A stretch of 64,000 bases of DNA from a virus (taxonomy: Duplodnaviria > Caudoviricetes): positions 149,923 through 213,922 of IMG/VR virus record IMGVR_UViG_3300014204_000112, one strand, 5' to 3'. The notes under the pieces are model-generated. The model had not been told where the DNA came from. It saw only the letters and a list, made by a program, of their open reading frames with translations, and searched no databases. The translations under genes and the position numbers were made by a program. Positions 1 through 64,000 of the stretch are shown here, piece by piece (within the stretch, counting starts at the first letter, position 1; every line of letters starts with the position of its first letter).

Positions 1-41
1 AATTGTTTGCATAATTTTCCGCAATACTGGCATTCATGCAT
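1..41 (-). CDS. N-terminus of probable homing endonuclease running off the window (MHECQYCGKLCKQ...)
   Basis: ATG at 41, CxxC start, TATAAATA at 60-67 inside the inverted repeat attcatgca/tgcatgaat, as for the other endonucleases. Confidence 0.6.
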   Translation of the reverse strand, partial: MHECQYCGKLCKQ

Positions 42-113
42 AATAAGTAGGTTTTATTTTATTTATATGTGCATGAATTCAAGCGCTATGCCAAGATAAT
101 AAATTGTTAATAG

Positions 114-199
114 TAGCGGGAGTGGGACTTGAACCCACGTTCTCTTTCGAGTTAGGGCTTATGAGACCCCGCTGGTGGCCACCTCCAGTCGACCCCGCA
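114..199 (-). tRNA. tRNA-Met(CAT), initiator-like, with long variable arm
   Basis: Acceptor tgcgggg/tcccgct with 1:72 mismatch, loop ct-CAT-aa, T arm gtggg-ttcaagt-cccac, about 16-nt extra arm. Confidence 0.8.
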
Positions 200-214
200 A
201 TGTTCCTTGAATAA

Positions 215-333
215 CTTTGGTCAACCACTCGCTACCCACCATTTTGTTAAAGTACGCATTGGTTATACCGCCCTGTTCAGATTTTACTGCATGAGGACTC
301 CCAAGTTCACGTACTATTAACTCCGTGCCAAAG
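215..333 (-). ncRNA. Candidate rod-like structured RNA
   Basis: Nested pairings ctttgg/ccaaag, gttaa/ttaac, gtacgt/gcgtac, ttgg/ccaa, cct/agg, cag/ctg between two tRNAs. Confidence 0.4.
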
Positions 334-358
334 CCTTGTCCGTTGTAAGTCATTCGTG

Positions 359-431
359 TGGAGAAAGACGGATTCGAACCGCCGACGCAAAGATCTTCAG
401 TCTTTCGCTCTACCATCTGAGCTATATCTCC
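359..431 (-). tRNA. tRNA-Phe(GAA)
   Basis: Canonical cloverleaf, aaaga-ctGAAga-tcttt. Confidence 0.95.
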
Positions 432-437
432 AGGTTA

Positions 438-575
438 TTAGGAAGCGACCTCGATTTTCTCGATTCGACTCGAGCTGATGCATTGCTTGACCACAGCTCC
501 GCACATTCACGGTCAAATGAATGCGGCTTATAGGTCCGAGGCGTAAGCGCCAACTACCTTCTACCGACTTCCTAA
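438..575 (-). ncRNA. Candidate multi-stem RNA with kissing loops
   Basis: Closing stem ttaggaag/cttcctaa; two hairpins whose loops carry complementary ttgacc and ggtcaa. Confidence 0.55.
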
Positions 576-582
576 TTTCGTT

Positions 583-660
583 TGGTGCTCCCTACAGGAT
601 TCGAACCTATGACATCTTGCTTGTAAGGCAAGCGCTCTGAACCGACTGAGCTAAGAGAGC
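583..660 (-). tRNA. tRNA-Val(TAC) with encoded CCA
   Basis: Canonical cloverleaf. Confidence 0.95.
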
Positions 661-669
661 AAGTTAGTG

Positions 670-743
670 TGATCGTAGCGGGAGTTGAACCTGCGACCTT
701 TACCATGTCAAGGTAACACTCTAACCAACTGAGCTATACGATC
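670..743 (-). tRNA. tRNA-Val(GAC)
   Basis: Canonical cloverleaf, ttacc-ttGACat-ggtaa. Confidence 0.95.
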
Positions 744-1371
744 ATTTTCGACCAGCGTGCCAACCGTTTTGCAAGTATTGTTCTAGCTGATCACTTTTTA
801 TTTTTTTAGTACTACAATCGTTAGATACCCATACTGTTCCAAATTGAGAATTGTTTGAACCTTTCTGTTTAATAGAATTCATTGATCCGATTTTATCTTT
901 AGTTTCAGCAGTATGATTTTTTCCTACAAAAGTATCGTACTTAATTTTTCCTTTAGTGTGAGACTTTTGCAATCTAACTGAACTTCGTTTGCTTTGGTCT
1001 TCTCTGTATTCTGGATCTTTCCACTTTTTCAACAACCAATCAGTTGCTCCTTTGTGCAATTTTATTTCATGATCAGAATTACATAATCCTCCACCTCCAC
1101 CTGGTTGTAAATTCATGCACATCTTGTCATTCAGGAGATCTTCGTTTATTAGTTGATATTCTCTATTCTTTAATGCTTCTCTGTTCTCCAGGAACTCCAG
1201 AATCTCTTTGGTGTGATTTTGTTTGCCGTATTTATGAATAGAATACCTCAATCTTCTACCGCTTCCCATATACCCATCATTTAAGTTCGAAGTCGAATGC
1301 ATTCCGATGTAGTATCTACCGGTTACATTACATGTGATCTTGTAAATGTAGTGAATTTGTTTTTTTGGCAT
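742..1371 (-). CDS. GIY-YIG (Seg-like) homing endonuclease
   Basis: YIYKIT...YYIG...YMGSG motif, NUMOD3-like HTAETKDKI. Confidence 0.9.
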   Translation of the reverse strand: MPKKQIHYIYKITCNVTGRYYIGMHSTSNLNDGYMGSGRRLRYSIHKYGKQNHTKEILEFLENREALKNREYQLINEDLLNDKMCMNLQPGGGGGLCNSDHEIKLHKGATDWLLKKWKDPEYREDQSKRSSVRLQKSHTKGKIKYDTFVGKNHTAETKDKIGSMNSIKQKGSNNSQFGTVWVSNDCSTKKIKSDQLEQYLQNGWHAGRK

Positions 1372-1417
1372 TTTTGTACTGAGCTTTTTGTTATTTATAT
1401 GAGCTCAAGTACAAAAA
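1371..1417 (-). promoter_or_regulatory. T4-late-type promoter TATAAATA within start-sequestering hairpin
   Basis: tatttata at 1392-1399 flanked by tttttgtactgagct/gagctcaagtacaaaaa. Confidence 0.7.
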
Positions 1418-1427
1418 TGACCAGAGG

Positions 1428-1502
1428 TACCGCATAGGGGATTCGAACCCCTGAATCTCCAGGATGAAAACCTGACGTCCTAACCAGCTAGACGAATGCG
1501 GC
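1428..1502 (-). tRNA. tRNA-Glu(TTC)
   Basis: Canonical cloverleaf. Confidence 0.93.
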
Positions 1503-1507
1503 ATGTT

Positions 1508-1621
1508 TGGAGGTAAGCGCTAGATTCGAACTAGCCACACAGCAGATTGCTCTGCCTCATTATCCGAAGGACTTCGACCCTATGCATCAAATCGAAGCTC
1601 TTAATTCTGTGATAGCTTACC
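1508..1621 (-). ncRNA. tRNA-like RNA with acceptor stem, T arm and CCA but a non-tRNA body
   Basis: ggtaagc/gcttacc-T-CCA, gctag-ttcgaat-ctagc; internal hairpins cttcgatt/ggtcgaag and gcaga-gcaa-tctgc; no D arm. Confidence 0.65.
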
Positions 1622-1634
1622 GTGTGTCTTCCAG

Positions 1635-1708
1635 TACTCCGGGGTGGGATTGAACCACCGACCTTGATCTTATAAGAATCCTGCTACTAACCGCTGAGCT
1701 ACCGGAGC
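1635..1708 (-). tRNA. tRNA-Ile(TAT)
   Basis: Cloverleaf with loop ct-TAT-aa. Confidence 0.85.
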
Positions 1709-1717
1709 AAATAAGTT

Positions 1718-1788
1718 GGAGAGAAAATCGGTAGAGTTGTTTGTTGTAAAACCAAAATTTACGAAGTAACTCTTTCCTTTACTACTCC
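1718..1788 (-). ncRNA. Y-RNA (YrlA)-like module, minimal copy
   Basis: tagtaaaggaaagagttacttcg ... ctctaccgattttctc module shared with six other loci. Confidence 0.55.
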
Positions 1789-1791
1789 TAG

Positions 1792-1866
1792 TGGATACAT
1801 GTGGGCTTCGAACCCACGACCTCCTGATTGCAAAACAGGCGCTCTTGCCATCTGAGCTAATGACCC
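1792..1866 (-). tRNA. tRNA-Ala(TGC), bulged acceptor stem
   Basis: G3.U70, loop tt-TGC-aa. Confidence 0.85.
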
Positions 1867-2495
1867 AAATTTCTACCTTTTATCCAACCAGTTGGAATCA
1901 GTTCGTTTTTTTGTATTTTCTTATTTACTGTTCCATTAGTAATCCACTGAGTTCCGTATTGCGAATTATTAGAACCCAGTTGACTGGTTGAATTCTTTAA
2001 TCCTATTACTTTTTTTGTTTTATCAGTATGCTGCTTTCCTAAAAAATTATCAGTTTTTATTTTACCAGTTTCCCATGCATGCTTCATATTTGCACTAGAA
2101 ATATTATGATACTTTTTTCTAAAGGATTCATCGATTTGCATACGATTCGAAAAAGCAGTATTTCCAGCAGTCCCACATTTTTTCATGTGATTAACATTAC
2201 AAAATCCGCCGCTTCCGCCAGGTTTCAAATTCATACACAGTGGATCATCTAGTAACTCAATATTTACGAGTTGAGTTTCTCTATTGATCAAAGATTCTTT
2301 AGTCTCTAGGAACTCCAGAATCTCCTTAGTGTGATTCTCTCTGCCATGCTTAAGAACTGAATATCTTAATTGTTTGCCGCTTCCGAAATATCCATCTTCT
2401 AAATTTGAAGCTGAATGCATTCCGATGTAATATCTACCAGTTACATTGCATGTGATCTTGTAAATGTAAAAGATTGATTTAGGTTTTCTTGGCAT
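1857..2495 (-). CDS. GIY-YIG (Seg-like) homing endonuclease, paralog of 742..1371
   Basis: Near-identical N-terminal YIYKITCNVTGRYYIGMHS. Confidence 0.9.
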   Translation of the reverse strand: MPRKPKSIFYIYKITCNVTGRYYIGMHSASNLEDGYFGSGKQLRYSVLKHGRENHTKEILEFLETKESLINRETQLVNIELLDDPLCMNLKPGGSGGFCNVNHMKKCGTAGNTAFSNRMQIDESFRKKYHNISSANMKHAWETGKIKTDNFLGKQHTDKTKKVIGLKNSTSQLGSNNSQYGTQWITNGTVNKKIQKNELIPTGWIKGRNLGH

Positions 2496-2551
2496 CTGCC
2501 GTACATTATTTTAGATTATTTATCTAAGACAAGGTACAAAAAATGCCGGGG

Positions 2552-2625
2552 TGGAGATTACGAGATTCGAACTCGTGACATCCTGCTTGCAGGGCAGGCG
2601 CTCTGGCCATCTGAGCTAAATCCCC
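2552..2625 (-). tRNA. tRNA-Ala(TGC), second copy (C33)
   Basis: G3.U70, cctgc-ccTGCaa-gcagg. Confidence 0.88.
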
Positions 2626-2627
2626 AT

Positions 2628-2738
2628 AAGTAGAGAAAGTCGGAAGAGATAACAGGCGGTTTCGACACCGCGACTTTTGTTTAAGAGACAAATACTGGAC
2701 TCCCAGCTCGAAGTAACTCTTTCCATTACTACTACTTT
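2628..2738 (-). ncRNA. Y-RNA-like module replacing the acceptor stem of a tRNA-like body (CTT anticodon-like arm)
   Basis: Module at both ends; inside ctgg/ccag, tttgt-ctCTTaa-acaaa, gcggt-gtcgaa-accgc. Confidence 0.6.
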
Positions 2739-2739
2739 G

Positions 2740-2815
2740 TAGGGTAGGTGGGCTATGACCCCACGTGCTCTTAATCCCAAATCAAGCGAGATAAACCAGA
2801 CTCCTCTACTACCCT
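2740..2815 (-). tRNA. tRNA-Pro(TGG), atypical T loop GTCATAG
   Basis: agggtag/ctaccct, cttga-ttTGGga-ttaag. Confidence 0.8.
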
Positions 2816-3459
2816 GTGATGTTATTTTTTAAGAATGTTTTTATTTGAGATTCCATAAGTTTGAAATTTCGGTGTTTCCATTGTATTCTTACAATTTTCC
2901 AACCTTCCTTTTTTATTATGTTATCTCGATTTACATCATATTCTTTTCTTTCCTCATGTTGTTTTCCATCTATTTCTAAAATTACTTTTTTATCAATGAA
3001 TGCAAAATCAGCAAAAAATCTATTTACTTTATGATCTCTTATGTATTTTATTTGTTCTTTATTAAGAAGATCTATTGTAAATTGTTCAGCCCAAGACGGT
3101 TTCTTATTTAATCGTGAAGGATAACCATTATGTCTACCTTCTTTTGCTAATTGTTTTTGTGTATATGAAGAAGAACAATTCCGCGAACAGAATTTATTAG
3201 TATTTGTTATTAACACTTCTTTTTCTTTTCCGCATACTAAACACGACATTATTTTTCTATCAATTAAATGAAGACCTTTTCTATTAGTTGACGTTCCTTT
3301 CAAAAATGATGGTTTTCCTAATAACGATTTACTAACCTTTTCGTTAATTTCTTTCCGTTTTTCTTTTGTACTAAATCCTCTAGAACATTTAGAAGAACAA
3401 AATCTGCCACTTCCATATTGACCATCATGTGGATTACCACAATTTTCGCAAAGTTTCAT
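2809..3459 (-). CDS. Zn-finger + DUF559/Vsr-like endonuclease
   Basis: CxxC/FCSxxCS repeats, FADF...ILEIDGKQH...DxxRD. Confidence 0.85.
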   Translation of the reverse strand: MKLCENCGNPHDGQYGSGRFCSSKCSRGFSTKEKRKEINEKVSKSLLGKPSFLKGTSTNRKGLHLIDRKIMSCLVCGKEKEVLITNTNKFCSRNCSSSYTQKQLAKEGRHNGYPSRLNKKPSWAEQFTIDLLNKEQIKYIRDHKVNRFFADFAFIDKKVILEIDGKQHEERKEYDVNRDNIIKKEGWKIVRIQWKHRNFKLMESQIKTFLKNNITG

Positions 3460-3511
3460 AAGTTCGTTTATTGTTATTTATATTCGAACCTATCCACTTT
3501 TTTGATCCCGG

Positions 3512-3585
3512 TAGGCAGGGGTGGACTTGAACCACCGGCCTCTTCCTTATCAGAGAAGCGCTCTAACCAACTGAGCTACATGCCC
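3512..3585 (-). tRNA. tRNA-Ile(GAT)
   Basis: Canonical cloverleaf. Confidence 0.93.
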
Positions 3586-3590
3586 GTATA

Positions 3591-3713
3591 TGAAGCAACG
3601 ATTTTCCATGTCAGTAGGACGTTGCCAACCTATCCAGCTTACGATCTGGCTCGCCGTTTGACCTTGCGGTCAGGGAAAGCGAGGAACTACGACCCGGTGG
3701 CCTGCCGGTACAT
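3591..3713 (-). ncRNA. Candidate GC-rich multi-hairpin RNA
   Basis: tgacc-GCAA-ggtca inside ctcgc/gcgag, ccag/ctgg, tagg/ccta, ccgg/ccgg. Confidence 0.45.
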
Positions 3714-3715
3714 CG

Positions 3716-3923
3716 AGCCTTTAGACGGATTCGAACCGCCGACTCCTCAACTACACCGTATGGTCTTGATTCGTGTACACTCCTCTTGATTTTCAGGTTC
3801 GTCTACCTCGAATCTCCTGGTTATCCATTCAAGTTGTCTTACGTACGACGCATTGAACCTTTCGCCAAAATTTCCAAGGTCCGGTCCTAATCCGGACGCT
3901 CTAAGCCGCTGAGCTAAGGGGAT
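3716..3923 (-). ncRNA. tRNA-like RNA with D and T arms and a ~130-nt structured insert at the anticodon position
   Basis: tagctcagcggcttagagc D arm, ggcgg-ttcgaat-ccgtc T arm, weak acceptor stem. Confidence 0.6.
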
Positions 3924-3926
3924 ATT

Positions 3927-4520
3927 TTATTTGTTAAAATTTATTTCGATGAATCTTTTTGTTTGAGTATTAGAAATGTTCCAACTTTTTGATAATTTCG
4001 TAATCCAACCGAATTTCTTTTCTATTGAATCATACTCATTTTTTCTTCTATTAAATTCGTCAGTTTTCATTTTTCCAGCTTCGCTTATCAATCTTTTAGA
4101 TTCAGAAGTATGTCGTTTTCCTTTGAACGATGCAGCACCCAATCTTTTTCTTTTTGATAATGGAATTGGCCAACCCTTGTGTTTTCCTTCAATAACGTTT
4201 TTCTTTATTGATTCTCTTCTCTCTGGTCTGCTCCAAGCGTATTCCCAACCACCTTCTCCTCCAAGCTTGAGATTGTAAGTATCTTCTCTGTTAATAAAGA
4301 ATTCATTTACTAGTTCTTTTTCTTTTTCTAGAGCTTCATTTTTCGTTGGAAAAACGTAAAGAATTTCTTTTCTGAAATTTTGAATCCCATATTTTTTAAT
4401 TGCCGCTTTTAACAATTTTCCAGAACCAAAATACTCGTCATTCAAATTTTTAGTTGAATGATAACCGATGTAAATTTTAGAATTTAAGCAATTTGTTATT
4501 TTGTAAATAGCGTAATACAT
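3927..4520 (-). CDS. GIY-YIG homing endonuclease
   Basis: AIYKIT...IYIG...YFGSG, NUMOD3-like. Confidence 0.9.
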   Translation of the reverse strand: MYYAIYKITNCLNSKIYIGYHSTKNLNDEYFGSGKLLKAAIKKYGIQNFRKEILYVFPTKNEALEKEKELVNEFFINREDTYNLKLGGEGGWEYAWSRPERRESIKKNVIEGKHKGWPIPLSKRKRLGAASFKGKRHTSESKRLISEAGKMKTDEFNRRKNEYDSIEKKFGWITKLSKSWNISNTQTKRFIEINFNK

Positions 4521-4565
4521 TAACCGTAGTTTTGATTTTATTTATATGAATCTGCGGTTAATTTG

Positions 4566-4638
4566 AGCTTCCTGTAGGCTACGACCCCACGACCCTCTGA
4601 GTACAAATCAGATGCTCTACCAACTGAGCTAAGGAAGC
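4566..4638 (-). tRNA. tRNA-Thr(TGT), atypical T loop GTCGTAG
   Basis: tctga-ttTGTac-tcaga. Confidence 0.88.
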
Positions 4639-4648
4639 ATTTTTTGAG

Positions 4649-4721
4649 AGCCTCATACCCGATTCAAACGGGTGACCTACTGAGTACGAATCAGTTGCTC
4701 TATCTGCTGAGCTAAAGAGGC
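4649..4721 (-). tRNA. tRNA-Thr(CGT)
   Basis: actga-ttCGTac-tcagt. Confidence 0.9.
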
Positions 4722-4722
4722 A

Positions 4723-5157
4723 TTATAAATCTTTGGCTGTTACGAATTCCTGTGAACTGATTCGGTTAGGACCTCCATCGACGAAGTACGTAAGATTATT
4801 TCCAGTTCGTATTGCCCATAGTATCAACCAATTAAGAACAGCTGAATCCATTTTAGAAACTGCTTCTATAGCTTGATAATGTTCAATCTTGCCAGTTTTC
4901 TTCGTCACTAGAACGTTGGACAAGCTCGGTTTCATCCACATTGGAAAGTCATCATTCGTTAACCATTCGCACTTGTAAGTTATGCAAGGATCGATCGGTC
5001 TATTCTCGTAAATCGTGCAACCTTTTCCGATTTCTACAAAGTGACAAGGTTTTCCTCGATAGAATCTTTCTCCATGAGCTACTCCGTGTAACCAACCTTC
5101 ACAACATTTCGTGCAATCTCCACAAGTTCTTTTTGGAACATTAACAGTTTTTTCCAT
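4723..5157 (-). CDS. Cys-cluster (YkgJ/CxxCxxCC-like) protein
   Basis: CGDCTKCC...C...CTIYENRP..C. Confidence 0.7.
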   Translation of the reverse strand: MEKTVNVPKRTCGDCTKCCEGWLHGVAHGERFYRGKPCHFVEIGKGCTIYENRPIDPCITYKCEWLTNDDFPMWMKPSLSNVLVTKKTGKIEHYQAIEAVSKMDSAVLNWLILWAIRTGNNLTYFVDGGPNRISSQEFVTAKDL

Positions 5158-5204
5158 TCTAGTAGTTTTACTTATTATACAGAAGGACCGTAACAAGTTT
5201 TATT

Positions 5205-5280
5205 TGGCACCCGCGGAAGGACTTGAACCCTCAACCCTCGGTTTTGGAGACCGGTACTCTACCAATTGAGCTACACGGAT
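5205..5280 (-). tRNA. tRNA-Trp(CCA) with encoded CCA end
   Basis: Canonical cloverleaf. Confidence 0.93.
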
Positions 5281-5285
5281 AAGTT

Positions 5286-5394
5286 TGATTTGAGAATGGT
5301 AAAAAGAGTTTTTTACTAAGCAAGGTTTGGTGCTTGGTGTTGGATTCGAACCAACGATAACCATCGATGTATCTCTTTTTTTTGCTACAAATCA
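5286..5394 (-). ncRNA. Y-RNA (YrlA)-like RNA with T arm
   Basis: tagcaaaaaaaagagatacatcg ... gttgg-ttcgaat-ccaac ... ctctttttaccattctc. Confidence 0.55.
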
Positions 5395-5395
5395 G

Positions 5396-5472
5396 CGGGC
5401 CCAAACGGATTCGAACCGTCCTGAATCTTCTGAGTGACAGTCAGACAGCCACACCTAGCAGCCCCTGAGCCC
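5396..5472 (-). tRNA. tRNA-Asp(GTC)
   Basis: tctga-ctGTCac-tcaga, G73. Confidence 0.9.
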
Positions 5473-6000
5473 ATGTTCTTTTTCTTCAATATTCTGTAGT
5501 TTCCAAACTTCAAACTGAATATTTTGTTCAGATAATGCTTTCCATTTACACTTATCGATTTCAGTTTCAAATCCTTTAACTTCAATGTAATAGGTAGATC
5601 CATTAATATTGATGACTTTGAAATCCAATAGATAATTATGAACTTCGTTATCTGGACCTATGTATTGTATTCGGTCATTTGTGTATTCCCAATCTCTTAT
5701 TAAGTAGTTGGCCTTCCAATTATCAAGAATTTTACAAACTCGTAATTCAAAGGATCCCTGTACCTTGATTGATTTATATTGATACCATTTAGAAGTTCCA
5801 CCAGCTACATAATTATGACCTAACCTATAAGCTTGTTTATGAACTTCTGACCAATTTACTTTATTATGGTTTGACCAACTTCCTCGTAATTTACTAGAAC
5901 AGCTAACTGAGCAACATTTTTGATTTCTTTTATTCCAGTGAACTGAGAATTTAGTCAAACAATATTTACAAATTAACTGCACATCTTCGTGTTTTGTCAT
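5455..6000 (-). CDS. Zn-finger + TnsA-like PD-(D/E)XK endonuclease
   Basis: YLLDF...YIEVKG. Confidence 0.8.
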   Translation of the reverse strand: MTKHEDVQLICKYCLTKFSVHWNKRNQKCCSVSCSSKLRGSWSNHNKVNWSEVHKQAYRLGHNYVAGGTSKWYQYKSIKVQGSFELRVCKILDNWKANYLIRDWEYTNDRIQYIGPDNEVHNYLLDFKVININGSTYYIEVKGFETEIDKCKWKALSEQNIQFEVWKLQNIEEKEHGLRGC

Positions 6001-6046
6001 GGCACTTTATTTATACGCGCCTCGTCTTTCGCCGTGAAGTTAAATG

Positions 6047-6122
6047 TGGTAGGCTCGAAGGGACTTGAACCCTTGACTCCCGCCTTAAAAGGGCGGTACT
6101 CTACCAACTGAGTTACGAACCC
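6047..6122 (-). tRNA. tRNA-Lys(TTT) with encoded CCA
   Basis: Canonical cloverleaf. Confidence 0.95.
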
Positions 6123-6538
6123 GTAATCGCTTCTCGAATCTTTTGTTTATGTTCATCCGATTTAGCTTTACCCCTATTTCCTTTACCACCGTTTGACGAA
6201 CGTTTTCTCAAAAGTTCTTTAGCTTTAACTTTGCCATGTTTATCAATCATTCGTTGATAGATTGATGGCGCTCCATTTTCGTATTCGTCAATTTTATTAT
6301 CTGACTTAGTCCCCCAATACATGTGATTAGGATTACTACATTTTGGATTGTTACAGCCGTGGCAAACAACGATGCTATTTCCATTGACTGGCATTGTCGT
6401 ATCGTAGTGGTATGCAACCAGAGCAACTAACTGAGTAGAGTATTTCAATCCACGTTCGTGGCAAGGTTCCTCTAACTTTAGCATTTGTTTTCTTTGTGCT
6501 CTAGTGTTTTCGATTACAAAATTTTCAACTGATTTCAT
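6113..6538 (-). CDS. HNH-type homing endonuclease with NUMOD3-like tail
   Basis: VCHGCNNPKCSNPNHMYWGT...N, KSDEHKQKI. Confidence 0.8.
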   Translation of the reverse strand: MKSVENFVIENTRAQRKQMLKLEEPCHERGLKYSTQLVALVAYHYDTTMPVNGNSIVVCHGCNNPKCSNPNHMYWGTKSDNKIDEYENGAPSIYQRMIDKHGKVKAKELLRKRSSNGGKGNRGKAKSDEHKQKIREAITGS

Positions 6539-6619
6539 GTTTTAGTTTATATATCTAGAGCAATCTCTTAAAAGTACAGCACTCTAGCGATAATTGGTCT
6601 TTGTTCAATAAATAACGGC

Positions 6620-6817
6620 ATGGTTAATGAACGTTATTTTATGTGCTCCAAGTGCGGAACAGTCGTCGACTCGTTCGGCAAAGCAGTGGATGCAAAGAAA
6701 CTAGAAATAGACATAAAATCTTTAAGAAGTACCACTTGTAAGATTTGTCTTGACTATCAAATCTGGGAAAACAATACTTACTTTTCGAGGACTGATCGGG
6801 ACTCGAACCCGAGATAA
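6620..6817 (+). CDS. Small Zn-finger protein antisense to the array
   Basis: CSKC...CKIC, preceded by aataaata box. Confidence 0.45.
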   Translation: MVNERYFMCSKCGTVVDSFGKAVDAKKLEIDIKSLRSTTCKICLDYQIWENNTYFSRTDRDSNPR

Positions 6818-6857
6818 CCAACTGGATGGGGCGCGCACCAACCACCACGTTCAGCCC
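6788..6857 (-). pseudogene. Degenerate tRNA-like gene (G3.U70, collapsed anticodon arm)
   Basis: gggctga/tcagtcc, tcggg-ttcgagt-cccga, poor anticodon stem. Confidence 0.55.
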
Positions 6858-6864
6858 ATAAATA

Positions 6865-7003
6865 CAAACAAGAACACTGGATAGAGGAATTTGATTGATG
6901 TCAATTTTACAGATTGATGACTTAGACCGCTCGTCCAACGACCCGAAAGCCGTACGGGATTCGAACCCGTGATCGAAGTAACTCTATGACCTTACTATGC
7001 TTG
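6865..7003 (-). ncRNA. Y-RNA-like RNA with circularly permuted tRNA (T arm, closed acceptor, D arm, GTA anticodon arm)
   Basis: tagtaaggtcatagagttacttcg-T arm-acggc tttcg ggtcgt-D arm-tcaat ctGTAaa attga-ctctat. Confidence 0.65.
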
Positions 7004-7451
7004 ATTTCTTATTTACAATGTTTTTTGCTCCGAACGTATGTGTTTGTGAATGACAGTTTGGACACAAAATTCTCAGATTTTGAAGTCTGTGATTTCGGTT
7101 ATTTCCGTCAATATGATCGACTTGTAATGATAAAGGTAGACCGTTCCATTCTGCTGGAGTTCCGCATTCTTCACATCGATCCTCTTTATAACCTTCCAGT
7201 ATCAATCGTCTTTTTAATTTCGATGTCGGATATTCTGGGTGTTTTCCTTCAAGAATGTCTAGCAATTTGAATGCTACTCCTCCGGTTCTTTTCATTTTTC
7301 GTAACTTGACTTCAATTTGTATTCCTAACAAATTGCAATATTTGGTTAGGGTTACTCTACTGATTCCAGTTACTTCTGAAAGTTCCAAAACAGAGCTAAC
7401 GTTCTTGGCATTTTCATTGATTTTGTCTACGATTTCTTGGTTTAGCCGCAT
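6984..7451 (-). CDS. HNH homing endonuclease (start reassigned to MRLNQ)
   Basis: CEECG...LQVDHIDGN..N....NLRILCPNCH; late box at 7463-7470 in ccgcat/atgcgg hairpin. Confidence 0.88.
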   Translation of the reverse strand: MRLNQEIVDKINENAKNVSSVLELSEVTGISRVTLTKYCNLLGIQIEVKLRKMKRTGGVAFKLLDILEGKHPEYPTSKLKRRLILEGYKEDRCEECGTPAEWNGLPLSLQVDHIDGNNRNHRLQNLRILCPNCHSQTHTFGAKNIVNKKSSIVRS

Positions 7452-7504
7452 TGCTTTATTTTTATTTATATGCGGTCTGTTTACCAAAACCTCTGTAAAC
7501 TACG

Positions 7505-7586
7505 TGGGATGTGATGGAGTCGAACCACCCGAGCTTTCACAACAGATTTACAGTCTGCCCCGCTACCATCTACGGAATAACATCCC
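7505..7586 (-). tRNA. tRNA-Tyr(GTA)
   Basis: Type II cloverleaf. Confidence 0.93.
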
Positions 7587-7628
7587 ATTGTCCCTCTATT
7601 TTTGATTTCCTGGAGGGTGCGGAAGGTG

Positions 7629-7746
7629 CGGGAAGGTGAGATTCGAACTCACGAGATCAAATTGACAGTTTGATTGTTTCCGATGCAACTCTTATCATTG
7701 CTATCCTTTCAGAAGAAATTCGACAGAGCGTTTTGAATTTCTTCCC
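7629..7746 (-). ncRNA. tRNA/Y-RNA hybrid, module replaces D arm (GTC arm, G73)
   Basis: gggaag/cttccc, atcaaa-ctGTCaa-tttgat, T arm. Confidence 0.65.
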
Positions 7747-7786
7747 CGAGTGTACCTGTTTTTACTGTACAGGAGAACAGTGTAGG

Positions 7787-7904
7787 AGGGGGAAGTTGGA
7801 TTTGAACCAACGATCAAATTTTCAAGGTTTGATTGTGCCGATGAAACTCTTATCATTGCTATCATCGCTGAAGAAAGTCGACAGAGTCGTTTTTACTTTC
7901 CCCC
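7787..7904 (-). ncRNA. tRNA/Y-RNA hybrid, module replaces D arm (TGA/TTG-like arm)
   Basis: gggggaa/ttccccc, T arm gttgg-ttcaaat-ccaac. Confidence 0.65.
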
Positions 7905-7920
7905 ATGTTTTATTAAGTAT

Positions 7921-8045
7921 TGGCGAGGGAGGCTGGATTTGAACCAACATAATCAAGTTTTCAATTTGACTGTTACCGATGCAACTCTATTCATTGCTAT
8001 CATTGCTGAAGAAAGTCGGATAGAGCATTGTGTATATGCTCCCTC
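7921..8045 (-). ncRNA. tRNA/Y-RNA hybrid with CCA, module replaces D arm (GAA-like arm)
   Basis: gagggag/ctccctc-G-CCA, T arm. Confidence 0.65.
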
Positions 8046-8053
8046 ATGTATTT

Positions 8054-8842
8054 TTATAGGTTCCAAGATTTTCCTTTGTACTCCCGATTCACTCTTCGGT
8101 ATGAAGAGATGATCCCTTGTGAATGAAGATCGTAACCGTTGAGTATTCTTATATTCATTGGAAATTGGTCCCATTTTGCGAAATCTTTATCTGTAGGATA
8201 TCCTTTAATTTCGATGTAAACATTATCCTCTAAAAGATAAAAATCTGGCGTGTAATACCTTTTTTTTCCATCAAAGAAGTATTCGAATTTTTCAGTAGGT
8301 CTTCGCCACTTGATCGAATTTGCATCCAACCATTTAGCATATTCAACTTCCCATATTCCTTGAAATTTTTTTCCAGCATATTCATGAGTTCTAGACTTAG
8401 AAAAGGATAAATGCCAATTATCATTTTTAACGTTTTCTTTTATTGTATTAGCAATAGTATTTCGATGATCTATTGATAAATGTTTTCCTTTAAAAAAAGG
8501 TATGAATGCACCGGATTTAAGGTTAGTATTAAAAGTATCTGACCCTTTTTTAACTCTAGCATCGGTTTCTTTGGTTAATCCGTGATTCCATGAAGGTTTA
8601 CCACCAAGATTATTATTTTTCCAATTAATTCCATCTTCATGATTTCTCCAAATGTGAGAAATGATTCCTAATTTAGAATAAACTTTACCACAGTATGGGC
8701 ATTTATAAGTTCCATCATTTTGTAAATAATTAATGCTCTTTAATCTAATTTTCTTAGTTCCACAAGATTTTTCATGTTTAGATATATTACTTAAACTTAT
8801 CTTAATGCCGCATTTTTTACAGTTAGTAGTGTGTCGGTTCAT
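8054..8842 (-). CDS. Zn-finger + TnsA-like PD-(D/E)XK endonuclease
   Basis: C2H2-like fingers, SWNHGLTKETD, YTPDFY...YIEIKG. Confidence 0.85.
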   Translation of the reverse strand: MNRHTTNCKKCGIKISLSNISKHEKSCGTKKIRLKSINYLQNDGTYKCPYCGKVYSKLGIISHIWRNHEDGINWKNNNLGGKPSWNHGLTKETDARVKKGSDTFNTNLKSGAFIPFFKGKHLSIDHRNTIANTIKENVKNDNWHLSFSKSRTHEYAGKKFQGIWEVEYAKWLDANSIKWRRPTEKFEYFFDGKKRYYTPDFYLLEDNVYIEIKGYPTDKDFAKWDQFPMNIRILNGYDLHSQGIISSYRRVNREYKGKSWNL

Positions 8843-8893
8843 TGCATTTGACCTTTATTTCTATTTATAATAGTCATATGCAATTATTGTTAG

Positions 8894-8964
8894 CGGGTCC
8901 TCCTGGGCTCGAACCAGGGATCGAAAATTAACAGTTTCCCGTGATACCTCTTCACCAAAGACCC
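8894..8964 (-). tRNA. tRNA-Asn(GTT)
   Basis: ggaaa-ctGTTaa-ttttc. Confidence 0.88.
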
Positions 8965-8970
8965 AATGTA

Positions 8971-9132
8971 TTGAACGTGTCGACCACCCAACAAGGCCGA
9001 TGTTATGGTGCAATTTGAAGCGCCGCACCTGGATTAGGGATTTCAGAGGTTGTTACTTGTGCTCAGCCTACGGGCCACTCACTTTCTTTATGCATGTCTT
9101 GCATCGATTTCGCAACTTGAACCATCGTTCAA
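8971..9132 (-). ncRNA. Candidate structured RNA
   Basis: Closing stem ttgaacg/cgttcaa, internal atgca/tgcat and ggtgc/gcacc hairpins. Confidence 0.45.
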
Positions 9133-9140
9133 TTTTTTAT

Positions 9141-9216
9141 TGGAGCGAGAGACGGGGATCGAACCCGCTGCATCCAGCTTGGAAGGCTGGCACTCAACCA
9201 AATGAGCTTCTCTCGC
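9141..9216 (-). tRNA. tRNA-Gly(TCC) with encoded CCA; first tRNA of the array
   Basis: Canonical cloverleaf. Confidence 0.95.
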
Positions 9217-9420
9217 AATTATGGTAAGGGGATTCTCACGAAGGCCCTTACCTTGTCCGGAGGATGGTCGCCTCCAGACGTTATGCCAATATTTCCCAAG
9301 ATGTCAAAGAACATCGTAACTGTAGCGATGTCCTGCTACTCTGTTACTGTGTGAATGAAGTTGGACTCGACCAACGTGTATTCTCTAATTCACTCGTATT
9401 TCAAAAGAACTGATGCCGTA

Positions 9421-9458
9421 AAACGAAAAAACCCGGACTTTTTGAAGGTCCGGGTTTT
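9421..9458 (-). terminator. Intrinsic terminator (attenuator) upstream of tRNA array
   Basis: aaaacccggac-cttcaaaaa-gtccggg then ttttttcgttt on - strand. Confidence 0.85.
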
Positions 9459-9488
9459 CCCTAGATTTCGTGATATGTTATTTCACCT

Positions 9489-9614
9489 TCACTCTAACCT
9501 ATGTAAACCCAGACCCATTCTTTCGTCGCATGACGGATTCCATGTGCCAATAAATCCCACGAGGGCTATTGGTTGGGAACTACGATACGACTTATGTAAG
9601 TTCTGGTTTTTCAT
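9489..9614 (-). CDS. 41-aa leader peptide containing all 20 amino acids (MKNQNLHKSYRSSQPIALVGFIGTWNPSCDERMGLGLHRLE)
   Basis: Hand translation; 31 distinct codons in first 32; A-rich leader and GATAAATA box at 9638-9645. Confidence 0.75.
   Translation of the reverse strand: MKNQNLHKSYRSSQPIALVGFIGTWNPSCDERMGLGLHRLE
9505..9515 (-). promoter_or_regulatory. Antiterminator GGUCUGGGUUU within leader ORF
   Basis: Pairs 11/11 (one G.U) with the terminator 5' arm AAACCCGGACC at 9447-9457. Confidence 0.7.
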
Positions 9615-10123
9615 TGGTTTTTGTGTTTGTTCAGGTTTATTTATCACGATACTTCAAAAAGTTTTCGCTTTAGTTTTGATATTTTACCACTTTTTTTCTG
9701 GGTTGGTCGATTTTTTTTCTTGGGCCACCAAATTTATTTAAGTCGTATGGCGGTAAGTAATCGTCTCCCGTTGGAGTGGATGTTGTGTTGTACTCTTCAT
9801 TTACTTTTCGGTTTTCACCGGAATTAAACTCTCTTGCAACTTTACCAAATTGGCATAGAACATTGGCCTGTTGAAAATAAAAAGAGCCGTTTCGTATGCC
9901 GTGTGCATGGCCAGGTAAGCGTAATGAATGATGATCAAAATCAGAGCTACTATTGCTCCTGCGATCTTTGCGGCTCCCTTGAACTCCTTCATCATATTCT
10001 TCATTCTCTTCCAGTGGATGCCTTCTTTCTTGTAAACTACACCTAAGTAAGTCATGTTATTTTGATTTGATATTGCAAATATACCAACTATTGCTGAAAC
10101 GAAAAAATCCTGGTGAAACTTTT

Positions 10124-10816
10124 TTACAGAGAAGCTACGTAAACTTCCTTTTTGTCGAGGTAACACCTTGATTTGATGTTACTTGGAAGGTTTTCGTACT
10201 CTGATTTTGGCAGGTAAATGCAATTGTACGAATCGTAGTTAGGTATTGAGAACGCTACCGCCCAGTTATTCCCGTCGGCGTATTTGTGGCTAACGTACTG
10301 GATCTGAGGCTTATTCATTTTATCCGTCATCGGAGCCAATTTCACTTGATCGAGACTGTAGTAACCAACTTCCGGTTCGCCATCTTCATCCTTTACGAAT
10401 CCTATGAGAGTATCGCCTTCATGTGTGTAGATCAGGTAATGAGCGCTCTTTTGATTCGCGAACTTGTACGTGTACTCGTACGTGTTCTTTTTTACCAGCT
10501 TCTTGGCGGTTTCGACTTTCTTTTGGAATCGTGGACTCCAGTCATCAGCTTCGAATGTTGGGCTTTTTACCCAGTTGCATGAAGGATCCTTGAGAGCAGC
10601 ATTTTCAACGTAGAATGAACGAAGAACGTAGCCTTTTGTAACCTCTGCTTTAACCGGAAGGTGTTTACGGCTAATGAAGTTGGCTGTCAGTATTGACACC
10701 AGCATCAGGGCTGCTGCGATTCCGAGAAACGTCAATCGGTTTTCCCAGAATTTCTTTCCGAATATGCAGCTACCTGCTACTATGGCTATGATAATTGAAA
10801 TTACTATCGTGTACAT
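10124..10816 (-). CDS. Membrane-anchored hypothetical protein
   Basis: Two N-terminal hydrophobic helices. Confidence 0.7.
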   Translation of the reverse strand: MYTIVISIIIAIVAGSCIFGKKFWENRLTFLGIAAALMLVSILTANFISRKHLPVKAEVTKGYVLRSFYVENAALKDPSCNWVKSPTFEADDWSPRFQKKVETAKKLVKKNTYEYTYKFANQKSAHYLIYTHEGDTLIGFVKDEDGEPEVGYYSLDQVKLAPMTDKMNKPQIQYVSHKYADGNNWAVAFSIPNYDSYNCIYLPKSEYENLPSNIKSRCYLDKKEVYVASL

Positions 10817-10852
10817 TGTTGTTATTTTTTAAGAGGTTTGTCCTTTATTGAA

Positions 10853-12265
10853 TTACTCGTCGTCTCCTGTGTCTACCCATTCGATTCCAGGGCAGTAGTC
10901 CTTTTTGCTGGCTCCGAAGTACTCGCCGAAGATTCCGATGCTACCGAGAACTATTCCACCGAAGGCTTTCATTAGGCCCCATGCGAAGATACCGAAAGGA
11001 GTCAACACGTATGAATACAGGACGTCGTAGAAGATGAATTTTACCGGGATGTAGATTACATAGTACACGAGGTACCAGAGATCCAGGATGAGGTATTTCA
11101 CCGGGTAAGCTGTGACGTAAAGGAGGCCATCAACGTACCAAACGGTCTTGCCGATTTTGTACTTCTGAATGACACCCTGAATCCAGTTGAAAATCACGTA
11201 ACAGATACCGACGATCACTGCGAGAATTGCTAAAGCTCCAAGTCCGTACAGAATGTAAATCCAGTAATTGACTAATATGTAACCGGCACAGTCGATAAGA
11301 ACGTTAAGGAACCAGCTGATGCCTACTACTGCACATACGGTGAAGACGAGGACGATCAATGAAACCAGAAAACCGATGAACTGTTTGGTCCGTTTGATGA
11401 TTGGGCTTCTCTTGTAATCAAAAGTCATTGCTGACGAGATTGCATTTCCAATCTTTTCCATTTGCAGGTTGAAGGGACGCCAGAATTCTTCAGACTTACG
11501 TTTACGTTCCTGTTGTTTTTGGTAACGAATGCGTGCGAGTTCGGTCTGTTTGCGATCTTCTTCGAGTTCTCTTTCATTTTTCAGCCTCCGTGCTTCGCGA
11601 CGAGCATCTTCGTGAGCGAGACGTTTAGCTTCAAGCTCTTCGACTTTGGCTGCGTACTTTTCCGGATCCTTAGTTTTACTAATTCCGTACCTTACGCGAA
11701 TGAAAGTTTCCATGAACGAGTAGCCGGAGTGCTTGAAGTGGGCTTTTGCAATGACCGGCACATCGTTGTAGTAACCAAGGCCAACCTTTTTTTCCACTTG
11801 AGCGACTCGTTCTTCCGGGAAGAACATGAGAGTGAAATCAGCGAACAACTCGATGACTTTGTAAAAAATGTAGGGAAATCCCACGAGGAAGGTCAAAAAT
11901 ACTTGCCACAATAGGACGAACGGGGATACGAGCATGCAAAAAACAAGAAGCCAGAAATACGGGCACCCGTTCTGCATGGTCTGAGGAGTGGGGGTATTGC
12001 TACCGAGGATGTACTTCATCAGGCGATAGTGCCATGATTTCATGCTGATCTTCATGAGCTTCGGGCTTTCGCAGAAGTTCGTGAATTCAACGTGTTCTTC
12101 TTTCAAAAAGAACTTGCCTGACTCTTTTGCTGAGCCAGCGTACACTTCGATCGGTTTGATGAAGTATTCATCATTCTTTTTGAACAAAAAGCCCTTGAGA
12201 TGATCAGTGTCGGTTTTCAACATGACCAGCTTGTTGAGCAGTGATTGCAACTTGTCGTTTTTCAT
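10853..12265 (-). CDS. Multi-pass membrane protein with coiled coil
   Basis: 470-aa ORF, several TM segments. Confidence 0.75.
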   Translation of the reverse strand: MKNDKLQSLLNKLVMLKTDTDHLKGFLFKKNDEYFIKPIEVYAGSAKESGKFFLKEEHVEFTNFCESPKLMKISMKSWHYRLMKYILGSNTPTPQTMQNGCPYFWLLVFCMLVSPFVLLWQVFLTFLVGFPYIFYKVIELFADFTLMFFPEERVAQVEKKVGLGYYNDVPVIAKAHFKHSGYSFMETFIRVRYGISKTKDPEKYAAKVEELEAKRLAHEDARREARRLKNERELEEDRKQTELARIRYQKQQERKRKSEEFWRPFNLQMEKIGNAISSAMTFDYKRSPIIKRTKQFIGFLVSLIVLVFTVCAVVGISWFLNVLIDCAGYILVNYWIYILYGLGALAILAVIVGICYVIFNWIQGVIQKYKIGKTVWYVDGLLYVTAYPVKYLILDLWYLVYYVIYIPVKFIFYDVLYSYVLTPFGIFAWGLMKAFGGIVLGSIGIFGEYFGASKKDYCPGIEWVDTGDDE

Positions 12266-12518
12266 GATTATGAATTTGGATTGTTATTGTACCACAATTA
12301 TTCGTGTTCGTACTTCGGGCATTCCCATACAGGAAGCGTCATGTTATTATCCACGCAGAACTAGTAATTAGCCTGAGCGAGTGGACAATTTTCTGGAGTA
12401 TTCGGTTTGAAGAACTTGCACTCAAGGTGGCACAGGCAATGTTCCCTGTGCCGACCCTTGAGGTGTTCCTGGACGTTTACCACAGTTCCGTGGTGTTCGT
12501 ACTGGATTACTGTTGCCA

Positions 12519-14102
12519 TTATTTCTGGTATTTTTCTTTCTTAAGGTGTTCCTCAATCGTTGCTCTGATTGCGGCTAACGTTGTCCTGCGAACGATGACT
12601 CCATCGACGAATACTGGCTGCAACATTCCTGTCGCTTCTTCTTCCCAGGTAACTCCGTCGGTGTAGGTCATGTCTTTGTTCACTCTGACGAGACCGCGAG
12701 CTGATTTCTTCATTCCGCTGTCGGTGATGGGATCCTTAAAGATTTCCTTCTGGCGACCATCTACAGTTTCGGCGAATGTAGCTTTCATCGCCATCATGTA
12801 AGTGTCCCTAGTGACGTACTGGTAGGTGTAGGAACCGATTCCGAGGACCAGATTGGAAGCACAGAATCCCTTTTCTTCGAGCCGTGCAAGAATGTCCCTC
12901 TGTCTCTGCATCGTAATGGAATCGCCGTAGATCAGGCCGATGTGAGTGTCAAGCTGTTTGTAACCTTTTTCTGTCGTAGGACCAGGAAACATGGTGTACA
13001 GGTATTCGTAAGCTCCGAGGAATTCAGCATCAGTCATTTCCTCAGCAATCTTATCGTCTGATTTGAAGAAGTACTTCGGCTGGTCTTCGCTGTAGTCAAT
13101 CACGATTTCGTTGACCCTGTAGCCAGAAACGATGTGAACTGGTTCTCCTGAGTCGGGACGAATTACGAGACGACCGTTACGGGCGAGGATTTCTGTTTTG
13201 AGGCCGGGGATCAGGACCTTCAGAACTTTCCAGAAGTTCCAGGTGTCGGAAACCACGGAGATCGGGCCATCCGGATAGATCTTCGTGATCAGCCGTTTGA
13301 AAGTATTGTAGTCCGAGTCAACACATTCGTCGCGGGTAAGACCCTCTGATGCGACCATGTGGATCATGTGCTCGGTTGCCGGGATGCTACCGCCAATGAG
13401 TTCAGTATTGCTATCAGCCCCGTAGTAATCTTCGAGGAAGTCGATTGCAAGAATGGTGTCGGTGCCGGTGAAACTTAGAAGGTGTGCTGCTCCGGAAAGA
13501 GCTGCATCTTCTGGGCCTGACATTCCACGGAACGAAAAGTCGTGTCCCTGCCATTTCACGAAGTCCATCGGACCGTCAGTGAGACGCATGTGGCGTTCGA
13601 ATTCTTTCCTGTAATGGAACGCGGTCGTTGCACTGGTGCAAGGTTTCCACAGAACGCAGCTGAGCAGCGATTCCAGGTAATTGGTCAACCATGCGAAACG
13701 TTTGTCACCGTGCTTGGTGTTGCGAATGGTGAGCATTGGGGTACGCATTGGAACGAGAGTTCCTTCAGGTACGGCCTTAATCACAAGCGGCAAGTAGCCA
13801 AGATCATGGAGAGCTTCAATGTGAGCTACTGGAACCGTTCCAGGTCCGAGTGAGCTATCCATTCTTCTCTGGTACTTACGTACGACCTTCGCCTTCGGTT
13901 TGAAGAAGAATTCGTCGTTCCAGTTACGGACAAGAAATTCCTGAAGGAAGTACTGGAGGCCGAAGAACACGATCTCATCAGCCCATGGAACCCTGGTTCC
14001 GCGAGGAGTGAATGTCGAATAAATGACGACCGTGTCTTCCGGTATCATCATTGGGTGTCCGACTTTGTAGAAGTCGGCCGCGTGCAATGGGAAAATTTTC
14101 AT
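12519..14102 (-). CDS. Nicotinamide phosphoribosyltransferase-family protein (probable NARP1 Namat)
   Basis: ADFYKVGH, HDFSFRG, SIPATEH, VSDTW, IRPDSG, IYGDSIT, KKSARG. Confidence 0.92.
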   Translation of the reverse strand: MKIFPLHAADFYKVGHPMMIPEDTVVIYSTFTPRGTRVPWADEIVFFGLQYFLQEFLVRNWNDEFFFKPKAKVVRKYQRRMDSSLGPGTVPVAHIEALHDLGYLPLVIKAVPEGTLVPMRTPMLTIRNTKHGDKRFAWLTNYLESLLSCVLWKPCTSATTAFHYRKEFERHMRLTDGPMDFVKWQGHDFSFRGMSGPEDAALSGAAHLLSFTGTDTILAIDFLEDYYGADSNTELIGGSIPATEHMIHMVASEGLTRDECVDSDYNTFKRLITKIYPDGPISVVSDTWNFWKVLKVLIPGLKTEILARNGRLVIRPDSGEPVHIVSGYRVNEIVIDYSEDQPKYFFKSDDKIAEEMTDAEFLGAYEYLYTMFPGPTTEKGYKQLDTHIGLIYGDSITMQRQRDILARLEEKGFCASNLVLGIGSYTYQYVTRDTYMMAMKATFAETVDGRQKEIFKDPITDSGMKKSARGLVRVNKDMTYTDGVTWEEEATGMLQPVFVDGVIVRRTTLAAIRATIEEHLKKEKYQK

Positions 14103-14334
14103 GGTGTATGTTGTTAAGAGTTAAACATTCGGTGAAAAGGACTCGAGCAAGCCGACAATCGCTGCAGAGCAGATGAATATGATTCCGAGCTTGAGAATTA
14201 AGGAATCGGCATGCTTTCCGAACAGTCGATTCTGACCTTCGGTCAATACCGACTGTACTGCGGCTGCGATCCTGAGAAATGCCATACAACAGGCTAATCC
14301 AAAAAATATTGCAGATAACATCATAGTGAAAGAT

Positions 14335-15261
14335 TTATATGGTTTTTTTCGTTTTGAGTCCGTAACGTTCGTTGTATTCGAGCTCGACATTGATCTGGTA
14401 TATCAATGGATCGTCGATTTTCTTTAACAGGTCGGTGCAGAAAATTCCGGCGAAATACTTTCCGAGTTCTTCGAATCCGTTAGAAAATATACCAAAGGTG
14501 ACTGCTAAGTAGATCTTTCCGCAGTTACGTTTTTTGAGTTCCTTGGCGATCTCAATGAATGTTCTTCCTCCGTCGCAAATGTCATCGATGATGAGGATGT
14601 CATTTCCATGAAGGTCTTCCTTATTCACAGTGGTCTGAATAATTTTGCCGGTAGATAATTCCCGAACCTTATCGCAGAGGATGATGTCGTCATTGTAGCC
14701 AATCTCCTTTGCTATGGTGAATATCTTCTTATAGGCTCCGGCATCTGGTGAAACCAGGTTGATCTTTGGCTCTTCTGCTGTTCTCATTGATTGCAGAGCA
14801 TCGAACACCTCCTTGACGAACGAGTAGTTCTTTATTACACAGCAGTTGTCAATGAGGGCAGGGCCGACATCGGAATGCGGGTCGAACACGAAAACTCGTC
14901 CGAACTTCTGTGAATTGATCAAGCCGACGAATGCTTTGACTGAGAGAGGTTCCCCCTCAACGCAGACCCGGTCCTGACGAGCGAACGGAATGAATGAAAG
15001 GAAGAGCCAGAGCTTCGATTCCTTTTTTAACTCGCGAACTGCGTTCGCAGCAAGAAAAATTCGGATGAGGTCATTCCCATTTTGCGGTCTTCCAGTAATC
15101 AGGGTAACCGTATCATCATCGAAATCGAAAGTTTCCGGGTCTAACTTTACATGAGGTTCGATACCGGAATAGAAATCGAGAGAAGCGAAGTCGATATTGT
15201 ACTGAGAGTACACTGGAGCGAAGTCCTTATCGAGATTTAGGGTTTGAATTTTGCTGATCAT
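14335..15261 (-). CDS. Divergent PRPP-synthetase-family protein (probable NARP1 Adps)
   Basis: PFARQDR, DPHS, VSPDAGA, IIDDICDGGRTF; upstream of the NAMPT-like gene. Confidence 0.88.
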   Translation of the reverse strand: MISKIQTLNLDKDFAPVYSQYNIDFASLDFYSGIEPHVKLDPETFDFDDDTVTLITGRPQNGNDLIRIFLAANAVRELKKESKLWLFLSFIPFARQDRVCVEGEPLSVKAFVGLINSQKFGRVFVFDPHSDVGPALIDNCCVIKNYSFVKEVFDALQSMRTAEEPKINLVSPDAGAYKKIFTIAKEIGYNDDIILCDKVRELSTGKIIQTTVNKEDLHGNDILIIDDICDGGRTFIEIAKELKKRNCGKIYLAVTFGIFSNGFEELGKYFAGIFCTDLLKKIDDPLIYQINVELEYNERYGLKTKKTI

Positions 15262-15324
15262 AAGATTCGTTATAGGCGATATTGTACTACATTTCGACCG
15301 TTTGTGTTTCGAATAAATAACGCT

Positions 15325-15927
15325 ATGCAATAGTCAAATCATTCTTGCAGTTCGTCAACGAGAACGAAGAACCCAAACTCAATATCCAGCCATTTTTGGT
15401 TCAATTAGCAGATCTAATTCGAAATTTTGATACGTTCGAAACTGTATCTGTCTAGAGTAATGTAGAAAGTAATTACATTCAAATTACTAAGAGCGATGAT
15501 GTTCATGAATTGGCAGAAGTAAGAGATTCAAGCGGCGATCTTATTCGAATCTATGCTGATTATACGACAAAACTCATGCCAATTTTTACCAATGAATACG
15601 AAATCGGCCTTGCTGAACTTAACGATTTAATTGAACATGGATTTGCCGACATTACTAATTACGTGAAAGGCTTTGCTGTATCTGTTGAAATGAACTGCTG
15701 GTCTAAAGATGCAGAAAGTTGGCGATGGATGACGAAGCGATGAAATGACTGAAGAATCGCTAGAAGATCTCGATGTTACGGTTGGAGCATCGATCGAAAC
15801 TATAGCAGAAGAACTGGCCGAATCAATAAATGATCGATTCAACCAGTTCTACTTGTCCGATGATATACTGCAATCGTCAATTGATGATTACGAAGGCAGG
15901 AATGATGATGAAGAGTCAGAAGATTAG
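15325..15927 (+). pseudogene. Disrupted gene with CTS-like N-terminus (KSFLQFVNE)
   Basis: Frameshift right after ATG, in-frame TAG near 15453, further break near 15743. Confidence 0.5.
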
Positions 15928-16907
15928 AAGCTGAACGGCTTCATTCCTGGTTTTACTTTCCAGAACAAATGCCTCCATCCAACAGGGATGTAATGCGACA
16001 TGTCAGCTTTGTCGAGAATACGGTGTCCACCGCTCTTGCTTACGTTCAACTGAACTGGCAATTTGATCTTGATCTGCTTGCCGTCATGGTACTCGTAAAT
16101 GCGGTATTCCTCGGTAGAAATGTCCATGAACTCAAGGTTCGTAGGTTTCGTAAGAGAAGCAGGAATTTCTGACAAGGTTTTCGCCAGGTTAGTGTTCCCT
16201 TCCGAAACTCCACAGTACTTCCTCATCACTGATTCGAAAGTTTCGTCAGCATTCCATGTGCGAGCATCGTGCCTCATTTCGAACTTACCGTCCACGTTCC
16301 AGATTCCGTCAGTCGTGTTTGCAAACATGACCTGAACTTCGTCATTGTCGAGGACAGAAAAAGTACCATTTCCAGTTCGGTCGGTTGACCAATAAACTCC
16401 GTTGAAATGGAACAGCTGTTTGGTGTACCCGTACTTGCGTTCGAATTCAGCTTCGATGCTGGTGACAAGCTGACGGCCAATCATTCCGATGCTCATTGCT
16501 CCAGTTTCCAGCCAGCCATTGATCTCTTTCTCACGAATGACGATGTCTATCGACTGCTTTGTTCCAGGTTTGGAAATCCGGTAAATGTCAGCGCCAACGT
16601 AACTTGCAGCAACCGAAGGCATGTGGCTCGTGATAACGCTGCAAATCGTCTGGTAAAGAGGAGTTGGAGATTCTGCCAGGAAGTCGATCTTCTTGATCAT
16701 CGACTGGAATTCCTTAAACACGTTCTCGTATCCCATGACAGTATTTACCCTTTCGTTCATCATCGTGATCTTCAATGATGGTTCTAACGGTTTGGATGTC
16801 AATACTTCCTGCATCAACATGATTGACTTAACGTTGATTTTTCTTAGCTCGTCGTCCGTGAATTCAGTAACTCTCTTGAATTCCGGTGAGGTGTAAAGGT
16901 TTTTCAT
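15924..16907 (-). CDS. Hypothetical phage protein
   Basis: 327-aa ORF in operon orientation. Confidence 0.75.
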   Translation of the reverse strand: MKNLYTSPEFKRVTEFTDDELRKINVKSIMLMQEVLTSKPLEPSLKITMMNERVNTVMGYENVFKEFQSMIKKIDFLAESPTPLYQTICSVITSHMPSVAASYVGADIYRISKPGTKQSIDIVIREKEINGWLETGAMSIGMIGRQLVTSIEAEFERKYGYTKQLFHFNGVYWSTDRTGNGTFSVLDNDEVQVMFANTTDGIWNVDGKFEMRHDARTWNADETFESVMRKYCGVSEGNTNLAKTLSEIPASLTKPTNLEFMDISTEEYRIYEYHDGKQIKIKLPVQLNVSKSGGHRILDKADMSHYIPVGWRHLFWKVKPGMKPFSF

Positions 16908-17375
16908 TTGGTTTCGTATTTGTTATTTTACTCTTTCTTTTACTTCGACCGATACTGTGAATCCGCTCGGTTCCTTTTTAATGTGTAGGGTCATTTCGGA
17001 AAAATCTCGTACCCACATGACGTCTTCCACTATGTCCTGCAAATCGTCACCACATAATCCTGGGTGAACGACTCCTGGCTGGTATGGGTCATGCTCGAGT
17101 TTCTCTACAAATTCGTTAGCTGTCCGGATTAATTCTTCCTTTTCGGCTTTGCTCCTCATTTCTGATCCTTTTTCTGACATTGACATATTATACTTCGTTT
17201 TGTATTCCATCGTCCTCCTCATCATCAACTTCTATCTCTTCAGTCTCGTCAATGGTCGGAAGAATGTCTCGGATGCTAGCAGCACCTTCGTAATTTTCGC
17301 TGGCAAGGTTGTCCTTCAACAGGGACTCATAGAGAGCTTTCTTATTGATTTTGACGATTGCCATAGTCTTATCTT

Positions 17376-18926
17376 TTACTCGACAGGTGGAACGGGTTTT
17401 CTTTTTCTTGCGTATATCATTCCAATCAAGTCAGTATTTTCATCGCCGGCAATCCAATCGGGGTTATTCTTTACCCATTCGAAACCGGTTCTTTCCAGTT
17501 TTGCAAGGATGGGTTTTAGTTCCGGGCCGTTGTTGAAATGGTATTCCAGTATGATCCTAGGAATGGTAGCTAGGAAATCGTCCGGTATGTTTTCCATGAT
17601 CTTGTATTCCTCTCCCTCGCAATCGACCTTCAGTAAGTCAATGTGATCGAGCTTTGCCGTATTGCGAATGAAATCGTAAAAGTCTATGCACGGAACCGTG
17701 TACTCTTGGATTCCCATTCCTGCAGGTTTGCAAAGGGTGCTTGAATCTAGAGAACCTAGCGTACTGTAGAACGTAACTTCTCCGTAATGATCGGATACTG
17801 CAACGTTATACAATGTAACTTTGTCCTTATCGGGATAAATGTCATGGATCTTTCCGTACAATTCATGATCCGGTTCGAATGCTACGATCTTGCTGGCTCC
17901 CTTGTTCAGAGCACGCAATGAAAAGATTCCGAAGTTGAAACCGACATCGACTACTACGTCTCCTGGTAGAACATCAACGTAATCGGAATTCTCGTGAATC
18001 ACGAGATGCTCAGCAATAACGCCAATCAATCCCAACCTTCTTTCGTAACGACTTTCCCTATCGGCAATCTTTTTTAGGTAACCTTCACGATCCATCGGAG
18101 CAAGGTCAAACTCTCCGTCGAGAATTTTACTGTCGTAAACTTCCTGAGTTTCTCTGTCGACTACTGAGAACGTTCTGTTCCTCCAAGGTAACGGCTGTTC
18201 CGACCAGTATGTTACATCGGGAGGAATGTCAAGCGGATAAATGTACTGAGTTATGCCAGTGTAAGGCTCGACGAACTTTACTTCGACCTGTTTCGTGGTG
18301 CTCGTCACATTCGTGAAATGAACCTTTCGGTTTCCATTCTCAACTGCAACGATTTCGAATTTCTTAACGTTGTCCATGTCAGCGAGAGCCTTTTCGACGA
18401 ACTCTTCTAGCTTATTGCTCCACATGAGGTCAGACCATTCAGCAATTCTCTGAGCTGACCAATCCCACCATCTTATTTTCAATAACTTTTCGACGATGTC
18501 CGAGTTGAACCTGGTGTACAGAAATTCAGCCGGAACTCCGCCGACAACCGTGTAAGGTTTGACATTCTTCGTGACGATTGACCTGGCAGCAATTACTGCT
18601 CCGTCTCCAATTTTTACTCCAGGCATTATCATAGATTGAGTTCCTATCCAAACATCATTTCCGATGATGATGTCACCGCCTTTATTGTGGCCGAGAACAT
18701 GATTTAAGTATTCATCAAGCTCAGGAGTAACAGGCCCCCTAAGCATAGTTGAGGTGGTGACCCAATCGGGTCGGTGGTTTGCATTCAATATGAACGTACA
18801 ATCCCTAGCGATAGAACAGTACCTACCGACCTTTACTTTTGAATCATTTGTCCATGATATGATGTTGACACCCCTATCGTAATACGTACCGCGTCCGGTT
18901 TCCATTAAGTGTAAGTTCTCTGACAT
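17376..18926 (-). CDS. Hexapeptide (CatB/Vat-like) O-acetyltransferase fused to FkbM methyltransferase
   Basis: IIGNDVWIG...GAVIAA...VGGVPA...IRWWDW; VDVGFNFG...FEP...LLKVDCEGEE. Confidence 0.88.
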   Translation of the reverse strand: MSENLHLMETGRGTYYDRGVNIISWTNDSKVKVGRYCSIARDCTFILNANHRPDWVTTSTMLRGPVTPELDEYLNHVLGHNKGGDIIIGNDVWIGTQSMIMPGVKIGDGAVIAARSIVTKNVKPYTVVGGVPAEFLYTRFNSDIVEKLLKIRWWDWSAQRIAEWSDLMWSNKLEEFVEKALADMDNVKKFEIVAVENGNRKVHFTNVTSTTKQVEVKFVEPYTGITQYIYPLDIPPDVTYWSEQPLPWRNRTFSVVDRETQEVYDSKILDGEFDLAPMDREGYLKKIADRESRYERRLGLIGVIAEHLVIHENSDYVDVLPGDVVVDVGFNFGIFSLRALNKGASKIVAFEPDHELYGKIHDIYPDKDKVTLYNVAVSDHYGEVTFYSTLGSLDSSTLCKPAGMGIQEYTVPCIDFYDFIRNTAKLDHIDLLKVDCEGEEYKIMENIPDDFLATIPRIILEYHFNNGPELKPILAKLERTGFEWVKNNPDWIAGDENTDLIGMIYARKRKPVPPVE

Positions 18927-19877
18927 TTACAATAATTTTTTTTTCCAAAAGTCTACAAAATCGTCAACTGTACGATCGTTTAACTTTTCCATTTCTTTAA
19001 GGTGATTAGTGGCAAAAGGCAAGGTTGCTTCTGCCCATGAAATATCATTCCAACCATAGGCTATCCCACATGATTGCAATGGATTTAGCATTCGAAACTC
19101 AGTAGGAGTCACTAATCGATTGTCCAAATCGGTGCTAGCGTTTCTTGCAAATTCGTATGATCTTCCTGGATTAAGTAGAACAGTAGTGCATCCGCAAAGC
19201 ACAGCAGCAATAGAGTAATAGCTCGCGTGATCGTAGCTGAGCATGTACTTATACTGATTTAATTTTTCTCTTAGGTATTCGTATCCTCCACGTTCTTTCC
19301 AATCAGTCAAATCGTATGATCCTAATTTTTCGAATACCAAATCGCCAGTCGGCGGAATATTTTTATGGCGTATGTGGCATATCCCATCTCTTCTTCCAAA
19401 ATTAGTCAAGAATAGTTCGTCAAATTTGTAATCAAGAACAGTTAACTTTCGATCCTTTACTTCTCTGTACGTTTTGAAATTAGAGTAATTGAAGTATTCG
19501 TCTGTTTCGTCATACTGTTTTTCTATATCAGCTTCAGTATGGTATAGGATCCATCTAGCTACATGTTTCGTTCCAAATGGATTGCCCCTAGTGATTTGCG
19601 GGTATATCGAAATGGTGTTTGATATTGGATACTCGAAATTATCCCAAACGAAATACTCCATGAACCCTTCGGATTTCACAATTTCTCCTGGTATTCTGAC
19701 CAAGTTTTCATGAGGTTTTGGCGGATCAGCAACGACGCAAGTCTTATAACCACGTTCAGCTAATTTATAAGCAAGTTCATGCATAGCTACTATTGCTCCA
19801 GTCATTTTCTGTTGCAATGAAGAATGCACTCCAATTATAAAATTAGGGTTGACGCTTGAAAAATCGATTTTTTCCAA
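18927..19877 (-). CDS. WavQ-like putative glycosyltransferase
   Basis: IYPQI..GNP...RWIL, SYD..SY...AVLCGC. Confidence 0.6.
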   Translation of the reverse strand: MEKIDFSSVNPNFIIGVHSSLQQKMTGAIVAMHELAYKLAERGYKTCVVADPPKPHENLVRIPGEIVKSEGFMEYFVWDNFEYPISNTISIYPQITRGNPFGTKHVARWILYHTEADIEKQYDETDEYFNYSNFKTYREVKDRKLTVLDYKFDELFLTNFGRRDGICHIRHKNIPPTGDLVFEKLGSYDLTDWKERGGYEYLREKLNQYKYMLSYDHASYYSIAAVLCGCTTVLLNPGRSYEFARNASTDLDNRLVTPTEFRMLNPLQSCGIAYGWNDISWAEATLPFATNHLKEMEKLNDRTVDDFVDFWKKKLL

Positions 19878-19891
19878 ATTAAGCTATTTTT

Positions 19892-20533
19892 TTAATCTCG
19901 GTTCGCTTTCGTGTAGATTTCGAATTTCGAAAGATCAGGATACGGCAATTCCAAATCATCATTGTGTTTCTTGGTGCCGTCTATGTTATAGAACTGCTGA
20001 ATCAGCAGTAACCCACGCGTTGCAATTTCTGGCATCATGTAAAAGTTCCATCCGAGCATGTCAAAATAATCATCGTGGTACGAGCATTCCCTACGACCTG
20101 AAAACCTTGCTCTCTTGAACCAATTGTAGGCTTCAAAATTATCAGTTAGGATCGCCCCTCCCTTAGAGAGTTTCAAATGCTTGTACGGACCGGTGAACGA
20201 TACGCACATGTGAGTCTCTGGTTCGTACATGTCTGCCGTGAATCGAAGCGCAGAATCTATGACAATAGTAGGAAATAGTCGGTAAGCCCCCTTAATGGTT
20301 TTTCCTTTCACTTCTCTGAAATTAACTTTCGCTCCAGCATGAATGATCTCACATGGAACAGATGGATAGGTTCTGGCAGGAATCGTTATTTCCATTCCTT
20401 TCACTCCTTCATGCATCAGAGCTAAGAACAGAGCGTTCGACATGTTATCGACTGCAACAGCGTATGGTGCTCCAGTATAATCACACAAGGCTTTTTCAAA
20501 TTCTTCTGTTACTTTATAGACTCCATTTGCCAT
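19892..20533 (-). CDS. Short DegT/DnrJ-family PLP aminotransferase
   Basis: FEKAL...AVAV...ALFLAL, SF..YKHL...GGAILTD, GWNFYM. Confidence 0.88.
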   Translation of the reverse strand: MANGVYKVTEEFEKALCDYTGAPYAVAVDNMSNALFLALMHEGVKGMEITIPARTYPSVPCEIIHAGAKVNFREVKGKTIKGAYRLFPTIVIDSALRFTADMYEPETHMCVSFTGPYKHLKLSKGGAILTDNFEAYNWFKRARFSGRRECSYHDDYFDMLGWNFYMMPEIATRGLLLIQQFYNIDGTKKHNDDLELPYPDLSKFEIYTKANRD

Positions 20534-21381
20534 GGTATGTAGTTATTTTTTATCATGACAGCATTTTCGCCATCATTGAACAGTCGATACTCATGTTCCT
20601 GAGCCCAGTCTAAAATTTCGTAGTATTGAGGTTGTTTGATATGCATTACTTCGAATATTATGAGAGTAGGTTCAGTCTTCAGAGCCAAAATCAAATCACC
20701 GTCTATTCCCTCGACATCAAGGTGCAACCAATCCAATTTACCGTTGAATTCCTTTTCTATCAAATCATTGATTGCTGTGCTAGTGCGATGAGTTTGTTTG
20801 ATCTTATCATCTGTTAGGAATATGTTGATGACCGGCTTGTAGATCGTGTCAGTAAAACCTTCTCCCCCTTCGAACCATTCAACTTCTTCTCCATCAGTGG
20901 TGATGATGTCATGAATGAATTTGACGAAAGGAAGGTGACCGTAATTTCGAACTACTACTTCGCACTGGGCTTTGCTTCCATCCACTAGGACTGCATCCGT
21001 CATTCCGAGAATTACTGGATAGGTCCAGTGTCCGAATGTTCCGTCATGACAGCCTATAACCAAACCCTTTGGTTTATGATTCAAGCTACGCAGGAAATGC
21101 CACATCAATTTTTCGATGGAATCTCCGTGCTGTGGTACTGAGTACTTGTGTTCGAATACGGTCTTTCCACTTGGAGTGGTAAGAACAACATCGTATGGAG
21201 TTTCAGCGCCTCCCCATGAAACCCAAGTTCCAGGAGATAGTGGAGAGCTCCAAACTTCTTCGCCAGTTATCGACTTTTTGAAACGTGCAGTTAATGGAAG
21301 ATCACTCGGCTGAAATATGGTGAACTTATCTAAAGTCACTACCGTTTTATTTTCGCTGCGACTGTAATCTACTTTTATCAT
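20509..21381 (-). CDS. FkbM-like methyltransferase
   Basis: VIGCHDG, DWLHLDVEGID...IIFE. Confidence 0.75.
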   Translation of the reverse strand: MIKVDYSRSENKTVVTLDKFTIFQPSDLPLTARFKKSITGEEVWSSPLSPGTWVSWGGAETPYDVVLTTPSGKTVFEHKYSVPQHGDSIEKLMWHFLRSLNHKPKGLVIGCHDGTFGHWTYPVILGMTDAVLVDGSKAQCEVVVRNYGHLPFVKFIHDIITTDGEEVEWFEGGEGFTDTIYKPVINIFLTDDKIKQTHRTSTAINDLIEKEFNGKLDWLHLDVEGIDGDLILALKTEPTLIIFEVMHIKQPQYYEILDWAQEHEYRLFNDGENAVMIKNNYIPWQMESIK

Positions 21382-22064
21382 CCATGTTCGATTATTTTGT
21401 TACTGATTGGATCCCATTCGATCGTTCTTGGTTTGTACTCATACTCGTACCTCTCGTTCAATACGGAAGCATTGATGAAATGGGTGTGACCATCGAAATG
21501 ATAGCCGTTTCCACTGTGAATGTGACCAAACACATGGATCTTAGGCCTGAATGCAGTTATCCTGCGTATTAGAACTTCGCAACCTAACTTATCGCTCCAT
21601 CCTAAGATATTGTCAAGGATTCCATTTGGTGGACCATGCGTTATGAGAATGTCAGTATCGTCTGGAATAGCATCCCAAACTTTCTGAATTTCCCAACCTT
21701 CTCTCGGGAGGTTGAATGCCCAATGACAAAATTCTGGTTGCCATGGACTACCGTAGATTTTTATCTCTGGGTCCATACCAATGGTCGTGTGATCATCTTG
21801 CAAGTAATTGATCCACTTGTACGAATTGACTATCTGAGCAGCATCGTTCCTCCTATTTTCGAAAAGGAAGTCATGATTACCTGCAATGAAAATCTTACGA
21901 TCGTAATTGTCGATCTTATCGAACCACTTACAGAAGGCTTCCACTTCATGTGGGTACCCTCTAGAACTCAAATCACCAGCGTGAATCAGAACGTTTCCGC
22001 CCGGAAGGTCGACCATTATCTGATTGTGCTTGTTGTGTGTATCTGAAATGAATGAAATGCGCAT
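21378..22064 (-). CDS. Metallophosphoesterase (MPPED-like)
   Basis: ISDTH, HAGD, AGNHD, THGPP, FGHIH. Confidence 0.92.
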   Translation of the reverse strand: MRISFISDTHNKHNQIMVDLPGGNVLIHAGDLSSRGYPHEVEAFCKWFDKIDNYDRKIFIAGNHDFLFENRRNDAAQIVNSYKWINYLQDDHTTIGMDPEIKIYGSPWQPEFCHWAFNLPREGWEIQKVWDAIPDDTDILITHGPPNGILDNILGWSDKLGCEVLIRRITAFRPKIHVFGHIHSGNGYHFDGHTHFINASVLNERYEYEYKPRTIEWDPISNKIIEHG

Positions 22065-22066
22065 AA

Positions 22067-22153
22067 TTATGTTTTTTGTTTGCAATTATTAAAATGCCAT
22101 CGATACATGGTCGTACCACCAACTTGCCCGCAGTGCGGACACGTTATTCTCAT
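22067..22153 (-). CDS. 28-aa Zn-finger mini-ORF, homing-endonuclease C-terminal remnant
   Basis: MRITCPHCGQVGGTTMYRWHFNNCKQKT; ATGA overlap with upstream stop. Confidence 0.55.
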   Translation of the reverse strand: MRITCPHCGQVGGTTMYRWHFNNCKQKT

Positions 22154-22419
22154 GATCCTGGTAAAATTATTGGTTCTGCTGGTTTTGGTTCTTCGATTTC
22201 ACGAAGCTTGAATTGCTTGTTCATATGATGACACTTAGAACAAGCATACGCTGGAATCGGTACGAGTTGGTCCTCTGGCGAACCGGTCAATAACTTAGAG
22301 ACCTTTCTCAAATAGAGAACTTCGATGAATGTATCGTTTCCACATTCGTCGCATGTTAGGGCAGTCGTGTTATTGAGCCCAATGCGAATTTGCTGATTTG
22401 GAATATTTCCTCCTGGCAT
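22150..22419 (-). CDS. Small Zn-ribbon protein
   Basis: CDECG...CSKCH. Confidence 0.75.
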   Translation of the reverse strand: MPGGNIPNQQIRIGLNNTTALTCDECGNDTFIEVLYLRKVSKLLTGSPEDQLVPIPAYACSKCHHMNKQFKLREIEEPKPAEPIILPGS

Positions 22420-22523
22420 AATTCTATCTTTTTGATTTTTTTACTACACGGTGACGATTAGTTTAGTTACTCACACAAAAAAAGGGGCAAATTGCCCCTT
22501 TGTAATCAAGCATTCGAACTCAA

Positions 22524-22718
22524 TTATTTGCTTACTGGCTTTGCTGAATCATCTGTCGGTACAACAAGTGTTGAATCTGAGATCTGTAGAGCTGCGATGG
22601 AGTCAGCTGTTGCAATTGAGTCGGCAATACGCTTTTCTTCAACTTCCTTCGCTGACGGTCCACACGATACTACAAATAACGCTGCTACAATTGCGAGCAT
22701 TCCAAAAAATTTCTTCAT
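22524..22718 (-). CDS. Small lipoprotein
   Basis: Signal peptide ending VVSC; late box at about 22744. Confidence 0.75.
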   Translation of the reverse strand: MKKFFGMLAIVAALFVVSCGPSAKEVEEKRIADSIATADSIAALQISDSTLVVPTDDSAKPVSK

Positions 22719-22911
22719 TTGTTTATCTTGTTTTTTTCTGTTTTATTTATACACGATATATTCGTGCGGTTTTTAACATTTTTTAACATTTAGCGAATTT
22801 CACATGTATTACGGTCTGACTATTTTAACTTTATATCCAGCATATTTTAGTTTGACTCGTTTTGCTGAACCGATTGTTATTTCAGTTATGCCATTCACTA
22901 AATCTTTCAAA

Positions 22912-24774
22912 TTATAATGAAGTTATAGTACATGCATTTCCTGCGCAAGCTAATTCGCCCTTAAGGTCAGTACAATCTTCCAATTCAATTACTTGCGATA
23001 GATCTACCTTCGTTAAATGCGCCATCATTTCTTCGTACGCTTCTATTGTACAATCCTCGAACGGTGGCTGTACGTACGATCCACCATCGTATGGAAGGAC
23101 TGCAAGGCCGTTGTAGAACTTACGGTTTTCCCACATCCATTCTCCAACTTCGTCCCATTCACCATCCCTTACAGACACGGTTGCCGAGATGTTGTGAGTG
23201 TTCTGTCCAGTCCTGTGACCTGGTTTTATCCAGCTTACGTAGAACTGTTTCACCCTTTCGAGCAATTCAATTGCAGTTTCGTACCTGAACATGGATCCCT
23301 CTGGGGCGCGTTGTGGTACCTTGATGATGGCAGTATCAAGCGGACGGAAAAGATCATTCTCGAGCAATTCTGGGTGATGGATCGATAGATGAGTGTAGAT
23401 AGATTCATTCTTACCTACCCTTATCCTACGGATGTAGTGGTCATTGTGCCATGCATGAATTCCAGAAGAAGTTCCGAGTACCAAGCTCGAAGTTCCACTT
23501 GGTTTGATGGTGGTGCACCTAGCTGCTGAATTGATACCGATAGCCATTGCGACTCGTTCGTTTTCTTTCTTCACCGCGTCTGCTGCTTCCTTCAGGTTGT
23601 ACTTCTGTGCTGCTCCCGATCCGATGCCTGTCATTCCTACTCCAATGAGAGCTTCGCGTTCCGTTGTCTTCTGCCAGTTAGAACGAAGGTAATGGAAGTT
23701 GGTGTAACCTGCTTGAAGGGTTCCAATGAAGGATGCTGCTTTTACCCTGCGATTGAGGTCTTCCTGTGACTCTATGTCAGATGCATTCACCTCACAAAGG
23801 TTGCAGAATTGAAAAGGTCTCAGCGAAATTTCGCAGCACGGATTAGTTCCCCAGTCCTTGTCATTGCTGAAATAGATTCCAGGTTCTCCTGCTCCAGAAG
23901 CTTTGATCTTGTTCCAAAGTTCCAAGAAGAATTCCTTCTCGATTTTGTTCCTCAACAGCACAGCAGAGTTGTTAGCTCTTCCGCGTTGAGGGTTCAGTTC
24001 CCACCACATTCCTGACTTACATGAAATCATTTCGTTATCGTCTGCACTGAACAGACTAATAAGAGCAGCCCTACGAATTCCGCCTGCGAGAACTGCATCG
24101 GCAATGTGACATACAAGATCGTGAACTTCGATAGGTTTCAGCTTCTCGTTATTTTCTTTCTGTGAAAGCAGACCTTCCATTTTAAGGAGGCACTCCTTAA
24201 GAGGTTGAGGGCCTGGTGCTTTACCTCCGGACGTTACAAGTTTGGCTCCCTTTTGCCGAATGTCCCTGAAATCGAAATCGATTGCTGACCCGCCAGTAAA
24301 GTAAGATTTGACAAGAACTTTGACTGCGTCCGCCCAACCTTCGATGCTATCGCCAATTAGGAATCTCTTCCTGCGATTGGGATTTGGCTTCTTTATTTCC
24401 GGTAAGTTCTCGACATGATGTTTCTGAACGCTGAATCCAACTCCAGTTCCGCCTAGTAGCAGGAACATAATTTCGCCGAATGCTCTCCAATCATCGATCG
24501 GTAAGTACGCGCAATTGTAAATTCTGTTGGGCGATATTTCGATAGGCTTTCCTCCAAACTGCAACGATCTCATTGACGGTAGAACCTTTCTTTCGTAAAC
24601 GAGCTCATAGTTACTTCGGATCTCTTCTTCTAACTCGGGATATTTTTTAATGTGCATGTTCATGTTTCGCGTCACCAGTTCGTTCCATGTTTCTCGTCTT
24701 TGTAGTTCGTTCGAGTACCTTGCGTACTTCATGTAAACGGTGATGTCGCTCAAAATTTGGTTTGATAGTTCCAT
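22912..24774 (-). CDS. nrdJ: Class II (B12-dependent) ribonucleotide reductase
   Basis: YNC, GTNPCCEI, CNL.E, TIKPSGT, C-terminal CAGNAC. Confidence 0.92.
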   Translation of the reverse strand: MELSNQILSDITVYMKYARYSNELQRRETWNELVTRNMNMHIKKYPELEEEIRSNYELVYERKVLPSMRSLQFGGKPIEISPNRIYNCAYLPIDDWRAFGEIMFLLLGGTGVGFSVQKHHVENLPEIKKPNPNRRKRFLIGDSIEGWADAVKVLVKSYFTGGSAIDFDFRDIRQKGAKLVTSGGKAPGPQPLKECLLKMEGLLSQKENNEKLKPIEVHDLVCHIADAVLAGGIRRAALISLFSADDNEMISCKSGMWWELNPQRGRANNSAVLLRNKIEKEFFLELWNKIKASGAGEPGIYFSNDKDWGTNPCCEISLRPFQFCNLCEVNASDIESQEDLNRRVKAASFIGTLQAGYTNFHYLRSNWQKTTEREALIGVGMTGIGSGAAQKYNLKEAADAVKKENERVAMAIGINSAARCTTIKPSGTSSLVLGTSSGIHAWHNDHYIRRIRVGKNESIYTHLSIHHPELLENDLFRPLDTAIIKVPQRAPEGSMFRYETAIELLERVKQFYVSWIKPGHRTGQNTHNISATVSVRDGEWDEVGEWMWENRKFYNGLAVLPYDGGSYVQPPFEDCTIEAYEEMMAHLTKVDLSQVIELEDCTDLKGELACAGNACTITSL

Positions 24775-25093
24775 ACTTGTTACTGTCGTTTTTTTAAGTT
24801 CTTTGTGTCAATTAGTTAAGAAGAAGCCTCTCTAATTTGAATACTTTTGCAATCGGTGCTCTGTTCGACCGGTGATAACATGAGCTGGACAGAAGATCAC
24901 TTTCTGTGATCCTGTCACGTTACGTACTTAAACTCTCTAAACTGGATTTGATCTGGGGATGGCCTCGTATATGAAGCTGGGGTTATTATTCTGGTTAGAT
25001 CAATCATGTTAGTAAAAATGGAAAGGTTTCAGTCTTATTTATACTGACGATGCTACCGTTTGGTTTGAAATAAATAACAAAAAATCGAAAAAT

Positions 25094-25759
25094 ATGAAGC
25101 CGATTACTCAATATTCATTTCATGCTGACCAGTATTTCCAGGAAGAAACTACAAAGAAACAAATTTACCTCCACCACACTGCTGGAAACCCTGATCCGTT
25201 CGCAACTTTCGACTGGTGGGCAAGCAATTCAGACAGGATCGCCACCTGCATAGTCATTGGTGGAAGGCCTACCTCTTCTAACAAATGGATCGACGGCCAG
25301 ATCGTTCAAGGATACTCATCTAAATTCTGGGCATTCCACCTAGGTCTTAAACAAGCAGTGTTCGATTCACAGAACGTTCCGTATCAAAAACTTGACAAGA
25401 TCAGCATAGGGGTAGAGACCTGTAATTGGGGACAATTGACATTAGCACCAGATAGATCCTTCAAGAATTACGTCAATCGTACAGTTCCAGAAAACGAAGT
25501 ATGCGAGCTCGACAAACCGTTCAAGGGCTTCAAATATTATCATGCATACACGGACGCACAGATCGAGAGCATTTACGAACTGCTTATTTTCTGGGGACAG
25601 AGGTTCGGAATTCCAGTAGCTTACAATCCTGACATTTGGAACGTTTCAGAAAGAGCATTACGTGGAGAACCTGGAGTCTACACACACAATTCAGTAAGAA
25701 CAGATAAGAACGACATGTCTCCTCAGCCTAAGCTAGTCAACATGCTAAAATCACTCTAA
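25094..25759 (+). CDS. N-acetylmuramoyl-L-alanine amidase (probable endolysin)
   Basis: YLHHTAG, AFH, SIGVE, TH...DK.D. Confidence 0.88.
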   Translation: MKPITQYSFHADQYFQEETTKKQIYLHHTAGNPDPFATFDWWASNSDRIATCIVIGGRPTSSNKWIDGQIVQGYSSKFWAFHLGLKQAVFDSQNVPYQKLDKISIGVETCNWGQLTLAPDRSFKNYVNRTVPENEVCELDKPFKGFKYYHAYTDAQIESIYELLIFWGQRFGIPVAYNPDIWNVSERALRGEPGVYTHNSVRTDKNDMSPQPKLVNMLKSL

Positions 25760-25762
25760 CTT

Positions 25763-26761
25763 ATGTTCAATCCAATCTCAGATACCTATCGATATTTCGA
25801 TCAAAAAGTTAAGATGCTGTTCGAAAAGCCAGAACCTTGGGAAACTAATCCTGGACGCGGCGAACCTGATGCTCTACTTAGAACTGCTAGAGCTTATATC
25901 GCTTATAAACAGCCAGTACTAAAGGAAGGAATCTTAAGCTGTTACAAGAAGGAAAGTGACGGACATTATCAAGCTTATCGTTGCGCTCCGGATATTGGAG
26001 CAGAAGACGTTAGTCGAGATCAAACTACTGGTTCATTAGCCGCCCTATTCATAAATGGAGACAAAACAGAATTCGAAGAAATCGGTCCAAAGCTAAGATT
26101 TCGGCTCAGCAAGCGGTTCTTACAGGGACCCGGAATGTGGTTATGGCTCAGGCAATGGTGGGTAGCTTACGGAATAATTGAGTTCTTCTCTATCGTATTC
26201 GGAATAATGTGGAATAAGGTTTTGTATCGTTTGCTAGATCGTACTAAAGTTTATTCGGAAGAAGAGTACTTAGCTAAGGACCCAAATACTGGAGTCTGGT
26301 TTAAGGAAAATGGAACATGGAAGTACATAGAGAATGCTTACTGGGCAACCAACGGAAACAAACTGTACTCAGAATACAAAAAGAAACTCGATGAGAACAA
26401 ATTTTATAAGTTCTTGGACATGACAGAGTACATGACGTACGGAGCATTCCTAACAGTAATGATGGTCTACTGCATGCCACAAAGCATTTTCAGAAGGCTT
26501 CTTGTGAAATTGTTAAAATGGAATTTCAAGGGCGAGAACAACTTGCTTCTTAGGGCAATGTTCGATAAGGATGTTACTAAGGAAGAGATCGATGCATTGA
26601 AACCAATGAAGGGATTCAGATGGACCTCCAGGTTCGATAAATCTTCGTACTTCGATTACCTCGAAGGGGACGATGCTAAGTACAACAACTTAGACAAGGA
26701 CATTCTTTATGGGATAATGGGATACTCTGCTCCGGAAGCTGTGACTTTGCCTGCGACTTAA
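25763..26761 (+). CDS. Hypothetical protein co-transcribed with amidase
   Basis: 332-aa ORF 3 bp downstream. Confidence 0.7.
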   Translation: MFNPISDTYRYFDQKVKMLFEKPEPWETNPGRGEPDALLRTARAYIAYKQPVLKEGILSCYKKESDGHYQAYRCAPDIGAEDVSRDQTTGSLAALFINGDKTEFEEIGPKLRFRLSKRFLQGPGMWLWLRQWWVAYGIIEFFSIVFGIMWNKVLYRLLDRTKVYSEEEYLAKDPNTGVWFKENGTWKYIENAYWATNGNKLYSEYKKKLDENKFYKFLDMTEYMTYGAFLTVMMVYCMPQSIFRRLLVKLLKWNFKGENNLLLRAMFDKDVTKEEIDALKPMKGFRWTSRFDKSSYFDYLEGDDAKYNNLDKDILYGIMGYSAPEAVTLPAT

Positions 26762-27693
26762 ACTTTTTCGAGATGCTCGTCCATTGAACTCTTATTGACG
26801 ATGGCATCGATTGCTGCCGCTAAGGCATGCGCACAACTAATTACTTTTATCTTTGGAGTTTCCACTTGTTCGATGGAATCCGTAATGACGAGCTGATCCA
26901 AAAATTGGCTCGTCGTTATTTTCTCACGGCCGTTTCCTGACAGAACTCCGTGCGAGATAAGGGCAGTAACCTTTTTAGCTCCTCCTTCCTTCAGCAGTTC
27001 TGCAGCTTTGATCAACGTTCCTCCCGTGTCTACCATGTCGTCGAGAAGAAGAACGTGCTTTCCAGTAACTTCTCCAATGAGGTCCATTCTCTCGATCGCA
27101 TTTGGTCTGGTCCTTAATTTCGACATCATTGCGAATGTGGTATCCGGGAACTTGCGAAGGAATTTCTGGTAGAACCGCATGGCTCGCTTCACTCCACCTG
27201 CATCAGGCGAACATACACAGTACTCATCGTCCTGCAATTTCTTGCTGAATCGACTGAACGCAACGCTTCCAGGAATCATGTTGACCGGTATGTTGAAAAA
27301 TCCCTGAATCTGTTCGGAGTGAAGATCGATGGAGATCACCTTGGTCGCACCCGCCGCTTCGAATAGTGTAGCCATAAGCTTTGCACCAATCGCACCCCTA
27401 GATCCCTCTTTTCTGTCCTGTCGTGAATACCCAAGGTAAGGCATCACTATGATAATTTCGCTGGCAGAAGCAAGCTTTGCAGCTTGAATTGTCAGGATCA
27501 TTGTGAGTATTTTTTCCGGTGAAGTTGTGCTTCCGATTAGGAAGACTTTTTTCTCGCGAACGGTTTCAAGGAACTGAGGACTAAGTTCTCCATCGGAAAA
27601 CCTATCCACCTTAAACCGACCAAGCTCGGTACCGAGCTCGTCTGCGATCTTCTGTGCGAGTGAAGATCCATCAACTGAAAAGATCCTATACAT
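26758..27693 (-). CDS. prs: Ribose-phosphate pyrophosphokinase (canonical type)
   Basis: FSDGE, PYLGYSRQDR, DLHSEQIQGFF, SPDAGG, DDMVDTGGT. Confidence 0.93.
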   Translation of the reverse strand: MYRIFSVDGSSLAQKIADELGTELGRFKVDRFSDGELSPQFLETVREKKVFLIGSTTSPEKILTMILTIQAAKLASASEIIIVMPYLGYSRQDRKEGSRGAIGAKLMATLFEAAGATKVISIDLHSEQIQGFFNIPVNMIPGSVAFSRFSKKLQDDEYCVCSPDAGGVKRAMRFYQKFLRKFPDTTFAMMSKLRTRPNAIERMDLIGEVTGKHVLLLDDMVDTGGTLIKAAELLKEGGAKKVTALISHGVLSGNGREKITTSQFLDQLVITDSIEQVETPKIKVISCAHALAAAIDAIVNKSSMDEHLEKV

Positions 27694-29582
27694 TGTGTAT
27701 GGTAAATTTTGGCACTAAAACTGTCTTGTTCATCCCGACTGCAACGACCCACATGCTGTAAACTTTGGTGATCTCGAGGTAAGGCGGTTCATAATCGTCT
27801 GGGTACCTCATTGGCCTTCCACCTGGATTGTAGAAGCCTTCTTGCATTCTCTTTTGTCCGATGACGATTCCCGATCCAAGTCCACGCTGAAACACGAGTT
27901 TCCTTAGGGCTGGAGGAAAGTAGATTTCTCCTGGACGACCGACACTTTCTCTTTCTGGAACGATGGTGTACGTATCACCGCTATAAAGTTTACGATCCTT
28001 GAGATCTTTTTCAGCAATGTAAACTACTTCCTTAAAAGTTTCGAAGAAGTCGATTCTGTCTCCGAACTTAACCGTTGGTTCTTGTTTCTGTTCCTTCATA
28101 TATTTTGACTAACTCTGGATTGATATGCACTTCACCTTCTGAACTGTCAACATGCTGTTTGTAAAGAGGGTAGATCTGATCGCGAGCGAAGCCTTTAGCT
28201 GCGCTACGACAGCTTTCCCATTTTCCGTCAGATGCCGCACTTATGAGAACCTGTTCAAGTTCCCTTGCGAACTGCGCGTGTAAAAATTCTCCAATGATTG
28301 ACGTGTTAATCGTAATTAAATGGGCTGAACTCCTGTAAAAATTTCTGTCTTTGCTGAATGCGTCCGCACCTTACCAGCTCGTCTCCAAGTTTCTTCATAA
28401 TGTTCCCAGTTCCGGCAACGTCAATGTGAATGACATGACTGTTAGTTCCAGGATAGGTGAAAGTTATCCATGCTTTATCGTCTCCGACTACTGTGTTCGG
28501 ATTTTCGCCGGACGCTCTGTATTTGAAACCGAGTGACTCAGCCATCTTACGAACTTCCGCAATAGTTACCTTATTCTTCATACTCTGTTTCCCTTTAGAA
28601 TCATGTAATCACCTCCGCTGAGATTGCCTTCAGTACCGTCATCAACGTGATACGAAATGGTCCATTCGGCTTCCTCGTACCTTCTTTTGAGTTCGTCAGC
28701 CATCATTTTTTTTCTGATGGACTTCATGTTAGTACGACGTTCTTGATTGATTGGATTGTACTCGAAGTTAGCCGTGCAAAGGTCTATCCAAACTTCGTTT
28801 TTCGTTTTGAACTGCCTTAAAATTTCATCATCGATATGCTTTTCAATGACAGAGACCATTGCCAGTTCTTCTTCTGACAATGGTCTCTTATCGATTTTGT
28901 TCAATTCACTGTACTTGATTGCCATTCTATTTCATAATTTTCCTTGACCTTGTGCTCTAACCATTTGAATAATAATGATTCCAACCGATAGTATTGCTCC
29001 GAATCCAGCCATCATGTCTCGTGCTCTTTCCGGCCATTCCGTGAAATCGAAGTTACCGTTCCCAAATGAGAACAGAACGTAAAGAAGCAATAGTATTAAC
29101 AGTATCAGATTTCGGGTTTCTTTTATGAAGTTCATGGTCTTAGTTTTATTGAAAAATCTTGATCATACGTAAATTTTCCTTCTGGGAATCGAATGGTCGT
29201 CAAGCAACCGTGGTAAGTGTCCGACAGGATTGCCGGAGATGAAGTAAGGATATCAAGTTCTTTCAATCCAAGGTTCTTTTCCTTGTTGAGCTTGCTTATC
29301 TGGTAAATTAGCTGGTAAATTTCTTGGACTGAACAGTGCCGTTCAGGAAAAGCTAATAGCCAATGATCAGGAAGCCTGTTCAATTCTCCGGAAAAAATCT
29401 CATCGAACTTATTGATACCCATTCCTCTGATGAAACTGAAAATGGAATGACGAGGTGGGATGTCAATCGAAGCGACCACTCGGAGTTTGAATCCGTAGTG
29501 GTCGATCGATTCTTGTGACGGGTTAAGGTCCTTAGCCCATTCGTTGAATATGTCTGATATTGAGCGGGCAGTTACCGACATC

Positions 29583-30419
29583 TTACAGAGATTTGAAGAG
29601 GTCCTCTTTAGTAGGGTATACTTCTGACTCTTTGAATTCTCCGTGACAGGTGGAGTACACCGTGCTGTTCGGGCCGAATCTCTGGAAAGCTTCTTTCTGA
29701 ACTGCTGTGCAAGCTTCGAGGTCGGAGTTCTCGGTGTTTGCCCGGGAAAGGATGCGAGCTGAATGAACTAGGTTGTTTTTCATGTAGTAAACCAACTGGC
29801 CAATCTCGTACCGGTAATCCGGAGCGATGCGTTTCAGGCCGGAAGATTCGACTGAGGTCACGATGACCTGCATGCCCATGTTGTAGAGGTCCTTTGCGAT
29901 TGCTGCGAATTCTTCTTTAGTGCCGATTGCACTGTCCCACAGGGTGGAGAAGATTGCATTGCTCTCGCCGAAGTACGTCCAACCACCGGCTGCATTCTGT
30001 TTCTTGTAAATTTCCAGGCCGTTCGACAGGACTGCAACACGGATGAAACCGTTCTTTGCATTGTAATCCAGTCTTTCTTCCTCGTTCAGCTGCTGAACTG
30101 ATTTGGTCGGGGTTCCGGTCGTGCCAGTTGCGACTGCTACGCCTGATGCTCCGGCATTCGCTGGAGGAGTGGTGGTGAGGTCAGCTTGTTTCACGAACAT
30201 ATACTGACCTTTCGGGCTACGAACTGCGAGGCCTTTTGAAACCAGGGCTTTACAATGAGGACTTGCCCATCCACTGTAATCGCTGGAATCGTAGTACGAT
30301 TTATCCAGGCCATTTTCTTTTTTGAAAGCCTTGCCGATTTCGGTCGGAGACACGTAAACGTTGAGCTGCTTTGCGAGGTAATCTAATACCCACTGCTGTT
30401 TAACTGTCGTTGCGTTCAT
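29583..30419 (-). CDS. Multi-domain hypothetical protein, N-terminal winged-helix-like
   Basis: 278-aa ORF. Confidence 0.65.
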   Translation of the reverse strand: MNATTVKQQWVLDYLAKQLNVYVSPTEIGKAFKKENGLDKSYYDSSDYSGWASPHCKALVSKGLAVRSPKGQYMFVKQADLTTTPPANAGASGVAVATGTTGTPTKSVQQLNEEERLDYNAKNGFIRVAVLSNGLEIYKKQNAAGGWTYFGESNAIFSTLWDSAIGTKEEFAAIAKDLYNMGMQVIVTSVESSGLKRIAPDYRYEIGQLVYYMKNNLVHSARILSRANTENSDLEACTAVQKEAFQRFGPNSTVYSTCHGEFKESEVYPTKEDLFKSL

Positions 30420-30958
30420 ATTGCTTCTTGAAGTTTAGATCCGTTTGGTTTGGTATAAACTACCATTTTTGGTGTCACTTGGAACTTTTTTCCGGCAAAT
30501 AAATCTACGTACTTCTGGCCCATTCCAGGTTTCAAATATCCGATAGTGGAATGTGGATGATAATCAGGGAATGATGTGGTGTGAGGCATTTTTGTAAGCT
30601 CAGCATTCAGTTCATGAAGAACTGAATTGTCCGCGTCCATTTTCAGAACATCGTACTTCTCGTTAGAAAAGATCGATGCATTTCCCAGATTTATTGGCCC
30701 TACTGGTTTTGACTTGCACACCGACATTACTGATTCGTCAGTAACTTCATTGGCGTGCAACCCGAATAACAAAGTAACATGCGGTTCTTTTTCCAAACCG
30801 AACGTCGGGTCTTCTGGATCGACGTACACATCGTTTTCGTCTATCTGAGAATGCAGGTCCTGCATTTCAGGAAAGTCGAAGTAAACCATTGCGCATCCGT
30901 ACTCGTAAGCTTTTTGTTCGTTAACGAACTGCTCAAAGTTCTTGATTTCAACTGGCAT
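30416..30958 (-). CDS. 2H phosphoesterase, Acb1/T4 57B-like, with CTS-like N-terminus
   Basis: PHVTLLFG and YHPHSTIGY motifs; start MPVEIKNFEQFVNE. Confidence 0.82.
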   Translation of the reverse strand: MPVEIKNFEQFVNEQKAYEYGCAMVYFDFPEMQDLHSQIDENDVYVDPEDPTFGLEKEPHVTLLFGLHANEVTDESVMSVCKSKPVGPINLGNASIFSNEKYDVLKMDADNSVLHELNAELTKMPHTTSFPDYHPHSTIGYLKPGMGQKYVDLFAGKKFQVTPKMVVYTKPNGSKLQEAI

Positions 30959-32550
30959 TGTTGTTCTTGTTTTTTTCGAATTCGACGGCTTCGTCCATCG
31001 TATCAAAGTATCGAATAGCTTGCTTCGGGTCCTCGCCCGAACAACATTCAACATCACATAAGTAGTCCGCATGCATCTTGTCAGAAATGATGAGCCCCTC
31101 TGCTTTAACTCTCTCACACACTTCGCATGTACAAGTAGTACCATTACGATAGACTCTCTTTCCGATTCGATCTATGAACCATTGCTTATGAGCTTTATAT
31201 TCTTCTTCAAGGGTTTGTAACACAGGCTCTTCCTTTTTTTTTTTTACTTTTTCGGGATAACTGTCCATGAATTCCCGGGCTTTAGCGAATGCCATGTTAT
31301 CTGGGAAACAGACGACCTTTCGCTGTCCGCCGTTCTGATGATTGAGCATGTCAATCAAATTCTTAATGTGATCGGTAAGCTCGTCATTATCCCTGAACAC
31401 TAAAAGAACAGGTTCCTGGTCCGTGTCGGACACTGTGTTTCCTACTTTAACTTTCATTTTCTTCGACTGGTTTTAATCTTGGGAAAAGCTTGTAAAATTG
31501 TTTCCATGCGGTCTTGCGAACTTTCTTTGACCAGTGTATGCTAGCTCCATTTCCTCCACCACTTCCGTAATTGATGTAGGACTTGTTGTCCTGTCTCGGA
31601 TTTTTCGGCATGTAACTCATTAAGCGATACCTCTGGTACTGTTGGTCATGAACACTCTTGATCAATGATCGCATTTTCTTTACCTGCTGATGAGTTAGCG
31701 CTTTTCTTGAAGCGCTAACTCCGTAATTTCCGGTGGGCGCCGTTCATGTACCCTGAAATCGAAATACCCTGACTTACGCTTTTTCATCGTTTGAATTCTT
31801 CTTCTGTTGGTGTAGGTAGGTTCATTGCGGAATAGAGGTCAATGTACCACATGCCGATCTTATACTCAGCATAGTTCACGGTTTTGAACTGATCGTAAAG
31901 TTTCTTTCCGTCGCGTCTGTAGTAATTGTACTGCAAGTTCTTCCGTACGAACTGACCCTTATTCTCTGGTTCCGTGAATTCGATGTACGGTCCGTGATTC
32001 CCAACCATCAGGCGAACGAACTTAGGTTCTGCCGCTCGCATGAAAGAATCGTCCTGAACTATTACCGTTGAATCGTCATCCGCTAAGCTAATTGAACCGA
32101 ACTCAATGAAATCATTCTTGATGCGATCGACATAGACTTGGCGAATGAATCGATTGATTTCCCTGATCTCCTCTTTCGTTTTCAGGTTCTTCAAGTCCCT
32201 AACGAATGCTTGGTAAAAACCGGAGTGAACGTACTTCCAAAAAATATCGTACCATTCGAACTTAAGATCTTCAGCAAGTTTCATTACTTCGATATTTGAG
32301 ATTCGAGCCTCATGTGAATTTTTACCAGCCTAGAAATGAATTCTTGCTTGGTGAGAACCGTCTTACTAGAATCGGACCTTCCGATCTCATGAGTAAGACT
32401 TGCATCTCCTGCCGTGAAGAGGGCGTGTTGAAATGACTGGTTCTGTGATAGAGAGTCGAAGGCTCGATCAAGTAGTTTTTGGTAATCTTCCGAATGACGA
32501 TCGTACGATATTCCTTTCCAGTAAAGGGTCTGAACTGCCGATCAGTCATG

Positions 32551-33822
32551 TTACCGAGCCAATGAATTACTGACTGTATCATTCGTGTATTGTGGTTTCA
32601 ATGTCTGTTTCAATTTGATGAGATCTTCCTTGTACATGTCAAGCGGAAGCCTCTTCTTTATTTTGTTCAGTTCCACTTTCTTTTCTTCGACTTCCTTTAG
32701 CAACTGTTCATATATTTCTTTCGTCAACGAATGGATTGGCATTCCAAGCAAGTAATTGTAAGAACCGTCAACTTCATCGAAGTTTGCTGTCTCTAAGTAA
32801 AGGACAATTGCCTGTTTAGGCGCGTTATTGATCTTCAACTTGCCAATAATGATTTCCTTAACGAACCTTGCTCTGTTAGAAAGAAAGCTGAGCTCTCTCT
32901 CGTACTTATCGATCAAGTATGCCTTGCGCTTGTCATAGAACTTGAGGCGGAAGTTCACGAAGTATTCCACGACTTCTGGCAAAGTACTGAACTCGATTAA
33001 CTTTCCGTTCTCGTCCAAGCACGTCAAGTTCTCAGTTTCGGTCTCAATCATCTTGAGAGTTTGATCAAGCTTTCCTTTAGCTACGAGTTTAGCCAAGTTC
33101 GCTCTGTTGAACTTCAGGATGTAATTGATTCCGCTGGAAGAGTTGTCCTCATAGTTGTAGATGATGCCTCTCTCAAGCAACGAGTTGAGATGTGCTTCGT
33201 ACTTTTGAAACGTTATGGACGGCGGAAGTTCAGAAACTTCGACTGTAGTGGTGTTCACTACGCGATACCTACCGCGCATGATGTACTGGTTCGTGTCGTC
33301 GACTTGCTCGACTGGCCCATTGTAAGCGCTCCACCATGGAAGCAATTTTCCAACTTTCTTTCCTTCGAGAACTCTCTGGCATGCGTCAATGAGATCGATA
33401 GGATTACGGTTTAATATGTTAGTAGCAAAGCCGACAGCGATTCCAGAGCTTCCATTCAACAGGACAGTTGGAATGATTGGTAGGAAGTACTTCGGTTCGA
33501 TCTCACACCCCTCTTCTATTCTACTCTCTAAGAGGTCGAAATCCTTGTACAGCAATCTGAAATTTTTGGTCGTCTTTGTAGAAATGTAGCGAGCCGCTCC
33601 GGCTTCAGGAGAACGAAGGGATCCGAATTGGCCGATCTCTTCTAGTAACGGAAGAGAATTATTGAAAGATTGCGCCATCCCAATGATTGCTCCGTTCAAA
33701 CTAGAATTGTGAGTAACTAAATTATCTCTAGTTACTATAAAATTATGAAATTCGTCAACTGTGATATCATAGAATTTCTTAGGTTCAGTTAGCGTACGTA
33801 TATTAATTGACTTTACTTTCAT
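32551..33822 (-). CDS. Split intein C-part (39 aa) + C-terminal part of topoisomerase II gp52/GyrA-like subunit
   Basis: FYDITVDEFHNF...VTHN|S, then GQFGS...AARYI, LLNGSSGIAVGFAT. Confidence 0.93.
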   Translation of the reverse strand: MKVKSINIRTLTEPKKFYDITVDEFHNFIVTRDNLVTHNSSLNGAIIGMAQSFNNSLPLLEEIGQFGSLRSPEAGAARYISTKTTKNFRLLYKDFDLLESRIEEGCEIEPKYFLPIIPTVLLNGSSGIAVGFATNILNRNPIDLIDACQRVLEGKKVGKLLPWWSAYNGPVEQVDDTNQYIMRGRYRVVNTTTVEVSELPPSITFQKYEAHLNSLLERGIIYNYEDNSSSGINYILKFNRANLAKLVAKGKLDQTLKMIETETENLTCLDENGKLIEFSTLPEVVEYFVNFRLKFYDKRKAYLIDKYERELSFLSNRARFVKEIIIGKLKINNAPKQAIVLYLETANFDEVDGSYNYLLGMPIHSLTKEIYEQLLKEVEEKKVELNKIKKRLPLDMYKEDLIKLKQTLKPQYTNDTVSNSLAR

Positions 33823-33825
33823 TTT

Positions 33826-34767
33826 TTATTTTATCTTTTTATGAATTTCGGCTCGTAAAGATTCAAATTGTTCGACTAAATCGAGATCAGTCCAGACTAT
33901 TTTCACTGAATAGCCATAAGATTCGATCAATTTCATTTTTCTAGTAAATTGTTCAAAATTATCCTTTGCTGTTTGCTTAGAAATTGGATGAACCCAATTT
34001 TGATCAGGAGATTTTGCATGCCATGATACGTGATTATATTCTATTACTAATTTGAGTTTAGGAATAACCAAATCATAAAAATACGCCCGCTTATTTTGTG
34101 AATCACGTATACAAAATTCTCGCATACCATCTAACCCACAGAAAAATTTTATATTAGCTGAATTTAGTATCTCAAGTAAAGGTTTGAAAAAATTTAAACT
34201 TTCCTTTGACGTTCGTGGTAAATGCTGTATTCTATTATCATAGCCAAGTCGATCAATTAATTTATCATGAGCTTTCCACCAAGAACGCTTTAGTAAGTCA
34301 GGATCAAGTATTAAAGATTTGGCTAAAGTATTTTTCTTTCGTTCTTTGATTTCTGGTAATTTGGAAATATTATCTACGTTGTATCTTCTAATCATCGTAT
34401 TTTTTATCTTAGATACGGTAGACGGCACAGCGAACTGATTAGCTACGCCAAATTGATTAACTAACTGACGCTCTATTTTCTTTTTAGTTTTTGAATTTTT
34501 GCAAAAATTATGATACGTTCCTTCGCTTCTTAAAAATGATTGCTTTTTTAATTCAGTAGCGCAATCTTTAGAACAGGTTTGATTTTGATAGCTATTGAAT
34601 TCTATTCCACAAATCGGGCATTCTTTAAATCGCCTACATACTTTACATAGTGTACTAAGCATATCGTATTTCTGCAATATCGTAGTTTCTGATAAATTTC
34701 CTATCCTATATTCGCAATTACACCGTATACAAACGAATCTAGTCGTTCTGATTTTTTTAATATCCAT
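33826..34767 (-). CDS. Free-standing Vsr-like homing endonuclease between split-intein halves
   Basis: Zn fingers, FYDLV...VIEYN...WH; late box at 34793-34800 in hairpin; AT-rich. Confidence 0.85.
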   Translation of the reverse strand: MDIKKIRTTRFVCIRCNCEYRIGNLSETTILQKYDMLSTLCKVCRRFKECPICGIEFNSYQNQTCSKDCATELKKQSFLRSEGTYHNFCKNSKTKKKIERQLVNQFGVANQFAVPSTVSKIKNTMIRRYNVDNISKLPEIKERKKNTLAKSLILDPDLLKRSWWKAHDKLIDRLGYDNRIQHLPRTSKESLNFFKPLLEILNSANIKFFCGLDGMREFCIRDSQNKRAYFYDLVIPKLKLVIEYNHVSWHAKSPDQNWVHPISKQTAKDNFEQFTRKMKLIESYGYSVKIVWTDLDLVEQFESLRAEIHKKIK

Positions 34768-34812
34768 GATAAGTGTATCACTATTTAATTTTTATTTATA
34801 TGCACACTATCA

Positions 34813-35349
34813 TCACGGTGTTAAAATGTCATCATCTTCTACTAGGTCTTCTGCATTTACCCATCCTCGAGCTGTTAAAAATGGGTGATTTTTTGTACAT
34901 TTTAATACTTTACCAGATTCTAATTCAATTTCAATTTCTTCTGTTGTTATATTTCCTATTCTTGGAGAATGACCAATAGCCTCAATAAAAGTATTTGAAA
35001 CTTCATCAAACGCTATTACTTGTAATGATTCATTTGGAAATTTTTTAAACCACTCGCCTACTGTTATATAAGTTCCATCAGCTAATAAAATTTCTGTATT
35101 TGGATCCAAACAGTCACCGTGATGATAGTGAGCGTCAGCAGCTATCTTGCCGCCAAGCTGGAAGATCTTCAATGGCTTTTCGTTGCCAGTCTTCCAAACC
35201 TTGTCAGCAATGAATATGATCTTGCGTTGGGTTGGCTTGAACCCGTCTATGACGGACGGGATCGCTCGATTCTCAAGGGTGTACATCCCGTAAAGGGAAT
35301 AGTCCTCATCGAGGTATTGCGTTACAGTTTTCTGTTTGGGTTGCATCAT
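34813..35349 (-). CDS. N-terminal part of gp52/GyrA-like subunit + split intein N-part (99 aa)
   Basis: RAIPSVIDGFKPTQRK...YHHGD|CLDPNTEI...CTKNHPF..RGW. Confidence 0.93.
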   Translation of the reverse strand: MMQPKQKTVTQYLDEDYSLYGMYTLENRAIPSVIDGFKPTQRKIIFIADKVWKTGNEKPLKIFQLGGKIAADAHYHHGDCLDPNTEILLADGTYITVGEWFKKFPNESLQVIAFDEVSNTFIEAIGHSPRIGNITTEEIEIELESGKVLKCTKNHPFLTARGWVNAEDLVEDDDILTP

Positions 35350-35640
35350 CTTAGTTTGGTGAAATTTGTGTCATCCATATCATGGTGCCTTCTGGCAAGT
35401 CACTGTTCGTGTCATTGACTCCATCCGTTATTGGGTAGATATGGATCTGCTCATCTTTTTTGAAGACTATGACTTTCTTAGCATCATCGTCGAGCTTAAT
35501 GTCTCCTTTTATATCAACGACAATCCCTTCGGTTTCTTTTAACAAGCATGAAAGAGCTGCTGCGAATACTAAACATGAGTTCAGCCAATCCTTTGGAGAG
35601 TCCTCATGGTTCGGATCCTGTGGTTTGGTATAGTTCGCCA

Positions 35641-35934
35641 TTAGATGGAAGTTTTTGCTTTTACCCCGCCGCCGAACAGGATTCCGGAACCTAGAACGAA
35701 TCCAAAATCGTACCAGCCGCCGTTGTTATTCTTTGCGTACATGTCGATGTTGTCGCTTAACAAGCTCCCGATAAAACTGATCGGAGCGATCATTCCGTGC
35801 CACAAGCCTCCCCAGAAACCGTACGGCGTGTCGGTCACGCATGCTTCCACATGGGTAACGTCAGCACAACCAGTTAAGAATAAGAAGGCGACTATCACGA
35901 AGAGCGCCAAGTACTTCACATTTACGTTTTTCAT
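35641..35934 (-). CDS. Small membrane lipoprotein
   Basis: LTGC lipobox, GFWGGLWHG...WYDFGF. Confidence 0.75.
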   Translation of the reverse strand: MKNVNVKYLALFVIVAFLFLTGCADVTHVEACVTDTPYGFWGGLWHGMIAPISFIGSLLSDNIDMYAKNNNGGWYDFGFVLGSGILFGGGVKAKTSI

Positions 35935-36001
35935 TTGCATGTATGTTAGGTAGCTATAATACCACGAAATTGAGTATAATATCCATAGAAATTCACACAC
36001 C

Positions 36002-36526
36002 ATGAACTTTTTCAAAGTAGGATCGGCAGTTTTAATAGTAGCTTTAGCATTGGTTCTCAACGCTCAGCACTTCGTGAGCTACGAACCGATTGCAAAGTTC
36101 AGTTCGCCTTCGATTTCTAAGGTTTACACAGACAAGAAAGCTAATAACTTGGACGAGGCTATTAAAATGGCTTTGAAGATCACCACTAATCAGTTGACCT
36201 TCAAGCTGAAAAGCTCAGGAAATAGCGACGTGAATTACTTGGTGAAGTCCGGCCAAGCTCACTGTGTTGGATATGCCAACTTTTACAATGCAATGCTGAA
36301 ATCTATCTTGATCAACAGCAACATAAAGGATTGCAAGATTTACAGGGTAAGAGCCACGGTGATATTTGCAGGAATAGATTTGACTTCAATATCAGACGAT
36401 CCTAGCTTCAAGGACCATGACATTAGCATGGTAATCGATTACAAGAATAACGTCAAGTACTTGATAGATCCTAGCTTATCCGAAGTGATGGGAAGTATTA
36501 TTCAGCAGTCTTCTGTACTGGAGTAA
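36002..36526 (+). CDS. Secreted transglutaminase-like protein
   Basis: Signal peptide, AHCVGYA...H...IDP triad. Confidence 0.6.
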   Translation: MNFFKVGSAVLIVALALVLNAQHFVSYEPIAKFSSPSISKVYTDKKANNLDEAIKMALKITTNQLTFKLKSSGNSDVNYLVKSGQAHCVGYANFYNAMLKSILINSNIKDCKIYRVRATVIFAGIDLTSISDDPSFKDHDISMVIDYKNNVKYLIDPSLSEVMGSIIQQSSVLE

Positions 36527-36558
36527 CTGGATTCTGAGCCGGAGCGTTCAGAACGAAG

Positions 36559-37746
36559 TCAATAGGATAACCTTTGTATCCCCAACAATTCCCTCAACGA
36601 GATTGTCTTTCTTATCAAGCTGTACAGGGTTGCTTCTCCAGCAGTCCATAACTTGAAGGCTTGAGCTATTCCCTTGAACACATCAGCTTTCGTTTGATCT
36701 CCTTCGACCACGTTCATGTCGTAGTTGTCATGAACCGTTATCGCATTTCCAGTTTTCTTTATTCCGCCAGGAGAAATTGCTCCAAGAGTGTACATGAATT
36801 GGCCTGCTAAGTTTGGAGCGGTAATCGGCTGACCAGTCGGTGCTTGCTTCAGTTTAGCAGTTTCGTTCTGTATTCCTTGCGTTGTGATAGCAGTTGGAAG
36901 ACCGGCTGCTCCAATCGATTTCCACATAGGATAGTCGAATCCCTTCTGCCCATACTTAGTAGCAACATCATAGAGATATTTCTGTTCCTCTGGTGTGAGC
37001 TCGTCACTGTGCATGGGCGTTTTTCTTCCGCCTAAGTAGTATATCATTGCCCGAATATGTAGTGGCAGAGTCTTCATGGATCCCTTTATGAACTTGGAGA
37101 ACCATGAACCGTGTTCGGTTGCTGCGCTTACTTCAGGCTCTGTGATCTTTACTGAATTCGTTTGGTTTGCTTTTGCTAGGTCAGGTCGAATCTCTTTCAT
37201 TATTGATTCGATTCTCTGTTTTTCCATTGCCATCTTATTCGCATAAGGTTCGACTTGGTCCATTGATGCAACCTGAGGTTTTGGAGTCAAGTCTAGAGGT
37301 TTGGCTACTGGTTGATTGCCAGTTGCTTTTGGAGCAGTAGATTGATTGGTCAATTTTGGATCGTTCAATGGATCGTACCATGGACTTTTCGGATTTGAGA
37401 GGTCCTTATCAGTCGGTGGTTTTACAGTCTTACTAGCAGCTTGCCTCTTGGCAGAAGACATAGGCTGAACTCCGAGTTTTGGAGCAGTAAGAGGTCCGAC
37501 GAATCCAGTCTGTTGAATTCCATTGTCAGCTTGAAATTTTCTGATCGCAGCTTTGGTGTTCTCGCCGTAAAGACCATCAACTCCATCCTTATTGGGACCG
37601 GATGTTCCGAGTAAGCTGGCGTATTCACCGCCCTTTGCTTTTAGAGCAGCTTGAACCGCCCTTACTGTTTCGTCTGCCGCCTCGGAAACGAGACCTTCGT
37701 TGATACGGTTATGCTGGTCGAATGATAGGGTGTACTTTAGCTTCAT
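36559..37746 (-). CDS. Peptidoglycan-binding-domain protein with CTS-like N-terminus
   Basis: VDGLYGENTKAAIRKFQ...G.VGPLT. Confidence 0.8.
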   Translation of the reverse strand: MKLKYTLSFDQHNRINEGLVSEAADETVRAVQAALKAKGGEYASLLGTSGPNKDGVDGLYGENTKAAIRKFQADNGIQQTGFVGPLTAPKLGVQPMSSAKRQAASKTVKPPTDKDLSNPKSPWYDPLNDPKLTNQSTAPKATGNQPVAKPLDLTPKPQVASMDQVEPYANKMAMEKQRIESIMKEIRPDLAKANQTNSVKITEPEVSAATEHGSWFSKFIKGSMKTLPLHIRAMIYYLGGRKTPMHSDELTPEEQKYLYDVATKYGQKGFDYPMWKSIGAAGLPTAITTQGIQNETAKLKQAPTGQPITAPNLAGQFMYTLGAISPGGIKKTGNAITVHDNYDMNVVEGDQTKADVFKGIAQAFKLWTAGEATLYSLIRKTISLRELLGIQRLSY

Positions 37747-38934
37747 GCTACGATGCGAACTTTTGTTTATTTATTCGCTCGCTTCTCCTTTAATATGGCC
37801 TTTGCTAATCGATGAGCAATGACGGCAGTCACTTCGAATTCTCTAGCTTTCTTTTCTTCCTTCACCCTGTCATTGTAGGCTTTCCCCATGTGGTGTCCAA
37901 TCTCATGAGCGAAGAACTCCAAACGCTGTTCCATCGTTACCTTGGAATTGGCCCAGTATCGGATGACTACTTTCTTTCCGTTGTTAGTGTATCCCCAAAC
38001 GTTCGATTTACGACATCTGCTTATGTACTCTTCGAACATTATCCTTTCCATTTTGGATCTCAACGATCCGGATTTGATCATTGTCATTTCTGACTTTGGC
38101 ATGAGGCCAGTCAAAGGCCCTGCCCTTTTAATACGAAAGGCGCTCTACGAGTGCCTCAAGATCATCATATTTCACCAGTACCGGTGTCATCGCGTCCAAT
38201 ATATGTTACCATCTACGAGTATCTGCGTCACATCCAGGTCCTTCTTAATCCTTGCAGCATACGCTTCCGGTTTCTTTACCTTCTTGTACGCTCTCTTCTT
38301 ACCGCTCTTGTAAATTGCGGTGACTGTTGATCCGCCTGGAATCAAGCTGAGTTCGTTGGTCCTGAATTTATCCGCTACTACTAAAGTCTTTGCCATGATT
38401 AGAAATTAGTATCGCAACGTGAGATCGAGTCAGACGGAGTGTAATCCACGCTAGGTGTATAATCAACGGCTGGACTCGAATAGTAGGATGGGGTAGGATC
38501 TGGCGTGATGTCAACATGTGAAGGGCTTTCCATAGCTTCATGCATCATTGCACCGACAACAGCACCGCTCATGTCCGGTCCTATTGGAACTCCCGTTGCT
38601 AGGCCAATTGCCATTGATGTATTGAAATCAGACGACCTTTGGTCTTCTTCCCTTCTACGTCTTTCCGTGTCTGCTGTGTCTGCTTTCATACGATTGTATT
38701 CGGATGCAGAATAAGGTTGAATAGGTTGAGGTTTGTACTCTGAACGATCTCTCCCAACGCGAATGTCCTGATGAACTCTTGGTTGAGGAGCCGGTTCTAT
38801 ATCAGGTCTCGGAGTGTTCGTTTCGGGTTTTACTCGAACTTTCGAGCGATTGTTATGTCTTACGATTAACCAGCCACCGCAGACTACGACGAAAAGACCG
38901 ATAAGAATGATTGCGATTGGGTCCATAGTTGTTC

Positions 38935-39510
38935 TTAATTTTTAGGGTAATACAAATCAATGACTGAAGTATTCAGTATTTTTATCGCTTCTCTCAGTTC
39001 CTTTCTGGAAAATCCAGTGAGGTGAGGACATTTAATGAAGTGTTCCCGTTGATTGTAAAGCATATCAGAGTCATCGTCCAGAATAATGTAGTTCTGGATC
39101 TGGCTCTTATCGAGGTATTCTTGCTGCCTCTCCTTTGACCAGTTAATTCTCTGGAAATCGTGGTCGTCTAACCATTTGTCAATCTCACAACCCCTCGGAA
39201 CTGTGTATCCGGATTCCTTGCCAGAAATATGCATGCTTGGAGTTCGGTCAATAACCTCGCCAGTTATTCCTACTTGAGAAAAAAGAAGTTTCAATTGATC
39301 AACGTCTCTACCGTGTCTCCAAGTGGAACTCACTACGATTTTCGCTCCAGTCAGATCAGTAAGACGATTCAATCTCTTTACTGCATCAGGATCGAATTCA
39401 TAGAATGGATACTGTGCGGCAATGTCGTCCATTTTAACTTCGGTCGATCGCCGCACGTACCAATCATTAGAGTTCAAGACTCCGTCTATGTCGAGGAATA
39501 CTATTTTCAT
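38935..39510 (-). CDS. HAD-family phosphatase (RNA-repair HAD_SAK-like)
   Basis: FLDIDGVLN, SSTWR, RG.EI, ILDD. Confidence 0.85.
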   Translation of the reverse strand: MKIVFLDIDGVLNSNDWYVRRSTEVKMDDIAAQYPFYEFDPDAVKRLNRLTDLTGAKIVVSSTWRHGRDVDQLKLLFSQVGITGEVIDRTPSMHISGKESGYTVPRGCEIDKWLDDHDFQRINWSKERQQEYLDKSQIQNYIILDDDSDMLYNQREHFIKCPHLTGFSRKELREAIKILNTSVIDLYYPKN

Positions 39511-39955
39511 TTTATGTTGAGCGGCTTTGCCGGAACGCAACGAACTTTGATCTCTTTCTGCTTGTCCTTAGGATCAGAATTACATGTGCTCCATTGGTTG
39601 CAACTTTCGTCGTGAACCTTTACCTTTTCGTGAGGCATCGAATGCGGACAGACTCCGCACAGGTTTCCCAACTTACCGGCTTTATTACAGATGTACAGTT
39701 TCATCGTTCTCGTTATTTACAATTGTTTCAGGTAAACGAACTGGGCCTTTGTCAGATACGATTTGAGCAGTTGGCATAGGAATCCCTTTCTTATCGAAAG
39801 CTTCCTTAACGTTCTGGAAAATGCCTTTCATTACTTTATTCCATTCCTCATTATTCTTCTTGTCGCCAGGAATGTACGGCATTATGTCCATCCCGATCGT
39901 TTTAGCTGCAACGTGTTTTGCTCTTGGCAATAACGGCTTATCCAGTTCTTCCATG

Positions 39956-40501
39956 TTACCTACTTCTTTGTTTCGAGCGCAAAGGAACTTTGTTCGCAAT
40001 GTGCCAAAAGGCAACGTTTGCAATTCTCTGTTCTTCGGTCAAGCGAGCGCTCATCTTCTTGTAGAAATCGCTCTGAAGCCAGTCAGGGTATTCCATGTTG
40101 CCACGAGTCTTGTTGCATTTCCTGCAAGCACAGAGCAAATTATTGACAACGCTGTCGCCCATCATTTCCCACCGTACGACATGGTCGACGGTCAATGGAA
40201 CGTCATTAGCTCCACAGTACCTGCAAGCATATCCATCCCTACGGTAAACTGCCCATGAAACTCCTTGTTCGATGTTGCGTTGGGACTTACGAAGAACGAC
40301 CTTGTGAAGACTGGTTATCTGTAAGGTGTCCAACTGATTAAAGATCTCTTGCAAGTCTTCAACTGAAGGAAACAGAGTTTCGGTATGACAGTCCATCCGT
40401 TCTTCTGGGAATACTAGAATTTCCTTGTAGTTTGCATTGCCTACTATGATACCAGCAATCGTGTACTCGTTGCCGTACTTTTCTAATTTTTCCTGGTTCA
40501 T
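39956..40501 (-). CDS. HNH endonuclease
   Basis: RDG..CRYCG...TVDHV...NL..AC..CN..RG. Confidence 0.85.
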   Translation of the reverse strand: MNQEKLEKYGNEYTIAGIIVGNANYKEILVFPEERMDCHTETLFPSVEDLQEIFNQLDTLQITSLHKVVLRKSQRNIEQGVSWAVYRRDGYACRYCGANDVPLTVDHVVRWEMMGDSVVNNLLCACRKCNKTRGNMEYPDWLQSDFYKKMSARLTEEQRIANVAFWHIANKVPLRSKQRSR

Positions 40502-40860
40502 GCTGTTATTATTTCTGGTACGTATTCCATGAATGCTTCAACGTAATTGATGTCCTCTCCTCTGCTTGCTCTAACCATTCCTTTTTCCCATGGAGTCATT
40601 GATTCGAACGGTTCGTGAATATCCCAGTACAATTTCTCAAGTTTTTGAGCTATTTCGTATGGGATTCCCTTTGTTACCAAGTTCTGGGCAACTTCGCCAA
40701 AGAAATTGTTGGTATTGCAACAGTTACACAGAAAATGTTGACGAAATTCTCCATCGAACATGAATCCTAAGTTACTAGGTTCGTTTCTGTGTTCTGTTAT
40801 TTTTCCGCAAGCATTGCAATGTATTAAGTATGTCTTACTCATTTTCGTAATTTTTACCTA

Positions 40861-42699
40861 TTATACCGATTTCGCAAGGAGTTTTTCCTTTCTTGCGCTT
40901 GGATCCGGACCAAACCAATCGATCAAGCTCTTTGCTGAATGCTCGTCATTGACCAGTTTTACCAGAACGGGCTTGTGAATGATGTCCTTGTACTCTTCGT
41001 TCTCGAGAGCTGCAAGGCCCTTCTTGTACTCGATGTCCCAAGCCTTTGCTTTGTTCTTGCGTTCCCATGCAACGAATTCCTCGTCCGAATAGAAGAGAAT
41101 GGTTTCCTTGCCCTTCTTTGCAACGACTAACGGAGTCATGACCTTGAAGACTCGACCTTGATTGATGAGGTCCGGCCAGTACTTGTTGAAGAAGTTTATG
41201 ACCGAAGCAGAGATGTGGTCTCCGTCGGGATCTGCATCCGTGTACAGATAAATTTTTCCGTACCTTAGGGCGCTTGGGTACTCACCGAATTTTATTCCTA
41301 ATGAAGCCATCAACTGGACGGCCTCATCATTCTTGATCACCTCGGTATTGGTCATTTCACTTACGTTGATGAACTTACCACGTAATGGGAATGCTCCGAA
41401 CTGTTGAGGATCCCTGAACTTACGAACGGCAGATACGGCTGAGTTTCCCTCGAATATTCCGAGCACGCAACGTTGACGATCGCGACCCTTTGCATCAATG
41501 AGCTTCAGCACTTTAGCCGTTCCCAATGATTTGTTCAGCTTACGAAGTTCAGTACGTTCTTCCGCTGCTTTCTTCTGTTCGATCCAATCCAATAGTGACT
41601 GAACTACTGCAGATTCGAAAAGAGCTTTATTGAATTTGTCAGAAACTTTGTGAGTAGTTCCGAAGTCCTTAGGTTCCGTGATGAGACGAGTTTTTGTCTG
41701 GGAATCGAATGCCGGGTTTACGATCGTGCAATTCATGAACAGGAACATGTGCGCTCTGATTTCAGCAGGCTTCGCTTCGACCTTGTGTTTCTTCTTGATC
41801 ATTGCTCGAATCGCTTCGACCGCTTGGTACAGAATGAAGTTCTCGTGAGTTCCGCCCTCTTTTGTTTCGATAGAATTGACGAACGTAACGGATTGAAAAC
41901 CATCCTTTGATACGCCAATTGCGATTTCCCAGTCCTTCGACTTTTCCCATACGCTGTCCTTAACGTAGGTGTCAACGTATTCCTTGAAGGTCTTGAACTT
42001 GAATTTCTCCTTGTTGAACTCCAGCTTGAGTCCTGGATTGGAAGCGGCAATGTCAATCACGCGTTTGCGCATCATCTTCACGTGAGCTTCGTCGATCGTA
42101 GTAAGTCCGAATCTTTCAAGGTCCGGTTCGTATGTTATCTCAGTAAAGTGCTGAGTCATTGGTGAGATCTTCGGTTCGGTCTTCTTCGACATGTTGTCAG
42201 TGTAAATCTGAAGAAACCGATTCGTTCCGTCGGCAGTTTCGACCACGAACCTCTTTGAAAATATGTTGACTGCAGTTGCTCCGATCCCATTAGTTCCGGC
42301 AACGATTCGACTTTCGTCATCATCGAAGTTTGAACCAGCCCTAAGGTTGGAAAAAATCATTTCCGGAATCCACTGCTTGTGTTCCGTATGCTTGATTACT
42401 GGGATACCGCCATTGTCCATTACGGAAATGGTCCGATCGGTGACATGCACCTTAATGAGGTTCAACTTTCCACGTCTCTTATGTTCATCGACCGAGTTCG
42501 AAATGATCTCGTCGAAAAGCTTTAAGAAACCAGGATTGTACGTCAATTCCTCTTTCTCGTACATGCCATCAGTAAGGATCCACTCGCTTGCAGTGTGAGG
42601 CTTCGTGGAACCGATGTACATGCCTGGACGCTTGAGAACGTGTTCGATCTCGTCCAGTAATTGGTATTTCTCGCTGATTTCCTTGTGTTGCTTAGTCAT
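40861..42699 (-). CDS. Topoisomerase II large subunit (gp39+60/GyrB-like)
   Basis: RPGMYIG, EIISNSVDE, DNGGIP, EGNSA, PLRGK, DADPDG, KGL. Confidence 0.95.
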   Translation of the reverse strand: MTKQHKEISEKYQLLDEIEHVLKRPGMYIGSTKPHTASEWILTDGMYEKEELTYNPGFLKLFDEIISNSVDEHKRRGKLNLIKVHVTDRTISVMDNGGIPVIKHTEHKQWIPEMIFSNLRAGSNFDDDESRIVAGTNGIGATAVNIFSKRFVVETADGTNRFLQIYTDNMSKKTEPKISPMTQHFTEITYEPDLERFGLTTIDEAHVKMMRKRVIDIAASNPGLKLEFNKEKFKFKTFKEYVDTYVKDSVWEKSKDWEIAIGVSKDGFQSVTFVNSIETKEGGTHENFILYQAVEAIRAMIKKKHKVEAKPAEIRAHMFLFMNCTIVNPAFDSQTKTRLITEPKDFGTTHKVSDKFNKALFESAVVQSLLDWIEQKKAAEERTELRKLNKSLGTAKVLKLIDAKGRDRQRCVLGIFEGNSAVSAVRKFRDPQQFGAFPLRGKFINVSEMTNTEVIKNDEAVQLMASLGIKFGEYPSALRYGKIYLYTDADPDGDHISASVINFFNKYWPDLINQGRVFKVMTPLVVAKKGKETILFYSDEEFVAWERKNKAKAWDIEYKKGLAALENEEYKDIIHKPVLVKLVNDEHSAKSLIDWFGPDPSARKEKLLAKSV

Positions 42700-42703
42700 A
42701 TTA

Positions 42704-43663
42704 TTAGTTGAGGGTCTCTACTTCCTTTTTTATCGAAGTGACGGTCAAAGTTTTGGCCTTTTCTTGGGAAATGGTTTCAAGGAATTTTTCGAGGGTCAGA
42801 TCGCAGTACTCATCTGTCCAATCTCCAACGAAGTAAAGTTTCCTGCTTCCACGGATCATGCCGAAAAGAATTGGATCCTTTGCTTTCTCCTTCTGTTTCT
42901 TTGTCATCTGTGATGCATCGCCGGCCTTGTCAAAATGAAGGACAACATAATTGTCGAATATGCCTTCCTCATCGAACTTGTTTTTCAGGTTCTTTACTCG
43001 TTCCGGGATCGTTCTTGTGTAATTGCGCATCCATGTAAGCTTGATGAACCTTCCGTTGTTCTGAATTTCCTTGTAGAATTTAACAACGTCTTCCTCGCTC
43101 ACGTACTTGATGGATTGCTTGGTTCTCTTAGCATAATTAGTAAGAGCAAGCTCGCGGGTAAGAGCTCCACGCATGTCCTTGAGTATTTCGAACAAGGCCT
43201 GCTGCCCATTTTCCTGGGCTTCGTTAACTGCATCGACGTAGAATGCCAGGTCCTTTTCTTCGATGTTGAGGTCGGCAACTGCCTTCTTGATGTTGTGAAA
43301 GAAGTTATCGATCGTCTCGTACTTGATAACGTTCTTCATTTTCTTATCGCGATATGTGAAGAGCTTGGCGAACCCGTGCCTGAGCTTGTTCTTCCATGTT
43401 GGGTTCGCTGTGAGCAAGTAATCGAGGTACTCTCCGTAAAGAGCACGTTCGTCCCTTCCGCTTCCACGAAAAGACAGGCGTCCGCTAGCAGTTCGGTTGA
43501 TGAAACTGATTTCGTCTCCGTCGTCTATGTCTATCGATCCGCTAACCGTTGAAAATCCATTAGGGCCAGACCTCGGAATTTGATCCGAACTCCTTTTCTT
43601 TTTGAGATTCTCGTCAATGAAAAAGTCTTCGAAAACTGCTAATTTGTTGTCAGATGTTATCAT
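42704..43663 (-). CDS. Conserved hypothetical phage protein
   Basis: KDPILFG...LYFVGDW..EYCDLTL. Confidence 0.7.
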   Translation of the reverse strand: MITSDNKLAVFEDFFIDENLKKKRSSDQIPRSGPNGFSTVSGSIDIDDGDEISFINRTASGRLSFRGSGRDERALYGEYLDYLLTANPTWKNKLRHGFAKLFTYRDKKMKNVIKYETIDNFFHNIKKAVADLNIEEKDLAFYVDAVNEAQENGQQALFEILKDMRGALTRELALTNYAKRTKQSIKYVSEEDVVKFYKEIQNNGRFIKLTWMRNYTRTIPERVKNLKNKFDEEGIFDNYVVLHFDKAGDASQMTKKQKEKAKDPILFGMIRGSRKLYFVGDWTDEYCDLTLEKFLETISQEKAKTLTVTSIKKEVETLN

Positions 43664-43692
43664 AATCCTAAGAGTTAAAGGTTATTGTATTT

Positions 43693-44097
43693 CTATACAG
43701 GTAAAGGTTTTGGTTTGTTCAAACGTTCTGATATTCTATCTCTTATCATAGCAACTTGCTCGGCAGTTGGCTTGAAATCGTTCCAGTATTCCGGTTTTTT
43801 AGCGTAAATTTTCCAGTTATCTGCATAGCTCTGGATGTTGTACTTACGCCGCTCGCATTCATTACGAATTTGAAGGTACCGTTTGTACGTATAGAGCCCC
43901 TTGTCCAACCAGAATAACTCCTTGAAAGCAATTTTACCTTTCTTGATCTCGTAGAATGGAGTTGGAATGTCGTCGAACTTATTTTTAGCCAGCCTTTGAG
44001 CAAGGCGATGACACACTCGCTTGATTTCACGGTGTTCAGCAAGTAAATGAGCGCGTGTGAGTTCACGCACGGGGATTCCAGCATTGACTCTAGTCAT
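43693..44097 (-). CDS. denV: Pyrimidine-dimer DNA glycosylase (T4 endonuclease V-like)
   Basis: MTRVN...LLAEHREIKRV. Confidence 0.85.
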   Translation of the reverse strand: MTRVNAGIPVRELTRAHLLAEHREIKRVCHRLAQRLAKNKFDDIPTPFYEIKKGKIAFKELFWLDKGLYTYKRYLQIRNECERRKYNIQSYADNWKIYAKKPEYWNDFKPTAEQVAMIRDRISERLNKPKPLPV

Positions 44098-44132
44098 ACT
44101 GATATTATACCAATTTACTACTGATTTTGGAA

Positions 44133-44726
44133 TTAACTGCCCTTGTAACGGTTAACTATAAAACCCGGGTCAGTTCTGAGGTTCTTTGGAAATGATTCTA
44201 AATCTCCGTCCTTCGGATTTATATTCGCATTTATCCATCTTAGGCCATTGATGTAAATTTCTGGTCCTTCTCCTGGTAAACCATTGATCATTACTCCTGG
44301 ATCGCCTTTCCATTCTACATTTATCCTAACTCGTCTAATGTATCGAGTTTCGGTTATTTGCATTGCCCGCTGGTTTTTGGTGGCTTTAGTAGTTATCAAA
44401 AGACTACCATTGAATAATTGACGCTCAGTTGAAACAATATACCAGCCTTTTTCCTGCATCATTTTCCATTCAGGAGACCTCAGAGTTTCGTATATGCCGT
44501 ATGTAATTGCTTGCCCAAGAATCGGATCTTCTAGGGTTTTCATTCCACCGCCGGCTTTCTTAATGATTTCTCTTTTCTTTGCTCTAATTGCATCGCTTGA
44601 AACTAATCCGGCGCTTTGCAATGCAGTCAAGTCCTTAATGTGTTCTAGATCCTCGCGCTTTTCATCATCATTAAGGTATCCCTCATTAACTAACTCATTG
44701 AATTTCTTTACTTTGCGAGATTTCAT
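44133..44726 (-). CDS. CTS-bearing hypothetical protein (paralog of next)
   Basis: KKFNELVNE; shares DPILG, SPEW, LFNG, RY.RRV. Confidence 0.75.
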   Translation of the reverse strand: MKSRKVKKFNELVNEGYLNDDEKREDLEHIKDLTALQSAGLVSSDAIRAKKREIIKKAGGGMKTLEDPILGQAITYGIYETLRSPEWKMMQEKGWYIVSTERQLFNGSLLITTKATKNQRAMQITETRYIRRVRINVEWKGDPGVMINGLPGEGPEIYINGLRWINANINPKDGDLESFPKNLRTDPGFIVNRYKGS

Positions 44727-44727
44727 A

Positions 44728-45321
44728 TTACATCCTTGATTTTCCGTAAATAGTCAATGGTGTTTCAACTGCTTGCCTTGCACGTTTAGGCAAAAAAGCA
44801 CTAATATCGCTACGTGGATCAACTATTGCTTTTACCCAGCGAAATGCATTCAAGTATAAGTTAATTCCATCTCCTGGAATGTGGTTGATCACAACCTGAG
44901 CTTGTTGACCAGAGTTAGGGTATACTCTACGAACGTATCGATTGGTCGTTATTTGAAGGCCGGACCTTCCTTGATTTGCACTTATAATTAGAGTTCCATT
45001 GAACAAATGCCGATCGTTTGCAATGTTCTGCCAACCGTCCGCTTCAAGAGCTTGCCATTCAGGAGACTGCAAAGCACGATAAAGGTCCGGAGCCATTACT
45101 TCTCCGAGAATTGGGTCTTGCATCATTGCTCTTGATCCGCCAGCTTGCCGAACTATTTCATGGCGTCTCCGTTTGATTTGTTCAGGCTCTATCATACCTG
45201 CATCTCTCAATGCTATCAAATTGTCCATTTCGTCTTTAACTCCGCGTTTTTCATCATCATCTCGAAAGGCTTCGTTAACGAATTCGTGATAGTACTTTAT
45301 TGGATTACGGTTCATCGTCAA
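44728..45321 (-). CDS. CTS-bearing hypothetical protein (tandem paralog)
   Basis: KYYHEFVNE. Confidence 0.75.
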   Translation of the reverse strand: MTMNRNPIKYYHEFVNEAFRDDDEKRGVKDEMDNLIALRDAGMIEPEQIKRRRHEIVRQAGGSRAMMQDPILGEVMAPDLYRALQSPEWQALEADGWQNIANDRHLFNGTLIISANQGRSGLQITTNRYVRRVYPNSGQQAQVVINHIPGDGINLYLNAFRWVKAIVDPRSDISAFLPKRARQAVETPLTIYGKSRM

Positions 45322-46765
45322 AATGTATTTTTGCTTCTTTCAATAGAGCATGCAGCCTAGCGACTTCAGCAAAATCCCTACGGTCAAGAGCTTTATCGAT
45401 CAATTCCTGAATCTCGCTTGGAGCCAAGTCAGCATCTGCCCTTCCGTGAAATACTTCAGGTTCGATGTCCCTTCCTCCAGGTAAAGTATCGCCATCTTCC
45501 TCGTCTTGGTAATCTGTGTCGTCAGCATACGAATCGGTGTAAGCAGGTTCCTGCGATCTCTGCCATTCATCGAGTTCTTCCTTGATGAGGTCGATTATCT
45601 TCTGTACTTTTTGCCTTGCGATTGGCATTGCTTCGTTTGCGGCAGCAATTTCTGCTTCTGATGGTCTAGGATCGCCTTCGACAATAGTCCTGTACAACGG
45701 AGCCGCCGTCCATATAAGTTTCATTAACTCCAGGAATTCCTTGTCAGGAAGGACCTCTGCATTGATCATCTTGCCCCAAACGTACTCTCTACCGTTCTCC
45801 ATGTTCGTTACGTCAGGAAAGCTGTTCATGAAATCTCGTAGGTCTGCAGTCGTCAGCTTAGCGCGTTTTAGATCCTGAATCTCATCCTTCATTGTATCGG
45901 CATTCATGAACACCTTTGCAATGTCATCTTCACTCATGTGGGCTAATCCGCCCTGATTGATGAGACCGTAAATGCCCTTGATCGCTTCGTGAATGAGCAT
46001 CGAAAAATCGAGTCCACGAACGATAATGGTCGGAACCGTGTTCTCTTCAGTAGGCTCGTCGCTTCCTTCTTCTTCGTCATCATCTTCCTTTTCAACTTCG
46101 TCCTCTGCCTTTGGTGGAGTCCATTTGATTTCGGAAGCTCCACTGAATCCATCTCCCTGTTCCCACATCTGCTGAGCAACTTCTTCTGGCATTCTCCAAT
46201 CCATTGCAGTAGCAATGTCAGTGATCTTTATTAGAAGGTCTAGTATTTGCTTTCCTTGTGCTTCTCCGAAAATCTCGGTCATTCCATTGGTTGCAACTTC
46301 TCCAGTAAATAACTTCTTTGCATTGAGAGCTTCTCCCTGTGCGGTCATGTTCAGGATCTTACGCTTATGAATAGCGTTCTTGACATCATCGTCCTCAATC
46401 TCTTTGAATGAAGGTTCTTCCGGTTCCTCTGGTTTAGGAGGCTTCATCATTTTCTGAATGGCATCGTCAGTAGGAATCTTGATGTCAAGTTCAGTGTCTC
46501 CAAGAATCGAGCCGTACTGATCTAGAATGACTGCTTTGGCCAATTGTTCAAGTTCCTGTTCATGGCCTTTTTGCATGGCTTGAACTTGGTGAACGTACTG
46601 CATGAGATTCATCATGTCCCTACCGTACTTGCGTTCGATTCCTTGAACGTTATGTTCAGCTCGCTTATTCAGCGAAGCAAAATACTCTGGCGACATGGCC
46701 GGATTTTTCTGAATGTCCGCTTCGTTTATGAATTGCACGAAACCTTTGAATACTTTATCTTCCAT
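45305..46765 (-). CDS. CTS-bearing acidic hypothetical protein
   Basis: KGFVQFINE; 486 aa. Confidence 0.75.
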   Translation of the reverse strand: MEDKVFKGFVQFINEADIQKNPAMSPEYFASLNKRAEHNVQGIERKYGRDMMNLMQYVHQVQAMQKGHEQELEQLAKAVILDQYGSILGDTELDIKIPTDDAIQKMMKPPKPEEPEEPSFKEIEDDDVKNAIHKRKILNMTAQGEALNAKKLFTGEVATNGMTEIFGEAQGKQILDLLIKITDIATAMDWRMPEEVAQQMWEQGDGFSGASEIKWTPPKAEDEVEKEDDDEEEGSDEPTEENTVPTIIVRGLDFSMLIHEAIKGIYGLINQGGLAHMSEDDIAKVFMNADTMKDEIQDLKRAKLTTADLRDFMNSFPDVTNMENGREYVWGKMINAEVLPDKEFLELMKLIWTAAPLYRTIVEGDPRPSEAEIAAANEAMPIARQKVQKIIDLIKEELDEWQRSQEPAYTDSYADDTDYQDEEDGDTLPGGRDIEPEVFHGRADADLAPSEIQELIDKALDRRDFAEVARLHALLKEAKIHFDDEP

Positions 46766-49346
46766 TGAGGGCTTCTAATCTTTTTATAACTTCATCAGCT
46801 TCAGCTTTAGCCGGTTCCGGAGTTTTATGTGGTTGCCGTGTCGGAATAGGACCTGGCTTATTTGGAGTTGAAGGTTTAGTAGGGGTCTTAGTTGGAGTAC
46901 GAGTTGGAGTTTTCACCGGAGCAGGAGCGTCCATCGTAAGAGATTCTAACAGAGCATCTATTTCTGAGTCGATTCGCGTGATCGATTCCATTACCGATTC
47001 GATTTGATCATCCGGCACTCCGAGACCCTGTAAAATCTCTCTCTGCTGCGGAATAGTATTTCGCAACTGCGGGAACTTGTTTAACGATTCTGGATATTTT
47101 CTAACAGTAGCATTGACTATTTTGAAAAGCGAAAGAGTTTTCTCAATGATTCCTTTCTTTTCCGAGTCGGTTGCTTCTGGTAAAAGTTCAGCCAATAAGT
47201 AAGCGGAGAACTTGGAAGCTACACCGTATTGAGAATACAACTCGACAACTTGTTCCCTTGAAAGGGTAGCAGTTATACGAGTTCTCACGATGTCCAAAAT
47301 GATCAATAACGTTTCTGGAGTAGTTGCCGGATCCAATGTGTAACTCTGCTTGATGATATTGAACAGAAGAGTTTTAGTATCGTACTTGTTCAGACCAAGA
47401 TCGTAAACTATCTTCTTCACCATCACCTCATTTTGGAACTGAGCTTCGACTGCGTGTATCAGTATGTCTGGGTATCCAAGATTGTGGAAGTGTTTCTGAT
47501 ACGAGCATCCACTTTGGCTAGGATGAACGTCCCTGCTCGCTAGAGCATTGCTAGCAGCATAAGAGGAATTAGTGCAACGACCGTCGGAATACTGTCCGAA
47601 GAAGTTTGAGTCGTTCAAATCATGCGAATTTGAAACGTTTCCAGAATAGTTCACAGTATTTCCAGTCAAAAATAGAGGAGATCCAGGATTCTCTGCGAAA
47701 TCAAATATGTTTATCTGCAATGCGTTCGATGCATAACTTGAGAATGATCCACGATTGATGCACCAATTAGCAACAGCACAGAGAGCCTTTTGTGCTTTTT
47801 CAGTACGAAGGCTGAGGACCATGAACCGATCGTCCATGTAAAGAACTCCAGCTTCTGGATCAAGCTCGGCGATCTTATCCATTTTCTTCTTAACATCGAG
47901 GTTGGCATAACCCTTTATGAAATTAGCTATGTACTCGATAACTTCCTGGATCGGAAGGTTCTCCATCGATTTGATTTTCTGAAATAGCCTGTCAGTAATT
48001 TCCTTTCCTAATGCAGTCAATTGATGGGCAGATGCTAATAGAACTTTCTGCTCGCTTGGCTGTAACTCGCGATACTTTGCTTTTAGCCTGCTTGGCAATC
48101 TTTCTATTATCCACTTTGCTTCCTTTTCTCTGTCGATCGTTCTGATCTCGTCATTCAATGCTTCGAACCCGCTTACTCCGTTTATTTCTGGAGTAGCAGC
48201 GTACTGATCAATGCTTCTTGATAATTGCTGAATGATGTGCTTCTTAGTCCGTATCAGTCCAGCAAGTTCAGTCAAATCAGGCAATGGAATTCTCTGGTCG
48301 TAATGGAACTTAACGAAAGGCATGACGTATCCTGGTTGATCTCTCAATAGGTCTAATATAGCCTTGTAATCTTTAGACGCCAATGCTTTTTCGCGTTCTT
48401 CTGGAGTAAGATCAGCAACGTTCTTCTGCAGGTGGGCTGCCATTTTCTTTTGCATGTACACCTTTGCCGCAGCAATGTTTTCGTTTATTAGCTGATCGGT
48501 TCTTACCCAACCTGCAAATGATTCGACTATTCGCATATCCTTTTTGATTTCTTTTTTGAGCGGTTTCTCCTCTTCTTGCATTATCTTAGTATCGTCAGGT
48601 TTGAAACCTTCGTCCGAATAAATGGCGGAGTACGCTTTAGCTTGGAGTTTTATGAGCTTGCCAATGTAACCTTGGTTCCTTAGCTCTTTGAAGACTAGGT
48701 TTTCGATGGAGAATTCTCCCTCTTTCTGAAGGCTCGCATCTCTTGTGCTCGATATTTTCTTCTTGAGAACTTTCGTTCTGTCGAATATCAGTCGAGCATC
48801 TTCAATATCGTTGGCTGCAAGTAATTTGTTAAGTTCCTCTATTTCGTTCTTGTACGATTCGATCTTGTCCACAACGTAATGCATGTCAACGGTGGGTGGA
48901 TTGTAGGATGGTTTGCTGACCCATTCGTCCTTCAATAGAGAATAGATTCCGGAGGAGATGGTGTGTTTCTTCTTGTCCTGAATGTACATTTCGACATTGT
49001 GTCCCTTTATAGAAACAGGATGACGTAAGTTCCATACGAACTTTAATCCTTCAAGAGCCTTTTGAACTAGCTCCACGTTATCGTCAACTTCAGCAAAATC
49101 CACATGAACATGAACGTCGAGATCTGAGGTGTCAGACCAGTTGTAGTTTGCCATTGATCCAGTAAGATGGATGTCAACGATTGGCGCGTCAATTTTAAGG
49201 TCCGCGTAAAAGTCATGAGCTATTTGTAAAAGTTTAGTTCGGACTGCTGGGTCGAACTTTCCGTTCTGCCAGAAATCCGGATTGAGAATTCGGTTGTACA
49301 CCAACTTCTCAGTAACAAAGTGCGTAAAATTATTGACATGTCCCAT
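46755..49346 (-). CDS. CTS-bearing pol-beta-type nucleotidyltransferase fused to a large unknown domain
   Basis: LTGSMANYNWS..SDLDVH; ENLVFKELR. Confidence 0.8.
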   Translation of the reverse strand: MGHVNNFTHFVTEKLVYNRILNPDFWQNGKFDPAVRTKLLQIAHDFYADLKIDAPIVDIHLTGSMANYNWSDTSDLDVHVHVDFAEVDDNVELVQKALEGLKFVWNLRHPVSIKGHNVEMYIQDKKKHTISSGIYSLLKDEWVSKPSYNPPTVDMHYVVDKIESYKNEIEELNKLLAANDIEDARLIFDRTKVLKKKISSTRDASLQKEGEFSIENLVFKELRNQGYIGKLIKLQAKAYSAIYSDEGFKPDDTKIMQEEEKPLKKEIKKDMRIVESFAGWVRTDQLINENIAAAKVYMQKKMAAHLQKNVADLTPEEREKALASKDYKAILDLLRDQPGYVMPFVKFHYDQRIPLPDLTELAGLIRTKKHIIQQLSRSIDQYAATPEINGVSGFEALNDEIRTIDREKEAKWIIERLPSRLKAKYRELQPSEQKVLLASAHQLTALGKEITDRLFQKIKSMENLPIQEVIEYIANFIKGYANLDVKKKMDKIAELDPEAGVLYMDDRFMVLSLRTEKAQKALCAVANWCINRGSFSSYASNALQINIFDFAENPGSPLFLTGNTVNYSGNVSNSHDLNDSNFFGQYSDGRCTNSSYAASNALASRDVHPSQSGCSYQKHFHNLGYPDILIHAVEAQFQNEVMVKKIVYDLGLNKYDTKTLLFNIIKQSYTLDPATTPETLLIILDIVRTRITATLSREQVVELYSQYGVASKFSAYLLAELLPEATDSEKKGIIEKTLSLFKIVNATVRKYPESLNKFPQLRNTIPQQREILQGLGVPDDQIESVMESITRIDSEIDALLESLTMDAPAPVKTPTRTPTKTPTKPSTPNKPGPIPTRQPHKTPEPAKAEADEVIKRLEALNGR

Positions 49347-49355
49347 TACGGTTAT

Positions 49356-50759
49356 TTATTCGGTAGTGACGTACGGATTTATGTATCGCTGCCACATCTC
49401 TTCAGGAAACATGCTGCGATTATCACGTAAAAACGCGTAATACTTCGAATAGAACCGAGCTATTTCATCCTGCCCACACCGGTTAATAGGTTTTCTTGAA
49501 ATATCTGAAGATGCGAGCTTATGATTTTCAAAATTATTTGGGTTGTTTATGTCCCCACTTTGTTTATGTCCGGCCAGGTCATGGGGATCGGACCAGTTGA
49601 AACAGTAGGACGGAATGCAATTGTCGTAATGTTCATTCAACTGACCATCATCCCTGAGCTTGGTGTACCAACTCAAACCCTCGTAACCGGAGATGTCAGT
49701 TCTGAATCCGATTTCTCTTATCCGATTCATTTTAGTTATCACGGAAGCTTCCATCGTATTTTGTGCCAATTCCATATGGTCTGGCCTAGCGAAAAAGCTT
49801 TTCTTAGGTTTCCAAGCGTCTTTACTTACTTCAGTTATCTTTTCGACAGCTTGCCTGATATGCCAAGGCAAGTAAACGTCATCGTCATCTGCTAGCATGA
49901 AGTACTCTCCAGACGCATGAATTATTGCATCTCGACATATAGCTCCTCGATTGGTGTAAGGTTTTGCAGTCCGATAGTCCAAGTCATTATTGACCACGAT
50001 TATTCGACCGTCGTTTAGGGACTCGTCCAAGACAAGCTGGTTCTGCATGTCCGTGTTGAATATGATAAGTTCAGAATTCGTGTAATCCTGCTGCAAGAAC
50101 TGTTCTATTATTCTTTCTACGCACCGGTATCTGCGGTAAGTCGTACATACGAAACTTACTTTTCCTGGAATAATTTCTCTGTCCTTAGGTTTCTCGAGAA
50201 TCATTTGGTATGCGTTAAGCCTGACAATGTAATCTTTTTGCAAAAGGTACGGAATGACCAAGGCGCCTTTGCCAACGTATGTTACGTTATTATGAATGTC
50301 GTCTATGAGAACTAAAGCTCCATCCGCCAAAGTCCTTTCAGCAGCAATCATGGCCTTTAGATGATTGATCTCGGATCTTTTCAAATCATCCTCGCTTCCA
50401 CAGTAATCCCATGCATCCAAGTAAAGGAGATCGATAGGCTCGTTGAATGTTTCAAGGAAAGCTATGCCATCGTCCCTGTGCAAATGCACGGAATCAGTCA
50501 TTGTTCCAAGTCTGATGAGTTCTGACTGACAGAGATCGATGCACCTCTGATCAACGTCAACGCTATGCAGAGTTCCGCCGTACATTGAAACGAACGAACC
50601 GAATACCGTGGTAGAATTTCCGTCTCCATCAGGAGAATTAGCTCGCTGCATCCCAATTTCAACTATCATTGGATCCTTTTGGTAAATGAGCTTGCTTAGA
50701 GCCGAGATTATTCCGTTTCTTCCGGTGTATGGTATTTGAAAAGATTTTTCTACTAGCAT
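49356..50759 (-). CDS. Class I methyltransferase + GT2 glycosyltransferase fusion
   Basis: VEIG...IDLLYLD...LIDD; VSFVCTTY...ADDDDVYLP. Confidence 0.85.
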   Translation of the reverse strand: MLVEKSFQIPYTGRNGIISALSKLIYQKDPMIVEIGMQRANSPDGDGNSTTVFGSFVSMYGGTLHSVDVDQRCIDLCQSELIRLGTMTDSVHLHRDDGIAFLETFNEPIDLLYLDAWDYCGSEDDLKRSEINHLKAMIAAERTLADGALVLIDDIHNNVTYVGKGALVIPYLLQKDYIVRLNAYQMILEKPKDREIIPGKVSFVCTTYRRYRCVERIIEQFLQQDYTNSELIIFNTDMQNQLVLDESLNDGRIIVVNNDLDYRTAKPYTNRGAICRDAIIHASGEYFMLADDDDVYLPWHIRQAVEKITEVSKDAWKPKKSFFARPDHMELAQNTMEASVITKMNRIREIGFRTDISGYEGLSWYTKLRDDGQLNEHYDNCIPSYCFNWSDPHDLAGHKQSGDINNPNNFENHKLASSDISRKPINRCGQDEIARFYSKYYAFLRDNRSMFPEEMWQRYINPYVTTE

Positions 50760-51157
50760 ATTTGAGGTTTCGTATTTTTACGCCTATTCAACGAATCTTT
50801 TATAATTGTCTAAAAAATGGTTTTTCAAATCGAATGGATATGGCCCCCTGATTCAAATCGTTATAACGTTATCTTGCCAACATAAAAGTTCACGAGAAAG
50901 AATGTATTTTCGATTAGGAAAATTAATGTACACGCAATCTATTGCTAAATTAATATCGTACGAATCGAACAGGCCTATCGTAAAATTTTTCATTAACAGC
51001 ATACGCATGAGCCCCATAAAGACCATGATCATTACACGTTGCTAAATGCTCAGATATTTTTTCGCATTTACCATTTTGGTTTCCACCAAAATAAAAAATA
51101 TCCCAATCGAATTTCGGTAATTCCGTTAGACATGCTTTGATTTTTTCTTCAAAATTG

Positions 51158-51643
51158 TCAATGAATACTCATTTGAAGTTGTTGTTCTCGTACGTTCATT
51201 AATGAGACACTATGCTGTTTTAGATACGTATATACATCAGAACGATCATCTTTTTCGAGGTCGAACTTTAAAAGCTTCAGTGCTAAATCTAACGATTTCT
51301 TTCGACCGATAGCCTTGCAATAGTTATCATTCTTAGAACATGTTGCAATAGCTGTGACAGTCTGTATTGGAGTTATTGTAGCCAATCCATTTACTGTCAT
51401 ATCTTTTTCAGATACTGTTATAGTGCAATGTGTCTTACCGCCTTTACTTTTCGGCATTTGTACCCGCTTATACAATTGTAAACCTTCGACATCCAGAGAT
51501 GCGATAGTTGCTCCTTCTTGAGCTGACGCTGACGGCACAGAAGGAAGAAGTACTTTACTGATAGGTAAAAACGTTGTACCCATTCTACGTTCGTGAAACC
51601 AGTCAATTGTTACAATTCGACCAGTTGTTAGTATTACTCTCAT
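51158..51643 (-). CDS. Hypothetical protein
   Basis: GGKT.C...CS..D.Y.K..GR..SL motif. Confidence 0.6.
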   Translation of the reverse strand: MRVILTTGRIVTIDWFHERRMGTTFLPISKVLLPSVPSASAQEGATIASLDVEGLQLYKRVQMPKSKGGKTHCTITVSEKDMTVNGLATITPIQTVTAIATCSKNDNYCKAIGRKKSLDLALKLLKFDLEKDDRSDVYTYLKQHSVSLMNVREQQLQMSIH

Positions 51644-52101
51644 AATGATGTTTGTTCTTTTTGGATAAAGATTTTCTAATCTTTTCATCAAAGAAAAGGA
51701 TTTTGCCGCTAAGCGGCTCGGAACATAATGAAAAAAATTTACACATAATTGTCGTTTTTGAAATTATTAAACAAAGATACAAATAAGTTTTGGAATAAAA
51801 AACTTTTTGGAAATTATGTTAATAGCATATCATTTTCAGTTGGAAATATTCCAATTTTATCTGATGTGTGAAGCGTGGTATTGTGCGCCGGCATATATTC
51901 ACATCCATCAGTACTTCTTTCGTTTCATTATTGATGCGAGTATTTTTCCGATTTCAGTATCGTCCTTATAGACGGGCATTCCGATGGATAAATGTTCGGT
52001 GTTTTTAAACTTGAATGCTAATTTCATAATATTTGCGTCAAGGAAAGGGAGGAATTGACGCCCGTTTTTAAATTATTAAATAATATCTACTTTTGTTAAA
52101 T

Positions 52102-53933
52102 TGTTTATAATATGTCGAATAACCGCTATATGGCGGTTAGCGACCTGTTATAAACAATAAAAATTATTCATTAGGCATCAGTTCCTTTTTAATAATTTCT
52201 ACCATGTCATCAAATGAAATTTTTCGTTCATCTGCTTGCTGTTGTATATATTCTTTACTTAGGTGTATATAATTGGCACTTGGTTTTCTATTTTTATAAA
52301 TTTCATTTGATGCCTTAATTATCTTTTCCATTAATTTTTACATGTTTATAACAACAAATATAAAACATTGTTGTTGTAGTTTCATTTATATTATACATAA
52401 ATAATTTACTTTTGTTACATTTATTTGGTTCTATGTTGCAACGTTTTATATTTGCAGTCGTTATAAGTAATAAAAATATTAGTCTCGCATCTAATTGTTA
52501 CCGTTTGTCAACGCCTCAGTTTACCTTTGGAAGCTTTCTGGGTACTACCAGCCTATTTTTACATACTTATAACAAAGTATAAATTCAATATTAAAAATTA
52601 TTATGAATTTTCTACCTCTTTTAACATTTCATCTAATTCATATTTAGTAAAAAATGTTTTAGATGATGTAATTACTTTTCTACATTTTAGATACATAGCA
52701 GTTCCTTTCCATTCGGAAGTGTGTATCTCATTTTTTACTAAATATTCAAGTGCTTCTATTTTAGTCATTTGTTACATAATTTTTAATATTAAATTTATAC
52801 TCAACTGTTATAAACAATAAAAATATGATAACATTGCTACTAATCCTATCGCACCAATTACACCACAAATCACTACAAATCAATATTGCGTTTTATTTCT
52901 TCAAAAGAAAGTTCTTTAATCTTTCTTTGTCCGTATATTTCAGCTTTTAATCCTCTACAATAAGGGCATTTAAAGTTGCAATATTCTGTAATAATCATTT
53001 CACATCTTTTCATTTGCGAAGTTTCGGAAGTATTTAAAACACGTTCGTCCGATAATGTATAAAATCCTATTTCTTTTAAGTTCATCGTTTTAATTTTAAA
53101 AATTAATAAAAACACCAGCAGGTAACAACGGGTATAAAACAGTTGGGTTTCAGTGTGTTATTCAACTGCGTAACCCGTTGCAAGTTTGGTTCGGTTTGAT
53201 AGGTTACTTCTTCGCAATCCCAACCGCTTTCATACCCGCATCCGTTATATGCAAGCTTAAAAACGTGCATCTAATCAGACATATCAATATGCCAAACGAT
53301 TTTACACTCATCACATATCTTGACAACATCGGTGCATCTGCATAGATATAATGAGTTATCAAATTCACGCCAATGTTTTTCGTTCCTATGGTCGTGGTGT
53401 CCAAGTTCCACACAATTAGCAATCTCTTTACTATTGCCTTTGTGTAATTGCCATCCTAAGTCTTTATATCCTTCGGGCAGCTTCCATGTTCCTGATTTCG
53501 GATTTCTTTGTAATGCCATTTTGATTTTAAATAAAAGCCAGCATATAACCCGTGGTATAGTTAATTGCCGTGTTTGTACTAATTTGAAGCGTTACTACTC
53601 GCTTGTAATTCTTTGTAATTTGATAGGAAAATAGCTCGCAATCGGCAACTAACCATACCACCAACGTTATAGCCAATGCTACAACAGTACCCAGCTAACA
53701 GATTTTACCCATTCCTTAAATTCCGCCTCTTGTTTTTCTGCCTCACTACATTCAAGAGGACAAGCATCAGACGAACTTTGCCAAAACAGTTGAAGTAAAT
53801 CGCCAATGGGCTTGTCCGTAACATTCAACCCAACACTGCTGTCTTTGAAATGCTGTAAATCTTTAACATACTTTTCATAACCAATTGCTTGCTTGCAAAT
53901 ATTCCTTGTATTCTTCTTTTGAGTTAATTCCAT
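52102..53933 (+). mobile_element. Integron-like cassette array: five attC-like sites, no integrase in window
   Basis: TAAC...GTTA-bounded imperfect palindromes at 52102-52156, 52344-52468, 52565-52815, 53118-53252, 53541-53674; AT-rich. Confidence 0.75.
52873..53085 (-). pseudogene. Truncated radical SAM gene
   Basis: CNFKCPYC then stop after about 70 aa. Confidence 0.7.
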
Positions 53934-54142
53934 TAGGCATACATTTTTTGTTCAAAGTTCTGTAAAAGTTCATCCGCTATATCAGAAAAATTATCGGCGT
54001 CAATCGCCATAAATGAATCTCCAAGTTCTCCGCAAGAACCTGCTCCGTATAATTTGGTTGCGTGTGACTCCGTATGCAAAGGCTGTTTCTTCAGTCCAAT
54101 CGTGGCAATAGAAGAAACACTTGATTGCTCCGATTATCCTTT

Positions 54143-54511
54143 TCATTCGACTTCCTCGTCTCCATCGACTGAAGACTGCCATTCGTTCAACATACGGGTG
54201 AAGCTCTTTACTATTGGGTCGTACGGCTCGCTCTCGATAATCTTCACGCATTTTCCAAGCGCGAATGCACAGCCCATATCGAAATGGATTCCCTGAGATT
54301 TCGAGCTGTAGAAGATGTGAACTTCGTCAGATTCCTCGATAGCGTTCAAGTTCTGCGAACAACTCTCCAAGCCACTGTCTTCCTGATCGGTGTCACGATG
54401 TGGCAAATGAACTGTGTGACCTTCCTGTTCGAGAACAGCTATGTGATCTTCCAGTTTCTTACGGTGCTCGTCGTCCATTCCGCGGACGCTGCAAATTACG
54501 AAAATTTTCAT
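54143..54511 (-). CDS. Nucleoside 2-deoxyribosyltransferase-like protein
   Basis: VHLPHRD...AIEESD...SQG..FDMG.A.ALGK. Confidence 0.7.
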   Translation of the reverse strand: MKIFVICSVRGMDDEHRKKLEDHIAVLEQEGHTVHLPHRDTDQEDSGLESCSQNLNAIEESDEVHIFYSSKSQGIHFDMGCAFALGKCVKIIESEPYDPIVKSFTRMLNEWQSSVDGDEEVE

Positions 54512-54522
54512 GGTGTTTGATG

Positions 54523-54849
54523 TTATGTTTCAAAATAAGCTTCGATAGCTTCTTGTACTGAGTAATAGATCGGAAGGCCTAATGATTCAGCTAATTTTAC
54601 TTCCTCATCGGCTCCCTTACTTTCGCCCGGCAATCGCAAAAGGCAATCGCATGCTTCGACCCATTCGTTGTCGAGCGCTGTCCAAACGGTATACGGCCTT
54701 GGATGAGCCATGTGCTGAAAATGAGAGTAGAGCGGAACGAATGGAGCAAAACCTGCATCCATCAATTTTGCGGCAGCATCCATTTGATTCTTAACGTTGA
54801 CTGCAACGTCTCCGACGGTGTATGGACTTGCAATGTAAATTTTTATCAT
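54523..54849 (-). CDS. DUF4406/deoxyribosyltransferase-like protein
   Basis: IYIASPY...CD...LPGESKGA..E. Confidence 0.7.
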   Translation of the reverse strand: MIKIYIASPYTVGDVAVNVKNQMDAAAKLMDAGFAPFVPLYSHFQHMAHPRPYTVWTALDNEWVEACDCLLRLPGESKGADEEVKLAESLGLPIYYSVQEAIEAYFET

Positions 54850-54859
54850 GATTTGGGTT

Positions 54860-55489
54860 TTAGTTTGGTACGACTGTTGGACCTCCGACTATCAAGTGAC
54901 CGAGGTCTGGATCTATTCTCTGCCGCTTTCTAGTTTCTTCCTGAGCTTTCAAAGTTTGTTCTATCATAGTTTCTACCTTCGGATCATTGGGATCAAGCTT
55001 TACAGCTTTGAACTTTCCTGGCTTGAAGAAGCGTTTCTTCTTTGGCACCTTAATCTTCGGTGGTTTGGTAGTTGTTGTCGTCACATCTGGTGCCCTCTCG
55101 TATAACTTTATCTTCTCGAAATAGAAAACTATATCTTTCTTTGACTTCCTCACCAGGCCGAACCTGGTAGCAATTTTGAATTGGGTGGAGTATTTCTGCA
55201 AGCGATCGAGCAGCTTTCCGATTTCTGACCTGAAGGTCTCGATGTCCTCTGCACTCTTGTAATTGTTGCATGACTGACATGCAGGCAATAGGTTGTCTAT
55301 GTGATTGACATCGAATTCAGTTAAGTGTTCCAAGAACTTAGGAACTCTGAACTTATTCTTGATCGTTGTCAAAAAATTTCTTTGGGATATTACGTGATCG
55401 ACAGTCCATCTCTTTCCGAGAGTGTCTCCGCAATACGCGCAGTTACCTCCGCACTTATCATGGACCGTCTTTCTTGTTGTTTTATTCAT
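54860..55489 (-). CDS. HNH endonuclease
   Basis: CAYCG...VDH...NLLPAC..CN.YK. Confidence 0.85.
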   Translation of the reverse strand: MNKTTRKTVHDKCGGNCAYCGDTLGKRWTVDHVISQRNFLTTIKNKFRVPKFLEHLTEFDVNHIDNLLPACQSCNNYKSAEDIETFRSEIGKLLDRLQKYSTQFKIATRFGLVRKSKKDIVFYFEKIKLYERAPDVTTTTTKPPKIKVPKKKRFFKPGKFKAVKLDPNDPKVETMIEQTLKAQEETRKRQRIDPDLGHLIVGGPTVVPN

Positions 55490-57748
55490 TCACTAGTATG
55501 CATTTAGTCATCTTATACTACAAAAAAAGTCGGAAGGTTTCCCTCCTGGCTTCTCGTATTCAATTCGCTGGTTTTCTTACTTGGTCTTCAGGTCCAGGCT
55601 GAGGTCTTTGGCGGCTTTCGCTCCCATGATTTCCATGAAATTGAAGGCTCCATTTCCGCCGCCAGTTCCGGATCCACGCCTACGTATGAAGGTACGATGT
55701 TACCCTGGTACTTGCTCATCGGAACGGGCAAAGTTCCAGTGGTGGCGTTTTGCGTATTTGAGCGTAGCCTATAATTTCCATGTTAGGAATTGTGTTAGAA
55801 ATGTAACAAATCTCTCGGACGAGAGAAATGTGCCTATTCGTTTTCGGTCAGTCTGCAACAACGGAACGAAATCATGAAGTTCCGGTGAGTGTCTGCGAAC
55901 TGACAACGATCGTTTCGGCCATAGAGTTTGTTTCAGGAACATACACAGAGCTCTGTGTAATTCTCCACTGCAGCTCCTTGTTCTTCTGTTCGATGAACTC
56001 ATTGATCTGCATGTTCATCTTGGCCATCTCTTCTGGATCACATGTCACAGTGACCATATGCAGCCTATGCACAAATGTCCTTGAGTGCGTCATCGGGATT
56101 CGGTGAATTGACAGCACCCAGCCATGCTCTCTGTTCGAAGAACTCGATCTTCATGTCGATCAGTGACTCGAACTCTTCGTCACTGATGCTTGCATCGACT
56201 CTCAGGACATTGTACGGTGCACCAGTGTTCCCAAGATTTCGCTGCTCGATCATGATCGAGCAGCCATATTTCTCCAGCTTCCTGATCTTCGGAGCCAGTT
56301 TAATTCGTCTCTGTTCTCTACTATTCATTTGATCATATTCGTTTTGTAATGCCATATTTATTTCTTTTTGAAAAGTCAAAATCAAATTCTTCCCATTGGA
56401 AAGATTTTCATCTGGTGTCCCTTCATAATCTCCATCGTTTAGTGGCCTTCTCGGCCTCTTCCTCGAGGGGTCTGCAGAGGCTGTCGGTGACCTGCTTGGC
56501 TAGCTTCTCTGGGTCGTAGGTGACTGTCACTCCGACCTTCGTTATGTACGTCGTCTTCATCTATTACGTATGTGAATGGTCTGTGTCTCTTCCTCTCGGT
56601 CTGAGCGATGGCTCGTTTCAGCAGACGATCCGGTTGGTGGTTCCTTCCTGGTCTCTGCTCCAGAAATACATCGTGCAGTCCTTGTCAGGAGGACGGGCTG
56701 CAGTGATCTCAGGGTAAAGGACTGCAATCTTCTTGCAGCTCTCCATCGTCAAGTATCCGCCGTTGAACATGCCCTTCAGCTGTGGGCTGACGTAGAGGAT
56801 GGCTTCGCAGATTCCGATGCTGCTTCCTCCGAGGACATTGTGTCCGCTTGTCTGGGAAACATGACTGGCGTCTTTCCGGAAGACTTCCGGGGCCAGTCTG
56901 TACGTCCTGTTCCGGCTGACCTTTCCAGGCACCTTGTACTCTGCAATCCGGTCTTTGAAGCTCATGTTGGGCGGTTGTTTGTCTGTGGTAAAACTTAACA
57001 TATCGTTATTGGTTTTTATGATTATTTGAAAAAGAATTCGAATGCTTTTATTATGATTGACATGCTAACTTCATGGTAGATCAACCACTTCAACCAAACT
57101 AATGGAGCAAGAAAAAAGTCCACTACTGCCCAAAACACGTTGTGGTGAATTTCCATGCCAACCACAGCAGTTGCTAAAGAGAATAAAGTGTACATCAATC
57201 CGCCCTTGAAAAAGGTTTTCATTTTGGTTATTTTGAAGAAATTGTACAACAGATTCGTTACAATGGCCTGATAATTTCGCCAACTACTTCATTTTCGAAG
57301 ACGATGATCGTGCGTCTTGGATTGCTCGTGATCAGTAAGAATCCCTTGCGATCGAGAGTATCGATCTCATAGTCGAACTCAACATGAGGCCTGTATGGAA
57401 GCAATTGACCGTTGAACCGATCTGCTAATGCTTCACGGATACCTTTGAACATGCGATGAGTCTTAGGAAGACCTTGGCATACGAGCAAGTACCAGTAACA
57501 ATTAGAAAGATGTTGGTGGTCAATAGTCGAAATGGAAATTTTCTTTCCTTTGAATGTCAACCATGAATCCGGAAATTCTGTGTTGAATCTCCAGTAGCTG
57601 TCCGATCTAGGAGCAGCAATTGGATCGTAGCTTGAACAGTCGTTATCATGGCCCTTAAGACCTGATTTGCACGAATCGTAATGGCGACATGAGTCGCACA
57701 GACATGAGTTATTCATTGGTGACTTTTTTATATACTTTACTTCAGTTA

Positions 57749-58879
57749 TCATAGAAAGGTCAGATCTTTAATATCCTTTGCACTTGGACCATTAGAATAG
57801 AGAACCCTACGAAAGCGTACGCCTAACCTTCTGCTTATCTCAGTGACAAAAGTTTCAGGAGTTTCGAACTCCATTACAGTTCCTTCAATTGTGAATGCAT
57901 ACTTCTTCATTTGTTCCAAGCAAGTTACGACTAAGTTGCAATCAACCGAATCATTGAAGGCATTGCGTTCCCTACGTAGAGCATAACGCAAGAGATCGAG
58001 GTCGAGCATCGAGGTTCTGAAATTTCCCTGAAACGTATTGGTCACGTTTGTCTCATTGGGATTTGGATTCACAATGTCTTCCTTGTCAGTGTTCGTCATT
58101 GGCCCGTTCCCGTGTCTTGTTTGATAAGCTCTGGTTACGAAGTAAACGTCGAGCATGTTCGGGTTAACTTGGGAAATGACATTGGTAAGATCGGTCTTTC
58201 CTCTGGTAACATGTGGAAAGATCCCGTAATCTTGGTCGAGCATCAGGCCTTGAGATCCTTCGAATACCATTTGGCCTATTGAAGAGAGATGATCGACTAT
58301 TTTGATGTTGTTAATGAATGGCAAAATATCGCAAGCTGCTAAAAATTCTGCCATGTACGGATAAGCCTTTGGGTTTTTATCGTAATACTTTATGACGCTG
58401 TTCAATTTTTCCTTAAAAACCGAAGGAAAAAGAAGGTCCACTGCTTTTAACGAATAGAATTCTTCTTCACGCTTTAGTGTTCGACCGAATCCGGTTCCAC
58501 ACGTTCCATTCTGCATGTCATTTATCTGATTTGATACCTTATCGTATGGAGTGGTAACTGGGCATTCGTCATTGATGTAAAGAACTGGCTGAACGCCTTT
58601 TGCCAGTAAAGCTTGGTACTCTCGTATTATTGCAGGTGGGTCTATTGTGCAGGACTTTCCCCAATAGGTCGGAACTCCGTAAAGAGTTCCGGAACCGAAA
58701 TTAGAAAAGACATGGGCGACACCGTTCCGATGAACGGTGTGCCCTGCCTGTTGTCCTCCTGAAAACCTAACTACTGTTGCAAGATTCGGATCGCCAATTT
58801 CTTCGACTAAAAAGTCGGTCGTTAGACCTTTACTTTCGTCGCCGAAGCCAAGGCCGATCACCACTTTATGTTTCAACAT
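57749..58879 (-). CDS. Adenylosuccinate synthetase-like protein
   Basis: GLGFGDESKG, RFSGGQQAGH, FEGSQG.MLD, TRHGNGP. Confidence 0.88.
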   Translation of the reverse strand: MLKHKVVIGLGFGDESKGLTTDFLVEEIGDPNLATVVRFSGGQQAGHTVHRNGVAHVFSNFGSGTLYGVPTYWGKSCTIDPPAIIREYQALLAKGVQPVLYINDECPVTTPYDKVSNQINDMQNGTCGTGFGRTLKREEEFYSLKAVDLLFPSVFKEKLNSVIKYYDKNPKAYPYMAEFLAACDILPFINNIKIVDHLSSIGQMVFEGSQGLMLDQDYGIFPHVTRGKTDLTNVISQVNPNMLDVYFVTRAYQTRHGNGPMTNTDKEDIVNPNPNETNVTNTFQGNFRTSMLDLDLLRYALRRERNAFNDSVDCNLVVTCLEQMKKYAFTIEGTVMEFETPETFVTEISRRLGVRFRRVLYSNGPSAKDIKDLTFL

Positions 58880-59032
58880 CGATTAGATTGTTAGAAAGCT
58901 GTTAATTATTCCGTGATTTCAGGTTCGTTGGCCGGAGTTGTTTCGGCTTGAACCGGAGCCGGTGTAGGCTCTTGTTTTACTTCGGGCTCTACCGGTTTCG
59001 GCAGGCTTACGATTGGATCGATACTTCCCATG

Positions 59033-59917
59033 TTATAAAACTGGATTATGTTCGGGTTTGTCTTCTGGTTTTTCTGCCGTTTGTGGTTTGCTGGAAACCG
59101 GTGAGCCGACTATCACTCTTTTCGAATTTTTAAGAACGAGATCCGAGATGATCCTTGGGATTTCACGGAAATCTTTCACAACGATAAGGTTCTCACCCAG
59201 AAGCTCTCGCCAACCGGCAATTACTGATTGGTTCGATCCGGTTGGAGTTTCAGCAATGTGCAGGTGATACACATTGTATTTCTCGCTGGCTTTGGAAACC
59301 AGTTCAGCTGCAGAATAATCTCTGTACTCGCCATTTCCCATGATTCTGGTCAAGTCTCCAGCTCTCAAGCTGCGATGACATGGCTCGTCTCCAATGGTAA
59401 TGAGGATACCTTTCATGTTCCGCTTTTCCATGGCATCGTGCTGCGTGTGGAAACCTGCGAAGTAATAAGCTAGCATGTAGCTCTCTCCGCCATTTCCGCC
59501 GCCGCCGCCCTCTAACCATACTGAAGTCAGCCACTTGTCAAGCAGTTCGTCGCTGCTTTCAAACTGTCCGATTTGGAGTGGAGTGCGATCGTAGAGATGA
59601 TCACCGATCGCGACGAAAAGCAATTGAGGATGTTCTACTCCGGCTTCGATGATTGTTCCCATGATGGTTGGAAGTCCGTCCTTCACGAGATCGTGAGGAA
59701 TTCTTCCCATTGATCCGGTAACATCAAGGCCGAGAACGATAGGTACGGAAATAGGATGCTCATCCGAATCGCGAGATTCACGGAGCATCACTCCGCTCGG
59801 GTCCATGAGACTGTGAACTTCGCGCTGGACGAAGATCTGTTCGACGGATTTGGTCTTATATCCTAAGGATTCTGACCTTACCGAACGACTGTGTAATGAA
59901 TAACCGCCGCCGCCCAT
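59033..59917 (-). CDS. vWA-domain protein
   Basis: LDVTGSMG MIDAS, GGGGNGGESY, IGDE. Confidence 0.85.
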   Translation of the reverse strand: MGGGGYSLHSRSVRSESLGYKTKSVEQIFVQREVHSLMDPSGVMLRESRDSDEHPISVPIVLGLDVTGSMGRIPHDLVKDGLPTIMGTIIEAGVEHPQLLFVAIGDHLYDRTPLQIGQFESSDELLDKWLTSVWLEGGGGGNGGESYMLAYYFAGFHTQHDAMEKRNMKGILITIGDEPCHRSLRAGDLTRIMGNGEYRDYSAAELVSKASEKYNVYHLHIAETPTGSNQSVIAGWRELLGENLIVVKDFREIPRIISDLVLKNSKRVIVGSPVSSKPQTAEKPEDKPEHNPVL

Positions 59918-60386
59918 GATTAAACTGCTATTGCGATATGTTTTCCGAAGAGTTCGGTGTACCTTTTGCAGGCCAGACCGTACAGAATTTCGAGATCACG
60001 AATCTCGCGGCCGAACTTCAGGTCTTCATCTGCGAATACGTCAGCATCAATTGTGTTCGCTGGTTTCAAACTCATTGCGCTGTCAGGAGAGAAATCCAAT
60101 GCGGATCTCTGTTTCATTTTCAATCTTTTCAGCTTGAGGCCCATGTCCTCAACTTTACGACGATAAACAGTTTCAACTTCCTCGGTGATTTCGAGAGCGC
60201 GATCGGCTTTGATCTGCTTGTTCGAGCGAACCAGCGATTCATTGAATAAACCAGTAGCTTCAGCTTCCGGCCCAGTTATGGTTTTTTCTAATTCGTCCAT
60301 CTTGTGGATTTTTTTTTGTTGGTGAATAATTAATTGAATTATACAAGCTATTTGTAAAAGGTTTCATTCCAAGTGAAAAAATAAAC

Positions 60387-60779
60387 TTATTTCACTTCTT
60401 TTATGGAGTTTGCTGGAGTTCCATCGCACACGACGATGCGTTCCTTAGGAAAATCGTCAGTGGCTCTGGTCTCTTCGATGACAACTTTCTGCACGCCCAT
60501 GATTTGCAGGCCGTACTGAATGATGATGATACGATCTCCGACATTGAATAGGTTTGCCGCAGCTCCGTTCAAGCAGATTTCTGATTCTTCTCCTTCGATG
60601 ACGTACGTTTCAATACGTGCAACGTTTTCCTTATCAAGGACTTGCACCTTGTCTCGTGCGTCCATCCAGGTTAATTTGAGAAGATCTCGGCCAATTGTTA
60701 TGCTTCCCTCGTACTCGAGGTTGGCCTGAGTTACCACGCAATTGTGGATTTTCGATAGCATTCTTTCTTTGCCGTACAT
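60387..60779 (-). CDS. panD: Aspartate 1-decarboxylase
   Basis: SKIH...A.L.YEGSITI...RIETY...LNGAAA. Confidence 0.9.
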   Translation of the reverse strand: MYGKERMLSKIHNCVVTQANLEYEGSITIGRDLLKLTWMDARDKVQVLDKENVARIETYVIEGEESEICLNGAAANLFNVGDRIIIIQYGLQIMGVQKVVIEETRATDDFPKERIVVCDGTPANSIKEVK

Positions 60780-60783
60780 GGCT

Positions 60784-61308
60784 CTAGGATTTAATGATGT
60801 AAGTGTTCAAAAAGATTTTGCGTGCGACGATCCATGCATCGATAGGATTCGTCCTATCCTGACAGATGAAATCTCCAACTTTGCAGAATTGTCTGAGACC
60901 ATCCTCGTGTTGTTCTCCATACTGTCCGATGATGTAATAGTTACCATCACTCTGACGATTCGGGTGAATGTCGGGGTCCAGAAATGAATCGGCGAACTCC
61001 TGAGTTATCTCGAATACGTTCACCGCGTTTCCTGGCCTAGGTTCGCATACAAGCCAACCATCGTCATTGATGTTTTTGACCTCGTAGGTCTTTAGTAATT
61101 TGCTAGGCATTTGCTGCCATGCATCTCCGGCTTCTCCAACACAGATAAGGACCCCGTCCTTCAACGGTTCCTTTCCTTCGAGTGTGTCCACCAAAAATTT
61201 GTTAGTAACAGTTCTATCGACCATTACTGAAATCAACGGTTTAGCAACGATTGGTTTTGATTTGGATCCAATCCGCCAGTCCGTAATCTTTGATACTTCT
61301 AATCTCAT
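60784..61308 (-). CDS. Tandem PGDYG-like domain protein
   Basis: TLEG...G..W....LLKTY and GDFI...W.V..IF..TY repeats. Confidence 0.55.
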   Translation of the reverse strand: MRLEVSKITDWRIGSKSKPIVAKPLISVMVDRTVTNKFLVDTLEGKEPLKDGVLICVGEAGDAWQQMPSKLLKTYEVKNINDDGWLVCEPRPGNAVNVFEITQEFADSFLDPDIHPNRQSDGNYYIIGQYGEQHEDGLRQFCKVGDFICQDRTNPIDAWIVARKIFLNTYIIKS

Positions 61309-61586
61309 TCCATTTGCAATTTTTTTACGAGGTAGTAATCCGGGCCGTACTTTTCAAGAACCGATCCGCGTAACTGAGATATTTCGTCGGGAGTTAAGTC
61401 CATCACACAAACGTCTATAAGCTCATGATCGCTAACCTGAAATTCAGATCCAGCTTGAGGAAACAGGTAAATGACTTTCTTTTTGCCCTTCGGTTGCAGA
61501 GCTTTCATGAATTGGATCATGGTACGAGATATTACCTTGTTCTTATTATACTACGAATATTCATCTCTGGTCTGATAAATAATATC

Positions 61587-62549
61587 ATGAAGAAGCTGAA
61601 GTACATCAAACTGTTTGAGAACCTACATCCGAACGAGCATGAGGAAGACTTAGAATCAGTTCATGCTTTAGTAGCATCAGGGATGTTGGACGACAGTGAA
61701 ATCATTCCGATGCTTCTAAAACTGAATGCAATATCTTGGGAAAATACTGCTCTCATTGAGATTCAAGGAGAAAGCATAGCCGGAAAGTTGAGCTATCGAG
61801 CAAGACTTCAGTTCGCTGGACGACAGAGGTACTTCAATATGGATAAACGAGAACAATTATCTAGCGATACCGTTATCAGGTTAGCTAAAGCAGAAGCCGT
61901 TGCAATGGGCGCGGACTTTGCATGGAGATCTAATAATCTTTTCGCAACTCTCTACGATTTACAAACCGGAAAAGATTTCAACATAGAGAACGTTGGTACT
62001 CGGCAAGTCATGACGACTATGTTAGGCGTCAATACCAGCAAACTAAGAGAAGATCTTGATGTTTCCGATTTGGAAAAGTCAGACGAGTACATTGAGCTCG
62101 CAAAAGTCGGATTGACTTCACGTCAAGTGACCGTCACTGTTCATACTGGATATTTCATGGATGATGAAGAACTCGATTATGATAAAGTTGGAGAGAAATA
62201 TGCAGACGAAATCAAAAACTGGACTGGAAAAAATGGATTGAGAGTAATAAAAGGAAATGTCGAACTGAATGCAGATGCAGGTAATAATTACTATATGACT
62301 GGCAGCTTCACATACAATGTCATGTTCAGCGATCGTTCCGTCCTGACCATAAAGACTTTCATACAGAGAAGTTCGGAAGTAGTCGAAGAGTACTCAATCG
62401 TCAAGGACAATCAGAAAGTAGATTTGACTGGCATTTACATAAAGTTCGAAGAGGAAGGGACTTATCTTGATCCAATACACGACGAGAATGGAGATCTTAT
62501 CATCACCCAACCTTTAGACTTCGTGGTTCAATACAGTGGCTTATACTAA
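61587..62549 (+). CDS. CTS-bearing hypothetical protein (start MKKLKYIKLFE)
   Basis: GATAAATA at 61574-61581 immediately upstream. Confidence 0.75.
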   Translation: MKKLKYIKLFENLHPNEHEEDLESVHALVASGMLDDSEIIPMLLKLNAISWENTALIEIQGESIAGKLSYRARLQFAGRQRYFNMDKREQLSSDTVIRLAKAEAVAMGADFAWRSNNLFATLYDLQTGKDFNIENVGTRQVMTTMLGVNTSKLREDLDVSDLEKSDEYIELAKVGLTSRQVTVTVHTGYFMDDEELDYDKVGEKYADEIKNWTGKNGLRVIKGNVELNADAGNNYYMTGSFTYNVMFSDRSVLTIKTFIQRSSEVVEEYSIVKDNQKVDLTGIYIKFEEEGTYLDPIHDENGDLIITQPLDFVVQYSGLY

Positions 62550-63847
62550 GCTGGAGTTAAATCAATCGTTCCAACTTCCCACCAATAGTCTTCGTATATT
62601 TGAACAGTCCATTGAGAAGAAGTTGCTGTCCCAAAATTTCCCGTGCTGCTCATAGTCAATGATCCAGTTCCAGAATCGTATGAGGTTATGGTTCCATAAA
62701 ATGCAGCTCCAGTTGCTCCAACATATACTCTAACTCCTGGGCTTAACCCGGTTTTTTCAGTCTCTATAGTAAATTTTTACTTGCTTTGTTCGCCATTGAT
62801 CCCAGCGAACACGAGCTTTCCTTCTTCGAGCGCTCGTTCTCCTTGATCGGTCCGCCTGACCTTGAGTGCAGGAAGATATAGCCGGCATTCAGGACAGCCT
62901 TGAGCTTATGGGCAAGTACTGCATCTTGGGTGGACAGCCTGTCGGTGACAGCTTTCACGGATTCCTTTAGGGTCGGTTTCATGTTACTGAAGTTTGGGTT
63001 CGAAGTGATCGTGCCTGAAGCATGCTGCGGACCCGTCTGTTGGGTCATCGAGCTGGCAGGCAGTATTGGAATTGAGTTCTCCCTAGTACATGCATTTCGA
63101 GCACATGACTATGTCGTCTTCCGTGCTTATTCCCATGTTCCTTAGGATGTCCCTGACCATTGCTTCGGATTCGGCTCGAGTCTGGGTCTTCTTTCCCATG
63201 AACCAAAAATCCATCATTCGTCTGATCTCTGACAGCTTGGTCGTTCCGATCATTATCTTGTTAGCCATCGTTTTGGTTTTAGAGTTTCATGCGAATGGGG
63301 GTATTGCTGACTTGCACTCGTAGTAGACGAAGCGCTCCCTTATCTTTTTTTCTATTCTTTCTTCGAAGCTCATGGCTTGTTCGTTTTGGATTTCTTTTCC
63401 ATCTTACGAGCTAACCTCTTGTTCTGGTTGAACACTTCCTTGCTCGAAGTCGTCAAGTAAGGGGTTCCCTTTTCCCTGGTGTCCCCTTGCCTGTAGCAGT
63501 AATAGGTGGTCTGTTCCAAGAAGATCTGGCCGTTTATGACAGTCTCTTTTACCATGGCTCGTTTCTTTTGCTACTAACCTACCAAAAACCCAGGTCCCCG
63601 GTCCAGATGCCCGCCACCAGCACAATAAAAAATATCAGATAAAGAATAAGACTAACAGCTACATCAGACTCGTCTTCATAGTTACTATCTTAGATACCGA
63701 CATAGGTACTAGGGTACCAGACATATCAGGTACCATAACCCGTTTTATAACGACCCTACCTGGACTAGGCGCTAAAGCGCCATGAACAAGCTGCACCTGT
63801 TCTAGGGAGTAAGGTACCCCCGAATCCTGGCCAACCCTACCCAGCCT

Positions 63848-64000
63848 AAACTTGACCTTGCCGCAAACTTGGCCCAGTCTAAACTTGGCCCAGTCTAAAC
63901 TTGGCCCAGTCTAAACTTGACCTTGCCGCAAACTTGGCCCAGTCTAAACTTGACCTTGCCGCAAACTTGACCTTGCCGCAAACTTGACCTTGCCGCAAAC
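63848..64000. repeat. Tandem array of two related units A=aaacttgaccttgccgc (17 bp), B=aaacttggcccagtct (16 bp), order ABBBABAAA
   Basis: Direct reading; continues off the window. Confidence 0.95.

What the first reader, a model, noticed from the sequence alone, without database searches (positions are those of the whole stretch)
1718..8045. Seven Y-RNA-like modules grafted onto different arms of the tRNA cloverleaf
Seen: a bipartite module (5' TAGYAA..AGAG(T/A)TNCWTCG, 3' CTCT..CGA.TTTCT-like) recurs at 1718, 2628, 5286, 6865, 7629, 7787 and 7921. It appears as a bare stem (1718), with a T arm only (5286), replacing the acceptor stem of a CTT-arm tRNA (2628), at the variable arm of a circularly permuted GTA-arm tRNA with a closed acceptor (6865), and replacing the D arm in three tandem copies with free acceptor ends. 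Known: bacterial YrlA Y RNAs join a Ro60/Rsr-binding stem to a tRNA-like domain and are associated with RNA-repair operons. The GTTACTTC-T arm order resembles YrlA, from memory. Inference: this is a combinatorial set of tRNA mimics, possibly nuclease decoys or Ro60-tethered adaptors, co-induced with the tRNAs. No Ro60 gene is visible in this window.
Basis: partly seen in the sequence, partly recalled or inferred. Interest (0 to 1): 0.85.

Follow-up and report, generated by a model that had tools for sequence, protein, structure and literature searches.

The report
Phage Ro60 partner RNAs mimicking tRNAs
A 214-kb uncultured phage carries, inside its 41-gene tRNA operon, ten small RNA genes that join one conserved "handle" to tRNA look-alikes at four different attachment points. 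The same operon holds a gene for the RNA-binding ring protein Ro60, so these are most likely a much expanded, modular form of the Y RNAs that partner Ro60.

Summary
All seven modules are real when read on the minus strand, the strand of the tRNA genes. Three more copies lie just outside the window, so the genome has ten.

The handle is an outer helix (s1), an invariant asymmetric loop (5' UAGYAA, 3' AAYN-UUCU), a second helix (H2), then UUACUUCG. Both helices covary strongly across 196 distinct copies from about 140 phage contigs. A covariance model built from bare-hairpin copies finds the seven open units in the region and nothing else.

One lies 6.9 kb beyond the window edge, in the same tRNA array and on the same strand, and two units follow it directly. 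It is a diverged TROVE+vWA protein, and every top fold match is a Ro60. Handle and Ro60 travel together: 24 of 28 Ro60 loci carry handles, and all 68 distinct handles are on the Ro60 strand. Among near-complete records, 5 of 5 with a full handle have Ro60, against 0 of 4 chance matches.

Rfam YrlA stays below threshold (at most 31.9 bits, threshold 69), so this is a new variant and not a YrlA member. Binding and function are untested. This scan has reported the same kind of system on other phage DNA several times, and on this genome in overlapping windows.

The parts
7921..8045 (-). Y1: tRNA-like RNA. Acceptor stem GAGGGAG/CTCCCTC, then G and CCA. Handle hairpin (8025-7977, GCAA cap) in place of the D arm. 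Anticodon-like arm with a 9-nt loop, then a T arm.
   Evidence: Sequence; 5' arm pattern; same class in 13 distinct units from other phages, with covarying acceptor stems.
7785..7904 (-). Y2: same class as Y1. Acceptor stem GGGGGAA/TTCCCCC. Handle hairpin 7886-7839 with a GCGA cap.
7625..7747 (-). Y3: same class as Y1. Acceptor stem GGGGAAG/CTTCCCG, with an imperfect first pair. Handle hairpin 7728-7681 with a GAAA cap. Anticodon loop CTGTCAA. Lies directly upstream of tRNA-Tyr (7504-7586).
   Evidence: weak Rfam tRNA match at 7633-7693, 23.9 bits.
6865..7003 (-). Y4: open handle enclosing a permuted tRNA. Order: T arm, acceptor stem closed by a loop, class-II D arm, anticodon arm with loop CTGTAAA. 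The handle sits at the variable-loop position.
   Evidence: model R1 32.7 bits, E 6e-4; Rfam YrlA 19.4 bits over the full model; orthologues in L003, L005, L009, L013 and L015-L018.
5287..5393 (-). Y5: open handle enclosing a T arm and one closed 7-bp stem. Lies between tRNA-Asp and tRNA-Trp, 0 and about 6 nt away.
   Evidence: R1 43.4 bits, E 4e-6; orthologues at L003:1191 and L006:102.
2628..2737 (-). Y6: the handle replaces the acceptor stem of a tRNA-like body (D-like hairpin, anticodon arm with loop CTCTTAA, T-like arm). Lies between tRNA-Pro and tRNA-Ala.
   Evidence: R1 50.4 bits, E 2e-7; orthologues in L003 and L005 with the same CTCTTAA loop.
1716..1790 (-). Y7: bare handle closed by a 25-nt loop, comparable to YrlB-type hairpin Y RNAs. 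Lies 2 nt after tRNA-Ala and 9 nt before tRNA-Ile.
   Evidence: one of 40 distinct bare-hairpin units, 36 of which are aligned in A3; R1 60.9 bits, but this unit is a training sequence.

Best explanation
These are partner RNAs of the phage's own Ro60 protein: a diverged and greatly expanded relative of bacterial YrlA/YrlB Y RNAs.

Shown: they are encoded within the tRNA operon, on the tRNA strand, 0-10 nt from neighbouring tRNA genes.

Inferred: they are transcribed as part of the polycistronic tRNA precursor and cut out by the enzymes that trim the flanking tRNAs (RNase P at the 5' end of the next tRNA, and 3'-end trimming of the previous one).

Shown by covariation: each RNA has a constant handle. 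This is outer helix s1, an invariant asymmetric internal loop (UAGYAA opposite AAYN-UUCU), inner helix H2, and then UUACUUCG with an A-rich return strand.

Inferred: the handle docks on the outer surface of the Ro60 ring, as the bulged stem of Y RNAs does.

Shown: the variable head on the H2 side is a tRNA or part of one, joined to the handle at four different points. These are the acceptor ends, the D-arm position, the D/anticodon junction and the variable-loop position. One unit has no head at all.

Inferred: the heads present tRNA shapes to tRNA-binding factors. They may tether such factors or host PNPase to Ro60, or soak up host tRNA-targeting defence nucleases during infection. Which factor is involved is unknown.
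For: A Ro60 gene lies in the same array.
- A 542-aa TROVE+vWA ORF sits at genome 141381-143009 (-).
- It matches PHROG 850 at 4e-30.
- A profile of 12 homologues hits phage phiLo Ro60 (3e-20), Xenopus Ro60 (6e-10), human RO60 and Deinococcus Rsr (8e-7).
- The AF2 model has pLDDT 76, and its first 13 Foldseek matches are all Ro60 proteins aligned full-length.
- The MIDAS residues D370, S372, S374, T443 and D467 are invariant.

Units flank the gene.
- Y9 and Y10 lie 0.7-1.3 kb downstream of it.
- Y8, which has YrlA topology, is the next unit upstream.
- In most relatives the Y8-type unit sits about 200-650 nt upstream of the Ro60 start.

Handle and Ro60 are associated.
- 24 of 28 Ro60 loci carry at least one full handle.
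- All 68 distinct handles are on the Ro60 strand.
- Searching from the handle instead: among records at least 90% complete, 5 of 5 with a full handle encode Ro60, against 0 of 4 with only a chance 5'-arm match (Fisher p = 0.008).
- The same handle lies 0.5 kb upstream of a Ro60 only 31.5% identical, in the 635-kb phage LR745206.

The structure is under selection.
- In s1, positions 1-3 are paired in 94-96% of 196 distinct helices, against 40-73% in shuffles, with four Watson-Crick pair types at positions 2-4.
- In the 23-member alignment of YrlA-topology units, 24 of 28 RNAalifold pairs carry compensatory changes.
- In that alignment 94.7% of cells are paired against 64.8% in shuffles (0 of 500 shuffles reach it); slid registers give 38-50%.

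The layout parallels the YrlA consensus printed.
- YrlA has a 6-bp helix, a loop of 5 nt opposite 8 nt, a 7-bp helix, CUA, then the tRNA-like domain. Its 3' loop reads AaAcUuGu; here the loop is AAYNUUCU.
- The conserved UA after the second helix corresponds to the kink-forming UA of YrlA (bioRxiv 10.1101/312249).

Precedents.
- Y RNAs lie next to Ro60 in bacteria and phages, and D. radiodurans Yrn2 is co-transcribed with a tRNA (PMC4201824).
- Phage phiLo Ro60 binds stem-bulge-stem RNAs and host PNPase (PMC12135203).
- The Ro60-like gp130 of phage Bas63, located upstream of its tRNA genes, counters the ppl defence system (bioRxiv 10.1101/2024.10.10.617714).
Against: - No binding, expression or processing data exist for this uncultured phage.
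- Rfam YrlA stays below its threshold of 69 bits: Y8 scores 31.9, Y4 scores 19.4, and the other units do not match.
- The CGAA motif on the 5' strand that is used to recognise Y RNAs is absent. Only a C-R-A-N bulge on the opposite strand is present, and it reads CGA in 5 of the 10 units.
- The association test is not phylogenetically independent. The positive records are related phages whose tRNA arrays carry both features, so linkage alone does not prove a physical partnership.
- No conserved effector gene accompanies the pair. The genome lacks RtcB and a CCA-adding enzyme. The cRec/Nudix genes downstream are shared only with the closest relatives.
Confidence: 0.75

Rival explanations
1. The handle is a self-sufficient processing or stability element. 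It would be a leader-trailer clamp that guides RNase III/E/P cutting or shields tRNA-like RNAs from exonucleases, or the binding site of a protein other than Ro60. On this view its closeness to Ro60 only reflects shared residence in the tRNA array.
For: - The units are wedged between tRNAs with spacers of 0-10 nt.
- In Y10-type units the handle strands are literally the leader and trailer of a complete cloverleaf, and the conserved CUUCG ends in base 1 of the acceptor stem.
- Several units end in U runs.
- No direct Ro60 binding evidence exists.
Against: - An invariant asymmetric loop flanked by freely covarying helices is the signature of a specific protein site.
- The same handle occurs capped by a tetraloop inside a tRNA-like body, where it cannot act as a leader-trailer clamp.
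- It follows Ro60 down to 31.5% protein identity, in a different kind of phage.
- No other protein is conserved next to it.
Confidence: 0.13
2. The units are precursors of working tRNAs: permuted, split or insert-bearing tRNA genes. The handle would be removed or rearranged during maturation.
For: - ARAGORN calls the Y10 head tRNA-Pro(TGG), and calls heads in relatives Gln, Leu, Lys or Phe.
- The Y9 head scores 45.8 bits with the Rfam tRNA model.
- Class VIII units have free acceptor stems, and some encode NCCA.
Against: - Four of the ten units have closed acceptor stems or no acceptor stem at all (Y4, Y5, Y8) or no head (Y7), so they cannot be charged.
- The array already encodes standard tRNA-Pro(TGG), Tyr, Lys(CTT), Asp and Cys.
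- No bulge-helix-bulge or intron-like splice signals are present.
- The handle itself, not the head, is the most conserved part.
Confidence: 0.06
3. The units are decaying tRNA pseudogenes plus a repeated spacer hairpin spread by the homing endonucleases that litter the array, with no function.
For: - The array is mosaic and full of GIY-YIG/HNH genes.
- tRNAs and units are 75-100% identical between phages whose Ro60 proteins are 99% identical.
Against: - Compensatory changes occur in every helix.
- Eight architectural classes are conserved across phages whose Ro60 proteins are 37-99% identical.
- All copies share one strand and lie in one region.
Confidence: 0.02

Closest known systems
YrlA (Y RNA-like A; Rfam RF02553; Chen et al. 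2014, PMC4201824; Wang et al. 2018, bioRxiv 10.1101/312249)
   Same: - Encoded beside a Ro60/Rsr gene on the same strand.
- A terminal stem with an asymmetric internal loop carries a tRNA-like domain.
- Y8 has the exact YrlA order (T arm, loop-closed acceptor stem, D arm) and aligns to the model over that domain.
- The helix and loop sizes of the handle, and the UA after the second helix, parallel the YrlA consensus.
   Different: - Scores are far below the Rfam threshold (at most 31.9 bits against 69).
- The handle sequence differs (UAGYAA / AAYN-UUCU / UUACUUCG) and has no 5'-strand CGAA.
- There are ten genes per genome, not one or two.
- Heads include anticodon arms, whole cloverleaves and free NCCA acceptor ends, which YrlA lacks (10.1101/312249).
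- The handle is attached at four different points of the tRNA.
YrlB / Yrn2-type hairpin Y RNAs (PMC4201824)
   Same: Y7 and 39 further distinct bare units are simply the Ro60-type stem closed by a small loop, like the second, hairpin-shaped Y RNA found in each characterised bacterium.
   Different: The sequence is unrelated, and the loops here are A-rich rather than pyrimidine-rich.
Thermus phage phiLo Ro60 with Yrl1/Yrl2 (PMC12135203; PDB 9KOP, 9L5Y)
   Same: - It is the closest solved relative of the protein (profile E 3e-20; top fold match).
- It is a phage Ro60 that binds stem-bulge-stem RNAs encoded next to its gene, and it forms complexes with host PNPase.
   Different: - phiLo has two simple hairpin RNAs with a CGAA bulge, and no tRNA-like heads are described.
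- Here there are ten RNAs with tRNA heads, embedded in a tRNA operon.
M. smegmatis YrlA and D. radiodurans Yrn1/Yrn2 (PMC4201824)
   Same: - M. smegmatis YrlA is cut by RNase P and receives CCA, a precedent for Y RNAs with tRNA-like ends such as Y1-Y3.
- Yrn2 is made as a polycistronic precursor with a tRNA.
   Different: - Those are single RNAs in cellular genomes.
- None has the handle inserted in place of the D arm.
Bas63 gp130, a Ro60-like protein upstream of the phage's tRNA genes (bioRxiv 10.1101/2024.10.10.617714)
   Same: - A phage Ro60-like gene adjoins a tRNA array.
- The authors suggest that some of the 'tRNAs' may be Y RNAs.
- Deleting the gene sensitises the phage to the ppl defence system, the only functional datum for such phage proteins.
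   Different: - The RNAs were not defined there.
- I did not test relatedness to this protein.
Other tRNA mimics: tmRNA, the TYMV tRNA-like structure, and band-7-associated tRNA of RtcB operons (cited in 10.1101/312249)
   Same: tRNA-shaped modules are used outside decoding. b7a-tRNA is linked to RNA-repair operons.
   Different: None carries a Ro60-type handle, and none forms a multi-member modular family.

Membership tests
YrlA-type Y RNA (Rfam RF02553) | Reaches the Rfam gathering score (69 bits). | tested here: not met
   No YrlA hit at gathering threshold in the window or in L002. With the E-value threshold, Y8 scores 31.9 bits and Y4 19.4 bits, and the other eight units do not match. The threshold is strict: the region around the CcrColossus TROVE gene also gives no hit.
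YrlA-type Y RNA (Rfam RF02553) | Encoded next to a Ro60/Rsr gene on the same strand. | tested here: met
   The Ro60 gene lies in the same array. Y9 and Y10 are 0.7-1.3 kb downstream, and Y8 is the next unit upstream. All 68 distinct handles in related Ro60 loci are on the Ro60 strand.
YrlA-type Y RNA (Rfam RF02553) | tRNA-like effector domain in the order T arm, loop-closed acceptor stem, D arm, with no anticodon loop and no free CCA end. | tested here: inconclusive
   Y8 and its 22 orthologues have this T-acceptor-D order, with covariation in all three arms; they also carry a short anticodon-like hairpin ahead of the T arm. Y4 has the order plus an added anticodon arm. Not met by Y1-3 (free acceptor end), Y5, Y6, Y7, Y9 or Y10.
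Y RNA in general (Ro60 ligand) | Stem formed by the 5' and 3' ends that contains a conserved bulged helix or internal loop. | tested here: met
   Helices s1 and H2 covary around an invariant asymmetric loop. In Y1-3 the same stem is capped by a GNRA loop instead of being formed by the RNA ends.
Y RNA in general (Ro60 ligand) | CGAA motif at the bulge on the 5' strand (PMC12135203; metazoan GGUCCGA). | tested here: not met
   The 5' strand reads UAGYAA in all ten units. A C-R-A-N bulge sits on the 3' strand, reading CGA in Y1, Y2, Y3, Y6 and Y7 and CAA, CCA or other in the rest.
Y RNA in general (Ro60 ligand) | Physically bound and stabilised by Ro60. | not testable with these tools
   Needs pull-down, gel-shift or CLIP experiments. 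Only genomic association is available.
Ro60 / Rsr (TROVE + vWA ring protein) | TROVE HEAT-repeat ring followed by a vWA domain with a MIDAS motif. | tested here: met
   Pfam TROVE scores 22.1 bits (cut-off 23), and VWA_2 and vWA_Ro60 also match. A profile hits five Ro60 structures. The AF2 model's top 13 Foldseek hits are all Ro60, with TM 0.50-0.64 normalised to the query. DxSxS, T and D of the MIDAS motif are invariant in 12 homologues.
Functional tRNA | Standard cloverleaf with an open 7-bp acceptor stem, D arm, 7-nt anticodon loop and T arm. | tested here: not met
   None of the seven in-window units is called by ARAGORN or reaches the Rfam tRNA threshold. Only the Y10 head is called by ARAGORN (tRNA-Pro TGG), and the Y9 head reaches 45.8 bits without acceptor ends. 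Both are enclosed by the handle.

The most novel reading that the evidence does not exclude
One Ro60 ring serves ten interchangeable adaptor RNAs that hold a tRNA body by four different points, so that every face of a tRNA is displayed in at least one of them: the anticodon loop, the acceptor/CCA end and the elbow. On this reading the set is a counter-defence platform. It would capture or decoy the host's tRNA-targeting weapons (anticodon nucleases, enzymes that modify the CCA end), or feed damaged tRNA fragments to PNPase, and so protect the phage's own 41 tRNAs. The recurring Tyr-type (GTA), Lys-type (CTT) and G36-G37 loops in the heads would reflect the tRNAs under attack.
Probability: 0.2. 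Interest if true: 0.85.

Novelty: new variant of a known kind. Interest (0 to 1): 0.7.

Why it matters
What the tRNA-like domain of bacterial Y RNAs is for has been an open question since 2014. Here evolution has in effect run the experiment. The Ro60 handle stays constant while the tRNA part is swapped, permuted, truncated or left out. The repertoire is conserved across phages whose Ro60 proteins have diverged to 37% identity.

That gives a ready-made panel of natural variants for finding what the tRNA module recruits. It also places Ro60/Y-RNA particles inside a phage's translation toolkit, which includes 41 tRNAs, a release-factor-like gene and a cRec/Nudix pair. This points to a role in the host-phage conflict over tRNAs, and the one functional datum available (Bas63 gp130 against the ppl defence system) is compatible with that.

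In practical terms, a covariance model of the handle would let annotators find these RNAs, which tRNA finders and Rfam currently miss or miscall as tRNAs.

Tried and rejected
- Plus-strand reading. The modules make sense only on the minus strand, the tRNA strand.
- Rfam YrlA as classifier. Scores are below threshold everywhere, and the model also misses the CcrColossus locus at gathering score. A failure therefore says little.
- Known 3D motifs, checked by eye. Sarcin-ricin/loop E (AGUA/GAA) and kink-turn do not fit, because the strand lengths either side of the loop do not match. Hammerhead-like CUGA..GAAA in the caps was also rejected.
- RNA-repair partners in the genome. There is no RtcB, no T4-type Rnl1 and no CCA-adding enzyme. 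The Rnl1 control search also found nothing in any control genome, so that result is uninformative. One RNA_ligase-domain ORF lies 45 kb away.
- A conserved protein partner other than Ro60. The cRec, Nudix and AAA genes and small ORFs downstream are shared only with the two closest relatives.
- Encoded CCA as a special mark of Y1. About 11 of the 41 true tRNA genes also encode CCA.
- Heads evolving faster than tRNAs. Units and tRNAs show the same mosaic 75-100% identity between close relatives, so no such claim is made.
- Cellular relatives of this Ro60 clade. The pattern scan of genome contigs confirmed none.
- Cultured-phage copies of Y8. No blastn match.
- PrfH identity of the neighbouring release-factor-like gene. 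NCBIfam places it with RF1, not PrfH.

Full report
**Setting.** The window is the right-hand 64 kb of a 213.9-kb IMG/VR virus record, estimated 83% complete.
- Its first 9.2 kb holds 18 tRNA genes, all on the minus strand. They are interspersed with GIY-YIG and HNH homing-endonuclease ORFs.
- The array continues for another 16 kb to the left of the window. In total there are 41 tRNA calls on that strand.
- No close relative exists among deposited phages.

**The observation.**
- The 5' part is a few variable bases, then UAGYAA, 4-7 variable bases, ARRG and UU(A/G/U)C(U/A)UCG.
- The 3' part is the complement of ARRG, a few variable bases, a short purine-A-rich bulge, UU(U)CU, and the complement of the first variable bases.
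- The 12-nt core occurs eight times on the minus strand of the whole genome and never on the plus strand. Shuffled sequence gives 0.33 hits.
- Looser searches found two more copies whose inner helix has changed with compensation: AGGG/CCCT and ACAG/CTGT.
- The genome therefore has ten units, Y1 to Y10 in order of transcription, all within an 18-kb stretch. Seven are in the window. Y8, Y9 and Y10 lie at genome 145394-145549, 140535-140655 and 140129-140254.

**Structure of the handle.** I fetched 28 phage contigs that encode a relative of the Ro60 protein described below. I later fetched about 110 more that contain the 5'-arm pattern.
- Pairing the two arms by motif alone gave 196 distinct helices.
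- The outer helix (s1) is paired at 94-96% of positions 1-3, against 40-73% when the 3' arms are shuffled among units. All four Watson-Crick pair types occur at positions 2-4.
- The inner helix (H2, 7-9 bp) shows more than 20 variants of its last four pairs. Examples are AGAG/CUCU, AGGG/CCCU, AAAG/CUUU, AAGG/CCUU and ACAG/CUGU.
- Between the helices the bases do not vary: UAGYAA on one strand, and (R)AAYN followed by UU(U)CU on the other.
- After H2 comes the near-invariant UUACUUCG. The strand returning from the head is A-rich.
- RNAalifold, which knows nothing of my motif pairing, recovers s1 and H2 on 36 bare-hairpin units and on 23 longer units.
- On the longer set, 24 of 28 predicted pairs have compensatory changes. 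There, 94.7% of cells are paired against 64.8% in shuffles (0 of 500 shuffles reach it) and 38-50% when the register is slid.
- A covariance model was built from the 36 aligned bare hairpins, 35 from other phage contigs plus Y7 itself. With filters off it finds the seven open units of this phage (60.9-27.2 bits; Y7, the top hit, is a training sequence, so six are independent) and nothing else in 82 kb. It finds nothing outside the array in the whole genome.
- An invariant asymmetric loop between freely covarying helices is the usual signature of a specific protein-binding site.

**The heads.** The part enclosed by the handle falls into classes that recur in other phages.
1. No head: Y7, which is one of 40 distinct bare-hairpin units.
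2. T arm plus one closed stem: Y5.
3. The handle takes the place of the acceptor stem of a body with D-like, anticodon and T arms: Y6, whose loop CUCUUAA is also conserved in L003 and L005. In Y9 the D, anticodon and T arms score 45.8 bits with the Rfam tRNA model.
4. The handle strands act as leader and trailer of a complete cloverleaf: Y10, which ARAGORN calls tRNA-Pro TGG. Relatives carry TTG, CAG, TAG or TCA loops.
5. The handle sits at the D/anticodon junction of a permuted tRNA, giving a short anticodon-like hairpin, T arm, loop-closed acceptor stem and D arm: Y8 and 22 orthologues. This is the YrlA topology, and in most relatives the unit lies about 200-650 nt upstream of the Ro60 start.
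6. The handle sits at the variable-loop position of a permuted tRNA, giving T arm, closed acceptor, class-II D arm and anticodon arm: Y4, with loop CUGUAAA.
7. The handle is closed by a GNRA tetraloop and inserted where the D arm should be, in a tRNA-like RNA with a free acceptor stem: Y1-Y3. There are 13 distinct such units, including some in the clade whose Ro60 is only 37% identical. Their acceptor stems covary (GGGGAAG/CUUCCCC, GGCCGA/UCGGCC, GGCGAG/CUCGCC, GAGGGAG/CUCCCUC). Several encode NCCA.

In every class the head is attached on the H2 side, through UUACUUCG and the A-rich strand. The s1 side carries either the RNA ends or a tetraloop, so the handle has a constant inside and outside.

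**The Ro60 gene.** A Pfam TROVE search of the whole record found one 6.9 kb beyond the left edge. It is on the same strand and inside the tRNA array, at genome 141381-143009.
- Taken alone the protein is borderline for Pfam TROVE (22.1 bits against a cut-off of 23). It also matches VWA_2 and the Ro60-specific vWA model and PHROG 850 at 4e-30.
- It aligns full-length to the Ro60 of Thermus phage phiLo.
- A profile of 12 homologues hits phiLo Ro60 (3e-20), Xenopus and human Ro60, and Deinococcus Rsr.
- An AlphaFold2 model (pLDDT 76) has Ro60 structures as its 13 best Foldseek matches, aligned over the whole length.
- The MIDAS residues of the vWA domain are invariant.
- This is therefore a diverged but genuine Ro60.

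**Association of handle and Ro60.**
- Starting from the protein: 24 of 28 loci contain at least one full handle in the flanks fetched. The other four are three fragments of 4-5 kb and one duplicate. All 68 distinct handles are on the Ro60 strand.
- Starting from the RNA: I scanned IMG/VR for the 5'-arm pattern. I then searched 28 of the hit records of at least 30 kb for Ro60 and checked each hit for a matching 3' arm.
- Among records at least 90% complete, all five with a full handle encode Ro60. None of the four whose hit was only a chance 5'-arm match does (Fisher p = 0.008).
- The nine handle-bearing records without Ro60 are all fragments, 7-26% complete.
- The same handle (UAGUAA, then a helix, then AUACUUCG) sits 0.5 kb upstream of a Ro60 only 31.5% identical, in the 635-kb phage LR745206.
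- Caveat: the positive records are related phages, so this is co-inheritance over a deep clade and not many independent events.

**Comparison with known Y RNAs.**
- Chen et al. (PMC4201824) found YrlA RNAs next to Ro60 in more than 250 bacteria and phages. YrlA has a Ro60-binding stem plus a tRNA-like domain with T arm, closed acceptor stem and D arm.
- Wang et al. (bioRxiv 10.1101/312249) showed that this domain folds like tRNA, lacks an anticodon loop and a CCA end, and has a conserved UA kink.
- The Rfam YrlA model aligns Y8 over its tRNA-like domain, but at only 31.9 bits (E 1.6e-5 in a 191-nt search). It aligns Y4 at 19.4 bits. Nothing reaches the threshold of 69.
- The consensus printed in those alignments has the same plan as the handle here: a 6-bp helix, a loop of 5 nt opposite 8 nt (AaAcUuGu, compared with AAYNUUCU here), a 7-bp helix, then CUA (UUA here).
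- The 5' loop sequence differs, however. The 5'-strand CGAA motif used for phiLo Yrl1/2 and metazoan Y RNAs (PMC12135203) is absent. A C-R-A-N bulge lies on the other strand instead.
- I therefore file these RNAs as working like Y RNAs but not as members of RF02553.

**Making the RNAs.**
- Y7 lies 2 nt after tRNA-Ala and 9 nt before tRNA-Ile.
- Y6 lies between tRNA-Pro and tRNA-Ala, and Y5 between tRNA-Asp and tRNA-Trp, with spacers of 0-8 nt. Y3 abuts tRNA-Tyr.
- There is no room for separate promoters, so co-transcription with the tRNAs and release by tRNA end-processing is the simplest reading. This is inference. The precedent is D. radiodurans Yrn2 (PMC4201824).

**Function.** Nothing here is shown directly.
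- By analogy, the handle docks on Ro60 and the head engages a second factor. Examples are PNPase in Deinococcus, Salmonella and phiLo (PMC4201824, PMC12135203).
- The genome has no RtcB or CCA-adding enzyme, and only a distant RNA-ligase-domain ORF.
- Downstream of Y10 lie an RF1-like factor that lacks domain 1 and has in-frame UGA codons, a cRec domain protein (PF20274, 67 bits) and a Nudix protein. Iyer et al. (PMC7824862) link cRec to processing of 2',3'-cyclic phosphate or ADP-ribose. These genes are shared only with the two closest relatives, so they are weak context.
- The only functional datum for a phage Ro60-like protein next to tRNA genes is that Bas63 gp130 counters the ppl defence system (bioRxiv 10.1101/2024.10.10.617714).
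- A role in the conflict over tRNAs is plausible but unproven. The heads would act as decoys or capture modules for tRNA-targeting host factors, or as guides for clearing damaged tRNA.

**Novelty.**
- Phage Ro60 genes and Y-RNA-like partners are known (PMC4201824, PMC12135203).
- In the papers held I found no description of a family of ten handle-tagged RNAs per genome. I also found none of a handle attached at four positions of the tRNA, or of heads with anticodon arms and free NCCA ends. No Rfam family covers the handle.
- Earlier notes of this scan describe the same kind of system on other phage DNA, and on this genome in overlapping windows. One of those titles, which mentioned ten RNAs, prompted my search for the tenth copy.
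- I rate this a new variant of a known kind.

Noticed in passing
window 1503-1633 (-): A 131-nt tRNA-like element lies between tRNA-Glu and tRNA-Ile. It has the acceptor stem GGUAAGC/GCUUACC followed by U-CCA, a normal T arm, a small hairpin with loop AGCAAU and a long extra hairpin. It has no handle and is not called by ARAGORN or Rfam. Its fold z-score is -2.2.
   Followed up: partly
window 6783-6858 (-): Directly after Y4 lies a 71-nt tRNA-like RNA with a good acceptor stem (GGGCUGA/UCAGUCC) and T arm, but a shortened anticodon arm with a 6-nt loop. It is not called as a tRNA. Rfam gives a weak mascRNA-like hit.
   Followed up: partly
window 3586-3926 (-): A 340-nt gap in the array has no ORF. 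It begins like a tRNA (D arm, anticodon stem with loop AUUAGGA) but then runs about 150 nt before a T arm, and no matching acceptor strand follows. It has no Rfam match and the fold is not better than shuffles. It is unexplained.
   Followed up: partly
L002 9225-9345 (-), genome about 141224-141344, just after the Ro60 stop codon and terminator: A roughly 105-nt stretch is closed by GGAGU/ACUCC and contains a T-loop-like hairpin (GCUAGUUCAAUUCUGGC). It could be another Ro60-linked RNA without the handle. The fold z-score is only -0.65.
   Followed up: partly
L002 7395-8094 (-), genome about 139394-140093: A release-factor-like gene starts immediately after Y10. It begins at RF domain 2 (no domain 1), has two in-frame UGA codons early on, and loses its frame before the GGQ region. 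NCBIfam places it with RF1 (69 bits), not PrfH.
   Followed up: partly
L002 7059-7400 (-) and 6370-6807 (-): A stand-alone cRec domain protein (PF20274, 2e-18) and a Nudix protein lie two genes downstream of the Ro60/Y9/Y10 cluster. Iyer et al. 2021 tie this pair to processing of cyclic phosphate or ADP-ribose. They are conserved only in the closest relatives.
   Followed up: partly
L002 2514-2587 (-): ARAGORN calls a tRNA with anticodon CTA, an amber-suppressor type that it labels 'Pyl', at the far end of the array. The Rfam tRNA model scores it at 58.8 bits.
   Followed up: no
L147 (phage csAssE-Sib, OR575929.1) 7630-7848: In this crAss-like phage the annotated 'Ro sixty-related protein' is directly preceded by tRNA-Tyr and tRNA-Lys genes. 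These are the same two anticodon types as the Y4 (GTA) and Y6 (CTT) heads here. My scan found no handle of the present type there.
   Followed up: no
Y10-type heads in G000, L005, L012, L013, L017, L018: The anticodon-like loops of the enclosed cloverleaves differ at positions 34-35 (TGG, TTG, CAG, TAG, TCA). They mostly keep G at positions 36 and 37, the dinucleotide that I recall (own knowledge, unchecked) as the feature read by the m1G37 methyltransferase TrmD.
   Followed up: no

What the first reader, a model, noticed from the sequence alone, without database searches (positions are those of the whole stretch)
7629..8045. Three tandem tRNA/Y-module hybrids with intact acceptor ends and different anticodon-like loops
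Each has an acceptor stem, T arm and anticodon-like hairpin (GTC with G73, matching Asp identity elements; TGA/TTG; GAA with encoded CCA). A ~60-nt loop-closed Y module takes the place of the D arm. Acceptor stems differ between copies but stay paired, which suggests selection on structure. They may be aminoacylated or act as decoy substrates for anticodon nucleases (inference).
Basis: partly seen in the sequence, partly recalled or inferred. Interest (0 to 1): 0.7.

Follow-up and report, generated by a model that had tools for sequence, protein, structure and literature searches.

The report
tRNA-shaped RNAs carrying a Ro60 handle
Three neighbouring genes in a large phage's tRNA cluster encode tRNA-shaped RNAs with an extra, sealed hairpin; the same hairpin "handle" marks the small RNAs that travel with the phage's Ro60-like RNA-binding protein, so these are most likely protein-bound tRNA look-alikes built the opposite way round from known bacterial Y RNAs.

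Summary
On the minus strand at 7625-8045 lie three tandem ~120-nt units. Each has a 7-nt acceptor strand, a 9-13-nt spacer, a 42-43-nt sealed hairpin (bulged clamp helix, UUUCU/UAGCAA internal loop, 3-bp stem, GNRA cap), a weak D-like element, an anticodon-like hairpin, a T arm and the acceptor 3' strand.

I found 23 distinct homologues in at least 12 phage lineages. Of the base-pair cells, 93% are paired, and 27 of 33 pairs carry compensatory changes (0 of 500 shuffles reach this).

The hairpin has the same architecture as the handle on other small RNAs in this tRNA array. That handle goes with a TROVE+vWA (Ro60-like) gene in both directions: 75 motifs on the gene's strand against 1 opposite in 28 loci, and 19 of 27 contigs found through the RNA motif alone encode the protein.

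- The module is inserted between the acceptor and a residual D element; it does not replace the D arm.
- U1's acceptor stem is imperfect.
- The U2 and U3 loops have 9 nt.
- Only U3 encodes CCA.

Best reading: Y-RNA-like partners of phage Ro60, matured like tRNAs, with topology inverse to YrlA. Aminoacylation and decoy roles are untested. The scan reached the same reading earlier on other DNA (e1-5824602). I found no Rfam family or paper that describes this.

The parts
7625..7747 (-). Unit U1: tRNA-shaped RNA with handle arm. Acceptor 5' 7741-7747, spacer 7730-7740, handle 7688-7729, D-like 7676-7687, anticodon-like arm 7656-7675 (7-nt loop CUGUCAA), T arm 7636-7652, acceptor 3' 7629-7635.
   Evidence: Parse. 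Model R2 scores 150.6 bits. The 3' two-thirds scores 23.9 bits on Rfam tRNA, below threshold. The acceptor 3' strand lacks one C present in orthologues L004 and L093.
7784..7904 (-). Unit U2. Acceptor 5' 7898-7904, spacer 7888-7897, handle 7846-7887, D-like 7835-7845, anticodon-like arm 7813-7834 (9-nt loop holding CUUGAAA), T arm 7795-7811, acceptor 3' 7788-7794. No encoded CCA.
   Evidence: R2 scores 84.9 bits. R1 (handle model) scores 75.8 bits.
7921..8045 (-). Unit U3. Acceptor 5' 8039-8045, spacer 8027-8038, handle 7984-8026, D-like 7972-7983, anticodon-like arm 7951-7971 (9-nt loop holding UUGAAAA), T arm 7932-7948, acceptor 3' 7925-7931, encoded GCCA 7921-7924.
   Evidence: R2 scores 91.8 bits. 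R1 scores 67.6 bits. The 3' part scores 18 bits on Rfam tRNA.
7688..7729 (-). Sealed handle of U1, as an example of the module: a 9-bp clamp helix with a one-base bulge, an internal loop (NNUUUCU opposite UAGCAA), a 3-bp stem and a GNRA tetraloop.
   Evidence: RNAalifold finds it without guidance. Clamp pairs change on both sides in 6 of 9 positions and the apical stem in 3 of 3. The cap is GNRA in 21 of 23 relatives.
7755..7773 (-). Spacer hairpin just upstream of the last unit, with a conserved loop ACRGUAAAA.
   Evidence: The stem covaries: CCUGU/ACAGG (window, L007), CUCUC/GAGAG (L003), GUACC/GGUAC (L004). It occurs once in the tRNA array. Its role is unknown.

Best explanation
The three units are non-coding RNAs of the Y-RNA kind. 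They are partners of the phage's Ro60-like (TROVE+vWA) ring protein, built as a nearly complete tRNA with an extra arm.

Shown by computation:
- Each unit folds as acceptor stem, sealed handle hairpin, anticodon-like hairpin and T arm.
- The handle has the same architecture as the handle on the other small RNAs of this tRNA array.
- That handle and the Ro60-like gene travel together across phages whose proteins are only 30-40% identical.

Inferred:
1. The units are transcribed with the tRNA array. Because they present a 7-bp acceptor stem stacked on a T arm (usually with U at -1), RNase P cuts them at the 5' end, and they are trimmed or CCA-tailed at the 3' end like tRNAs, giving stable ~120-nt RNAs.
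2. The sealed handle docks on the outer face of the Ro60-like ring, as Y-RNA stems do.
3. The tRNA-shaped body keeps its acceptor end and anticodon loop free, unlike YrlA. It either engages a tRNA-binding factor and tethers it to the ring (as Y RNA tethers PNPase), or serves as a nuclease-resistant scaffold.

The topology is the inverse of YrlA. In YrlA the RNA ends lie in the Ro60-binding stem and the acceptor stem is sealed. Here the Ro60-type handle is sealed and the acceptor stem is open.
For: Structure:
- 23 distinct homologues; 93.4% of cells paired; 27 of 33 pairs with double changes; 0 of 500 shuffles; slid controls 39-51% (15-sequence version).
- GNRA cap in 21 of 23.

tRNA frame:
- ARAGORN never calls the intact units (0 of 13).
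- After in-silico removal of spacer plus handle, it of 13 as tRNAs at default settings.
- The unit model also hits ordinary tRNAs at up to 34 bits.

Handle and Ro60 link:
- The handle motif ending AGAGUUACUUCG occurs 8 times in the genome, all on the array strand.
- A 542-aa TROVE+vWA gene lies at the end of the array: phrog_850 at 3.9e-30, Thermus phage Ro60 structures 9L5Y/9KOP at 7.6e-9 over the full length, VWA_2 at 27.6 bits.
- In 28 loci fetched through the protein, there are 75 handle motifs on its strand, 1 on the opposite strand, and 3 in 1.58 Mb of unrelated loci.
- Of 27 contigs fetched through the RNA motif alone, 19 encode the protein, including 4 of 5 that are at least 90% complete.
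- Units of this exact design lie 0.2-15 kb from the gene on the same strand in at least 12 lineages, and less than 600 nt upstream in L148-150, L158 and L159.

Precedent: M. smegmatis YrlA is cut by RNase P and receives CCA in vivo while bound to Rsr (PMC4201824).

Expression hint: short contigs from four metatranscriptome runs cover parts of the units.
Against: - No binding, processing or expression experiment exists. The RNA-library contigs may be DNA carry-over and cannot show RNA ends.
- The Rfam YrlA model does not match the units.
- The classical GNCGAA Ro60 motif is only partly present (GUCGAA in some units, absent in distant ones).
- Three TROVE-encoding phages, two of them complete, lack this unit type, so the protein does not need it.
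- In the window the gene is 14.5 kb away, beyond the 4-kb criterion used for YrlA.
- A competing pairing between the spacer and the UUUCU strand of the handle covaries in some lineages (UU/AA, AC/GU, GU/AC), and single-sequence minimum-energy folds prefer it. The handle may therefore not be the only conformation.
Confidence: 0.6

Rival explanations
1. Baits or decoys. The units mimic particular host or phage tRNAs so that a tRNA-targeting factor (anticodon nuclease, modification enzyme, synthetase) binds or cuts them instead of real tRNAs, possibly while they are held on the Ro60-like ring. This is a special case of the main reading, not an exclusive alternative.
For: - Across the family the anticodon-like loop is the fastest-changing tRNA part, yet it often keeps canonical geometry (7 nt, U33, purine 37). 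Triplets seen are GUC, CAU, UGA, GAA, GUA, GUG, GCA, UUC and UGG.
- The acceptor end and anticodon loop are left free by the position of the handle.
- Phage tRNA arrays are known counter-measures to tRNA-cleaving defences (my own knowledge, not tested here).
Against: - In the window only U1 has a canonical loop; U2 and U3 have 9-nt loops.
- No nuclease or defence gene was linked to the units.
- No RtcB or CCA-adding enzyme is present in the record.
- There is no cleavage data.
Confidence: 0.15
2. The handle is real, but its partner is not the TROVE protein. It could bind another protein, or make an RNA-RNA contact through its GNRA cap, and the link with the TROVE gene would reflect shared residence in tRNA arrays.
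For: - The association is genomic only.
- In the window the gene is 14.5 kb away.
- In L158 and L159 the unit also lies next to a GOLLD RNA.
- GNRA loops often dock into RNA receptors (general knowledge).
Against: - The link holds from both directions and is strand-specific.
- Many handles abut the gene itself.
- The handle has the helix-bulge-helix form expected of Ro60 ligands (PMC12135203, PMC4201824).
Confidence: 0.12
3. Working tRNAs with an extra arm: aminoacylated and used in translation.
For: - Acceptor stem, T arm, and NCCA encoded in 8 of the first 15 units (for comparison: about 10 of 42 ordinary tRNAs).
- U1-type units have GUC plus G at the discriminator position.
- ARAGORN accepts the frame once the handle is removed.
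Against: - The same array already has tRNA-Asp GUC, Ser UGA and Phe GAA.
- The anticodon is not conserved among orthologues.
- Most near relatives have 8-9-nt loops.
- The D stem has no covariation support (helix 4).
- L003 unit A and L148 lost the T-loop consensus but kept the handle.
- The handle is the best-conserved part.
Confidence: 0.05
4. tRNA precursors with an unusual intervening sequence. The spacer plus handle would be cut out and the ends joined to give ordinary tRNAs.
For: Removing the spacer and handle in silico gives sequences that ARAGORN calls tRNAs.
Against: - No known bacterial or phage splicing route removes a 55-nt hairpin between tRNA positions 7 and 8.
- The segment is far too small for a group I intron.
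- The insert is the most conserved part and is shared with RNAs that have no tRNA ends.
- No RtcB ligase is present in the record.
Confidence: 0.04
5. Decaying tRNA genes hit by an inserted repeat, with no function.
For: U1 has an imperfect acceptor stem. Some relatives have degenerate T loops.
Against: There are compensatory changes in every helix across lineages whose partner proteins are about 37% identical. The GNRA cap is conserved and the position relative to the TROVE gene is conserved.
Confidence: 0.03

Closest known systems
YrlA (Y RNA-like A; Rfam RF02553) of bacteria and mycobacteriophages, bound by Rsr/Ro60 (Chen et al. 2014, PMC4201824; Wang et al. 2018, 10.1101/312249)
   Same: A small RNA encoded on the same strand as a Ro60 orthologue. 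It combines a protein-binding bulged helix with a tRNA-like domain that includes a T arm.
   Different: - YrlA is a circularly permuted tRNA: its ends lie in the Ro60-binding stem, which continues the anticodon stem. Its acceptor stem is sealed, and it has no anticodon loop and no free CCA.
- Here the gene order is that of a normal tRNA. The acceptor ends are open, an anticodon-like hairpin is present, and the handle is a sealed side arm between the acceptor and D regions.
- The RF02553 model does not match.
- The signature here is UUUCU/UAGYAA plus AGAGUUACUUCG, not GNCGAAN0-1G.
[quoted passage not shown]
   Same: A Ro60-bound RNA whose tRNA-like domain has a 7-bp acceptor stem and free, CCA-tailed ends produced by tRNA-maturation enzymes.
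   Different: That RNA becomes two pieces (82 nt and 65 nt) held together by base pairing. The units here would be a single piece because the handle is capped.
Yrl1 and Yrl2 of Thermus phage phiLo with phiRo60 (PMC12135203; PDB 9L5Y, 9KOP)
   Same: Phage-encoded Ro60 with phage-encoded partner RNAs next to the gene. The window's protein matches phiRo60 over its full length (7.6e-9).
   Different: The phiLo RNAs are described as 5'-3' stem, bulge with CGAA, stem. No tRNA ends or anticodon arm are reported for them.
tmRNA and viral tRNA-like structures (TYMV type)
   Same: tRNA mimics with a free CCA end that tRNA enzymes can process.
   Different: ARAGORN finds no tmRNA here. There is no tag reading frame, and the extra domain is a Ro60-type handle. 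The comparison rests on general knowledge.
Other handle-bearing RNAs of the same array (window about 1718-1790, 2628-2730, 5286-5390, 6865-6990)
   Same: The same handle architecture and the same flanking AGAGUUACUUCG motif.
   Different: In those RNAs the handle strands are the two ends of the RNA (open handle). The tRNA parts are internal, partial or permuted.

Membership tests
Y RNA / YrlA (RF02553) | Match to the Rfam YrlA covariance model at its gathering score (69 bits) | tested here: not met
   No match on the three units even at E up to 10. Elsewhere in the array there are only 19-23-bit matches: one on a tandem tRNA pair and one on an open-handle RNA.
Y RNA / YrlA (RF02553) | Encoded near a Ro60/TROVE orthologue on the same strand (Chen et al. 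used 4 kb) | tested here: inconclusive
   Same strand in every case. The distance is 14.5 kb in the window, but under 0.6 kb in L148-150, L158 and L159, and 2-6 kb in G015, G023, G030 and G032.
Y RNA / YrlA (RF02553) | GNCGAAN0-1G motif near the 5' end in the Ro60-binding stem | tested here: not met
   GUCGAA occurs in the handle's 5' strand in U1 and three relatives, without the closing G. Other units have GUCGAC, GUCGGU or AUCCGAC, and distant units lack it.
Y RNA / YrlA (RF02553) | Topology: RNA ends in the protein-binding stem, with the tRNA-like domain internal and a sealed acceptor stem | tested here: not met
   The arrangement is the opposite: the handle is capped by GNRA and the acceptor stem is open.
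Y RNA / YrlA (RF02553) | Bound by Ro60/Rsr | not testable with these tools
   Only genomic association is available.
tRNA | Recognised as a cloverleaf by tRNA detectors | tested here: not met
   ARAGORN finds 0 of 13 intact units. Rfam tRNA scores 23.9 and 18 bits against a 29-bit threshold, and only over the 3' part.
tRNA | 7-bp acceptor stem, and a T arm with the UUCRAAU loop | tested here: met
   U2 and U3 have 7 bp; U1 has 6 bp plus a mismatch. All three T arms are canonical, and both helices covary.
tRNA | 7-nt anticodon loop with U33 and purine 37, with the anticodon conserved among orthologues | tested here: not met
   Only U1 qualifies in the window. The triplet differs among positional orthologues.
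tRNA | D arm directly after positions 8-9 | tested here: inconclusive
   A 52-55-nt spacer plus handle intervenes. The residual D-like element (UNCNUCGG...) shows no covariation: in helix 4 the middle pair is broken in 11 of 23 sequences.
tRNA | Aminoacylation and decoding | not testable with these tools
   No data.
Ro60 / TROVE protein (the presumed partner) | TROVE (HEAT-repeat ring) followed by a vWA domain | tested here: met
   VWA_2 scores 27.6 bits (cut-off 27), TROVE 22.1 bits (cut-off 23; 23.2 with neighbours), phrog_850 3.9e-30, and the full-length match to phiLo Ro60 structures is 7.6e-9. No fold was predicted here.

The most novel reading that the evidence does not exclude
These are CCA-ended, possibly chargeable Y RNAs. 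They would be handle-tagged mimics of specific tRNAs whose free acceptor ends and fast-changing but canonical anticodon loops capture tRNA-specific factors, such as anticodon nucleases of host defence, synthetases or modification enzymes. The captured factor would then be presented to the phage Ro60-like ring and its associated exonuclease. That would be a phage counter-defence, or a tRNA quality-control device, of a kind not yet described.
Probability: 0.15. Interest if true: 0.85.

Novelty: new variant of a known kind. Interest (0 to 1): 0.62.

Why it matters
Ro60 and its Y RNAs are conserved from bacteria to humans, yet it is still unclear what the tRNA-like part of bacterial Y RNAs is for.

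This family offers a natural variant in which the tRNA-like part keeps everything YrlA lacks: open acceptor ends, often an encoded CCA, and an anticodon hairpin. The protein handle is reduced to a compact, sealed 43-nt arm.

That makes two questions directly testable:
- Does a Ro60 partner RNA enter tRNA pathways (RNase P, CCA addition, charging, anticodon nucleases)?
- Does Ro60 use tRNA mimicry to reach tRNA-binding proteins?

The work also defines a portable candidate Ro60-binding hairpin, and it shows that tRNA detectors systematically miss a class of genes inside phage tRNA arrays.

Tried and rejected
1. My first idea was relatives of the stable RNAs C and D of the T4 tRNA region. I did not pursue it once the Ro60 handle link appeared, so it remains untested.
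2. BLAST of the region against 50,697 phage records found nothing.
3. The pattern TTTCTTC...GATAGCAA alone gave mostly chance hits in coding DNA.
4. Single-sequence folding gave unremarkable z-scores (-0.8 to -1.7) and preferred a 5' hairpin over the handle. The structure rests on comparison between sequences, not on energy.
5. The D-like hairpin has no covariation.
6. I tested whether handle halves belong to neighbouring units, with pairing across units. I rejected this because relatives with a single unit have the full sealed design, and the cap is a 4-nt GNRA loop.
7. I rejected a protein-coding reading of the overlapping short ORFs. Relatives differ by 1-2-nt indels and by paired changes.
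8. A search for a parental tRNA found no phage tRNA especially close to any unit. The best is about 65% identity, to a tRNA-Met.
9. RtcB and a CCA-adding enzyme were not found in the 83%-complete record.
10. There are no sigma-70-type promoters or terminators on the minus strand around the trio.
11. The metatranscriptome contigs cover parts of the units but cannot prove transcription or define ends. Parts without cover mean nothing.

Full report
WHAT IS THERE

The window is the last 64 kb of a 213,922-bp IMG/VR phage record. Its first 9.3 kb belong to a minus-strand array of 42 tRNA genes, interspersed with GIY-YIG, HNH and other endonuclease ORFs.

Between tRNA-Asn with an endonuclease ORF and tRNA-Tyr, the minus strand holds three tandem units of about 120 nt: U1 7625-7747, U2 7784-7904 and U3 7921-8045. 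Neither ARAGORN nor Rfam at gathering score calls them. At relaxed thresholds the Rfam tRNA model matches only the 3' two-thirds of U1 (23.9 bits) and U3 (18 bits).

Each unit reads, 5' to 3':
- a 7-nt acceptor strand
- a 9-13-nt spacer (range over the near relatives; 10-12 nt in the window)
- a 42-43-nt hairpin
- a short conserved element (UNCNUCGG...)
- an anticodon-like hairpin
- 1-3 variable nt
- a T arm with loop UUCGAAU or UUCAAAU
- the complementary acceptor strand, a discriminator base and, in U3 only, CCA

U1's 3' strand lacks one C that its orthologues have, so its stem is 6 bp plus a G.G mismatch. U2 and U3 have 9-nt loops, and only U1 has a canonical 7-nt loop (CUGUCAA). The hairpin does not replace the D arm; it lies between acceptor position 7 and a residual D-like element.

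IT IS CONSERVED AND STRUCTURED

Pattern scans of viral and metagenome contigs gave close relatives with two units each at the same place in the array: L003, L004, L007/L009 and L093.

RNAalifold on nine sequences recovered four elements without guidance:
- the acceptor stem
- a bulged clamp helix closing the insert
- a 3-bp stem capped by a tetraloop
- the anticodon and T stems

A covariance model of the whole unit (R2) found further members beside distant versions of the same protein gene. In all there are 23 distinct sequences from at least 12 phage lineages, at 39-156 bits. Ordinary tRNAs stop at 34 bits.

On that alignment 93.4% of cells are standard pairs and 27 of 33 pairs change on both sides. 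No shuffle in 500 reaches any of the five measures. Sliding the partners by 1-3 columns drops pairing to 39-51% and the covariation score from 0.495 to at most 0.10 (the 15-sequence version is). The alignment was fitted to the model, so these figures lean towards the structure. However, acceptor variants such as GGCCGAG/CUCGGCC, GGCGAGA/UCUCGCC and GGGGAUU/AAUCCCC cannot be alignment artefacts.

The cap is GNRA in 21 of 23 sequences. The 3-bp D-like helix is not supported: its middle pair is broken in 11 of 23.

THE FRAME IS A tRNA

When the spacer and hairpin are removed in a script, ARAGORN at default settings of 13 units as tRNAs (Asp GUC, Phe GAA, Ser UGA, Met CAU, His GUG). It calls none of the intact ones. 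The insert therefore sits where tRNA positions 8-9 would be.

No tRNA of the phage is a clear parent; the best has about 65% identity.

The base before G1 is U in most upstream units, and NCCA is encoded in 8 of the first 15 units, against about 10 of 42 ordinary tRNAs in the array. Both fit substrates of the tRNA-maturation enzymes, but this is inference.

THE HAIRPIN IS THE Ro60-TYPE HANDLE OF THIS PHAGE GROUP

A 542-aa ORF at genome 141381-143009 (minus strand, at the downstream end of the array) gives these matches:
- VWA_2 at 27.6 bits
- TROVE at 22.1 bits (cut-off 23)
- phrog_850 "RNA-binding protein" at 3.9e-30
- the Ro60 of Thermus phage phiLo (PDB 9L5Y, 9KOP) over residues 38-520 at 7.6e-9

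Other small RNAs in the array (window about 1718, 2628, 5286 and 6865) carry the same architecture, with its two strands at the RNA's ends: outer helix, UAGYAA opposite NUUUCU, middle helix, bulge and an AGAG/CUCU helix, always followed by UUACUUCG. The motif ending AGAGUUACUUCG occurs eight times in the genome, all on the array strand.

In the trio the strand order is reversed and the outer helix is capped, so the handle is sealed and the tRNA ends are open.

The link to the protein holds from both sides:
- In 28 loci fetched through the protein (37-99% identity), the handle motif occurs 75 times on the gene's strand and once on the other strand. It occurs 3 times in 1.58 Mb of unrelated loci.
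- Of 27 contigs of at least 37 kb fetched through the RNA motif alone, 19 encode the protein, including 4 of 5 that are at least 90% complete.

Sealed-handle units lie on the gene's strand, less than 600 nt upstream in L148-150, L158 and L159, and 2-6 kb away in G015, G023, G030 and G032. Three TROVE phages, two of them complete, lack them.

EXPRESSION

Contigs from four metatranscriptome runs (wastewater and sludge, at least three studies) cover parts of the units. One matches U3's 5' half without a difference, and one bridges U1 and tRNA-Tyr. Most of the neighbouring endonuclease ORF is uncovered. This is a weak hint only. DNA carry-over is possible and contigs cannot show RNA ends.

HOW IT MOST LIKELY WORKS

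My commitment, at about 0.6, is as follows. The units are transcribed with the array and released by RNase P and 3' trimming or CCA addition, because they present an acceptor-T minihelix. They fold as a tRNA-like body with a side arm, and the side arm docks on the Ro60-like ring, as Y-RNA stems do. The body, with its acceptor end and anticodon loop exposed, either recruits a tRNA-binding factor to the ring (as Y RNAs tether PNPase; PMC4201824, PMC12135203) or simply gives a nuclease-resistant scaffold.

The fold, the shared handle and the gene association are shown. Processing, binding and the tethered partner are inferred.

One feature is unresolved. The spacer can pair with the UUUCU strand of the handle, with three kinds of compensatory change (UU/AA, AC/GU, GU/AC) in some lineages but none in U3-type units. 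This could be a pseudoknot or an alternative state.

AGAINST DECODING, AND FOR SOME FORM OF tRNA-SPECIFIC MIMICRY

The last unit of four related phages carries GUC, GUC, a 9-nt UGA-like loop and CAU. Most near relatives have 8-9-nt loops. L003 unit A and L148 have lost the T-loop consensus but kept the handle. The array already encodes the matching tRNAs.

Yet more distant members mostly keep a canonical 7-nt loop with U33 and a purine at 37, with many different triplets: GCA, UUC, UGG, GAA, UGA, GUA, GUG and CAU. This suggests that resembling particular tRNAs matters.

COMPARISON WITH WHAT IS KNOWN

YrlA RNAs are described as circularly permuted tRNAs with sealed acceptor stems and no free CCA. 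The Ro60-binding stem extends from the anticodon stem (10.1101/312249). Only M. smegmatis YrlA is opened by RNase P and CCA-tailed, and it becomes two pieces (PMC4201824). Jumbo-phage TROVE genes "with a tRNA-like partner" are mentioned in PMC7824862. Thermus phage Yrl1 and Yrl2 are simple stem-bulge-stem RNAs (PMC12135203).

The units here work like Y RNAs but fail the YrlA membership tests on the model match, the motif and the topology.

Three literature searches returned these papers and nothing describing this design. No Rfam family matches it either, on the window or on four of the relatives' loci. The scan itself reached the same reading on another phage (e1-5824602).

VERDICT

This is a real, conserved RNA class and a new variant of a known kind. 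The function rests on association only.

Noticed in passing
L158:3519-3933 and L159:8468-8884: A full-length GOLLD RNA (Rfam RF02032, 277-281 bits) lies directly upstream of the sealed-handle unit and the TROVE gene in two distant phages. The order is GOLLD, unit, TROVE within about 1.5 kb.
   Followed up: no
window 7755-7773 (minus strand): A small hairpin with the conserved loop ACRGUAAAA and a covarying stem sits just before the last unit in four phages. It may be a processing or regulatory signal.
   Followed up: partly
window about 1718-1790, 2628-2730, 5286-5390, 6865-6990 (minus strand); genome about 140225: Other RNAs carry the same handle in open form, attached to partial or permuted tRNA parts. 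Examples are a CUU anticodon arm at about 2628 and a GUA arm with the T arm first at about 6865.
   Followed up: partly
G000:C1:134513-134586 (outside the window): ARAGORN calls a tRNA with anticodon CUA, which reads the amber stop codon, in the same phage. This could hint at stop-codon reassignment or suppression late in infection.
   Followed up: no
window 742-8842 (minus strand): At least seven of the nine ORFs scanned between the tRNA genes are endonuclease-like (GIY-YIG, HNH, DUF559, endonuclease I-like). The array looks heavily colonised by homing-type nucleases.
   Followed up: partly
L139:9592-9651, L141:355-414, L146:1571-1631, L145:12001-12060: Weak matches of the sealed-handle model fall at junctions of tandem open-handle RNAs: the 3' strand of one element followed by the 5' strand of the next. 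This suggests how a sealed handle could arise from a tandem pair.
   Followed up: no
L086:1282-1389: A contig end carries a sealed handle followed by a different body that contains ACAGCAA and no obvious T arm. It may be another arrangement of the same handle.
   Followed up: no
window 12519-14102 (minus strand): A nicotinamide phosphoribosyltransferase gene (phrog_448, 9.7e-174) lies just upstream of the tRNA array.
   Followed up: no
L159:20868-21275: A tmRNA gene (RF00023, 69.7 bits) is present in a distant TROVE-encoding phage contig.
   Followed up: no

Follow-up and report, generated by a model that had tools for sequence, protein, structure and literature searches.

A short open reading frame (ORF) followed by an intrinsic terminator stands at the 5′ end of the tRNA array of this phage, and we read the two, together with an antiterminator segment inside the ORF, as a translation-coupled attenuator that would act on transcriptional read-through into the first tRNA genes (probability roughly 0.55). 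The region lies in a window of 64,000 nt (the whole stretch of DNA analysed) from a genome of 213,922 bp. This reading is carried by the parts themselves, by their conservation in uncultured jumbo phages, where nine distinct homologous leaders represent about seven lineages, by covariation that joins two alternative helices, and by the signature of a coding frame. It is more than 50 years since tRNA clusters were recognised in phages. If the leader does sense elongation in general, with feedback, this would be the first phage tRNA cluster found to be regulated in such a way; it would extend leader-peptide attenuation from one amino acid to any, and would provide a compact part of ~200 nt for reporters of translation stress. 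Were its amino-acid completeness to prove incidental, these phages would still offer a solid new regulatory element, an attenuator-like switch that is conserved and covaries three ways.

The minus-strand items listed in the initial annotation, i.e. a GATAAATA box, a 41-codon ORF, a 30-nt gap, a terminator and the tRNA array, are all present (Table 1). As read from the sequence, the ORF runs from an ATG at 9614 to a TGA at 9491–9489, with 41 sense codons, and positions 9488–9459 make up the gap between its stop and the terminator. The GATAAATA core of the leader box occupies 9645–9638. Octamers of the TATAAATA/GATAAATA type are found ~10–30 nt 5′ of the ATG in many minus-strand genes, including the endonuclease-like ORFs of the tRNA array, and the leader copy presumably acts as a promoter. 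Farther upstream, AAAACTTTT, of which the whole genome holds only five copies, is a possible −33/−35-like half of that promoter. The 5′ context of the ORF is A-rich and SD-less, like that of other genes of the same phage; together with weak matches of its proteins to those of Prevotella and Maribacter phages, such SD-less leaders indicate hosts that are probably Bacteroidota-like. The terminator is skipped by a simple terminator scanner because its loop of 9 nt exceeds the scanner's limit of 8. The leader peptide matches no family in PHROGs or Pfam, and AlphaFold, run on an alignment of six peptide sequences, gave no confident fold (pLDDT 55.7, no secondary structure). Two further candidates in the region were dropped: an internal start at Met33, a residue present in the source sequence and not conserved in relatives, and a gene on the antisense ORF at 9355–9741 (plus strand), the length of which is not conserved in relatives.

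Table 1. Features of the leader and of the adjoining end of the tRNA array, in order of the proposed transcription (positions in the window).
Feature	Position	Strand	Basis
Conserved upstream element AAAACTTTT	9657–9665	−	Invariant in aligned homologues; L057 and L058 also carry it
Promoter-like box containing GATAAATA	9636–9647	−	Kept in all homologues as TGATA(A/T)ATAAA-like
Leader ORF, 41 codons plus TGA, complete 20-amino-acid set by residue 31	9489–9614	−	Conserved start and stop columns, in-frame indels, dN/dS
P1, conserved three-part hairpin within the ORF, codons ~10–30	9526–9585	−	RNAalifold consensus, nine sequences
R2, antiterminator strand, codons 34–37	9505–9515	−	Pairs with 9457–9447; covariation
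P2, small hairpin that contains the leader stop, within the R2–R3 loop	9470–9492	−	Four pairs, two with compensatory changes
Intrinsic terminator, 14-bp stem, 9-nt loop, T-run	9425–9461	−	Folding; ~99% of cells paired across homologues
R3, segment of the terminator 5′ arm common to antiterminator and terminator	9447–9457	−	Covaries with R2 and the 3′ arm
tRNA-like mini-helix made of an acceptor-like stem and a T-arm-like hairpin, directly 3′ of the terminator	9350–9394	−	Read from sequence and alignment
Box 2, promoter-like or processing box between terminator and tRNA-Gly	9284–9312	−	Conserved
tRNA-Gly(UCC), first canonical tRNA of the array	9141–9216	−	ARAGORN, Rfam
tRNA-Asn(GUU), final tRNA preceding the next internal promoter box (8869)	8893–8964	−	tRNA scan and box positions

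Nine leaders were compared (the source sequence, L044, L043, L058, L010, L004, L055, L057 and L032), and all nine share the promoter box, the ATG and stop columns, a frame of 41–44 codons, R2 and the terminator. Every indel within the ORF in the nine-sequence alignment is a multiple of three, mean pN/pS is 0.46 in frame versus 1.47 and 1.29 in the shifted frames, and dN/dS is 0.13–0.4. The neighbouring proteins of the compared lineages are only 40–60% identical, with synonymous sites saturated. Between the source sequence and L004, dS is 0.59 in the leader versus 2.5–3.4 in neighbouring genes, which suggests constraint at the RNA level. L032, L057 and L058 have other genes upstream of the leader, yet the tRNA-Gly/Asn side downstream is constant, thus linking the element to the tRNAs; in every homologue with enough sequence, tRNA-Gly is the first tRNA 3′ of the leader. 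The attenuator geometry proposed from the source sequence is supported, more firmly than a single sequence would allow, by this conservation of ORF, frame, terminator and R2:R3 pairing in nine distinct homologues, and on sequence evidence a translation-coupled attenuator is well supported.

Orthologous leaders upstream of tRNA arrays, which the initial annotation had proposed seeking in related phages, were thus found in relatives, but four complete genomes and one partial genome from more distant members of the clade hold no leader homologue; in the complete ones the large tRNA arrays begin with tRNA-Pro, and no obvious analogous small ORF was seen there. Blastn of the leader region against cultured phages and tblastn of the neighbouring 470-residue protein gave no match, nor were relatives found by way of a 230-residue neighbour protein. 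When collections of 5.8 and 1.8 billion proteins were searched with profiles, P0004 and P0009 were the sole additions; the remaining hits, long repeat proteins (Sushi, CHU_C), were rejected as chance matches to a short Trp/Cys motif. Scanning 185,579 prokaryote genomes for a DNA pattern yielded 52 matches, approximately the chance expectation, none of which encodes the peptide, and L070, from the viral set, was discarded as a chance match within a large protein. An Rfam scan of 9100–9900, at E up to 10, returned no family for the leader and no T-box, the best match being Thr_leader, whose 21.5 bits fell short of the cut-off of 55.

The pairing of the terminator across homologues was checked on alignments of seven and then nine sequences. 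In the source sequence R2 (9515–9505) pairs with R3 (9457–9447) at 11 of 11 positions, as had been stated for codons 34–37, one G-U being counted; when the source sequence alone is dinucleotide-shuffled, 11 or more consecutive pairs linking the terminator arm to the 173 nt upstream arise in 0.2% of shuffles (P = 0.002). Across the nine sequences, 88.8% of R2:R3 cells are paired and three pairs show changes on both sides. The covariation score of 0.321 compares with 0.200 in shuffles (0 of 500 reach 0.321) and with at most 0.159 in slid controls. Compensatory changes between antiterminator and terminator, originally proposed as a comparative test, connect R2 with the 5′ arm and the 5′ arm with the 3′ arm (R4): alignment columns 211 and 212, in R3, covary both with R2 columns 148 and 147 and with 3′ arm columns 231 and 230. 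Judging from how the peptides are related, the U-A/C-G pair (columns 147–212) changed at least twice independently. The minimum-energy fold before R4 is transcribed contains the antiterminator in seven of the nine sequences, and the full-length fold is the terminator in all nine, the cost of forcing the antiterminator being 0.2–9.9 kcal/mol. The R2:R3 helix is only 6 bp in L055, and in both L044 and L004 a synonymous G-to-A change leaves an A-C mismatch within it. We consider it quite probable that the two-state RNA switch is real, and we lean, less strongly, toward its being set by translation of the leader.

Two further structures accompany the switch. P1, the pairs of which are mostly invariant and in a few cases compensatory, coincides with the conserved core of the peptide and shares no strand with R2; it is possibly a pause or timing hairpin. 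P2 presumably has a role in the loop between R2 and R3. The leader stop codon lies 13 nt past R2 in the source sequence and about 11–16 nt past it in those homologues that were measured by hand. With the ribosome positioned on the stop, no more than the final 0–2 nt of R2 would be covered; any blocking by then would have to act sterically.

We propose that transcription at the head of the array initiates from the GATAAATA box, acting as a phage promoter, and that the first 41 codons of the resulting RNA would be translated. R2 and R3 would emerge before R4, and with R2 free of ribosomes the R2:R3 antiterminator would form first, such that RNA polymerase could continue into the tRNA-like element, tRNA-Gly and tRNA-Asn. 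Smooth translation through R2 to the stop would instead prevent R2:R3 pairing, R3:R4 would fold and transcription would end. The ribosome would in this way choose between the folds, with tRNA as the likely regulated product. With every amino acid encoded 5′ of R2, any shortage of charged tRNA, or slow elongation of any kind, would make the ribosome lag and raise read-through; the tRNA loss to be sensed might come from host shut-off, starvation, anticodon nucleases or other tRNA-cutting defences. In its fullest form the leader would be a universal sensor of charged-tRNA supply, in which the ribosome would stall whenever a host tRNA species or an amino acid is lost, phage tRNAs would be transcribed late and the stall would be relieved, closing the loop – a scheme that we hold to be somewhat unlikely.

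The initial annotation saw in the leader a sensor of all codons, and its counts are correct: codons 1–32 include 31 different codons (AAC is the sole repeat), all 20 amino acids occur by residue 31, and residue 33 is Met. Codons 4–35 are 32 consecutive codons that are all different, and the ORF overall holds 35 distinct codons in 41, and 20 residue types, without a run of any codon or residue. Genome-wide, 2,511 ATG-started frames have 32 codons or more, and of these the leader is unique in having 31 distinct codons or 20 residue types in 31 residues, and a uniform-codon null gives P = 7 × 10−4 for its codon diversity. Among all open 32-codon segments (n = 130,450), at least 31 distinct codons are reached at a frequency of 2.1 × 10−4, in about nine separate places; because of these, one such codon-diverse ORF per genome is not remarkable, and position and conservation carry the weight. 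The number of distinct codons in the first 32 goes from 31 in the source sequence to 26–28 in the more divergent homologues, and synonymous-codon diversity, conditional on the peptide, is unusual only in the source (P = 0.009; 0.12–0.96 in L055, L032, L057 and L004). Extreme codon diversity is thus not a family trait, and all-codon sensing does not hold up; sensing at the level of codons or isoacceptors is, in our view, very unlikely.

The part of the sensing claim that stood is the amino-acid completeness. All 20 residue types are present in eight of the nine leader peptides, reached within residues 31–34, and the ninth (L058) has 19, lacking Val. The set is complete 3–4 codons before R2 in the homologues checked by hand. 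This has been maintained despite turnover in position: in L032, eight of the 10 non-invariant residue types occupy other columns than in the source sequence. Under a null model the chance of all 20 types is ~4 × 10−4 for 33 residues and 0.3–0.5% for 41, a tree-aware simulation gives P ~0.003 for completeness being retained in at least four of the five other lineages, and redrawing only the sites that differ gives P = 0.02 for L032 and 0.065 for L004. The complete amino-acid set is therefore a family trait. We suggest that completeness may itself be a selected property, and put forward all-amino-acid sensing as a tentative candidate for the selected function. Residues 30–31 of the source sequence are its only Asp, and its only Glu before R2; a stall there would mask part of R2, being so close.

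The phage carries 42 tRNAs, which together cover all 20 amino acids, and in the window tRNA-Gly(UCC) is followed by 17 more tRNAs on the same strand. The original proposal that the leader gates this array was too strong. Nine minus-strand TATAAATA/GATAAATA boxes lie within the array between 67 and 8869, each shortly 5′ of an ATG and mostly preceding endonuclease-like ORFs, and the conserved box 2 follows the terminator; control of the whole 42-tRNA array, rather than of the first few genes, is highly unlikely. Box 2 is found in every lineage with sequence reaching that point, at a varying distance from the terminator, and a second copy occurs at genome position 140681, ahead of a leaderless tRNA-like gene. 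Because box 2 is conserved and recurs in this setting, tRNA-Gly and tRNA-Asn may not depend on read-through.

The same observations would suit a stand-alone small gene or dual-function small RNA, an alternative in which a ~200-nt transcript has its own promoter and terminator, the tRNAs use their own signals and the terminator serves to insulate. The promoter box is of the type found at ordinary genes, the terminator is strong, the peptide core is under purifying selection, and strong nucleotide conservation together with a stable internal hairpin is typical of small RNA genes. A plain gene end, however, needs no competing helix, and such a gene leaves unexplained both the compensation between R2 and R3, with R3 also tracking R4, and the retention of 20 residue types with positional turnover. 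The leader, moreover, moves with the tRNA array and not with its upstream neighbours, and the peptide lacks both a PHROGs or Pfam family and a predicted fold. We regard this alternative as unlikely.

Conservation of the peptide itself leads to the next alternative. The initial annotation expected codon diversity to be kept without peptide conservation; instead the core of the peptide (~residues 10–30) is under purifying selection, and the conserved residues end 3–4 codons 5′ of R2. A conserved core is neither predicted by nor needed for a pure supply sensor, and would be better explained by an arrest peptide or a working micropeptide. As a nascent arrest peptide, the core would stall the ribosome from within the exit tunnel near codons 30–31, with a small molecule or some state of the cell as a possible trigger; R2 would be left free, read-through would follow and the completeness of the residue set would be incidental. 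The conserved residues do end at the point at which a ribosome, if it stalled, would have R2 only just uncovered; dN/dS is clearly lower than 1, and the attenuator architecture has the same support here as in the main reading. The conserved codons overlap P1, however, so that peptide conservation may partly be a by-product, the conserved full residue set is left unexplained, and L032, the most divergent leader peptide, keeps only ~39% identity. We know of no arrest motif that the leader peptide resembles, and find arrest quite unlikely. As to chance, an ordinary frame before the terminator of the preceding operon, fortuitously codon-diverse and terminator-arm-like and picked after being seen, draws some plausibility from the approximately nine codon-diverse places in the genome and from the six of 466 small ORFs (35–60 residues) that hold all 20 residue types, but is effectively refuted by the conservation of start, stop, frame, terminator and covarying R2:R3 across lineages so diverged in their neighbouring proteins, and we give it almost no credence.

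Read as a translation-coupled attenuator, the leader resembles the trpL, hisL, pheL, thrL, leuL and ilvL attenuators in that a short leader ORF, in the phage presumably translated, precedes an intrinsic terminator, and in that an upstream segment within reach of the ribosome pairs with the terminator 5′ arm, such that a lagging ribosome would favour the antiterminator. While those leaders contain a run of codons for a single amino acid, the phage leader encodes all amino acids, mostly once or twice; it also differs in having tRNAs rather than biosynthetic enzymes downstream, in occurring in a phage and in its conserved peptide core. The 1:2 anti-antiterminator of the trp/his type appears to have no conserved counterpart, a 1:2-like pairing (codons 3–6 with R2) being limited to the source sequence's own lineage, and absence of translation should therefore result in read-through and not in super-attenuation. 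To our knowledge, no ribosome-stalling leader of a resistance gene needs a full amino-acid set. Such leaders [e.g. vmlR (PMC9226507) and mef/mel (PMC4335068)] are alike in that a short ORF reports general elongation trouble and switches between antiterminator and terminator, but they are shorter, respond to ribosome-bound drugs at particular peptide contexts and have resistance proteins as their targets. T-box leaders likewise couple the supply of charged tRNA to the choice between antiterminator and terminator, but they recognise uncharged tRNA by direct binding and lack a translated ORF. Recent work connects phage tRNA sets with the countering of tRNA-targeting host defences (PMC10264068, PMC11555353, PMC11464382); it gives a reason why a phage might need more of its own tRNA once host tRNA has been cut or lost, and describes the tRNAs themselves. 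Our literature search returned no description of leader-peptide regulation of a phage tRNA cluster.

Directly 3′ of the terminator lies a shorter motif related to box 2, for which a promoter and a processing signal are both possible. The tRNA-like mini-helix in the same interval is kept in L043 and L058, and in L004, L010 and L055 its place is taken by a tRNA with a 48-nt insert.

The initial annotation described a small ORF on the - strand, its codon counts, its 20 residue types, a terminator and an 11/11 pairing between the two, and all of these were found in place (see table). Thirty-one of the first 32 codons of this leader ORF are distinct, codons 4–35 form a consecutive run of 32 distinct codons, and the peptide has gathered the full 20 residue types by residue 31. 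Among 2,511 ATG-started frames of the genome it is alone in these counts. The composition is not convincing by itself, because about nine places in the genome have at least 31 distinct codons once any open 32-codon window is allowed, and the uniform null for codon diversity gives 7e-4. Taken on its own, the complementarity between the antiterminator strand (R2) and a segment of the terminator 5' arm (R3) has P ~0.002. A strict intrinsic-terminator filter returned just 8 hairpin-plus-T-run sites in the 214 kb of the whole record (G000), so that canonical terminators are scarce in this phage and the leader has one of them.

Features of the leader and its tRNA array (window positions)
Feature	Position	Strand	Description
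Leader ORF	9614-9489	-	41 sense codons
P1	9585-9526	-	second conserved structure, inside the ORF
R2	9515-9505	-	codons 34-37; 11/11 pairs with 9457-9447 (R3), one being G-U
P2			small hairpin holding the stop codon
Terminator		-	14-bp stem, 9-nt loop, T-run (fold)
tRNA-like mini-helix	9350-9394	-	acceptor-like stem and T arm, immediately after the terminator
Box 2	9312-9284	-	~29-nt motif, terminator to tRNA-Gly, in all related lineages whose sequence extends to it
Two hairpins	9220-9283	-	box 2 to tRNA-Gly
Nine TATAAATA/GATAAATA boxes	67-8869	-	inside the tRNA array, in the part that the window covers
20-codon ORF	9738-9800	-	begins one base past the stop of the 121-residue gene
NAD salvage genes	12519-15330	-	nicotinamide phosphoribosyltransferase and ribose-phosphate pyrophosphokinase

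Homologous leaders ahead of tRNA arrays in related phages, which the initial annotation had proposed looking for, do exist. Starting from the neighbouring 470-residue membrane protein, we collected 40 related loci in viral contigs; four have a tRNA array starting with tRNA-Gly(UCC), tRNA-Asn and tRNA-Tyr, and all four of these have a small ORF directly upstream whose peptide can be aligned with that of the window. Searches with peptide profiles, run on viral contigs, metagenomes and two protein collections, brought in more, giving a final set of nine distinct sequences from ~7 lineages (the window and loci L044, L043, L058, L010, L004, L055, L057 and L032). All nine share an upstream AAAACTTTT element, a TGATA(A/T)ATAAA-like box, identical ATG and stop columns (frame of 41–44 codons), the R2 segment and the terminator, followed, where the contig extends, by box 2, two hairpins and tRNA-Gly. 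By eye, the sequence of the two hairpins varies by lineage while the hairpin persists, and they look like the structured 5' leader of a tRNA precursor. The leader travels with the tRNA array rather than with its upstream neighbours, since L032, L057 and L058 have different upstream genes, with reverse-strand or other genes intervening. The three upstream genes are retained in more distant clade members. For five of these members the whole record was searched, four of them complete and one partial, and a leader homologue was absent from all five; nor was an obvious analogue seen in the four complete ones, which carry 36–65 tRNAs elsewhere. A scan of prokaryote genomes found no real bacterial copy.

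Several patterns bear on translation of the ORF. Its indels are all multiples of three, whereas those of the flanking untranslated sequence are not; Nei-Gojobori dN/dS is 0.13–0.4, and mean pN/pS is 0.46 in frame versus 1.47 and 1.29 when the frame is shifted. The region from box to ATG is A-rich and lacks a Shine–Dalgarno sequence, like other genes of the phage. Synonymous sites are themselves constrained: leader dS is 0.59 for the window against L004, compared with saturation (2.5–3.4) in the neighbouring genes, in keeping with an overlapping role of the RNA. Conservation of the peptide core is a reason for caution, although the core coincides with the P1 hairpin.

Comparison of the nine sequences strongly supports an attenuator architecture. 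The compensatory changes between antiterminator and terminator that the initial annotation had suggested seeking are present: in the alignment 88.8% of cells of the R2:R3 helix are paired, with three pairs changed on both sides, and the covariation score of 0.321 was reached by none of 500 shuffles (sliding the partner by 1–3 columns gives at most 0.159). Five sequences have U-A at columns 147–212 and the other four C-G, a pattern that, on our reading of the peptide relationships, needs at least two independent double changes. Two R3 columns covary both with R2 and with the 3' arm of the terminator, a three-way pattern that is the expected mark of two alternative helices with a common strand. 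When the RNA is folded only to the end of R3, the R2:R3 helix is in the minimum-energy structure of seven of the nine sequences; at full length all nine fold as the terminator, and forcing the antiterminator costs 0.2–9.9 kcal/mol. An A-C mismatch in R2:R3 is tolerated in two lineages. A ribosome at the stop codon would cover only the last 0–2 nt of R2, so that any block at this point would need to act sterically.

What such a switch might sense is a separate question, and here the initial proposal of a sensor for every codon and isoacceptor divides in two. The first 32 codons of the nine leaders contain 31, 31, 31, 30, 30, 28, 28, 27 and 26 distinct codons; given peptide and genome codon usage, this diversity is unusual in the window only (P = 0.009) and ordinary elsewhere (P 0.10–0.84), so that isoacceptor sampling is not a family trait. 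Sensing of every codon is thus unsupported. The complete amino-acid set fares better, in a test that is fair because the property was named before any homologue had been seen. Eight of the nine peptides hold all 20 residue types, complete by residues 31–34, which lies 3–4 codons ahead of R2 in the homologues inspected by hand; the exception, L058, has 19 and is without Val. The complete set is not just one sequence passed on unchanged: of the 10 residue types that no invariant column supplies, eight occupy columns in L032 other than those of the window, and comparing the window with L004 shows a loss of Ala, Val and Glu at one position apiece, with each of them present at another. The full 20 types are found in 4e-4 of windows of 33 residues and in 0.3–0.5% of those of 41. 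Redrawing only the differing sites kept all 20 with P 0.02 (L032), 0.065 (L004), 0.15 (L055) and 0.25–0.33 (L057), and a tree-aware simulation gave P ~0.003 for at least four of the five other lineages, these nulls being rough and disregarding site-specific constraint. That the leader senses by way of its complete set of amino acids is a plausible hypothesis, and one with statistical support.

The same structural features (a translated leader, a terminator and a ribosome-reachable antiterminator) characterize the leader-peptide attenuators of amino-acid operons. The phage leader has no run of regulatory codons, the feature that defines this class, and shows no conserved 1:2 hairpin. In logic it is closer to the ribosome-stalling attenuators of vmlR (PMC9226507) and mef/mel (PMC4335068), which signal general elongation trouble. 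It is not a T-box, as an Rfam scan of 9100-9900 at E up to 10 had no T-box hit. A rationale comes from studies of phage tRNAs as a countermeasure to defences that cut tRNA (PMC10264068, PMC11555353, PMC11464382). Our incomplete coverage of the literature found no leader with a full amino-acid set and no leader-peptide switch on a phage tRNA cluster; novelty is not thereby proven.

The window is the final 64 kb of a 213,922-bp IMG/VR virus record (GC content 42%), whose proteins match Lak-type Prevotella phages and Maribacter phages only weakly. The whole record has 42 tRNA genes, all on the - strand at 127.6–159.1 kb and serving all 20 amino acids, with the leader at the 5' end of the cluster. 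TATAAATA or GATAAATA lies ~10–30 nt 5' of the ATG of many - strand genes, which supports the leader's own box as a real promoter. The nine such boxes in the part of the array inside the window all stand shortly 5' of a - strand ATG, and most of the ORFs that begin there are HNH or other endonuclease-like frames scattered among the tRNAs. The array is a mosaic in which tRNAs are mixed with probable homing endonuclease genes, each preceded by a promoter box of its own. Box 2 may be a promoter or processing signal for tRNAs and recurs, diverged, at G000:C1:140681 (-), ~15 nt before another tRNA-like gene without a leader; a shorter related motif lies 4–8 nt ahead of the tRNA-like element just past the terminator. 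The place of this mini-helix is taken in L004 (9043-9158), L010 and L055 by a tRNA with a 48-nt anticodon-loop insert (Rfam tRNA, 35.6 bits). If box 2 and the shorter motif are promoters, the tRNAs would be independent of read-through. Gating of the whole array, as originally envisaged, is therefore unlikely, given the many internal entry points provided by the nine boxes and the position of box 2; at most tRNA-Gly and tRNA-Asn precede the next internal box.

Upstream of the leader, the NAD salvage genes directly precede a conserved trio of 470, 230 and 121-residue genes, the last followed by the 20-codon ORF. Beyond the window, one of the 42 tRNAs has a CUA anticodon (G000:C1:134513-134586 (-), labelled Pyl by ARAGORN); as a possible amber suppressor, it hints that the phage may read through or recode TAG.
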